Shown here one piece after another: positions 1 through 64,000 of a stretch of DNA of 64,000 nt. The notes below the pieces were generated by a model, which worked only from the letters and a program-made list of their open reading frames with translations, searched no databases and was not told the DNA's origin. Source of the DNA: Dictyostelium discoideum (taxonomy: Eukaryota); assembly GCA_000004695.1 (NCBI GenBank), contig CM000151.3, forward strand, positions 2,528,001 to 2,592,000, in the 5' to 3' direction. The first letter of the stretch is position 1, and every line of letters starts with the position of its first letter. The position numbers were made by a program, and so were the translations under genes.

Positions 1-419
1 CCTTTTTAAAAAGAGTCAGGTTTACTTTTTTTTTCTATTTGCTATTTTTTATTTTTTTTACATTTGTTTGAGTGATTATTTTTTTTTTTATTTTCAAAAA
101 AGTTTATTCTTTTTATACTCGATCATTTTTCAATTTTAAAAATTATTTGAAATTTTAAAAAGGAATTTTTACTATTTTAAGTAAAATCCAATAGCCAAAA
201 AGAAAATTCCCTAATCTGAAAATATTCAAAATAGGAAAATCGTAAAAGGGGTATTATTTTAATATAATCTTAGTTTTTTCCTTATTTTAACAATTGTTAT
301 TTTAATCTTTTTTTTTATTCTCTTTATTTATTTTTTTTTATTTACAAACAATTTTAAAATAATGGTTAATTTAGTTTTTTTTTTATTTTTTTTTTTTTTT
401 TTTTGTTAAAAAATTAAAA

Positions 420-698
420 TTAATTAAATTCTACTTCTTGAATGAATGGAACTTCATTTGGTTTATAAAAATTTGATGGTATATTGAAAGGAATATTTCT
501 CACCCAATCAGGTAAAGTGAAATCATTTAATGATGGATTTGGATTCAATAATAAAACACCAATTTCAAAATTTGAAATTGATACTTGACTTTCATTCTTT
601 TGGAAAGCACCCCAAGCTGATAAAGAAAAATTATGACTACCAGTATATACCCAATCATATTTTATTCTATCATCATTATTATTATAATTATTATTATT

Positions 699-738
<40 letters not shown>

Positions 739-1216
739 AAGGTAGTTGTACCAACCATAATTTTACTATGATGAACTAAATCTTTACGATAAAAATATTT
801 TGAAGAAAAATGACTAAAAGATGAATTATCATTATCATAGTTTTTAACTGATAAAAATAAACAACCTGAAGTCATAGCTCTAATTGGATTACCTCTTATC
901 CAATTTTTAGTTGGAAAAATAATATGTAATGGCTTGTCACTCAATACACTTTTATTTCTTTTTTGATTATTTGAATTTTGATTTTGATTATTGCATAGTA
1001 CGTAATTTGTAAAAACATTTCTAAAATCACTTCTATCACCACCTAAAGATGATGTTTGACAATATAAATCCTTTACATATTTATATGGAGGTGATTGATT
1101 TTCATTTACTACTGTATTATTTTCTTGATCCTTGTAATATTGATTTAAATATTTTTGTAATGTATAAATACCACTACCAAAACTTGAACTTGTTTTATCA
1201 ACATTTTCATCATTAC

Positions 1217-1279
<63 letters not shown>

Positions 1280-1509
1280 TTGATTTTTCTAATTTATAAA
1301 TTCCTGGGATTGATGTTATTAATTTAACTGCACAATTTGAATAATCAAAATCATCCAAAAAAGCAAACTCTTCAACACCAGAACTTTTTAAAAAGTGTTT
1401 TAAACCATTTAAAAATTCAATACCCAATTCATTATTTGAATTTGAATTTGAATTATTTGTTGCAGTTGCAGTTGTAGTAGTAGTAGTAGTTGTTGTTGTG
1501 GTTGTTGTT

Positions 1510-1586
<77 letters not shown>

Positions 1587-2075
1587 GTTTGGTTGTTTTT
1601 TTAAAAAATCTTGAAACCAAATTGTTTGACCCCAACCTGAATAATCAAATTTTGTTGGATTTGAAGATGGTATTACAACTCTAACTAAATCAACAAACGT
1701 GAAAATCATTAATTTTGAATGATATAGTTGATAATTAAATAATGGTGGATTAATAACTGTAATGAAATCATTAATAGCATGGCGACCTTTTGTTTCAGGT
1801 TTACTATAATTCTTTACAAATGTAAATTTAACTTTGTTACCATGTTCTTTTCGTATCTCTTTTATTACCCATTCTGGATCAAGTGCAAATCCACTTACCA
1901 ATGCTCCAACCATTCCCGGTTTCTTTATTAAATCTTTAAATGATAATGTATTAATTGTACAAATTCTAGGTTGTTCATTTGTTGAATTTAAATAAAATGA
2001 ATTTGGTTTAAATTTATAATTCTCATTTTTATCAATTAAAACTCCACCAATAATTGTACCACTCTCTTTTTTATC

Positions 2076-2110
<35 letters not shown>

Positions 2111-2115
2111 TATTA

Positions 2116-2197
<82 letters not shown>

Positions 2198-2624
2198 AAT
2201 TATTGTTAAAATTATTATATGATGATGATGATTTTTTATTTGAATAAAATTGATTTCTATCAATTGAATTTTCAAGTAAAGGTGGTGAAGAATTATTTTT
2301 ATTTCTAATCATTGATAATATATGTGAACGATTATTATTATTATTATTTCCGATAGTAGTTGTACCTAAAGAAAATGCTATTGCTTTTTGAAGATCTTCA
2401 TCTTCTGTATCATCATCATCACTAATTTCAATAACTTCTTTTCTATTATTAATATTAAATTTACTTGCTTTTGATTTAAATCTTTTACATGATTCAAATC
2501 TACTATTATGTCTGAATTTTCCTTTATTCCTCTCTGAATCTGAATCAGATTCTGATTCCGTTTCTGAATCAGTATCAGATATTATTTCTTGAATATCATT
2601 TTCTTCTTGGTTATGATTTAACAT
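420..2624 (-). CDS. tdp1: Tyrosyl-DNA phosphodiesterase 1 (TDP1), single exon, 734 aa
   Basis: Continuous 734-aa ORF. Two HxK(x)nN PLD-type motifs (…YHSKLMIFTF… and …HHSKIMVGTT…) and a C-terminal …WVYTGSHNFSLSAWGAF block match the TDP1 catalytic core. An N-terminal UIM-like 'EDEDLQKAIAFSLG' is present. The linker is poly-N from (AAT)n. Confidence 0.8.
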
Positions 2625-3334
2625 TTGATGAATTTTTGAAAATTTTGAAATTATTAATAATACTGTTAATGTGCCAAATTTTTTTTTTTTTTGGGTGAAT
2701 GTGAAAAAATAAAAAATAAATAATAAAAAAATAAGAGTGTGAGTGTGAAAAAATAAAAAATAAATAATAAAAAAATAATAAAAAAAATAATGAATAACAA
2801 AATAAAAAATAAAAATAAAAATAAAAATAAAAATAAATTAAAAAAATTAAAAAAAAAAAAAAAAAAATAAAAAATAAAAAAAAAAAAAAAATGAATAAAA
2901 ATGAAAGTGATAAAATAAATAAAAAAAAAAAAAATGAATAAAAAAAGAATTTCAAAGTGATAAAAATAAAAAAAACAATTAAATTCATTCAAAAGTATCA
3001 TTTTATTATAAAACAAACTTAAAATGGATTATTTAAGAAATTAAAATATTGTTTTATTAAAAATGACTGGAATTGGAAAAATTTTTAAATAAAAAATATT
3101 TAAAATAATAAATTAATAATTTATATTAATAAAGTAATTATAAAATAAATTATAAAATAAATAGAAAATTTATTAATTTAAGAAAATATGTCAACTTATC
3201 TTTTTTAAATATAAATTGATAAAAAAAATAAAAAAAAATTAAAAAAATAATTTTATTAATAATAATTATAATATTAAAATATAATTACAAATAAATAAAT
3301 ACAAATAAATTAAATATAAATATAAACAAATAAA
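2625..3334. promoter_or_regulatory. Divergent (bidirectional) AT-rich promoter region between TDP1 (-) and the CTDC-repeat gene (+)
   Basis: 710 bp of more than 90% A+T with poly-A/poly-T tracts between two head-to-head start codons. Inferred from position only. Confidence 0.35.
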
Positions 3335-4417
3335 ATGATTAAAAAATATTTTTTTATTTTAATAATTTTAATAATAATTTTAATTATTAATTGCCAAGAA
3401 TTATGTGATTGTAATTTAGATTGTGATGATTGTGATCAATGTACAACAGATTTATGTATTCAAGGATGTTGCACCCATATTGAAATAAATTGTGATGATG
3501 GTAATCATTGTACTACTGATGGTTGTTCAATTGAAACTGGATGTACACATATCAATATTGAATGTAATGATGGTGATGCTTGTACCATTGATGGTTGTTC
3601 AAAATCTAGTGGTTGTTTTTATTCCCCAATTTCATGTGATGATGGTAATGCTTGTACCAATGATGGTTGTTTAAAAGAAACTGGTTGTTGTACCCATACA
3701 AATGTAGAATGTTGTGATGGTAATGCTTGTACTGTTGATTCTTGTTTACCTTCAACTGGTGAATGTTGTTATTCTCCAATTTCTTGTGATGATATTAATC
3801 AATGTACCACTGATACTTGTTCAAATTCAACTGGTGCTTGTTGTAATTTACCAATTTCATGTGATGATAATAATCAATGTACCACTGATTCATGTTTAGA
3901 GTCTACTGGTTGTTGTCATAATGAAATAACTTGTGATGATGGTAATCAATGTACTTTTGATTCTTGTTCGCCTTCAACTGGCTGTTGTCATAATCAAATA
4001 ACCTGTGATGATGGTAATCAATGTACTACCGATTCTTGTTCAATTGAAACTGGTTGTTGTAATTCTCCAATTTCTTGTGACGATGGTAATCAATGTACTA
4101 CCGATTCTTGTTCCCCTTCAACTGGTTGTTGTCATAATCAAATTAGTTGTGATGATGGTAATCAATGTACTGCAGATTCTTGTTCAATGGAAACTGGTTG
4201 TTGTCATTCACCAATTTCATGTGATGATGGTAATGCTTGCACTATAGATTCTTGTTCTCCAACAACTGGTTGTTGTCATTCTCCAATTTCTTGTGATGAT
4301 GGTAATGATTGTACAATTGATTCTTGCTCTCCAAAAACTGGTTGTTGTCACACCCCTTTGGAATTAACAGAACCAATTCAATTACATTATGTATATCAAG
4401 ATATCAATGATTATTAA
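3335..4417 (+). CDS. Secreted cysteine-rich protein built from ~12 tandem 'Dictyostelium (CTDC) repeats'
   Basis: Hydrophobic signal peptide (MIKKYFFILIILIIILIINC), then a ~24-aa unit 'C-D-D-G-N-x-C-T-x-D-x-C-x-x-x-T-G-C-C-H' repeated about 12 times. ATG is in an AAAATG context; single ORF. Confidence 0.8.
   Translation: MIKKYFFILIILIIILIINCQELCDCNLDCDDCDQCTTDLCIQGCCTHIEINCDDGNHCTTDGCSIETGCTHINIECNDGDACTIDGCSKSSGCFYSPISCDDGNACTNDGCLKETGCCTHTNVECCDGNACTVDSCLPSTGECCYSPISCDDINQCTTDTCSNSTGACCNLPISCDDNNQCTTDSCLESTGCCHNEITCDDGNQCTFDSCSPSTGCCHNQITCDDGNQCTTDSCSIETGCCNSPISCDDGNQCTTDSCSPSTGCCHNQISCDDGNQCTADSCSMETGCCHSPISCDDGNACTIDSCSPTTGCCHSPISCDDGNDCTIDSCSPKTGCCHTPLELTEPIQLHYVYQDINDY
3400..4330 (+). 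repeat. ~72-bp tandem DNA repeat underlying the CTDC protein repeats
   Basis: The motif 'tgtgatgatggtaatcaatgtac…gattcttgtt…actggttgttg…' recurs with ~72 nt period along the coding region. Confidence 0.7.
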
Positions 4418-4741
4418 AAATCTATAAATATATTTTATAAAAAAAAAAAAAACAATGGAAATTTTAAATTTGAAAAAAAAATAAAAAAAAAAAAAAGATA
4501 TTTTCCTATTTTTAGAATAGTCAGTTGGTTTAATTTTTTTTAATTTTTAATTTTTTTTGATTTTTAATTTTTTTTTTTTTTGATTTTTTTTTTTTTTTTT
4601 TTATAATTTTTTTTTTGGCATGCAAATATTTTTTTTTTTTTATAAAAAAACTTTTTTCTCCTTTATTTTTTTTTTTTTGTTTTATTTTTTTTTTTTATTT
4701 TTTTTCTCCAATTTTAATTCATTAAAACCTTATTTTTAAAT

Positions 4742-6357
4742 ATGGTTAGATTATTTAGAAGTGGATCAAACCCAAAAGGTAAATTATAATCTAAAATTTT
4801 TTTTTAATTTTTTTTTCAATTTTTTTTTTTTTTTTTTTTTTTATTATTAACTTTTTTTTTTTTTTTAATTTTTTATTTTTTTAATTATTTAAAGAAATTG
4901 ATATATCACAACCAAATTCATTAGTACATAAAGTTCATGTTGATTTAGATTTAAATTGGAGTTCAGGAGGTGAAACATCATTTGAAATTCAAGAGAAATT
5001 AGGAGAAGGATCATTTGGATCAGTTTATAGAGCAATTCATAAATCATCAAATACATCGATTGCAATTAAAGAATTTGAAATTTTCGAAGCAAATGATGTT
5101 GAACCAATTAGTAAAGAGATTCAAATTCTAAAGAAATGTAATAATCCATATGTTGTTAGTTATTTTGGATCGATAATGTTAAAGAATAAATATTGGATCT
5201 TGATGGATTATTGTTCACTTTCCTCTTTTAATGATATTATGCAATCGATTGGTAAAACTTTTAAAGAGAAAGAGATCTCATTGATTCTTCAACAATCATT
5301 ATTGGGTTTGGTTTATTTACATTCTAAACAAATCATACATCGTGATATTAAATCGGCAAATATTCTATTGGATGAAACTGGTCAAGTGAAAATCGCAGAT
5401 TTTGGCGTCTCTCAACAAATCCAATCCACTTTTTCCAAAGGTTCAATCGCAGGTACGCCCTATTGGATGGCACCTGAAATTCTAAATCAAACCGATTACA
5501 ATAATAAAATCGATGTTTGGTCATTAGGTATAGTTGCCATTGAATTGGCCGATGGTGAACCACCACTTTCCGAGGTTAATCCAATGAGAGCCATGTATAT
5601 GATTGGTAGAAGACCTCCACCAACTTTTAAAGATCCAAAGAAATGGTCACCAGAGTTTGTATCATTCGTTGATAAATGTTTAACTAAAGATATCAATGAA
5701 AGATGGTCACCTTCTCAATTATTAGATCATCCTTTTATTAAAAGTGCAAAACCAGATGCATTAAAAGAATTAACTCAAATGGCTATAAAATTAAAATCAA
5801 AAAAAAGAAAATCAATTGGTCCTTCAGTTTCACCAAAACAACAACCAAATGATAATAATAATAATAATAATAATAATAAACCACAATTTTTAAGTAAATT
5901 ATTAAATAATAACTCAAATAGTAGTAATGATATTGGTGAAACTACTTCTGGTTCTGTAATTTATAAACCAAATGTTTTCAGTGGTTCAATTGATACTGGT
6001 TCAGTCGTAATTCATAATACAATCACTAGTAATAACAATGACTCTGGTTCAGTAGTTTTAAATTCAAATACTGTAATTAATAGATCAAAACCATTACCAC
6101 CACCACCTTCTTATGAATCTGTAATTTTAAATGATAAATTAAAACAACAACAACAACAACAACAACAAAGCAATCAACAAACAACAACAACTACTACTAA
6201 ACAAAATACTATTAAAAATAAATTCAATACAATTAGCAATACTATTAAATGTAATACTATTTTAGTTCAAGATAAAACTTTAGAAATTATTCAAAAGACG
6301 CCAATGAAAAATTTAGATGAAAGAAATCAAAAGTATGTTTTATTAAACTATATATAA
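4742..6357 (+). CDS. STE20-family Ser/Thr kinase, MST/Hippo-like (GCK-II type); 2 exons: 4742..4778, 4895..6357
   Basis: Exon 1 is ATGGTTAGATTATTTAGAAGTGGATCAAACCCAAAAG|gtaaat (MVRLFRSGSNPK, phase 1). A 116-bp AT-rich intron ends …ttatttaaag|. Exon 2 continues in frame: EIDISQP…EKLGEGSFGSVYRAIHK… (G-loop), VAIK-type Lys, HRDIKSANILL, DFG, GTPYWMAPE (STE20 signature). The kinase domain is close to MST1/2, followed by a low-complexity tail. Confidence 0.8.
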
Positions 6358-7389
6358 AAAAAAAAAAAAAAAAAAAAAAACTAATTCCTTTATGTATTCT
6401 TTTTTAATTTTTTTATTATTTAGAATCGTTTTATATTCAACACTTGGTTTAATTTTAGTCTTATCAGTCTTTTTTAAATTCTTTAAATAGATAGTTTAAA
6501 ATTAAGAAATTAGACTTTTTCAAATCTTTTATAAAAACAAACAAAAAACAAAAATAATAAAATATAAACTACTGTAAAAAAAAAAAAAAAAAAAAATAAT
6601 CCCACTCTTTTTTTTTTTTTTTTTTTTTTAATTTATTTTTATCCTTTTTTTTATTTATTTTTATCTTTTTTTTTTATTTTTTTCCTTTTTTTTTTTGATG
6701 CTTTTTTGGGATCCAAAATTATAAAAAACAATAATAAAAAAAAAAAATTTATTATTTAAGAAATAGAAATCTTAATTTATTGAATTCTTAATGAAAATTA
6801 AAATATTTTTTTTTTTCTTAATTATGTAAATTAGATTCATCAATTAATTGTTTCTATTTCTCGAAATTATAATTCAAGTTCGCAATATTTCAATAATAGT
6901 ATTATTAATTATAAAAATAATAAAAATAATAGTAATAATATTAATAATAATAAAAATAAAAAACCAAGCTTTTCAATTCAATAAAAGTGCTATGTTGTAG
7001 TGAAATAGATCAAGAATTCCCAAACGAAGAAACATGAACAATGTGAAGATATTAATCCTTTCCTTTAAATATTTCTAATAGAAATAAATTTAAATTTATT
7101 TTTAACAATAAAAAAAAAAAATTATAAAAAAATTTATTTATTTAATAAAATATAAAAAGGAAAAGAATAAATAAAACAAAAGATTTATTCTTATTTTTTA
7201 TTTTTTTATTTTTTTGATTATTGGAATTTCTTTTTTTATTTTTATTTATTTATTTATTAATTTATTTATTTATTTTTATATAATATTTTCCAACCAATTT
7301 TTTAATATCTTCTTTAAAATTTATTTTTTAACAAGATACTTTCATTTCCTCAATCTGACATATCTTGTTTTAATTAAAAAAAATAATTG

Positions 7390-7425
<36 letters not shown>

Positions 7426-7483
7426 TTTTAAAAGATTTTGAAGCTCAAATTTGAAATTGTTTTATTTTCAAAGAAACTGGTTT

Positions 7484-7520
<37 letters not shown>

Positions 7521-7889
7521 GGGAGGAGACAGGGGGTTTAAAAATTGAAAATAATAATTCTTTTTTTTATATTTTTATTATTTGTTTATACCAAAAAAAA
7601 AAAAAAAAAAAAAAAAAGTTTCACAATTAGAATTACTTTTAATTTTTTTTTTTTTTTTTTATTATTATTATTAATTATTATGGCAATTGAATTCATTTAT
7701 TATTTTTGAGAAAAAAAAAAAAAAAACCAAACTTTTATATTTACTTCTTTTTGAATCTTTCCTATACTACTCTTTTTTCTTTTATTTTTTTTTTTTTACT
7801 TTTAACTTTTTTTTTTCATTTTAATTTTTTATTTTTTTTTTTTATTTTTTATTTTTTTATTTTTTTAATGTTTTATTCTTTTGTTAAAT

Positions 7890-8332
7890 TTATTTGGTTT
7901 CTGGTTGTTTAACTTCTTTTGCATCAGTTTGTTGACCCTTTGCCCAATCTGCAGAGTCAAAATATTTTTTATCCTAAAATAAATAAAAAAAAAAAAAAGT
8001 GAAAGAATACCTGTATTAATATCCAACATATTTAAATAAAAGTAAAAGGGGAGGGATAAAGATTAAAACTGTAATACAAACTCTTTTTGATAAAAGTGTT
8101 GATGGAGTTGGTAATCTTCCATATTTATCAAAAAATTTCTTTTCTTCTTCGGTCATTGGCTATAAAATAATATAAAATAGTTTATTATTAATATAAAATA
8201 ATTTCTATTTCCCTTTATTAAATTTAAATAGGGGAAAGGGGGTGTAAGTTCACAAAAAAAACAATGCACTTATAAAAATAGATTTTTAAAAAAAAAAAAA
8301 AAAAAAAAAATACTTACTTTAGTTTCAGACAT
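7890..8332 (-). CDS. Endosulfine/ARPP-19 (ENSA) family phosphoprotein, 59 aa; 3 exons: 8332..8318, 8159..8082, 7973..7890
   Basis: Not in the ORF track. Minus strand: ATGTCTGAAACTAAA|gtaagt (MSETK). Then ttttatag|CCAATGACC… (PMTEEEKKFFDKYGRLPTPSTLLSKR) with donor |gtttgt. Then ttttag|GATAAAAAATATTTTGACTCTGCAGATTGG… (DKKYFDSADWAKGQQTDAKEVKQPETK*). 'KYFDSADW' corresponds to the conserved ENSA/ARPP-19 'KYFDSGDY' Greatwall-site motif, and the upstream segment to the 'K…KYPxLGxKP…S.FLxKRL' block. Confidence 0.6.
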
Positions 8333-8494
8333 TTTCTAAATTTATATATATATGTGTATTTGTTTAATATTAAATTTCAATAATTATTGATTTATAGGGT
8401 AGGTATAAGGTTGTTGATATTTTTTTTTTTTTTTAAAACTAATTTTGTGGTGTAATACAAATAAAATTTTCAAAAAAAAAAAAAAAAAAATTTT

Positions 8495-8537
<43 letters not shown>

Positions 8538-9015
8538 AATAAAAATAAAAATAAAAATAAAATTAAAAAAATTTAAAATTGTTATTTGAAATCCAAAGGA
8601 TTAGATTAAATTTATAAAAAAAAAAAAAAAAAAAAAAAAAACTTAGTTAATCCTATTAATAGAATTAGTTTTTTTAATATTTTATTTCCCTTATTTCTTT
8701 TTTTTTTTTTTATTAATTTAAATTATCTTTTTTTATTTTATTTTTTTTTATTTTTTTTTTTAAAAAATAGTTTTTTTTTTTTTTCATTTTTTTTTTTTTA
8801 ATTTAATTAATTTTTTTTTTTTTTTTTTTTTCTAACCCCATGAACAATTAACAAAAATAATTAAAAAATAAAAAATAATTAAAAAAAAAAAAAAAAAAGA
8901 AAGCACACATAATTTTTTTTATTTCATTTTTCTTTTTTAAATTTTTTTTTTTTATTTTTTATAAAAACAATATAAAATAAAACTCAATATTTCAATTTAA
9001 AAAAAAAAAAAAAAA

Positions 9016-10306
9016 ATGGATACAATAGTTTCATCCTCAACAACTAATCCACCAACAACAACAGAGTCAACAATAAATAGTATAATAACAACAACAGATT
9101 CTAATAGTAATAACACAAATGATAACACTACAACTAATACCACTACTACAACTACAACAACAACAACAACTAATATTATAAATGACTCTGATTTAAAAAC
9201 AAAAACAACCACAACAACAACAACAATAATAAATGAAGAAAATTCAAAAATTACAATAAAAACCAAATGGAATGGTAAAGAATATAAAGTATTGATTTCA
9301 AAGAGTTCAACAGTTTTTGATTTAAAGAGACAATTGGAAACAATGACAAATGTATTATCAAAGAGACAAAAAATTTTAGGATTATCAAAAGGTAAACAAC
9401 CAACTGATGAAATGATAATAGAATCATTATCAATTCAAGATAATCATAGTATCATTATGATGGGTACACCAGAGTCAAATATTATTGCTGACGTTCCAAA
9501 AACAAGTGGTGATACCGATGAGGTATTCAATGATTTCGAATTTGATTATATCCCAGATTCTGATGAAATCTCTCATATTGAAAAAAATAAAAATCAATTA
9601 CTTGCAATGATTGAACGTTCAAATGATATCTCTTTAATTAATGACCCAAGACCAAATAAAAAATTATTAGTTTTAGATTTAGATCATACAATTTTAGATT
9701 TTAAAGATCAAGATGTTGAAAGTAAATAAAAATAAAATAAAATAAAATAAATAAAATAAAATAATATAATAAAATAAAATAAATAATTAATTTTTTTTTT
9801 TTTTTTAAATAAATATAGATATGAAAAGACCACATTTAGAAGAATTTTTAGTACAATCCTATCAACATTATGATATTGGAATTTGGTCTCAAACTAGTTG
9901 GAAATGGATTGAAATTAAATTAACAGAGTTGGGATTATTAACTAATCCACGTTTTAAAATTTGTTTTGTAATGGATCAAACATTAATGTTTAAGGTAACA
10001 ACCTATAGAACCATCAATGGTAAAGAGAGAACTAAAATTAAACATAATGTAAAAGCATTGGAAGTAATTTGGAAACATCAACATTTAGGTAAATTCTTTA
10101 GTATGAAAAATACTTTACATGTTGATGATCTCTCCAAAAACTTTGCAATGAATCCAAAGAATGGTGTACATGTTCCACCTTTTAAAATTAAAGATGCTAA
10201 AAAGTATGGTGATAATGTCTTATTCCATCTAACAAAATATTTAAAATCAATTTCAAATGAAGAAGATATAACTCTTATTGATCATAAGGAATGGATTAGA
10301 AAAATT

Positions 10307-10312
<6 letters not shown>
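9016..10312 (+). CDS. ublcp1: Ubiquitin-like domain-containing CTD phosphatase 1 (UBLCP1); 2 exons: 9016..9721, 9819..10312
   Basis: Exon 1 has a Thr-rich N-terminus, then a ubiquitin-like fold (KWNGKEYKVLISKSSTVFDLKRQLE…ILGLSKGK…), then the FCP1/HAD catalytic motif 'LVLDLDHTIL' (DxDxT). Donor GAAA|gtaaat, a 97-bp intron, acceptor …aaatatag|. Exon 2 'MKRPHLEEFLVQSYQHYDIGIWSQTSWKWIEIKLTELGL…' aligns with human UBLCP1 '[37 protein letters not shown]'. Confidence 0.8.
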
Positions 10313-10341
<29 letters not shown>

Positions 10342-10855
10342 TAAATAAATAAAAAAAGTTGTAATTTTTTTAAAAACAAAAAAAAAAGAAATAACTATAT
10401 ATTATGTTGTAGTAAATATATATATATATTTTTTTTTTATTAAATCTGAAAAGTAAAAAAACTAGGTGTTTTGGTCAAAAAAAAAAAATAAATTAAAACA
10501 AAAACAGGCAAAAAAAAAATAATTAAATTCTAAAATTAATTTTTTTTTTTTTTGGGAAATTATACCACCAAGATTTTTTAAACAAATCAATAATAATTTT
10601 GTTTGAAATTTCAATTGAAAAAATTATTCTTTTCATTTTAATATCAGCAAATATCCATATTTTTAACATTTTTTGTTTTGTTTTTTTTTTTAAATAATTT
10701 TTTATTTTATTTTTTAATTTTTTTTTTTTAAAACTCGAAAACAAACTTTAAAAAAAAAACGAACGACAAATTCTGAAAAATTTATTTATATATAATAATT
10801 TTATATATAGTTTAAACATTGATATTTAAAAAAAATAAAAAAAAATAAAAAAACA

Positions 10856-11512
10856 ATGACAATTTATAATTATAAAAATTATAATAATAAAATTAATGAA
10901 TCTACAGTTGAATTTTATATTGATGATAAAGTTGATGAATCAGAAAAAAAAGGATTAAATGTTAAAATTATTACAGATAGATTATTAATTAGAAATATAA
11001 CTAATGATATTAAAGATAGAGAAACTTTTTATCAATTATTATGTGATCCAGTGAATACAGTTAAATATGGCTATGGAGTTCAAACAAAGGAGCAAGTTGA
11101 CCAAGATGTTGATCAATGGATAGAAGGTTGGAAAAATCAAGATGTTTGTAATGGTTTAATGGTATTTAATAAATTAAATAATGATTTCATTGGTCATGTA
11201 ATGTTTATGTATGGTAAAGTTGATGGTGAAGCTGAATTGGCAATTATAATAGATAAAAATCATTGGGGTAAAGGTTATGGTTCAGAAATGTTAGAAGTAT
11301 TAGTACATTGTATGTCTGATGCAATTAAAAAAGAAAATCATTTAATTTCAACCGGTCCAGGTTTAATTGGAAAACCATTATATACAATTTATGCAACTGC
11401 CAGAATTGATAATTTTGGTTCTTTATCAATTATTCAAAAAGCTGGTCTTAAATATTATCATCAAGAAATGTTATATGGTTTTGAAAGAAAATTTTTTAGA
11501 ATTGATTTATAA
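10856..11512 (+). CDS. GNAT-family N-acetyltransferase (RimL/Acetyltransf_3-like), 218 aa
   Basis: Single ORF. Acetyl-CoA binding region '…IIIDKNHWGKGYGSEMLEVLV…' (Q/RxxGxG/A motif) and a typical GNAT beta-alpha core. ATG in A-rich context. Confidence 0.7.
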   Translation: MTIYNYKNYNNKINESTVEFYIDDKVDESEKKGLNVKIITDRLLIRNITNDIKDRETFYQLLCDPVNTVKYGYGVQTKEQVDQDVDQWIEGWKNQDVCNGLMVFNKLNNDFIGHVMFMYGKVDGEAELAIIIDKNHWGKGYGSEMLEVLVHCMSDAIKKENHLISTGPGLIGKPLYTIYATARIDNFGSLSIIQKAGLKYYHQEMLYGFERKFFRIDL

Positions 11513-11801
11513 AAAAAAAATAAAAAAAAATATATATAGCAATAAAAAATAATAATAATAAAAATAATAAAAATATAATAAAATATAAATAGTAATTGTT
11601 TGAATAATGAATTTGTATATATAAAGTTTGAAAAAGAGTTATTAAAAAATAAAAACAAAATGTTACCCTAAAAAAAAAAAAATCTACACTTTTTTATTTA
11701 TTTATTCACTTTTTATTTATTTATTTATTCACTTTTTTTTTTTTTTTTTGATTTATTAATTCTTGATTAGAATTTATTTATTTATTTATTATTTTTTTTT
11801 T

Positions 11802-13126
11802 TTAATTATAAAAATTAAATAAATAATCAATAGTTAAAGAATATTGTTTTAATTGTTGATAAATATGATGAATTAAATTTGGAATTTTTGATTCAAAATA
11901 TAATAAGATAGAATCTTGACTTGATAAATACTCTAAAACTTCTAAATTTGGACGTGATTGTTGATTTTGAAATTGTTGAATGATTGCTCTTTTAATTTCT
12001 TTATGATGAGCAATTGTATTTCTAATGAATCTAATTAAATCTCTAACTTTATCATATTGATATGAAATGGTTATTTTTGAACCTTTTGTTGGTGTTAAAA
12101 GATTGGTTACATCAATTAAATGATTCCAAGAATCATTTAAAAATGGTTCATCATTATCATCACAATGATTTAATTGTTTTGTTAACTTTGAATTGTAACT
12201 TGAGTTTGAAGGTTCTTTAATTAAATTTAAAGCTGCATCAATGAATTGTATTTTCTTTTCTAAATTCCAAAACAATGGATGATTTAAAACATTTTGGATG
12301 GTTGGTCTAATTGATTCATCTTTTGAAATCATTGATTTAATTAAAGTACAAGCCAATTGATTTGAATTCAATGGAGTTAGATTCATTTTATTTGAAATTA
12401 TATTAACTATACGAAATAATTTATCATTACCAAATGGATGTTGACCATTTGTTAAAAGATAAAATAAAATACAACCCAATGAAAATATATCGACAGATTT
12501 TGTCATTCTTTTACTTTGTAATACTTCAAATGGATGATAACCACCTTGACCTGTTGGTATATTACTTGTAAATGAATATGATGATTCAACTTCCATTTTA
12601 CTTAATCCAAGATCTGATATAATGAATGAGTTATTTGAACTATTATTATTATTACTAGTTTTACCAATTAATGTTAAAATATTACGTGGATTTAAATCAT
12701 TATGAACAATATCATGAGAATGAAGGAATTGAATACCAAAGAGAATATCTTTTGCAAGTTCAATAATTGATTTGTTTGATGAAATAACAAAATCATTTAA
12801 TTTACCACTTTCAACTAAATTCTGTAATGATCCATCACATAATGTTAAACCTAAATATACATGAAGTTTATCTTCCTCTTTATCAATATATCTAATCATA
12901 TTTGAACAATTTTTACTTGTTAATGAAATTAATGCTTCAACTTCTTTATTGATAAGTGGATTGAATGCTTTTTGCATTTGTTTAATTGCAACTGGTATTT
13001 TATCACTCCATAAACCTTTAAATACTAATGTACCATTTGAACCTCTACCTAATATATTTGATTCATTTCTATTAAATTTAAATTTACCAATTGATACAAA
13101 ATCTTCATCTTGAATTATATTATTTA

Positions 13127-13198
<72 letters not shown>

Positions 13199-27029: not shown

Positions 27030-30000
27030 TTAAAACATTTAATTGAAACTTGTAAAAATCAATTTAAAAATAATGAAAATTCATTTGGTATGATTGATAG
27101 AGAAGAGTTTAATGGATTTGGAGAATTAGTAAATCAAACTATTTCAAATTTAATTGAATATTCATCATGTTTAGAAGTTAAAGCAAAGGAGAATCAATTA
27201 TCATCTCCATTACAAAATCAATTTATAGATGACGATGACGATGATATTATTAAATTATCACAACAATTGGTAGAGGATGCCAATCGTTTAATTGATATTG
27301 TTAATGATATCTTTTCAGATTTAGACGATCCATCACAAAAACAAAAATTTATAAATCATCAAAATTCATTATTAAATCAATTAAATCATACTTTTAATTT
27401 AATCCAAACAAATTCACCAACTTTATCATTACCAGAATTTACAAATGTAAATAATTATATTCAATCACCAATTCCATCACAATATTCAACTTCAAATATT
27501 AAAACAATTTATAATGATAATAATAATAGTAATAATAATAATAATAATAATAGTATTGAAATTAATAATGAAATTAATAATAATAATAATATTGATAAGA
27601 ATGAAAATAATAATTTACTAAATGATTTAATAAGAGGTATTTCTAAAAGTTGTATTGAAGAATTAAGAGCAGCATGTAGAGGTGATCCAATGGCAACTGA
27701 AACAATTTCAAATTCAATTCAACAATTAATACCAATTTTAAATGATACTTTAAATCAACATATAAAGAATAATAATAATATTAATAAAAATGAAAAAGAG
27801 ATTTTAGAAAAATCAATAAATAAATTAAAGAATGATTTAATTCAAAAATATATTCAATCAGCAACATTAGTAACAAGATCATCAGGTAATCAAAATGTAA
27901 AGAATGATGAAATTAATAAAATGATTGAAGGTTTAGAATCAATTCAAGATTGTTTAAATTCAATCGATGGTATAGTTTCAACAAAAGAAGATCAATTTTT
28001 AAATGCAATTAAAGCAAAAGAAGATGTTTTAACCATTTTATCAGATCATTCAATTGCAAATAATACTCAAGCAATAGTTGGTACATTAAAACACTTAGCA
28101 AAGAATCAACATCAAATTGAAGCATTAATAACAAGTACATCAACAACACCAGATGATGATAATAATAATAATAATAATAGTTCAATTAATCCAGAAATTA
28201 ATGAAGCAGTTTCAAAATTATCAGAATTATTACCATTACAAATTCAAGCTGCAAAACTTTACTTAAAAGATTCAACAAATCTTGAAAATAGAAAACAATT
28301 TACTGATATTTCAAATTCAATGAAATTACCATTATCAAAGATTCAATCATTAATGGAACCATCAACAATTTCAGATTCAAATGAATTATTATCAAAACAA
28401 GAAAATTCTTCAAATCAAGTTTTATTAAATAATATCAACAACAATAGTAACAATAATAATAATAATAATATTGAAGAAAATTCAAAACTAATTGATAAAT
28501 TATTAAAAGATTTAGAAAATGATAATGCAAATTTAGTTGGATTAATTGAATCTGAATTAGTATTATCAAATGATACATTATTAAAAGAATTTGTAAAGAA
28601 AACAATTGATCAACTTTTAAAAGAAGTTCAAAATAGAAGAGATATTGGTATGAATAAATTTTCAAAATCACCATTTGATAAGGATGTAAAACAAGAGTTT
28701 TTAAAATCAAATCAATTGATATCAGATTTATCAAAATCATTAATTGATTGTTTGAAATCATTTGAAGTTGTACCATTATTAAAATTACAATTATTAAATT
28801 GCCATCCACAATCGGTTACACCAAATTCACCAAAATTACAATCAACTCAAAAAGATATAAATAATAGAATTAATTCTATAATTTATAATTACAAAGATCA
28901 AATGCTTGATCAACCATTAATTGAAAATCAAATTAAACAATTAGAATCTTATCAAAATCAATTAAATCAAGAATTATCAAAAGATTTAAATGGTTCAAAA
29001 GATAATTTATCATATATTTTAGATAATATAATTAATAATATATCAAATTTATCAAATTTACCATCTTCCTCCACTAATGATGGTGATGGTGGTGGTCGTC
29101 AAGTAATTATACCAATTGAAAATTTAAATGATGAAATTATTGATGGAATTAATGAAGAGATTAATAAAGAGATTATTAAAGAAAATAAAGAAAATGAAAT
29201 TAAAAGAGATAATGAAAGATTAGAAGAATTGAAACAATTGGAAAATCTATCAAATGACCAAAAACTTTTAAAATTATTTAATGATTTAATTCAATATTTA
29301 AAGAATAATGAAGCAAATAAATCAGTTGTTACATTGAAACAATTAATTGGTGAGCAAGATAAACTAATTCAATTGGGTAATGAAATTAAACAAAATTCAA
29401 ATAGTCAAGATTTTAAAGATCAAATTGATTCTTCAATAAATCTATTTAAAAATTCAATATCCTCTTCAATCGCATTGGCTGGTAAAACTGCAAAAATTAA
29501 TGATGATCCACAATTAACAAAAGCTTGTAAAACTGTTAAAAAATCAATAATTGAATTAACAAGATTATTAAAATTAAATCCATTAATTGAAGAATTATCA
29601 TCATATCAACAAGCTTTATTATTAAAACCACACCCAATTAATGAGAATATAATTAAAGGTTTTAAAGAACATCAAATTAATTCAAGATATTATATTGAAA
29701 CTGCTTATCAAGTTGGTAAAGATGATTTAATATCTCAATCAATTGAAAAAATAGTTTATCAACAAAGTGAACTATTGAAATTGGCTTCAAATCATTTGAC
29801 TTCAAAAGAAGTTTCTGAAACCTTGGATCCAAATATTCAATTACTTTTAGCAAATTCCTTGGAAACTGTAAAGAAATCTATCGTTGATCAAGTTGAAGCT
29901 GCTTTATCATTCTTGGAGAGTGAAAAAAGTGATGATCAAATTGAAAAACTTTTAACAATCCTAGATACAGTTTCAGAGAGTGTTGATAATTGTTCAAAAT

Positions 30001-32780
30001 CAATTTTCTTTGCAACTGGTAAAGGTAAACAACAACAAGATTTATCACCAACTACAATCTCTCAAAATACAATTAAACAATCAATAAATTCAATTATACC
30101 AACATTAACATTACAAGCAACACAATTACAATCAAATCCAAATGATAAAGAATTAGAGAAAAAACATCAACAATTATTAGATCAAATTATTCAACCATTA
30201 GAACAATTAATTTTAAATCCAAATATTAATCAAATAATTGATAAAGAAAATATTGAAAATAATAATAATAATAATAACAATGATAATAATAATAATAATG
30301 ATGATGATGATGATGAAGAAGAAGATAAAAAGATTAAAAAATTAATTAATGATGAAAAGAAAGAATTAGATAAATTAGAATCAAATGCATTAGATTCAGA
30401 TTCAAAAGGTGTTGTTGAATCATCAAGATCATTAGTTAAATTACATCAAGAAATATTATCATTAGCAGATTCATTAACAAGTTCAACGGCAGTATTAATT
30501 GATGCTAATCAAAATAATGCAGATTTTGAAAGAAATTTAATAATTAAAGAATGTTCAAAAGAATTATCAACATTAATACCATTACAATTACAAACTATTA
30601 AATCAATGTTACAATCAAAAGATATACCAACCGAAGCATCCTATCAAAAGAAAGTTGGTTTCATTAATAATCAAATTAAAAGAAACTTAAATGAAATTGA
30701 AAAACAATCTTCAAATAATAATTCAAATTATAAATTAATTTCTAAAACACCTTATTACTCTGACCAATTTAAAAAACTTTCAAATAAAATCGATAATAAT
30801 GGTATGTTAATTAAAGATGAAAATCAATTTAAAGTAAATTTAAAACGTTTAGAGAAATTGGCTGGAAAATGTATAGATTCTTCAAATTTCGATTTATCAA
30901 GACAACAATCTTATTTAGATAAAGAAAGACAACAAAGAATTAGAGATGCAATTAATAAATTAGAAAATAAATTAAATGGTAAAAATAATGATTCCACCGA
31001 TGATTTATCAAATAAAATTAATCAATATTTAAAACAACCCCTAAATCCAATTTCAAGAGAACAATTTGAAAAAGTTAGATCACAATTCCAACAAACTTTA
31101 GATAATTTAATTAATGAACAATTATCAACACCATTACAATTATTATTAAATCATTCAAATTTAATTCAAAAATTATCAAGACAATCAACTCAACAACCAA
31201 TTAATAATAATAATAATGCTAATAATAATGTAAAAATTCAAGAAACTACAAAAAAAATTTTAGAAAATTATTCAAAATTAAAACAACAATTAATTAATAA
31301 TGATATAAAATTAAATGAAAGTAAAAAATTAATAATTGGTAAATCATTAAAAGAAATTGAAACTTTAACACCTCAATTAATTGTTGCATCAAATAATTGT
31401 TTAAATGATAATAATAATGATCAAAAGAAGAGAGAATTATTAGAGAATTTACAAACTAAAATTGAATCACCAATTTATGAAATTTTAAATCAATTAGATT
31501 CAATTGATCCTATATTCCAATTTAAAAATGCAATTAAACAATATCAAGCAACTTTAATTAAATTAAATGATTCAATTGATGTTTCAACAGTGACCAATGA
31601 TAATTCAAAACAAATTGATGAATATATTTCAAAACTATCAAATTTACAATCAAATCATTTAATACCATTATTGAAACAACAAGGTTTAAATGAAAAAGAA
31701 TTAAAAGAATTTGAATCACAATTGAAATCTAAATTATCTGATGTTAACTCAATTTCAAAAGATTATTTAAAGAATTTGAAACAGTCTAAATTGACAGACA
31801 CAATTAAAGCTGAGAAGGATATGTCAATCTCTTCACTTTGTAATTTAATAAATTCAATTCAAAGTATTAATCAACCAAAGATTGAAGATAATCGTATCAA
31901 ACTATCACAATCCTCTCAATCAAAATCAAAAGATATTAAACAATTGGTTGATTCAATTAAGTCAAATAATCTATTGCCAATTGTTGAATCACCAAATAAA
32001 ATTGAACGTTATGTTTCAATTCAAACAAATTCAACTAAACCAATATTTTCATCATCATCATCAAATAATGGTAAAATCATTTCAACAGCTCAAGTAAATT
32101 ATAAACCAAGATCATCTTCACAACCTCAAAAACCAATTTTAACAAATACAAATAATATTACAATTACAAAACCAATTAGACCAATTGAAACTAGAGTACC
32201 AATTAAATTAACAACTCAACCTCAATCTACAAATCCTAAAACTGTACCACCAACAACAACTACTACTACAGAAGCAACTACAACAGCAACAAAACCAATA
32301 CCAAATAAAACACCACAACCAATTAATACTTTTAAACCAAGTGATAAAGGTGCATCATTAGAAGATTCATGTATTAATGCAGCAAATCAAATGTCAAATA
32401 TATCAGGTAATGAACAACTTGGTACAATTGGTAAAGAATTGGAAGCTTATGCAAATGCAATTAAAATTGGTGATAAAAAACAAATTTTATTATGTGGTAG
32501 AAATATATCTATACTTTTAAATAAATATTCAACAGAGGTTTCAAATAATATTAAATCAACTCCAACTTCAAATAAAATGTTACAAACAAGATGTAGTCAT
32601 GGTATTGGTGTTTTACAAACACTAAGTTGTCAATTTAAAATTTTATCAAGTGTTAAAGCTGCTTCTGATGAAAAAGATTCTGACTCTGATTCACAATTAA
32701 CTTCAATGGTTAATCAATTAACTTCAACTTTATTAGATTTAAATACAAGTACAAGTACTTTAAACAAATTTAAAAAGTAA
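26330..32780 (+). CDS. Vinculin/alpha-catenin-family protein (~2,030 aa); 4 exons: 26330..26345, 26455..26555, 26642..26913, 27029..32780
   Basis: Three short upstream exons, each with a GT(A/T)… donor and a …(c)ag acceptor, join in frame to the 1896-aa ORF. N-terminus: …QQMLEQLSENVSQLILTVLELKDKNANLPVVEVV|TAIANAASSISDIAIKLADAEY…KILKVIYDADIKR|LKHLIETCKNQF…. This resembles the vinculin head (…ISHLVIMHEE…AAVSNLVRVGKE…EAEVRKIIRVCKGILEYL). C-terminus: '…TRCSHGIGVLQTLSCQFKILSSVKAASDEKDSDSDSQLTSMVNQLTSTLLDL…', which parallels the vinculin tail '…[23 protein letters not shown]…[23 protein letters not shown]'. A huge N/Q/S-rich helical middle region lies between. Confidence 0.7.
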
Positions 32781-34085
32781 AAAAATAAAAAAAAATAAAT
32801 AAATAAAAAAAATAAAAATAATAAATAATAAAAATAATTTTAAAATAATAAATAATAAAAATAATTTTTCTAAACAAAAAAAAAAATAAAAATAAAAATA
32901 AAAAAAATAATAATAATAATAATTATTAAACAGAAAAAATAAGGAAAAAGTTTGACCATAATTTTTAAAACTCCTAGTAATTTGTTTTTTGTGTTTAACA
33001 GGTTGGTAATAATAAAAGAAAAAAAAAAAAAAAATTAAGTAATTATTTAATCTCAGATCAAAATAATTTGGTGAATGAAATGAAAAGAATAAAGATAAAA
33101 CAAGTATTTAAAAAAAAAAAAAAAAAAAAAAAATCTAATATAAATTAAACTTTTTATTATTTTTCTTCTTTTTTTTTTTTTTATTTTTTTTTTTAATCGT
33201 TTCTTTTATAAAATTTTATTTAAAATATCCAATTTTTAAATTTTTTTTTATTATAATTTTAAAAATAAAATGTGAATGAAAATTCGTCATTTTGAAAGTA
33301 AAAGGTCATTTAAAGTTCCAATTAAAAGAAAAATAATAATAAAAAGATTTTTTAGATAAATTAATTTTTTTTTTTTTTTCTATTCTATTTATTATTTGTT
33401 CTTTTAATAATTAATTTTTTTTTTTTTTTTTCATTGTGTGGTAAGATTCAGTAATATTTTTTCAATTGGATTTCATTTTTTTTTTCCTTTCGAAAGATAT
33501 ACATTTTGAATCATAATTTTTTAAATAGATAATTTTACGGCGAATGGGATTCAAAATGGCATGCAGGTGCTTTTTTTTTTTTTTTTTTTTTTTGCTTGTT
33601 ATTTTTAGATTATTAAAAAAATAAGAAACGGGGAAATTTTTTTTTTTTTTTTTTTCATAAAGATATTTTTTATAATCCCGAAAATAAAAAAAAAAAAAAA
33701 ATTTGGTTTCATGTTCCACCTGAATTCCCACCATCATATGATTAAATGTTGCTATTTAATATTTTATTTTATTTTTTATTATTTTTTTTTTTTTTTTTTT
33801 TTTTCTTTTATTTTTTTTATTTTACCTTTTTTTTTTTTTTTTTTTTTCTTTTTTTAATTCATACCTATCTTTCCACATAATTTTTTTTTTTATTTATTTA
33901 AAAATAAAATAAAAAAAATTAAATTAATTGTAAAGTAAAAAAAAAAAAAAAAGTAATTACTTAAATAAAAATATCTTTTTTTTTTAAAAAAATAAAATCC
34001 AAAATATAAAATATTAATAAAAAAAAAAAAAAAAAAAAAAAAATCTAAATATAAATAAAATTTAAAAAAAAATTATAGATAAAAA

Positions 34086-36867
34086 ATGGGTAAAGGAAGT
34101 GGAGCTCCTTTAAAGGAGAAAGTTTATCCATCTGTTATGTATGGAAATATTAAACCAATTAGAAAACAACCAAAATCATTACCAAAAGAATTAACTATTG
34201 ATCAAATTTTACAATCTCTTCCAAAAGAAGTTTTTGAAACAAGTAATTTTAAATCAGCATGTTCACTTTTAATAACAATCTTATTCATTGGTTTAAGTGC
34301 AACATTCATTACTCTCATGCCATCTTACTTAACCCCAATTGGTTGGATGTTAATGGGTGCCTCAGTTACTGGTGTAAGTAATACAATTATTATTCATTCA
34401 TTTTTTATTATTTCCATTTTCACTTTTTTTTTATTTTTTTTAAACAAAATTTTTTTTTTTTTTTTTTTTCTGAAAGTGACTTGAAATTTTCAAGTGGGAA
34501 AAAAAAAAAACCGTCACAGTTCCAGACTACCAAATTTTTTTTTTCAATCACAATGATTGTTATTTTATTTTTTTTTTGATTACCATCAAAAAAAAAAAAG
34601 CACCCATTTTACAAAAACAAAAAAAAAAAAAAAATAATAATTAAAAATAATTAAAATTTTTTTTTTTTATTTGCATCTTTTTTTTTTTTTTTCCAAAATA
34701 TCTAATCACTAACCCAACAAAACTTTTTTTTTATTTTTTATTTTTTTTTTTTTTTTAATATCTTTTAAAATATGACAACCTCTCACACTAATAGTTAATG
34801 GTAATTGGTAATGATTGTATTCATAAAACTTTTTCAAAGAATCCATTAGTTAATTCAATTATTGGAACAATTGTAATGTTACCATTGTTATATCCATTCC
34901 AATCTTACAAGATTTCAGAAAAGAATAATGCAGAAAAGAAATCGACAGCTGTTTTAAATGGTGAACAATTCAAGATTAATGCACATACCACAACCGAAAG
35001 TACAAATCCAATTAGACAATGGGCAACTGGTAAATTCTTTTGGATTTTATCAATTATTAATTGGTCTGAAAATTATTTCTCAACTAAAAATTTATCAGAT
35101 AAAAAAGATAAAACCAAAGCAATCGTTTCAATTGCAATTGTTTACATTTTTGGATTTATTTTCTTCCCAATGATGTTTAAATTTGTAGGTGTAAGTGGAT
35201 TCCTTAATTATTGGTTCGCACCATGGTTAGTTTTACATTTCTTACTTTCAACTGCTTCATTATTACCATCAATTCCATTTTATGAAGAATTACAAGTTGC
35301 TTCAAAATTAGAAAAATCAAATAATAATAATAACAATAACAAAGGTGATAAGAAATCATCTGAAGTTGAAAAATATTTAGTACATATTACATATCCACAA
35401 TGGTTTGAATTTATTGTTAAAGATATTAATTTTTCATTACCAAGACAAATTGCAGTTTCAATTCCACATTATAATCTAAGAAAAGCTTATAATTCATTTA
35501 AAAAGAGTTGGGGTGAATATATTTATGAATGTACATTTGAAACTGAATTATTTAAAGAATTAATTATCCGTAGTGAAAACTTTTCAAATGAAATTTTCTC
35601 ACCATTTGATTCAGCTCCATTGGTACCAGATCAAGAAAAGAAAGCAGAAGCAACCGCTGAAGCCGTTTCAAATAGTCGTACAAGTCGTACTGTTAAAGAA
35701 TTTTTAAAATCAATCAATTGGTTACATGTTATCATTTTAATTGGTATTCCATTCATTGGTCTCTATGGTCTAATTAATGTAGAGTGTTCATTGAAAACAT
35801 TTATTTGGTCATTTATTTATTATCATTTCACTGGTATGGGTATTACAGCAGGTTATCATAGACTTTGGGCTCATAAGGCTTATAGTGCAGTTTTACCAGT
35901 TCGTATTATCTTGTTGCTATTTGGTGCAGGTGCTGTCGAAGGTTCATGTCGTTGGTGGTCAAGAGATCATCGTGCTCATCATCGTTATCTCGATACTGAT
36001 AAAGATCCATATTCAGCTTCATTGGGTTTCTGGCATTCCCATTTCATTTGGTTAATGTTCAAACAAGATCCAAAGAAAATCGGTAGAGCAAACATTGACG
36101 ACCTTAACGCCGATCCATGGGTTATGTGGCAACATAAACATTACATTAAAATCGCCACTTTTATGGGTCTCGTTTTCCCAACATTGGTAGCTGGTTTAGG
36201 TTGGGGTGATTGGGCTGGTGGTTATTTCTACTCTGGTGTACTTCGTCTCGTTACAGTTCAACATTCCACATTCTTGGTCAATTCATTGGCTCATTATTTA
36301 GGTGACTCTCCATACGATGATGAACATACTCCAAAGGATTCAGTTGTGACTGCTATATTAACATTTGGTGAAGGTTATCATAACTTCCATCATGAATTCC
36401 CAAATGACTATAGAAACGCTTATAAATTCTATCAATATGATCCAACTAAATGGTTGATCTCTGCAATGTATTATTTAGGCTTGGCTTATGATTTGAAAAC
36501 TTTCTCCAAAAATGAAATTGAAAAAGGTATGATTCAAATGCACCAAAAACATTTAGACGCAAAGAAACAATCAATCTATTGGGGTATCAATAAAGAAGAT
36601 TTACCATCAATGACAATCGATGAATTTAATAATTTGGTTGAAAAAGAAAATAAAAAGTTAATGATAATCAACAAAACCGTATTAGATGTCGAATCTTTTG
36701 TTAATGATCACCCAGGTGGTTTAGCTTACATTAAAATGGGTATTGGTAAAGATGCAACTTCAATGTTTACTGGTGAAGTTTATGCTCATTCAAATGCTGC
36801 TAAAAATTTATTATGTCAATTTTCAATTGCTAAAATTGTTGATAATCATGATAAAAAACAACAATAA
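34086..36867 (+). CDS. Tri-domain desaturase fusion: degenerate FAD2-type desaturase domain + Delta9 (stearoyl-CoA) desaturase + cytochrome b5; 2 exons: 34086..34373, 34795..36867
   Basis: Exon 1 (MGKGSGAPLKEK…LPKEVFETSNFKS…PIGWMLMGASVTG) matches the FAD2/Delta12 N-terminus. Donor GGT|gtaagt, a 421-bp intron, acceptor ctaatag|. Exon 2 continues 'LMVIGNDCIHKTFS…YKISEKNNA…PRQIAVSIPHYNLRKAYNSFKKSWGEYIYE', which aligns with FAD2 'IWVIAHECGHHAFS…WKYSHRRHH…[32 protein letters not shown]' but with all three His boxes substituted. Then comes an intact Delta9 desaturase (HRLWAHKAY; RDHRAHHRY; GYHNFHHEFP) and a C-terminal cytochrome b5 (HPGG…). There is no stop codon between the domains. Confidence 0.8.
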
Positions 36868-37064
36868 TCAAAAAAACAAACAACTTTTAAAATTGGATTA
36901 AACCCCTAATTTTAATTTAATTAAGTTTATAATATTTTAAAATATTATATAATTTAGTTCACTCAAAAATCAATATTCAATAATAATTTTTTTATCTATA
37001 TATCCAATAATTTTTTTTTTCTATTTTTTCTTTATTTTCACAATTCATAATAATTATAACAAAA

Positions 37065-37099
<35 letters not shown>

Positions 37100-37765
37100 G
37101 TTTTTCTTTTTTTTTTTTTTAAAACCAATATTTTATAAAATTCCTCATCCCATCAATATCATAATGTAAACATATAATAAAGTAATAATAAAAAAAAAAA
37201 AAAAACATTGATTTTAAAAATCTTGTTTTAATTATTAGAAAATTCAAATTTGTCATTCAAATGGGTTAATTTTATTTATTTATTATATATCGTGTGAGAT
37301 TTTTTGGATTTAAAAATTTTTTTTTTTTTTATATTAATAATCATTTTTATTTAATCATCTCACCATCACTTTTTATCAAAAAAAAAAAAAAAAAAATATA
37401 ATTATTAATTTGTTGTGGTGAATTGTGTGTTGAAAAAAAAGATTGGATTTTATATTTTTTTTCATAATTTTTTAAAAGAATATTGATTAAATATAGAAAT
37501 CCTAAATAAGTAATCAATATTCTTTTTCAACCTATTTTTTTTTTTTTTTTTTAAAAAAAGTTTTGGTAAAATTAATTGAAATAATTCTATTACTAGATGA
37601 ATGGCTTTTTTTTTTTTTTTTCAAATAAACAAATAAAAAAAAAAAAAATTATAATATTACAATTTAAAAAATTTAAGTATTTAAATCAATTGAATAAATT
37701 TTTATTTTTTTAATTTCAATTCCTAAATAAACAATAAAAAATAAATCAAAAAAAAAAAAAAAACA

Positions 37766-38563
37766 ATGTATATTTCTAAATTTTTACTATTATCATTAAT
37801 TTCAATGATTTCAATTTCTTTAATTAATTCTCATGGGTATGCAATTTATCCAATGGCTCGCCAACAAAAGTAATTATTTATTTTTTCATTTTTTTTTTAT
37901 TCCAATAAAATATCAATTTATTAAATTTTTTTTTTTTTTAAAATAAGATGTCCAAAAGGTAATATTTGGTGGCCAGAGGATGGATCTGGTATTACTGATG
38001 CTGCATGTCGTTCAGCTTTTCAATTTGTAAAAGCAAAAGGAAATAATCCACAATATCAATTTATTCAATCAAATGAATTTTCAGTTTTAATTCCAAATTA
38101 TGCTCAAGGAGCAAGTGCTTTAAAAGCAGCAGTACCAAATTCATTATGTTCAGCATATGCAACTACATCATCAAATGATAAAAGTGGAATGTCAATTGTT
38201 GCACCATGGACACCAACAATTATTCCAACAACTGCAAATGCTGTAAATGTTAGTTTCACTTATAAATTCTGTGCAACTGCTTCTCATAATCCAAATTTCT
38301 GGGAATTCTATGTTAGTAAACCAGGTTTCAACCCAACCACAACTCCATTAACATGGGATCATTTAACATTATTCCAAAGTTTCCCAAATACTGCAAGTGT
38401 TTCAATTAGTGATCCATCATGTTCTTCAACATCTGCTTATATTTTTAATTTAAATATGCCAACTCGTTTCTCAAATGCAATTTTATTAGTGCGTTGGCAA
38501 AGAGTTGACCCAGTTGGTGAGTGTTTTATTAATTGTAGTGATTTTAAATGTGTAGCATAAAAA
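37766..38563 (+). CDS. Secreted lytic polysaccharide monooxygenase-like protein (AA10/CBP21-like histidine-brace fold); 2 exons: 37766..37869, 37948..38563
   Basis: Signal peptide MYISKFLLLSLISMISISLINS, then mature N-terminus 'HGYAIYPMARQQ' (His1). Donor AA|gtaatt, a 78-bp intron, acceptor aaataag|. Exon 2: CPKGNIWW…FCATASHNPNFWEFYVSKPGFNPTTTPLTWDHLTL… parallels CBP21 '[30 protein letters not shown]' (second His of the brace), and '…SNAILLVRWQRVDPVGECFINCSDF' parallels '[26 protein letters not shown]'. Confidence 0.65.
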
Positions 38564-38699
38564 AAAAAAAAAAAAAAGAAATAATTATTTTATACATTTT
38601 ATTTCTTTATTTGTAATTTTATAATTTAATAACTTTTTATATATATATTTTTTTTAAAAATAAATAAATAAATAAATATTCTCTTATTTTTATAATTAA

Positions 38700-40175
38700 T
38701 TAATTAATTAATAAAGCATATAGTAATTTACAACCTTTTGGTAATGAATTTAAATCTAATAATTCTCTTTTATATAATTCAGAAATTGTTAATTCAGTAC
38801 AAGTATTTGGTATAACATTATTTGAAATTGAATGATTTTGAAATTGTGAACTTAAAATAATCTTTTTACAACCATTTGGAATTGAAAATGGCTCAATTGG
38901 TGCATTGAAAAATAAAAATTCTAAAGTTTCAAGTGATGATGGTAATATACCAATGGTCAATGGTGATTTATTTAAATTACTATAGATTAAATGTTTGATT
39001 GAGTTTGGGAATATACCAGGCTCAACTATTTGATTAAATTCTCTACCAAGTTTTAAATAAGTTAATGTCGATGGTAAACTATTTGATTGAAATTTTTTAT
39101 TATAAAAATAACCAAATGATAAACTCTCAATACCATCATTCAAAGTATATGGCTTCAATTCCTGATTAAATCTAGCACCAAATACTAATTTCTTAATTGA
39201 CTTGAATGTACTCAATTCAATAGGTTGATTAAATTCACTACCAAATGTAATTTCAGTAATATTGTCAATAGAATTTGGTAAAATTGGTTTATTATATTTA
39301 TAAGCTAAATTTAAAATTTTTAAAGATTTTGGAAAATCTTTATATTGAACATCATAGTAATCTGATAATGTCAATTTTTCAATATATTTCAAATTTGAAA
39401 TTTCAATTTGTTTTGTTTGTAGTGGGCCCATTATTAAAACTTTTAAACTTTCTGGTAACTCATCTGATTTAATATTTTGATCATAATTTCCCAATGTTAA
39501 ACTAGTTATACTATTTGGTAAATCACCTTTTTTAATTGGAAAATTGTAATTTTCTGAAATTATTAATTTTTTTAAAGAGTTTGGTAAAACTCCTTCTTTA
39601 AATTTAATATTATACTTATACCCTAAATTTAAAGAGGTTAATGAGTTTGGCAATGATCCAATTTTAATTTCAGTATTAAACGATGGCGAATTTCTAAAAT
39701 CAATTAATTTAACACTATTTGGAATTGAGTTTACTAGTATTGGTTTATTGAATAAATGACTAAAATAAATATTTTTTAAATTTTTTGGTAAAACACCACA
39801 ATCAATGGATTGATTAAATTGTATGCCCAAGTCAAGGGTTGTAAGCGAATTTGGTAAAACTCTAGCACTAATTCTTGTATCAAATGCTACACCAAAATCA
39901 ATTGTTGAAACATTGTTTGGAATATCACCTTCTTCTAATAAATCATTGAAATGATCAACAAATTTAATTGTTCTAATATATTCTCTATATTTATGTTCTC
40001 TTAATTGTTTTATTTCTTTAATATTTTGAATATCATATTTTGATATTAAAATTGCATCTTGCCATATCTTTTTTTTTAATACAATATTTCTCCAAATTTT
40101 AAAAAATAATATTGAATTATCATCATTTAATTGATTAATAATTGTAAATTCATTATATTTTGAAAGTACAACCAT
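38700..40175 (-). CDS. FNIP-repeat protein, 491 aa
   Basis: About 20 tandem ~22-aa FNIP repeats (…LPNSLTSLNLGYKYNIKFKEGVLPNSLKKLIISENYNFPIKKGDLPNSITSLTLG…) after an F-box-like N-terminus. Typical Dictyostelium family; single exon. Confidence 0.8.
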   Translation of the reverse strand: MVVLSKYNEFTIINQLNDDNSILFFKIWRNIVLKKKIWQDAILISKYDIQNIKEIKQLREHKYREYIRTIKFVDHFNDLLEEGDIPNNVSTIDFGVAFDTRISARVLPNSLTTLDLGIQFNQSIDCGVLPKNLKNIYFSHLFNKPILVNSIPNSVKLIDFRNSPSFNTEIKIGSLPNSLTSLNLGYKYNIKFKEGVLPNSLKKLIISENYNFPIKKGDLPNSITSLTLGNYDQNIKSDELPESLKVLIMGPLQTKQIEISNLKYIEKLTLSDYYDVQYKDFPKSLKILNLAYKYNKPILPNSIDNITEITFGSEFNQPIELSTFKSIKKLVFGARFNQELKPYTLNDGIESLSFGYFYNKKFQSNSLPSTLTYLKLGREFNQIVEPGIFPNSIKHLIYSNLNKSPLTIGILPSSLETLEFLFFNAPIEPFSIPNGCKKIILSSQFQNHSISNNVIPNTCTELTISELYKRELLDLNSLPKGCKLLYALLIN

Positions 40176-41064
40176 TTTTTTTTTATTTTAAAAAAAAAAA
40201 AAAGTGTTTAGGAAAACTTTATTTATTTGTTTTTTTATTTATTTTTATATAAAAATTTCAATTATAAAAAATAAATAAGAAATAAAAAAGAAAAAAATTA
40301 TAAAAAAAAAAAAAAAAAATAGTATTTTTAAAAACACTCAAAAAAAAAAAATTATTAAAAAAAAAAAAAAAATAATAAATATCTTCATTTTTTTTTTTTT
40401 TTTTTTTTTAATCAAGATATTTAAAAAAATAATAAAATAAATAAAATTAATATTCCATTTAAATGAAAATAAATTTTGATTTTAAAAAAAATAAAAATGG
40501 AATATTTTTATTTTTTTATTATTTAAAATACTCAACATAACCAAATATAAATGAACAACGTTGACATTACCAACCAGCCTTCAAAATAAAAAAATTATTT
40601 TCAAATATTTTTTTTTGAATTTTATTTTTTTTATTTTTTTTTATTTTTTTTTTATAATTTTTTTTTTTTTATTTTTTATTTTTTATTTTTTTTGAAAATT
40701 TTTATTTTTTTTATAATTAAAAATACAACAATATATTTTTAAAATAACATTCCCTAATCAAAAAAAAAAAAAAAAAAACATCTTTTTTTTTTGTTATTGT
40801 TTAATTAATTCCTATTTTTTTTAATATTAAAAAAAAAAAAAAAAAAAAGGGAATTGGGAACCTTATTTAAATAATTAATAAATTAATAAATTTTATTTTT
40901 TATTTTTCACCCCACCACACCACCACGATAGATGAAATTGATTTTTTTAAAATTTTAAAATTTATCGTTCATTTATTTATTTATTTTTGTATTTATTTAT
41001 ATATATATATAATTAAAATTTTTAATTTTTTTTTTTTTTTAAAAAAAAAACCCAAACTTAAAGA

Positions 41065-47617
<6,553 letters not shown>

Positions 47618-47883
47618 AATAATAAATTTAAAAAAAAATAAAAATAAAAAAAAAAAATTTATTATTTTATTTTATTTTATTTTTTTTTTTTTTTTGATTT
47701 TGTGTGTATATATATATATATATATATTTATCTACACAAAGAATAAATAATAAATGAATTGTTCAATAAATAATAAATTCGAATTTTAATTTATTGATTA
47801 AATAAATAAATAAATAAATAAATATATATATAAATGGTAATGCATTTTAGAGTTGGATAATTTCTTTTTGTTTTTTTTCTTGT

Positions 47884-49531
47884 TTAGAAAGCAATTAATA
47901 ATACAAGTGATACCAATACAATTAATAATGATGATTTTACAGTGTTAGAGCTTGATGGTGTTGATCCATCCTCAAGAGATTCTGTTTGAGTATCTGTAGT
48001 TGATGGTGATGATGTGGTTGTTGATGAACCAGTTGTTGTTGATGAACCAGTTGTTGTTGTTGATGAACCAGTAGTTGTTTTGGAAGTAGTTGATGTGGTT
48101 GATGTAGTAGTTGGTTTGGAAGTAGTTGATGTAGTTGATGTAGTTGATGTAGTTGATGTGGTTGTTGGTTTAGAGGTAGTTGATGTAGTTGATGTTGTTG
48201 ATGTAGTTGTTGGTTTAGAGGTAGTTGATGTTGTTGATGTTGTTGATGTAGTTGATGTGGTTGATGTAGTAGTTGGTTTGGAGGTAGTTGATGAGGTTGA
48301 TGTAGTAGATGTGGTTGAACTAGATGAAGAGGCAACCCAAGAAGCACATGTACTGGCTTTAGTTAATTGTAAATAACCAGTATCTGGATACCTATATGTT
48401 TTACCACTTGCACTTGTGACAGAGAAATAATATTTAGCACACACTTGATAAACTGTTGAAGTTGTATAAATACCAGAATTGGCTGTACCACCAAATAATG
48501 TCATATCAATTGATGTTCCATTTTCAAAAATAAATGATACTTTACTTGCTGCATCTGTTGAACTATAATATGATAAATAATAATTTGGTGCATTTGCTCC
48601 AAAGAAGAAAGTATGGAATCCTGAATAAATTGGAGTAGTTGGTAATCCACAAATACCTTAATAAAATAATAATAGTAATAAGAATAAAAATAATTAATCA
48701 ATCAATAAAATTATTTTTAAAAAAAAAAAAAAAAAAAAATTTAAATTAAATTAAATAAAACAAATGTTAACAACTTTAAATAAACAAATTAAAAAAAAAA
48801 AAAAAAAAAAAACTAAAATTACCATTATCAAAATCTTGGGTCCAATAATTTCCATATTGACTACTTGAGTTATAGTAAAAACCAATACCAACGATTTTAT
48901 AGTTTCCCATTATATTCTTACGGTGTCCAGCATCAGAGCTTGTATCAACTACACAAACACCAGAAACAGCATCACAAAGTAATTGACTAGTTGTTCCGAT
49001 TCCTGATACCCCTCCTGCTGCAATATTCTCAGCAATTGAATTTCCTGCAGATTGACAACCGGCAACAAAGGAATCGAAACGAGTACTCCAAGAAGTTCCA
49101 TCATAGCTGTTATGCTTAACATTTTTAATAATAATAAAATAAAATAAATAAATATTAATTATTGATTATTTAAAAAAATATTTTAAAATAAAAGAAATAA
49201 TAATAAATTTTTAACTATTTACACTAAAATAACCTTTAATGCCCATTTCTGAAGAGTGTGATCTTGCAAGATAACCTAATGTTTGATTATAATAAACTGG
49301 TGTAGTTGGTGGTAAAGCTGTTGATGTGGTAAATAAATTTTGGTAACCAGAATATCCAGTCATAAAAGTATCTCTATATTTTGTTGGCAATTGACGAACA
49401 ACATTCATCATTGTGTGAGCTTCTCTTTCTTGATAATTTGGATAACCAGAATTATCAGATTCTCCATATGATTTAACATTTGAAATTGATAAATAAATTA
49501 TACAGATAATTAATAAAATTGAAATTTTCAT
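47884..49531 (-). CDS. Secreted CAP/SCP/PR-1 superfamily protein with C-terminal Thr/Ser-rich mucin-like repeats; 3 exons: 49531..49223, 49114..48823, 48656..47884
   Basis: Exon 1 has a signal peptide (MKISILLIICIIYLSISNV) and the CAP start (…EREAHTMMNVVRQLP…); donor AGT|gtaaat. Exon 2 (acceptor …tgttaag|): HNSYDGTSWSTRFDSFVAGCQSAGNSIAENIAAGG…GHRKNIMGNYKIVGIGFYY… carries the CAP signature GH(Y/R)TQ-type motif; donor G|gtaatt. Exon 3 (…ttattaag|) runs through …YQVCAKYYFSV… into (TTSTTSKP)n repeats. The ORF track shows only exons 1 and 3. Confidence 0.65.
47930..48300 (-). repeat. Coding minisatellite (TTSTTS[K]P)n, ~24-33 nt units
   Basis: On the plus strand this is 'gtagttgatgtagttgatgt…ggtttggaagtagttgatgt…', reiterated within the CAP gene 3' exon. 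It generates the spurious antisense ORFs 47937..48347 and 48014..48376. Confidence 0.7.
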
Positions 49532-50303
49532 TTTTTAATTTATTTCTTAATTATTTTTTGTAAAAAAAAAAAAAAAAAAAAAAACTATTTTATATTTAAA
49601 TTTTTTATTTTTATTATTTTTGATTAGTACTATTTTTAGCCCTGTACAAAAAAAAAAAAATAAAAAAATAAAAATAAAAAAAAAAAAAATAAAAATTTTT
49701 CATATAAGATTATTTATGATAAAAATTGGATTTGTGGTGTTGGTGCAAAAATTATTTAAATAAAATATCTTTTTTTTTTTAAAATAATTAAACCCATTTT
49801 ACCACTAAAAAAAATATCTTTTTTTTGATTGTTATTTTTTAAAGAAAATCTTTTTGATTTCGTTTAGACAAAGCCATTTTTTTTTTTTTTTTTTTATAAT
49901 TATAAGAAAATTTTTTGATTAAAAAAAAAAAAAAGAAAAAAAAAAAATCCAAAAAATAGAATGATTAAATGTATTATATCATATGTAATTTGTTTTCACA
50001 GTAATAAAAACTTTCAAATATAAATTTGACACTTTAAAAAATTGAAGTTTTTTTTTTTTTTTTTTTTTTTTTTAATAATGATTTAATTTGTTTTTTATTC
50101 ATATGAATAAACTAAATTCAAAATTTAGTTTAAAAAATAATAAAAATAAAAAAATAATAAACAGAAAAATTTCTGCATTAAATTATTTTTTTCATTTTTT
50201 TTTATTTTTTTTTTTTTTTTTTTAATTTTTTTTTTTTTTAATTTACTTTTCCTACTTCCAATTTTAAAATTAAAAAAACAAACTTAATAGTCAATAAAAA
50301 ACA

Positions 50304-51413
50304 ATGACACTAACCAAAAAGTTAGCGGTTTCACAATTCATAACAACATCAAAGAATGATTATTATCATTTATTCTTAAATGGATCATTCTTTTTATATT
50401 ATATAATAATAGCTTTATTATTTTGTTTTTTCATTATTTTTAAAAGATATAGATCACCAAAAACAATAATTATTTCATTATGTTGTATTGTTAAAGTTTT
50501 CTTTTCATCATTATTTTTAACAGATTTTTTAAATTTTATTGATAATCAAAAATATAATTATTCAAAAAATTCATTTTATTTCAGTAAATTATTAAAATCA
50601 TTATCAACAATATCATCGATAACAACATCATCAACATTAAATTCATTTCACTTTTACTTATTTATATCATTTATAACATTTGCATTATATTTTATAATAT
50701 CATATAAACTATATGGTATAGTTTATAAGAAATCTGAAAACGAAATTAATAATGGTGGAATTATAAATGAAATTAGAAATAAATTATTAAATACAATTTT
50801 CAAAGGTAGAAGAGTTGCAATCGTTGAATTGATAGCATTGGTTTGGATATTTAGTTTACTATTTATGATTTTACAATCATCATTATTTGAAACATCAAAT
50901 ATTGAATCAGGAAAGAGTAAAAAAGTTTTAATATTTTCATTATTATCTTTAATTTCATTTGGTTATTTATTATTAAATATTAGAACTAGATCAAAGAATT
51001 TACAAATTTCAAGAAATTCATTTTTAGATAATCATTCAACAACAACAACAGCAATTAAAAATAAAGTAACATTTGAATTGTTTAATTTAGAGATTTCAAA
51101 AGATATTGTTATAACAAAATTAAATGATTCATTCGCACAATTCATTTATTATTCAACAATGTATTATTTTTCAATTACATTGGTTTATTATAGTATAACA
51201 ATATCAAGTGGATTTTGGAAATTAGCTTTAGATGGAGTATCTCCAACTTTTTCACTTGCAATTTCAACTTATCAAGCAATTGCAAATGTTTTACCAATAA
51301 TTGATATCATTTTCACAATAACTTTTATTATACATTCTATCACTTTAATAAATTATTCAAATCAAATTTATGAAATCGATAAAGTAATAATAAATAAAAA
51401 TAAATCAAAATAA
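50304..51413 (+). CDS. Hypothetical multi-pass membrane protein (~7 predicted TM helices), 369 aa
   Basis: Long ORF with several 20-23-residue hydrophobic stretches separated by polar loops. No family motif recognised. Confidence 0.45.
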   Translation: MTLTKKLAVSQFITTSKNDYYHLFLNGSFFLYYIIIALLFCFFIIFKRYRSPKTIIISLCCIVKVFFSSLFLTDFLNFIDNQKYNYSKNSFYFSKLLKSLSTISSITTSSTLNSFHFYLFISFITFALYFIISYKLYGIVYKKSENEINNGGIINEIRNKLLNTIFKGRRVAIVELIALVWIFSLLFMILQSSLFETSNIESGKSKKVLIFSLLSLISFGYLLLNIRTRSKNLQISRNSFLDNHSTTTTAIKNKVTFELFNLEISKDIVITKLNDSFAQFIYYSTMYYFSITLVYYSITISSGFWKLALDGVSPTFSLAISTYQAIANVLPIIDIIFTITFIIHSITLINYSNQIYEIDKVIINKNKSK

Positions 51414-52464
51414 AACAAAATAATAATTATATTTCAAAAAATAAATAAATAAATAAATAATTATTTATTGATTGTACTTTATTTTTAGAAATTGGTTTAT
51501 TTTTAATTAATTAATTAATTAATTTAGAAATTTGTTCATTTTTATTTTTATCAATTGATATTTGTGATAGTGTGTGTGTGTGATTTATTATTTTTGTGTG
51601 TGTTTACTTGTTTTTTTTTTCATTTTTATTTTTATTTTTTTTATTTTTATTTTTTTTTTTTTTGGGAGTTGTTTTATTGTTTTATTTGTTTTCTTTGTTA
51701 TTTTGGATATATTGAAAATATCAAATTTGATTTAATATTGCAACAACACAACACCCACTTACAATTTTAGGGGATTTATTGCCATATTTAGTAAATTAAA
51801 AAATTTATATAAACATATTCTAATTTTTATTAAAGTAAAAAATTATATTTAAGACCACACCCTATTTCTAACATATCAGTTACCTAAATAGCACCAACAA
51901 TGATTACAACAAAATACCTGAAATTATAAAAATGGATTTTCAATTTTTAGTTTATTTTTTTTTTTTTTTTTGAAGGTGTAAAAAAGGTGGGTTAGTTCCC
52001 CAAATGTACACACAAAAAAAAAAAAAAATAAATAATTAATAAATAATAAAAAAAAAAATTGAAAATAAAAAATATATTTATAGCAATTATAACAATGCTC
52101 CCACACAGCAACAATTAAATTGTTTATCTTTTTTTTATTTTATTTTTTTTTTTTTAAATTTTTTTCTTCAACAAATCTTGATATAATCAAATTATTATTA
52201 TTAATAATAAAAATTATTTATTTATTATTTATTTTTAATTATTGTTTTTTTTTATTATTACTGTTTTTATTTTTTTTATTTTTAATAATAGAAATAATAA
52301 TAATTTTCAAAATTATTTATTATTAAGCAATTGATCAAAATAAATAAAAGATTAATTAATTAAATAAAAATTTCACATATACAAAAAAATAAATTAAAAA
52401 TAAATTAAAAATAAATTAAAAATAAATTAAAAATAAATTAAAAATAAAAAAAAAAAAAAATAAA

Positions 52465-52661
52465 ATGTGCAAAAAATTGAATATTTGTTTTTTAGGAGAT
52501 AAATGTGTTGGAAAGACAAGCACAATACACACAATGGTAAATTCTTTTTTTGATGACGAAAAATATAGCCCCACAATAGAATCAAAATTTACAAAACTAT
52601 TTTCATATAAAGTTTTATATAATTTAAATATATATGATACAGGTAAATATTTTTTTGTTTG

Positions 52662-52693
<32 letters not shown>

Positions 52694-53232
52694 CAATATT
52701 AATATTGATATTTTTTTTATTATTATTTTTTTATTATTAAAAAAAAGCCGGATCAATTGAGATGGAAAGTATATTATTAGATACAATTAAACAATGTGAT
52801 TGTTTTGTAATAATGTATTCAATATCTGATAGAGATTCATATGATTCAATTTATAAATATAGAGATTTAATTAAAGAAGCATTCCCATTTAAAGATAATA
52901 TACCCATTATATTATGTGCCAATAAAAACGATTTAAAATGGGAATCACAATTTTCACATAATGAAATTATTGATATTTCAAAATCATTTGGAAAACCATC
53001 AACAATTTCTTCGGCTAAATGTTTAAATTCTGTTATAAACACTTTCAAATTATTATTAGATATTGTTCAAAGAAATGAAAAACAAATTAAAAAAGATATA
53101 AAAAAGTATGAAAAAAATTTAAAAAGGAATGATAAATTAGAATTTGATTTAGAAAAAAAGAAATCAATTTTTAAACATGTTTTATTACAAATTAAATATC
53201 ATAAATTAGTTTTAAATAATTTAATTAATTAA
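52465..53232 (+). CDS. Ras-superfamily small GTPase, atypical (no CAAX; Ser in place of catalytic Gln), ~220 aa; 2 exons: 52465..52642, 52748..53232
   Basis: G1 'GDKCVGKTS', switch I 'YSPTIES'. Donor …GATACAG|gtaaat and acceptor …aaaaaag|CCGGA reconstitute G3 'DTAGS'. G4 'NKND', G5 'SAK'. The C-terminus is basic with no prenylation box. Confidence 0.7.
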
Positions 53233-53379
53233 AATTTTTTAAAAAATTAAATTTTAATTTATATATATATATTTATTAAAAAAAGTTAAAAGAATAAAAT
53301 TTTTTTTTTAAATTAATTTTTGTTTTATTATTTTTTTTTATTACTATTTAATTTTAATTTTAATTTTTTTTTTTTTTTT

Positions 53380-53445
53380 TTAATTATTATTAATAATATA
53401 TGTAGTTGTTGTAGTTGTAGTTGATATTAAAGTGATTGTATTGGA

Positions 53446-53489
<44 letters not shown>

Positions 53490-54813
53490 CATTTGATAAA
53501 ATTGTTGAATTTGTTGATTGATCATTTGGTAATGGTTTTGGTAATGGTAAGTTATAAGATTTTGGTAATGTTATTGATTTAATTGTTGATGGAAGTATTG
53601 ATGGTAATGGTTTATTAAAATTTATACCAAATTCAATTTCAATTAAATTTGGGGGTAAATTTAATAATGGTTGATTAAAGTCATTTCCAAATTTAATAAA
53701 AGTTAATTGATAAAATTGTGATAAATTTCCTAATGATTTATTAAAATCATTACCAAATGTAATTGATTTTAAAGTATCTTTTGGTAAAATGGTTGCACCA
53801 GTGCCATTAATTATAATATCTTGATTAAAACTATCACCAAATGACAGTATTGAAACTTTTGAAGGGATGGATAATTTTTGATTGAAATCATTTCCAAATT
53901 TTAAATAAGTTAAAAATGGTGATAAATCACCTGGTTCAATGATTTGATTAAATGAATCACCAAATGTTAAATGGTATAAAACTTTTGGAATTGGGGACCA
54001 TTTTAAAGGTAAATTATACTTATTACCCAATTGCAAGAATCTGACAGTTGATGGAATTGAATCCTTAACGAATGGTGCAGTATAGTCATTACCAAATTGA
54101 ATTTTGATAACTCCCAATGGAATAACATTTGCCGGTAAAAACCAATTAAATTCATCACCAAATATAATGGTTATCACAGTATTTGGTATCACTCCTTCAC
54201 CAATTGGCATATTATACTTCTTTCCAAATTCAATTCTATGTAAATTACCACCTTCATTTTGAAAGAAGCCTTTTGGAATATGTTTATTAAATTGTTCACC
54301 AAATTCAATAATTTTTAAAAACTTTGGAACTGTACCTTCTAATAATATTGAATTATAACTATCACCATAACATAATACTTCAACTTGTTCTGATAATTCA
54401 CCAACTTTAATTGGTTTATCTTTAAATCTTAAAAAATGTTTTTTTTCTAACTTTTTATATAAATTATTATCATCACTATTAATAATATTGTTGTTTTCAT
54501 TATTATTTATTAAATTTCTATAATTTCTATTATAAGTTGTAATTTCAATTTTAACTGTTATATCGGTTTTACTATTAGTTTCATTTGCAAGTTTTAAGAT
54601 TTTTTTATATTCAGTATCAAATTTTGAACTATAATCATCTTCTTCATCTTCCTCTTCTTCAAATTTTCCTTCCTCTTCTTCATTTTCTTCTCCTTCTTCT
54701 TCTTCATATAAATTATCATCCCCAAAATTATTATTTTCATCACTTTCATTATCTACAAAAAATTCATCTCTTATTTGATTTTGATCTTCATTAATATTAA
54801 TTAATTGTACCAT
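53380..54813 (-). CDS. FNIP-repeat protein with acidic N-terminus, 477 aa
   Basis: N-terminal E/D-rich region, then more than 12 FNIP repeats (…FGDEFNWFLPANVIPLGVIKIQFGNDYTAPFVKDSIPSTVRFLQLGNKYNLPL…), and a C-terminal poly-N. Confidence 0.8.
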
Positions 54814-55067
54814 TCTCTTTTTTTCTTTTTTTTTTTTATTTTATTTTATTTTTTTTTTTATATTTTTTTATTTTTATTTGGATATTTTTTTTTTTTTTTT
54901 TTTATTTATTTTTTTTATTCTATTATTTTTTATATAATATTTTTAATTTTTATTATTTTTTGTTTTTTATAAATTTTTTTTTTTAAATATTCATATAAAT
55001 TTAATTTTTTAATATTTAGTATTTTAATAATAAATAATTAAAGACAAAAATTGTAATCATTGTTTTT

Positions 55068-55104
<37 letters not shown>

Positions 55105-55404
55105 CAAATTTTTAAACAATAATACAAATTTTTATATATATTTAGAATTATTTAATTTGTAAAAATATTCAATCTAACACACCAGTATATATGCATTTTT
55201 GCACATATAAACAAAACAGTAACAAGAACCCCCACTTTAAAATAATAATGTGTTAGAAAAAATAAATAAAAATAAAAAAAAAAATAAATTTAAAAAAAAA
55301 AAAAAAAAAAACATAAAAATAATAAATAAAATGGGTGTTGTTATTTATGATTCATCCTAAACGGTATTTAAATTATTTAATGCAGAGAAATTAGTATATA
55401 AAAA

Positions 55405-55450
<46 letters not shown>

Positions 55451-55645
55451 GGGTATAATTCTTAAAAATAATGGTGTTTTGGTTTAAATGTAGAATATTA
55501 TTTATATATATAATCAATCAAAAAAAATAAAAATATATGGGTAATTTCAGAAATAAATAAATACTCCCAAACAACATGCATCGTATTATAAATACAGATT
55601 TATAAAAACGTGTAAAAAAAATAATTAATCTACAATCAAGTAATC

Positions 55646-55710
<65 letters not shown>

Positions 55711-55981
55711 CAAATTATTCAAAAAAAAAAATAAAAAATAAATAGTAAATAATAAATAATAAATTTTCAAACTCATTTCATTATCTGATAATTCTGAAAT
55801 TCTTTTTTTAGTTTTTATTTTATTTTAAACAAATCATATCTGATCATTTTTTTTTTTCACTTTTTTTCCATTTTTTTTTTTTTTCCTTTTTTTTTTAATT
55901 TTTTTTTTTTATTTTATTTTATTTTATTTTATTTTATTTTATTTTATTTTATTTTATTTTATTTTATTTTATAATTAAATA

Positions 55982-56593
55982 ATGGAAGAAAGAAAAAAAA
56001 ATTATATTGAAGATTTTGATTGGTTTAATATGTATTTTAAAGAAATTGAATACAGTGAAAATGATTGTGTAATTGGTCAATGTAAAAGATGTAATTCTAT
56101 TTTTAAAACCTATTCAAAAAGAAATTTTGAACTTAATGATTTTGTTTTTCATATTAGTATGTTATATATTTTTTTTATTTTTTCCAAATTTAATAAAAAA
56201 AAAAAAAAAATATATTAATTATTTAATTTTACAAAAAATTATTTTAAAAGATACTCATTTAGAAAATGATATTAAAAAAAAACCAAAAAACAATTATATA
56301 AGAATAAAAGGTAAAAAATATATTCAAGATAAGGAAGGTCATACATTTTTTTATAATCATTTTATTCAATCAGCAACATGTAGTGGAGTTTTAGGTGGTT
56401 CATGTAAGAAATGTGATGAATATATAGAAACCTATGAAGAAATAGATTATTGTTTAGAAAAATTTGAAAATCATTTAAGTATGTATCTTTTTTTTAAATT
56501 TTTTATAAAAAAAAAACAAAAACAATGTCACCCCCCATACAAATCCTAAACACCTTAAATTTTTATTATTCACACAAACAAACATTTTCTAAT

Positions 56594-56624
<31 letters not shown>

Positions 56625-56678
56625 GATTATCATGGTTCTTATACAGAATATTTTTTTTCATTTTTTAATAAAAAATAA
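55982..56678 (+). CDS. Small protein with two BED-type zinc fingers (~151 aa); 3 exons: 55982..56156, 56251..56478, 56626..56678
   Basis: Finger 1: 'DWFNMYF…CVIGQCKRC…FELNDFVFHI|N-THLE', where H-x3-H is completed across donor A|gtatgt and acceptor ttaaaag|AT. Finger 2: 'HTFFYNHF…CSGVLGGSCKKCDEYIETYEEIDYCLEKFENHL|NYH', again completed across A|gtatgt and aaaaag|ATTATCAT. Both follow the zf-BED pattern W/F..F…C-x2-C…L..H-x3-H. Confidence 0.45.
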
Positions 56679-56693
56679 TAATAATAATTTTAT

Positions 56694-58199
56694 TTATAAA
56701 TATTTAGTTTTAATTGGTGTATATTCCATTGGAAAATCAGGTTTTAAATGTTGTGGTAAAAATGAAGATAAATAATTATGATTCTTTTTATCTAATCTAA
56801 AATAATCATTTGAAGAAATTGAATTTAAAATTACATCATCACTAAAATTTGATCTGAATTTCTCTAAAATAGTAGCCAATTGAAATCGATATTGTGGCAT
56901 ATTTCTACAACAAAAATGGAAACCTTTATCTGAACAACCTTGATTACCATTCTTAACTAACCAATTGAAAATATCGAACCTACCTGAAAACAACGCATTA
57001 TCCATAACGGTTGTGGTTATTGTAAATATTGAATTAAAGTATTGGTTTCCACTTAAATATTTCATCATTTCCAATGACGATTGATTATGGTCATAACAAA
57101 TGTTTGATGAAATATCACCAATGAATGAAATAATACAAGTTTTACCATTTTTAAAATTTGATAGTTTTTCATAAACTTCTATATCCCCAATTGTCTCTTT
57201 TAACGATAAATCGTCATCTTCATCATCGGTGGCGGTGGTATTATTAAATAAATTCAATTTTTTGCAATAATAATCTAAAATTTCTTTATCACATCTGTAT
57301 ACTAATAAATATAAAAAACAATATTTATTTATAAATGGTGAAGTTTTAATTGAACTGAATTTATTACTAAAATAATCTTGATTTTCTAATAATAATTTCA
57401 ACAAATCAAATGAACCAAATTTAATAGTTTCAATAATAACTGTCGTTGTTAATTTTAATTGTTCATTATTAAACATTTGAAAAATGAATTTTATAAATTC
57501 CAAATTTAAATTATTACCACACGTTTTTATAATTGATACAATTGTATCTTCATTTTTTAAATAATTTTTTAAAATTTCAACATTATTTGATTTTTCTATT
57601 AATTCTTTAAAAAATTCAAAATCATTAAATTTAATTACAAGATTAATTTGTTGAAAATTTGAATTATTTATTAAATTATTATTTTTATTATTATTATTAT
57701 TATTATTTTTATTTAATTTTTCATCAATTAATAATAAATATTTAAAAAATTGATAATTTTCTTGACAACACACAAAATCAATTGAAATTTTTGTAATTTC
57801 AAAACTTTTTTCTTCAATTAAATATTTAATAATTAATTCATTTTTTGATTTCATTGAACTAAATAATGATTGTGAATTATTAAATTGTTGAATTGGTGTT
57901 AAATTTTCAAAAAATGATGGTACTTGACAAATTAAAATTTTTAAAATTTCAATTGATTGATTAAATTCTAGAAATCTTTGTAATAATGGATATGTTAATT
58001 GTTTTCTTTTATTTGCTTGGATTTTAAATATATAAATTAATAATTGAAAATGATTATTCATTACTATCCATTTAACTCCACATTGATTAAATTTCTTTAC
58101 TATAAATTTATTCTCTTTATTTATTATTGAAACTGATTCAAATATTTTATTTCTTAAATATTTATTATTAAATACTTTTTTAAATAATTGATAATCCAT
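56694..58199 (-). CDS. Hypothetical protein, 501 aa (lineage-specific)
   Basis: Long ORF of normal composition apart from one poly-N tract. No recognisable domain. Convergent with the BED-finger gene. Confidence 0.45.
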   Translation of the reverse strand: MDYQLFKKVFNNKYLRNKIFESVSIINKENKFIVKKFNQCGVKWIVMNNHFQLLIYIFKIQANKRKQLTYPLLQRFLEFNQSIEILKILICQVPSFFENLTPIQQFNNSQSLFSSMKSKNELIIKYLIEEKSFEITKISIDFVCCQENYQFFKYLLLIDEKLNKNNNNNNNKNNNLINNSNFQQINLVIKFNDFEFFKELIEKSNNVEILKNYLKNEDTIVSIIKTCGNNLNLEFIKFIFQMFNNEQLKLTTTVIIETIKFGSFDLLKLLLENQDYFSNKFSSIKTSPFINKYCFLYLLVYRCDKEILDYYCKKLNLFNNTTATDDEDDDLSLKETIGDIEVYEKLSNFKNGKTCIISFIGDISSNICYDHNQSSLEMMKYLSGNQYFNSIFTITTTVMDNALFSGRFDIFNWLVKNGNQGCSDKGFHFCCRNMPQYRFQLATILEKFRSNFSDDVILNSISSNDYFRLDKKNHNYLSSFLPQHLKPDFPMEYTPIKTKYL

Positions 58200-58260
58200 T
58201 TTTAATTGATGATAAATAAAAAAAATAAAAAAAGTTTTTTTTTCCCCATTTGACCCAATG

Positions 58261-58291
<31 letters not shown>

Positions 58292-58709
58292 AAAAACAAA
58301 AGAAATCAAATTTGATTTCAAAGAAAATTTAAAAATAAAACATTTTTTAGTGTTGGTGTTTTTTATTATAAAAAAAAAAAAAAGTTTTTAATGTGTGAAA
58401 AAACTAATAATGATTTATTAATAAATTAATCATTATTATTTTAGTTATTTTATTTTTATTTTTTTTTTTGATAAAGTAATGTGTCAAAGTATTGTTTAAT
58501 GTTATGTCTGTAAGTTTGTTGTTTAATTTTGTCATTTTTTGTTATTAGTTGATTTGTTTGTTTTGTTTTTGTTATTTTTGTTTTTGTTTTTGTTTTTGTT
58601 TGTTATTATTTTAAAAAGATATAATTTTATATACAAATTTTTATAATATATATATATGAAAATTAATAATTAATAAAAAAAAAAAAAAAAAAATTTATAT
58701 GAAAATTTA

Positions 58710-64000: not shown

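What the first reader, a model, noticed from the sequence alone, without database searches (positions are those of the whole stretch)
34086..36867. One gene fuses a FAD2-type desaturase domain with all three His boxes lost to an intact Delta9 desaturase-cytochrome b5
Exon 1 (34086..34373) and the start of exon 2 (from 34795) align along the whole FAD2/Delta12 desaturase fold. Every catalytic His box is substituted: HECGH becomes NDCIH, HRRHH becomes EKNNA, and HVAHH becomes RQIAV. Without a stop codon, the same ORF then runs into a Delta9 desaturase with all three His boxes intact (HRLWAH, HRAHH, HNFHH) and a C-terminal cytochrome b5 (HPGG). A desaturase whose N-terminal partner is an inactivated desaturase paralog is not an architecture I know. 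The dead domain may act as a membrane scaffold, a substrate-presenting or regulatory module, or a heteromer mimic.
Basis: partly seen in the sequence, partly recalled or inferred. Interest (0 to 1): 0.8.

Follow-up and report, generated by a model that had tools for sequence, protein, structure and literature searches.

The report
Dead desaturase fused to Δ9 desaturase
A Dictyostelium gene joins a working fat-desaturating enzyme to a copy of a different desaturase that has lost its iron-binding residues, yet this dead part is the most strictly conserved piece of the protein, so it must still do something.

Summary
Exon 1 (34086..34373), a 421-nt GT-AG intron and exon 2 (34795..36867) give a 786-aa protein identical to D. 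discoideum AX4 XP_644535.1, annotated 'delta 9 fatty acid desaturase'.

It has three modules:
- an N-terminal desaturase-fold module that keeps 1 of the 8 canonical histidines (NDCIH / EKNNA / SLPRQ);
- an intact SCD/Ole1-type Δ9 desaturase;
- cytochrome b5.

- The dead module derives from the plastid/cyanobacterial ω6 FAD6/DesA family, not ER FAD2.
- Box 3 was aligned three residues off.
- The architecture is neither unique nor unannotated. It occurs in all dictyostelids, Physarum, Clastostelium, Diphylleia, Ancoracysta and Paulinella, and in glaucophytes with all eight N-module histidines intact.

New here: the dead module is under stronger purifying selection than the catalytic one. Among four close Dictyostelium species its structured parts show 31-55 synonymous versus 0-2 nonsynonymous differences per pair (dN/dS 0-0.014). 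The Δ9 module shows 0.046-0.086.

Best reading: an ancient ω6+Δ9+b5 fusion whose ω6 half became a selected, non-catalytic partner. What that partner does is untested. I found no paper describing this. Interest is moderate; I class it as a new variant of a known kind.

The parts
34086..34373 (+). Exon 1 (codons 1-96): N-tail, amphipathic helix and TM1-TM2 of the dead FAD6/DesA-type module
   Evidence: ATG at 34086 and GTAAGT donor at 34374. Exon length of 288 nt is conserved in four other Dictyostelium species.
34374..34794 (+). Intron, 421 nt, GT-AG, GC 0.17
   Evidence: The position is conserved in 5 species. It contains short conserved islands.
34795..36867 (+). Exon 2 (codons 97-786 plus stop): rest of the dead module, linker, Δ9 desaturase, cytochrome b5
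   Evidence: Uninterrupted ORF. The joined product is identical to XP_644535.1.
34221..35562 (+). Dead FAD6/DesA-type desaturase module, residues 46-352 (spans the intron)
   Evidence: Pfam PF00487 E 4.4e-11. Identity of 31-32% over about 320 aa to free-standing FAD6/DesA-like proteins, E 7e-42. Foldseek match to 8xks_K/8xqw_M. pLDDT above 90 in the core helices.
34810..34824 (+). Remnant of His box 1: NDCIH (residues 102-106; HDCxH in intact relatives)
   Evidence: Alignment. N102 and H106 are invariant in dictyostelids.
34918..34932 (+). Remnant of His box 2: EKNNA (residues 138-142; HDxHH in intact relatives), at the start of an unconstrained loop
   Evidence: Loop 136-170 has mean pairwise identity of 0.14 among dictyostelids.
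35434..35448 (+). Remnant of His box 3: SLPRQ (residues 310-314; HVPHH in intact relatives)
35563..35721 (+). Inter-module linker, residues 353-405, predicted disordered
   Evidence: pLDDT below 50 for 357-393. dN/dS of 0.13-0.22 in five of six species pairs. GC 0.29-0.35, which is coding-like.
35722..36522 (+). SCD/Ole1-type Δ9 acyl-CoA desaturase module, residues 406-672, with HRLWAH (35857-35874), HRAHH (35968-35982) and HNFHH (36379-36393)
   Evidence: phmmer against SCD1 4ymk gives E 5.5e-58. Foldseek gives 1e-15, TM 0.77. Pfam E 2e-29. The boxes are invariant in 55 sequences.
36622..36846 (+). Cytochrome b5 module, residues 706-780, with HPGG at 36709-36720
   Evidence: Pfam PF00173 E 1e-12. 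PDB cytochrome b5 hits.

Best explanation
This is one gene and one polypeptide. It is an eight-helix ER membrane protein made of three modules: (i) a catalytically dead FAD6/DesA-type (ω6/Δ12 acyl-lipid) desaturase module, (ii) an active SCD/Ole1-type Δ9 desaturase, and (iii) its cytochrome b5 electron donor.

It descends from an old fusion of an ω6 desaturase with a Δ9 desaturase-b5. That fusion still has all its N-module histidines in glaucophytes, where it could make 18:1 and pass it on to 18:2 within one polypeptide. In the slime-mould lineage (Dictyostelia, Physarum, Clastostelium) the ω6 half lost its di-iron ligands. This fits the absence of linoleate in D. discoideum.

The fold was nevertheless kept under very strong selection, both the membrane helices and the cytosolic cap around former boxes 1 and 3.

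Inferred mechanism: the protein works only as the Δ9 desaturase. The dead module serves as a non-catalytic partner that is needed for the Δ9 module to function. Most likely it is an iron-free acyl/lipid-binding or docking unit, an in-cis version of a desaturase heterodimer. It is not a simple membrane anchor.

What is shown: the gene structure, the homologies, the loss of ligands, the taxonomic distribution and the selection. What is inferred: Δ9 regiospecificity, lack of catalysis in the N-module, and what the partner does.
For: - Single CDS with a conserved intron and no intergenic-like trough.
- The same architecture appears in more than 50 proteins, including de novo transcripts marked complete from Cyanoptyche (MMETSP), Diphylleia, Clastostelium, Ancoracysta and Physarum.
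- FAD6/DesA parentage of the N-module. The only solved relative is the FAD6-like subunit of the Chlamydomonas import motor.
- Seven of eight histidines are lost in dictyostelids, all eight are present in the two glaucophytes, and other taxa show intermediate states.
- Δ9 and b5 motifs are invariant, and the Δ9 module matches the SCD1 structure.
- Selection: the structured parts of the N-module show dN/dS of 0-0.014 (31-55 synonymous versus 0-2 nonsynonymous differences per pair). The Δ9 module shows 0.046-0.086 among four Dictyostelium species, and the values against D. purpureum are 0.085 versus 0.160.
- Protein identity of the N-module equals that of the Δ9 module across Dictyostelia.
- The cap segments around dead box 1 (0.79) and box 3 (0.70) are as conserved as the catalytic segments, while the box 2 loop is free to vary (0.14).
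- The Δ9+b5 parts of fused proteins separate from all stand-alone Ole1-like proteins on one branch of a neighbour-joining tree, with bootstrap 69/100.
- D. discoideum makes 9-monoenes and 5,9/5,11-dienes. [quoted passage not shown]
- Precedents: Chlamydomonas FAD6a is a FAD6-like structural subunit with partly conserved His boxes, no iron density and a fatty-acid-like density (bioRxiv 10.1101/2024.09.02.610899). FAD2-FAD3 heterodimers channel product (Lou et al. 2014, as cited in PMC6314118).
Against: - No transcript, protein or activity data for D. discoideum itself could be accessed.
- Two AlphaFold runs place the modules without confidence (pTM 0.48 and 0.46; linker pLDDT below 50). A fixed in-cis 'heterodimer' is therefore not supported by prediction, although the alignments were shallow (33 and 43 sequences) and no PAE or coordinates were available.
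- In the N-module neighbour-joining tree, the intact glaucophyte modules sit among free-standing FAD6-like proteins rather than with the dead modules. A single origin of the fusion rests on the Δ9 tree alone, with moderate support.
- Physarum has the same dead-module fusion yet makes linoleate, so the lipid-profile argument is only consistency, not proof.
- Nothing tested here distinguishes lipid binding, docking, folding help or regulation.
Confidence: 0.7

Rival explanations
1. The dead module is a regulatory device rather than a structural or hand-off partner. It would sense membrane lipid saturation or bind a lipid ligand, and so control the stability, localisation or activity of the Δ9 module, in the way SCD1 and Ole1 levels are tightly controlled.
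For: Strong selection on the cytosolic cap as well as the helices. A flexible linker of about 40 residues and no confident fixed packing fit a module that moves relative to the enzyme. A fatty-acid-like density was seen in the iron-free FAD6a.
Against: No regulatory motif or degron was identified. The same data fit a passive partner equally well. Control of SCD1 and Ole1 turnover is recalled from general knowledge and was not tested here.
Confidence: 0.2
2. The N-module is an evolutionary relic that survives only as a membrane anchor or topology element, or is decaying neutrally.
For: Seven of eight metal ligands are gone. Two internal loops (136-170 and 263-289) are unconstrained and carry a low-complexity Asn run.
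Against: Structured parts have dN/dS of 0-0.014, lower than the active Δ9 module. Identity equals that of the Δ9 module across all Dictyostelia. The soluble cap regions, which an anchor does not need, are among the most conserved segments. The Δ9 module already has its own four helices.
Confidence: 0.04
3. The fusion is a gene-model artefact: two adjacent genes, or two transcripts (a dead desaturase and a Δ9-b5), read as one.
For: No D. discoideum transcript data were available. Acytostelium has a 337-aa N-module-only model, P0256.
Against: The ORF is continuous with coding-like composition through the linker. Identical architecture is seen in more than 50 proteins, including single assembled transcripts from five or more distant taxa. 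The Acytostelium model is flagged 'partial' by its source.
Confidence: 0.03
4. The N-module is still an enzyme that uses non-canonical ligands or a different cofactor.
For: D103, C104 and H106 of box 1 are kept in 90% or more of all fused proteins (C104 is invariant). R313 is conserved across the amoebozoan forms. Constraint on the former active-site cap is extreme.
Against: All characterised membrane desaturases need the histidine-ligated di-iron centre (established knowledge; SCD1 structures 4ymk/4zyo). One histidine cannot build it. Box 2 lies in a freely varying loop. No Δ12 product is reported for D. discoideum.
Confidence: 0.03

Closest known systems
Fungal Ole1-type Δ9 acyl-CoA desaturase with C-terminal cytochrome b5 (for example S. 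cerevisiae OLE1; relatives P0039-P0120)
   Same: The C-terminal about 390 residues are 53-59% identical, with the same three His boxes, the same order desaturase then b5, and HPGG.
   Different: Ole1-type proteins are about 430-510 aa and lack the 350-aa N-terminal desaturase-fold module. In the neighbour-joining tree the fused proteins sit on the other side of a single branch from them.
FAD6 / DesA ω6 (Δ12) acyl-lipid desaturases of plastids and cyanobacteria
   Same: This is the parent family of the N-module. Identity is 31-32% over about 320 aa (E 1e-42). The motif spacing is shared, and flanking residues are kept (G-x-DC-x-H, the P of H-x-P-H-H, IPHYNL).
   Different: Seven of the eight histidine ligands are replaced. 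The module is fused to another enzyme. The host is a non-photosynthetic amoeba. FAD6 enzymes normally use ferredoxin rather than b5 (general knowledge).
Glaucophyte FAD6-like + Δ9 + b5 proteins (Cyanophora paradoxa P0026, Cyanoptyche gloeocystis P0027); uncharacterised
   Same: Same three-module order and length (776-777 aa). The Δ9 module is 61-63% identical.
   Different: Their N-module has all eight histidines and is 50-57% identical to FAD6, so it is presumably active. It is only 34-36% identical to the Dictyostelium N-module.
Chlamydomonas FAD6a / 'FADL' subunit of the Orf2971(Ycf2)-FtsHi chloroplast import motor (PDB 8xks_K, 8xqw_M)
   Same: It is the only solved structure that matches the N-module (phmmer 1e-9; Foldseek 2e-10 to 7e-11 over about 360 columns). 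It is a FAD6-derived protein with degenerate His boxes, no iron density and a structural role. Its relatives also replace box 3 with LPQ/LPR.
   Different: It is a free-standing chloroplast inner-envelope protein with a long N-terminal extension. It is part of a protein-import machine and is not fused to an active desaturase.
FAD2-FAD3 desaturase heterodimers with product channelling (Lou et al. 2014, cited in PMC6314118)
   Same: Two different membrane desaturases act as a pair. The intact glaucophyte fusion would be a covalent version of this, and the Dictyostelium protein a version with one dead partner (inference).
   Different: Those are non-covalent, with both partners active, and neither is a Δ9 enzyme. 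No pairing interface was demonstrated here.

Membership tests
Membrane fatty acid desaturase superfamily (Pfam PF00487), N-module | Significant sequence match to the family profile | tested here: met
   N-part alone gives E 4.4e-11 and 43.5 bits, against a gathering cut-off of 29.7.
Membrane fatty acid desaturase superfamily (Pfam PF00487), N-module | Desaturase fold: two hairpins of membrane helices plus a cytosolic helical cap | tested here: met
   The AlphaFold model has pLDDT above 90 for helices 54-105 and 199-250 and for the cap. Foldseek matches 8xks_K/8xqw_M with TM 0.59-0.64. Hydrophobic segments are at 54-100 and 202-233.
Membrane fatty acid desaturase superfamily (Pfam PF00487), N-module | Three His boxes (eight His) that ligate the di-iron centre | tested here: not met
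   NDCIH / EKNNA / SLPRQ, so only H106 remains. It is therefore a homologue of the family but not a competent enzyme of it.
FAD6/DesA ω6 acyl-lipid desaturases (parent of the N-module) | Closest free-standing relatives carry HDCxH ... HxxHH ... H(I/V)PHH | tested here: met
   The best free-standing hits P0257-P0262 carry these motifs. 40 of 146 representatives have HxPHH. Scores against FAD6 are 160-190 bits.
FAD6/DesA ω6 acyl-lipid desaturases (parent of the N-module) | Δ12/ω6 desaturase activity | not testable with these tools
   The ligands are lost and no linoleate is reported for D. discoideum (PMC11900508). Activity was not assayed.
   No FAD2-type or ω3-type box 3 occurs among the 146 best representatives.
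SCD/Ole1-type Δ9 acyl-CoA desaturase-cytochrome b5 fusion (C-terminal two modules) | His boxes HRLWAH / HRAHH / HNFHH and similarity to the SCD1 structure | tested here: met
   Residues 451-456, 488-492 and 625-629. 4ymk gives E 5.5e-58. Foldseek gives 1e-15, TM 0.77.
SCD/Ole1-type Δ9 acyl-CoA desaturase-cytochrome b5 fusion (C-terminal two modules) | C-terminal cytochrome b5 domain with an HPGG haem motif | tested here: met
   PF00173 E 1e-12, residues 711-777. HPGG at 735-738 is invariant.
SCD/Ole1-type Δ9 acyl-CoA desaturase-cytochrome b5 fusion (C-terminal two modules) | Δ9 regiospecificity on acyl-CoA | not testable with these tools
   Inferred from 53-59% identity to Ole1-type enzymes and from the 9-monoenes of D. 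discoideum.
Pseudoenzyme domain retained by selection | Loss of catalytic residues together with purifying selection on the fold | tested here: met
   Seven of eight His are lost. dN/dS is 0-0.014 on 245 codons, against 0.046-0.086 for the active module.

The most novel reading that the evidence does not exclude
The dead FAD6-type module may be an iron-free acyl-lipid-binding unit that is obligatory for the cell's main Δ9 desaturase. For example, it could hand lipid-linked chains to the Δ9 site, or take them from it, or set the enzyme's substrate pool.

The whole family may be the remnant of an ancient single-polypeptide 18:0 to 18:1 to 18:2 'desaturase line' that decayed independently in several eukaryotic supergroups. 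A corollary is that a plastid/cyanobacterial-type ω6 desaturase domain sits in non-photosynthetic amoebae. That would imply either a pre-plastid eukaryotic origin of this type or an old eukaryote-to-eukaryote gene transfer.
Probability: 0.2. Interest if true: 0.75.

Novelty: new variant of a known kind. Interest (0 to 1): 0.55.

Why it matters
Membrane desaturases are usually treated as stand-alone enzymes, or at most as enzymes fused to cytochrome b5. This gene is a natural case in which two different desaturases were joined and one was then converted into a pseudoenzyme. Selection guards that pseudoenzyme more tightly than it guards the active half.

The case offers a tractable system for asking what a desaturase fold does without iron:
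- D. discoideum genetics;
- yeast ole1Δ complementation;
- the intact glaucophyte version as a positive control.

The possible answers include lipid binding, partner stabilisation and channelling. The question has become topical since an iron-free FAD6-like subunit was found in the chloroplast protein-import motor.

The case also matters for annotation. The N-module is silently counted as a 'fatty acid desaturase' domain, which could mislead predictions of the lipid repertoire in Amoebozoa and other protists.

Tried and rejected
- NCBIfam scan of the N-module gave only weak, non-discriminating hits (GntB, bacterial DesA/DesB, all far below their cut-offs). It was of no use for sub-family assignment.
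- Nine of the ten literature searches (Dictyostelium Δ9 desaturase, FADL, 8XKS, desaturase fusions, histidine boxes, Cyanophora, first/omega desaturases, pseudo-desaturase, fatty acid composition) found no description of this fusion. The tenth sought the desaturase-heterodimer precedent. The library lacks most subscription papers, so this is not proof of absence.
- Two full-length AlphaFold runs were meant to test an in-cis heterodimer. Both gave pTM of about 0.47, and no PAE or coordinates are exposed, so the result is inconclusive.
- My first automatic test for a 'fusion clade' failed. Two truncated fusion contigs (P0035, P0046) were labelled stand-alone, and a fungal protein with a long N-terminus (P0094) was labelled fused. 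After relabelling, the split is present with bootstrap 69/100.
- The N-module neighbour-joining tree does not resolve whether all fused N-modules are monophyletic. Long branches of the dead modules are the likely cause.
- The 601-aa Clastostelium 'isoforms' are 5'-truncated assemblies, not Δ9-only transcripts.
- The Acytostelium N-module-only protein is a partial model.
- Rfam found nothing in 33000-37600, and there are no tRNAs in the window.
- dN/dS against D. purpureum is near synonymous saturation (dS about 1), so I relied on the four closer species.
Full report
**What is in the sequence.**
The window is very AT-rich (GC 0.21) and Dictyostelium-like. An ATG at 34086 opens a 288-nt exon that ends at a GTAAGT donor (34374). 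A 421-nt intron (GC 0.17) ends in TAG at 34794. From 34795 an open frame runs without a stop to 36867. The joined CDS is 2361 nt and gives 786 residues. The product is identical to D. discoideum AX4 XP_644535.1 (EAL70609.1 / EAL70770.1), which is annotated 'delta 9 fatty acid desaturase'. The gene and this exact gene model are therefore already public.

Several checks support a single coding unit:
- GC stays coding-like (0.23-0.43) across the whole of exon 2, including the stretch between the two desaturase halves. Flanking intergenic DNA is 0.07-0.15.
- The intron sits after codon 96 in D. firmibasis, D. citrinum, D. dimigraforme and D. purpureum, with intron lengths of 244-311 nt.
- The exon junction (…GASVTG|LMVIGNDC…) aligns without a gap to transcripts of distant taxa.

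**Domains.**
Pfam finds FA_desaturase twice and Cyt-b5 once. The N-terminal 371 residues alone score E 4.4e-11, 43.5 bits, above the 29.7-bit cut-off. Residues 404-670 match mouse and human SCD1 (E 5.5e-58), and residues 711-780 match cytochrome b5. The N-part has one solved relative, chain K of 8xks.

An AlphaFold model (mean pLDDT 77.7) has confident helices in both desaturase modules. By Foldseek it matches three structures:
- SCD1, at 1e-15;
- the FAD6-like chains 8xqw_M and 8xks_K, at 7e-11 and 2e-10 over about 360 columns;
- cytochrome b5.

**The histidine boxes.**
I aligned 55 full-length relatives. The Δ9 boxes (HRLWAH 451-456, HRAHH 488-492, HNFHH 625-629) and HPGG (735-738) are invariant. 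In the N-module:
- the position of box 1 (HDCxH in intact relatives) reads NDCIH (102-106);
- box 2 (HDxHH) reads EKNNA (138-142);
- box 3 (HVPHH) reads SLPRQ (310-314).

Seven of eight canonical histidines are gone, and H106 remains.

**Which desaturase family died.**
The parent is not ER FAD2.
- The intact N-module of the Cyanophora homologue is 50-57% identical to chloroplast ω6 desaturase FAD6 and to cyanobacterial-type Δ12 desaturases.
- An exhaustive HMMER search of 1.84 billion representatives with the Dictyostelium N-module gave 538 hits. The best free-standing ones (31-32% identity over about 320 residues, E 7e-42 to 4e-35) carry HDCxH / HxxHH / H(I/V)PHH.
- Of the 146 newly returned representatives among the 150 best hits, 40 carry the FAD6/DesA-type HxPHH and none carries FAD2-type HVAHH or ω3-type HVIHH.
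- The N-module scores 160-190 bits against FAD6 sequences.

**The architecture is widespread, and in some taxa the N-module is intact.**
The same three-module protein (about 700-800 aa) occurs in the following:
- all sampled dictyostelids (Dictyostelium, Polysphondylium, Cavenderia, Heterostelium, Tieghemostelium, Synstelium);
- Physarum, Clastostelium, Diphylleia, Ancoracysta and Paulinella;
- many environmental transcripts;
- the glaucophytes Cyanophora and Cyanoptyche.

Several of these are de novo assembled transcripts marked complete. That is transcript-level evidence that the fusion is a single mRNA in relatives.

Only the two glaucophytes have all eight N-module histidines. Diphylleia and a group of environmental sequences keep boxes 1 and 2 but have xVPHY in box 3. 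Clastostelium and its relatives keep only box 1. Dictyostelids, Physarum and Ancoracysta have lost essentially all of them.

In a neighbour-joining tree of the Δ9+b5 part, all fused proteins lie on one side of a single branch and all stand-alone Ole1-like proteins on the other (bootstrap 69/100; dictyostelids 100/100). This fits one old fusion. The N-module tree is not decisive: the intact glaucophyte modules nest among free-standing FAD6-like proteins, and the dead modules sit on long branches.

**The dead module is under very strong selection.**
Across Dictyostelia its core is as conserved as the catalytic Δ9 module. Identity of N-module versus Δ9 module is:

| Species compared | N-module | Δ9 module |
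|---|---|---|
| D. purpureum | 81% | 80% |
| P. violaceum | 75% | 69% |
| T. lacteum | 63% | 67% |

Conservation is not confined to the membrane helices. Mean pairwise identity by segment is:
- cap segment around former box 1: 0.79;
- cap segment around former box 3: 0.70;
- Δ9 catalytic segments: 0.70-0.73;
- box 2 loop (136-170): 0.14;
- Asn-rich loop (263-289): 0.03.

I used the coding DNA of D. discoideum, D. firmibasis, D. citrinum and D. dimigraforme with the Nei-Gojobori method. The 245 structured codons of the N-module show 31-55 synonymous and only 0-2 nonsynonymous differences per pair, giving dN/dS of 0.000-0.014. The Δ9 module gives 0.046-0.086 and the b5 region 0.08-0.14. Only three amino-acid positions vary among the four species. 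The 'dead' module is thus the most constrained part of the protein. This excludes a decaying relic and argues against a mere membrane anchor.

**How it most likely works.**
Shown:
- there is one polypeptide;
- the SCD/Ole1-type module and its b5 are intact;
- the FAD6-type module lacks the ligands that every characterised membrane desaturase uses for its di-iron centre;
- the fold of that module is kept by selection.

Consistent with this, D. discoideum makes 9-monoenes and 5,9/5,11-dienes, and a review contrasts it with Physarum, which synthesises linoleate (PMC11900508).

Inferred: the ancestral protein paired an ω6 desaturase with a Δ9 desaturase and a shared b5. That would be a covalent counterpart of the FAD2-FAD3 heterodimers that channel product (Lou et al. 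2014, cited in PMC6314118). In the slime-mould lineage the ω6 half became a non-catalytic partner that the Δ9 half, or the cell, cannot do without.

The closest precedent is Chlamydomonas FAD6a. It is a FAD6-like subunit of the Orf2971-FtsHi import motor with partly conserved His boxes, no iron density and a fatty-acid-like density in its tunnel (bioRxiv 10.1101/2024.09.02.610899). I therefore favour an iron-free acyl/lipid-binding or docking role.

I cannot separate this from a regulatory (sensor or turnover) role. Two AlphaFold runs gave pTM of 0.48 and 0.46 with a disordered linker (357-393), so a fixed in-cis dimer is not supported by prediction.

**Comparison with what is known, and novelty.**
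The C-terminal two modules are an ordinary Ole1-type Δ9 desaturase-b5. The N-module is a homologue of FAD6/DesA that fails the family's defining catalytic feature. The gene and its Pfam domains are in public databases.

Nine literature searches aimed at the fusion found nothing in the accessible library on the dead module, its selection or the intact glaucophyte form. That library lacks most subscription journals.

I class the finding as a new variant of a known kind: a pseudoenzyme domain fused to an active paralogous enzyme, within the desaturase-b5 fusion theme. Interest is moderate (0.55).

My confidence is about 0.9 for the identity and evolutionary description and about 0.35 for the specific partner mechanism. 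The overall figure of 0.7 is for the explanation as stated.

Noticed in passing
window 34086-36867 (protein accessions EAL70609.1 and EAL70770.1): The identical protein has two separate accessions on the 8.48-Mb AX4 record. The gene is therefore probably present twice in AX4. From memory, AX4 chromosome 2 carries a large duplication. A knock-out would need both copies removed.
   Followed up: no
window 34512-34516, 34581-34590, 34709-34712 (inside the intron): There are short islands conserved among the introns of four Dictyostelium species, in otherwise unalignable A/T runs. They are CGTCA (34512-34516, within AACCGTCAC), TACCATCAAA, and CTAA (34709-34712) within CACTAAC, which looks like a branch point. 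There is also a TTCAAGTGGG block in three of the four species. No Rfam match was found.
   Followed up: partly
window 35300-35350 (residues about 266-282): An Asn-rich low-complexity loop inside the dead module differs in sequence between D. discoideum strains ([12 protein letters not shown] versus [12 protein letters not shown]) and has essentially no conservation across species.
   Followed up: partly
window 11802-15752 (-): A 1316-aa ORF has a protein kinase domain plus a Ribonuc_2-5A domain, i.e. an IRE1-like ER stress sensor.
   Followed up: no
window 42821-47293 (+) and 38700-40175 (-): The neighbouring ORFs are a Sec7/BIG-type Arf-GEF (Sec7, HUS, HDS and BIG2_C domains) and a FNIP-repeat protein. 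Neither is lipid-related.
   Followed up: no
window 27090-32780 (+): A 1896-aa ORF immediately upstream of the desaturase gene has no Pfam match at E <= 0.001.
   Followed up: no
P0269 (639 aa, Logan contig): This is another tandem desaturase. It has an N-terminal FAD6/DesA-like module with all boxes intact (HDCAH, HQHHH, HVPHH), then an SCD-like module (HRLYAH, HKIHH, HAYHH), and no cytochrome b5.
   Followed up: no
P0281 (674 aa) and P0310 (659 aa): These are DesA-like desaturases (HDCGH, HNMHH, HTAHH) with a C-terminal extension of about 300 aa that contains a GxSxG-like motif (SHSMG / AHSLG). This may be an α/β-hydrolase fusion.
   Followed up: no
P0312, P0344, P0370, P0272 (green-alga-like FAD6a/FADL relatives): These free-standing FAD6-like proteins have degenerate His boxes. 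Three of them (P0312, P0344, P0370) replace box 3 with LPQ/LPR, the same kind of substitution (His to Arg/Gln after a kept Pro) as in the Dictyostelium module (SLPRQ). P0272 keeps box 3 (HIPHH) and has lost boxes 1 and 2. This may be convergence.
   Followed up: no
P0260 (Physarum polycephalum transcript, 740 aa): Physarum, which makes linoleate, also carries the fusion with a dead N-module (box 1 HDCALH with an insertion; boxes 2 and 3 lost). Its Δ12 activity must come from another gene.
   Followed up: partly

Follow-up and report, generated by a model that had tools for sequence, protein, structure and literature searches.

A Predicted Single-Domain AA10 LPMO of Dictyostelium discoideum and Its Resemblance to Viral Fusolins

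The Locus and Its Gene Model

The window analyzed here, a stretch of 64,000 nucleotides of Dictyostelium discoideum DNA, carries on its forward strand a spliced gene at 37766–38560 in which two exons, separated by a single GT..AG intron, make up a 717-nt coding sequence for a protein of 238 amino acids (Table 1). The preliminary description of this DNA had recognized the gene and had placed its 5′ end correctly, at the ATG at 37766, but the end that it gave, 38563, lies 3 nt past the stop codon, and the intron went unmentioned. Without splicing, the reading frame would run at once into a TAA (caa caa aaG TAA). Support for the splice junction, K35|C36, is provided both by an ungapped alignment to the fusolin segment ARQRRC and by complete identity with an annotated protein. 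The two strings quoted in the preliminary description are both found in the spliced product: HGYAIYP runs from residue 23, and residues 144–162, which include His148, read ATASHNPNFWEFYVSKPGF. The GC content of the coding sequence is 32%, compared with 20.6% for the window.

Table 1. Features of the AA10 locus and neighboring genes, in window coordinates
Feature	Position	Strand	Remarks
ORF, 1896 aa	27090–32780	+	No Pfam match at E ≤ 0.001
Fatty-acid desaturase with C-terminal cytochrome b5 domain	34798–36867	+	Next gene upstream of the LPMO gene; synteny of the two is kept in D. purpureum (L004:759-3291)
Exon 1	37766–37869	+	ATG at 37766; predicted signal peptide, residues 1–22 (MYISKFLLLSLISMISISLINS), then 12 full mature codons from His23 and two bases of the Lys35 codon
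His23 codon (CAT)	37832–37834	+	Predicted N-terminal copper ligand (amino group and imidazole) after signal-peptide cleavage
Intron	37870–37947	+	Spliceosomal, 78 nt, GT..AG, 7.7% GC, phase 2 inside the Lys35 codon
Exon 2	37948–38560	+	Remainder of the AA10 domain, with Trp42, Ala146, His148, Arg220, Glu226, Phe228, and seven of the eight Cys; TAA stop at 38558–38560
His148 codon (CAT)	38285–38287	+	Predicted second copper ligand, in an A-S-H motif with Ala146 at −2
Cys227 codon	38522–38524	+	Between Glu226 and Phe228
FNIP-repeat protein, 491 aa	38700–40175	−	Pfam FNIP, E 4.8e-84
ORF, 238 aa	41895–42611	+	No Pfam match at E ≤ 0.001
BIG-type Sec7 GEF	42821–47293		Ordinary amoebozoan neighbor gene
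ORF, 206 aa	47884–48504	−	No Pfam match at E ≤ 0.001

The identity of the gene was established by comparison with public genomes. Its product matches DDB_G0273103 of D. discoideum AX4 over the full length at 100% identity, in agreement with the social amoeba that the preliminary description took to be the source, and the same sequence is encoded at a second locus of the AX4 genome, DDB_G0273835; it is present as well in several other assemblies of D. discoideum and of D. citrinum. In UniRef the protein goes by the name “Chitin-binding type-4 domain-containing protein.” That D. discoideum possesses an AA10 LPMO gene is stated in a review of 2019 (PMC6690862). Both the gene and its assignment to the family are thus public already, through the reference-genome annotation and that review, and are not new. 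The homologues of Heterostelium album and Tieghemostelium lacteum bear the NCBI names “enhancing factor precursor” and “fusolin precursor,” so the resemblance to fusolin was also visible to annotators. What is added here is confined to the link to viral fusolin/GP37 through a pair of cysteines, the missing spindle tail, and the ancient vertical inheritance of the gene within Dictyostelia.

The literature searched contained no paper that names DDB_G0273103 or DDB_G0273835 or that characterizes the protein, and no characterized amoebozoan LPMO was found there. Full-text searches that combined fusolin with Dictyostelium returned unrelated co-mentions, and in a broader search on gp37, dictyostelids, and chitin binding there was no gp37 paper among the matches listed. 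Neither gene identifier, and hence no expression record, was found in the supplements of Dictyostelium transcriptome and proteome studies, the text of which may be incomplete. This absence is uninformative, both for that reason and because the duplicated region of AX4 is often dropped in read mapping.

The genes around the LPMO gene, which encode the desaturase, the FNIP-repeat protein, and the Sec7 GEF, provide no functional hint. Tandem copies or a polysaccharide-utilization cluster were considered and rejected: tblastn detects the LPMO gene as a single copy within the window, and its neighbors are the three genes just named. The FNIP-repeat gene and the LPMO gene run toward each other, with their 3′ ends facing and the two stop codons only about 140 nt apart.

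Family Membership, Active Site, and Cysteines

Assignment to AA10 is based on a family profile, on alignments with proteins of known structure, and on a predicted fold. Pfam PF03067 (LPMO_10, formerly CBM33), which served as a proxy for AA10 family models, aligns from its first to its last position (1–183 of 183) with residues 23–234; the match scores 124.4 bits, where the cut-off is 23 bits, and has an E-value of 1.1e-35. A sequence search of the PDB is headed by four entomopoxvirus fusolins (E 1e-45 to 9e-41, about 38–40% identity), followed by AsLPMO10B (7OKR, E 1e-24) and then by many further AA10s. In the alignment with the fusolins (PDB 4x27/4ow5/4yn2), His23 stands opposite the crystallographic His1, and the match continues to the end of the domain. 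An AlphaFold2 model computed from an alignment of 24 sequences has a mean pLDDT of 84.5 and a pTM of 0.83; pLDDT falls below 50 at residues 1–4 and 8–21, in the leader, which fits a segment that is cleaved off.

Foldseek comparison of the model with the PDB again puts the fusolins on top (TMq 0.81–0.83, rmsd 2.3–2.6 Å, 38% identity). They are followed by AsLPMO10B and then by more than 30 other AA10 chains, CelS2 and CBP21 among them, while AA9 and AA11 structures match weakly, with marginal E-values. Of 40 matches at E ≤ 0.001, the first 38 are AA10 chains and the last two AA9. The model thus supports an Ig/fibronectin-III-like β-sandwich fold of the AA10 type. The preliminary description had proposed an LPMO-like protein of this family and had suggested profile searches and structure prediction as checks; the full-profile match, the alignment with fusolin at E 1e-45, and the predicted β-sandwich, with fusolin, AsLPMO10B, CelS2, and CBP21 among its top structural matches, all support that proposal. 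The comparator it had chosen, CBP21 (SmLPMO10A, PDB 2BEM; Foldseek rank 20), has the same family, fold, and His-brace residues as the amoeba protein, but it is distant (phmmer E 0.15, 16% identity, TMq 0.51, rmsd 6.7 Å) and is not suitable as the nearest reference; the nearest characterized proteins are the viral fusolins.

The set of residues expected at an AA10 active site is complete: His23, Ala146, His148, Glu226, and Phe228, together with the surface residue Trp42. In an alignment of 24 dictyostelid and Pseudomonas homologues, Ala146, His148, Trp218-Gln219-Arg220, Asp222, Gly225, Glu226, Phe228, Cys231, and Asp233 are invariant, and His23 is kept in every sequence that is not truncated at its N terminus. 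A histidine is aligned with His23 in 121 of 128 full-domain homologues taken from a library of 1.84 billion proteins. Among the 95 of these that fall outside the dictyostelid and viral clade, His148, Arg220, Glu226, and Phe228 are each present in 93–94, and Ala146 in 48. The second conserved histidine singled out in the preliminary description is indeed His148, with the AA10 alanine at −2, and it lies opposite the histidine of the fusolin sequence PTAIHEP in the sequence alignment. In the structure of AsLPMO10B, Phe208 is the axial residue, Glu206 belongs to the second sphere, and Trp46 (Trp20 of fusolin) is the aromatic residue of the L2 loop on the substrate face (PMC9361615); the corresponding residues of the amoeba protein are Phe228, Glu226, and Trp42.

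The N-terminal leader has the makings of a signal peptide, with Lys5 in the n-region, a hydrophobic core at residues 6–20 (Kyte–Doolittle means over 9-residue windows up to 2.7), and a c-region L-I-N-S that places Ser at −1 and Ile at −3 relative to His23. All full-length catalytic dictyostelid homologues have a leader of 18–25 residues, then Gly or Ser, and then His-Gly-Tyr. From these heuristics and the conservation among homologues, cleavage at 22|23 is probable and would make His23 residue 1 of the mature protein.

The protein contains eight cysteines, at positions 36, 55, 102, 143, 193, 227, 231, and 236. Cys36, Cys55, Cys102, and Cys231 are common to essentially all homologues. Cys143 and Cys193 occur together in all 33 members of the clade formed by dictyostelid, viral, and virus-like environmental sequences, versus 1 of 95 other homologues. 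Cys143 is reported as two residues before Ala146, and the cysteine at or near 193 is on a loop that is absent from most bacterial homologues. Cys227 and Cys236 are extra relative to fusolin.

The first of these extra residues, Cys227, is conserved in nearly all dictyostelid AA10s, and its position is occupied by Gly in 83 of the 95 other homologues and in the viral proteins. With it, most dictyostelid sequences have an odd number of cysteines, so that Cys227 may be unpaired, with its thiol close to the copper.

Only five residues follow the GExFxxCxD motif near the C terminus. The protein therefore has neither a CBM nor a tail of the fusolin type, and it should be a soluble single-domain enzyme.

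Relation to Fusolin, GP37, and Bacterial AA10s

An exhaustive phmmer search returned 259 cluster representatives at E ≤ 1e-3. After the dictyostelid proteins, the best-scoring representatives are unnamed environmental sequences, the spindolin/fusolin of Heliothis armigera entomopoxvirus, and multidomain LPMOs of gammaproteobacteria such as Simiduia and Gallaecimonas. In a neighbor-joining tree of the 128 full-domain homologues, calculated from Kimura distances, the dictyostelid AA10s form one clade (bootstrap 92) that joins the entomopoxvirus fusolins, the baculovirus GP37/spindle-like proteins, and environmental sequences with a bootstrap of 45, the deeper nodes being unresolved. Measured by raw distance, fusolin is no nearer to the query than are some of the multidomain homologues from bacteria. 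The grouping of dictyostelid with viral proteins is supported independently by the shared Cys143/Cys193 pair, which is a discrete character. We conclude, on the strength of the sequence comparisons, that the dictyostelid AA10s are best placed in the fusolin/GP37 branch of AA10.

Fusolin (spindolin; PDB 4OW5, 4X27, 4YN1, 4YN2) and baculovirus GP37 provide the closest known parallel to the amoeba protein. Fusolin is the best match both in sequence (E 1e-45) and in structure (TMq 0.83, rmsd 2.3 Å), and the two proteins have in common His1, the A-x-H and R-x5-E-x-F motifs, Trp20 in fusolin numbering, and six cysteines including the Cys143/Cys193 pair. They differ beyond the catalytic domain, where fusolins and many GP37s continue for about 100–120 residues, with 101–120 counted in fusolins and CfMNPV GP37, and the amoeba protein for five. 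It is the C-terminal extension of fusolin that drives crystallization of the spindles (PMC8615602). The amoeba protein also departs from fusolin in its two additional cysteines, 227 and 236, and in being encoded not by an insect virus but by a chromosomal gene that has an intron and eukaryotic neighbors.

Bacterial members of the same AA10 subgroup are also similar. AsLPMO10B of Aliivibrio salmonicida (PDB 7OKR; E 1e-24, TMt 0.83) conserves the Glu, Phe, and Trp features, and the bacterial representatives of the fusolin-like gammaproteobacterial AA10s (Pseudomonas, Simiduia, Gallaecimonas) are 33–47% identical to the amoeba protein. Unlike it, they have neither the Cys143/Cys193 pair nor the loop that bears Cys193, and many are multidomain proteins of 447–546 residues with chitin-binding modules. 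The Pseudomonas AA10s have, in addition, an insertion of 20–30 residues that is absent from the amoeba protein.

Those environmental members of the clade that could be placed are on virus-like contigs. Three contigs from Logan, SRR18067410_9355, SRR25394079_24052, and ERR12726524_6989, carry fusolin-like AA10 genes amid densely packed genes that mostly have no Pfam match. On one of them the AA10 gene is beside Baculo_19, and on another it is surrounded by tightly spaced ankyrin, RING, and DNA-ligase genes; the third environmental AA10 is on a contig of 34 kb whose remaining genes have no Pfam matches. These contigs probably derive from undescribed large DNA viruses that encode short homologues of fusolin, tail-less or short-tailed.

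Proposed Function, Substrate, and Origin

The reading that we favor, with a probability of roughly 0.85, is that the gene encodes a secreted, single-domain, copper-dependent AA10 LPMO of the fusolin/GP37-like subgroup, as the conserved sequence features and the model predict. From the same features we infer a possible course of maturation and catalysis. The 22-residue leader would direct the protein to the ER, where signal peptidase would cut after Ser22. One copper ion would then be bound in a histidine brace formed by His23, through its free amino group and its side chain, and by His148, with Phe228 in the axial position and the second sphere occupied by Ala146 and Glu226; Trp42, in the L2 loop, would lie on a flat substrate-binding face. 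Supplied with a reductant and O2 or H2O2, such a site could break glycosidic bonds oxidatively in a crystalline polysaccharide.

The nature of that polysaccharide can be approached by analogy. Chitin of fungal or yeast prey or competitors is our first guess, at about even odds, and is favored because the nearest characterized relatives, fusolin and AsLPMO10B, are described as chitin-active. D. discoideum is not known to make chitin, and a chitin substrate would therefore be exogenous. The Glu-x-Phe arrangement of the amoeba protein is also found in cellulose-active AA10s such as ScLPMO10C. It is present, too, in the chitin-active AsLPMO10B (PMC9361615).

The main alternative, possible if somewhat unlikely, is that the same enzyme acts instead on the organism's own cellulose and, as development proceeds, remodels the stalk tube, the spore coat, or the slime sheath. 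The AA10 family, which has both cellulose-active and chitin-active members, has been kept and has expanded in those dictyostelids that were sampled, and Dictyostelia build cellulose walls. The model aligns with the cellulose-active CelS2 and ScLPMO10B as well, and the Ser/Thr-rich linkers and hydrophobic C termini of some paralogues (P0006 and P0014) suggest tethering at the cell surface, which would suit such a role. The cellulose-active structures are, however, far more distant (TMq about 0.60, 19–21% identity) than the chitin-active relatives that are closest among characterized proteins, and the Dictyostelium omics supplements, in their possibly incomplete text, yielded no record of developmental expression. 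It is considerably less probable that the protein is not catalytic at all and serves in carbohydrate binding or adhesion, as the older designations “CBM33” and “chitin-binding type-4” would have it, or is an LPMO-like protein that handles copper and is not an oxidase. The UniRef name goes no further than a chitin-binding domain, and two dictyostelid paralogues (P0031 and P0048) have lost brace histidines, so that non-catalytic derivatives do exist in the lineage. The D. discoideum copy, by contrast, retains His23, Ala146, His148, Glu226, and Phe228, all strongly conserved, and CBM33 itself was reclassified as AA10 after activity had been shown.

As to the origin of the gene, the preliminary description had suggested that it might have arrived by horizontal transfer. 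AA10 is mainly bacterial and viral, and the best matches outside the dictyostelids are viral fusolin/GP37 and gammaproteobacterial LPMOs, as would be expected if a bacterium or a large DNA virus had recently donated the gene or had contaminated the assembly. Such a recent source is very improbable: the gene has a spliceosomal intron, a native composition, AT-rich and native in its codons too, and ordinary eukaryotic flanking genes, and homologues in at least five dictyostelid genera form the single clade described above. Orthologues or paralogues are present in D. firmibasis, D. dimigraforme, D. purpureum, D. citrinum, Polysphondylium violaceum, Heterostelium album, Tieghemostelium lacteum, and Acytostelium subglobosum. 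In D. purpureum a fatty-acid desaturase/cytochrome-b5 gene immediately precedes the orthologue, both being on one strand, in the order seen in the window. The clade, the spread of orthologues, and this synteny indicate that the gene is older than the split between the dictyostelid genera sampled, and vertical inheritance within Dictyostelia is thereby shown. What could remain of the earlier suggestion is an ancient transfer that took place before those genera split; a recent arrival is contradicted. The position of the intron was considered as a marker of age and set aside. Gene length equals CDS length in the orthologues of D. purpureum, P. violaceum, and T. lacteum, which are thus intronless; among the species examined, the D. 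discoideum lineage alone has the intron, which as a lineage-specific gain is silent on the origin of the gene.

A broader scenario can be sketched, which we regard as doubtful. The dictyostelid AA10s and the fusolin/GP37 proteins of insect viruses might stem from one transfer between a eukaryote or protist and a large DNA virus, of which the Cys143/Cys193 pair would be the mark, and the amoeba enzyme might be a secreted or phagosomal oxidase that breaks barriers, directed against the walls of prey or competitors. If so, its targets would be fungal chitin and, conceivably, bacterial peptidoglycan, in parallel with the attack of fusolin on the insect peritrophic matrix; in this bacterivorous and yeast-eating amoeba it would serve neither for digestion of biomass nor for remodeling of the organism's own wall. 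Eukaryotic AA10s are rare, and a dictyostelid gene of this family, in a tractable organism and with a duplicate in AX4, offers a handy test of the role of an LPMO in a phagotrophic, cellulose-building protist.

The dictyostelid paralogues include proteins in which the active site has been altered. Polysphondylium violaceum has three tandem AA10 genes, CYY_005015, CYY_005016, and CYY_005017, at 5265–8405 of AJWJ01000190.1. In CYY_005017 (P0031) Arg replaces the N-terminal His, and Lys and Glu replace the active-site Glu and Phe; this protein is probably catalytically dead. DICPUDRAFT_79382 of D. purpureum (P0048) has Asn at both positions of the copper-ligand histidines and Ile where the axial Phe would be, with all of its cysteines kept, and looks like a pseudo-LPMO that has been retained in the genome. 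A non-catalytic binding role is plausible for both, to judge from these substitutions.

Other paralogues differ in their extensions. P0006, P0009, and P0014, from H. album, T. lacteum, and a EukProt sequence, are AA10 proteins with Ser/Thr-rich linkers, an extension that the D. discoideum protein of the window does not have. The linkers of P0006 and P0014 lead into a hydrophobic stretch at the C terminus that may be a GPI signal or a transmembrane anchor, and P0009 has a Cys-rich tail at its end instead. EFA84504 of Heterostelium album (P0026; 896 residues) combines an N-terminal AA10-like domain, part of which is apparently missing, with a long region annotated as “phospholipid-binding protein,” and the fusion is most likely not real but the product of two genes merged in one model.
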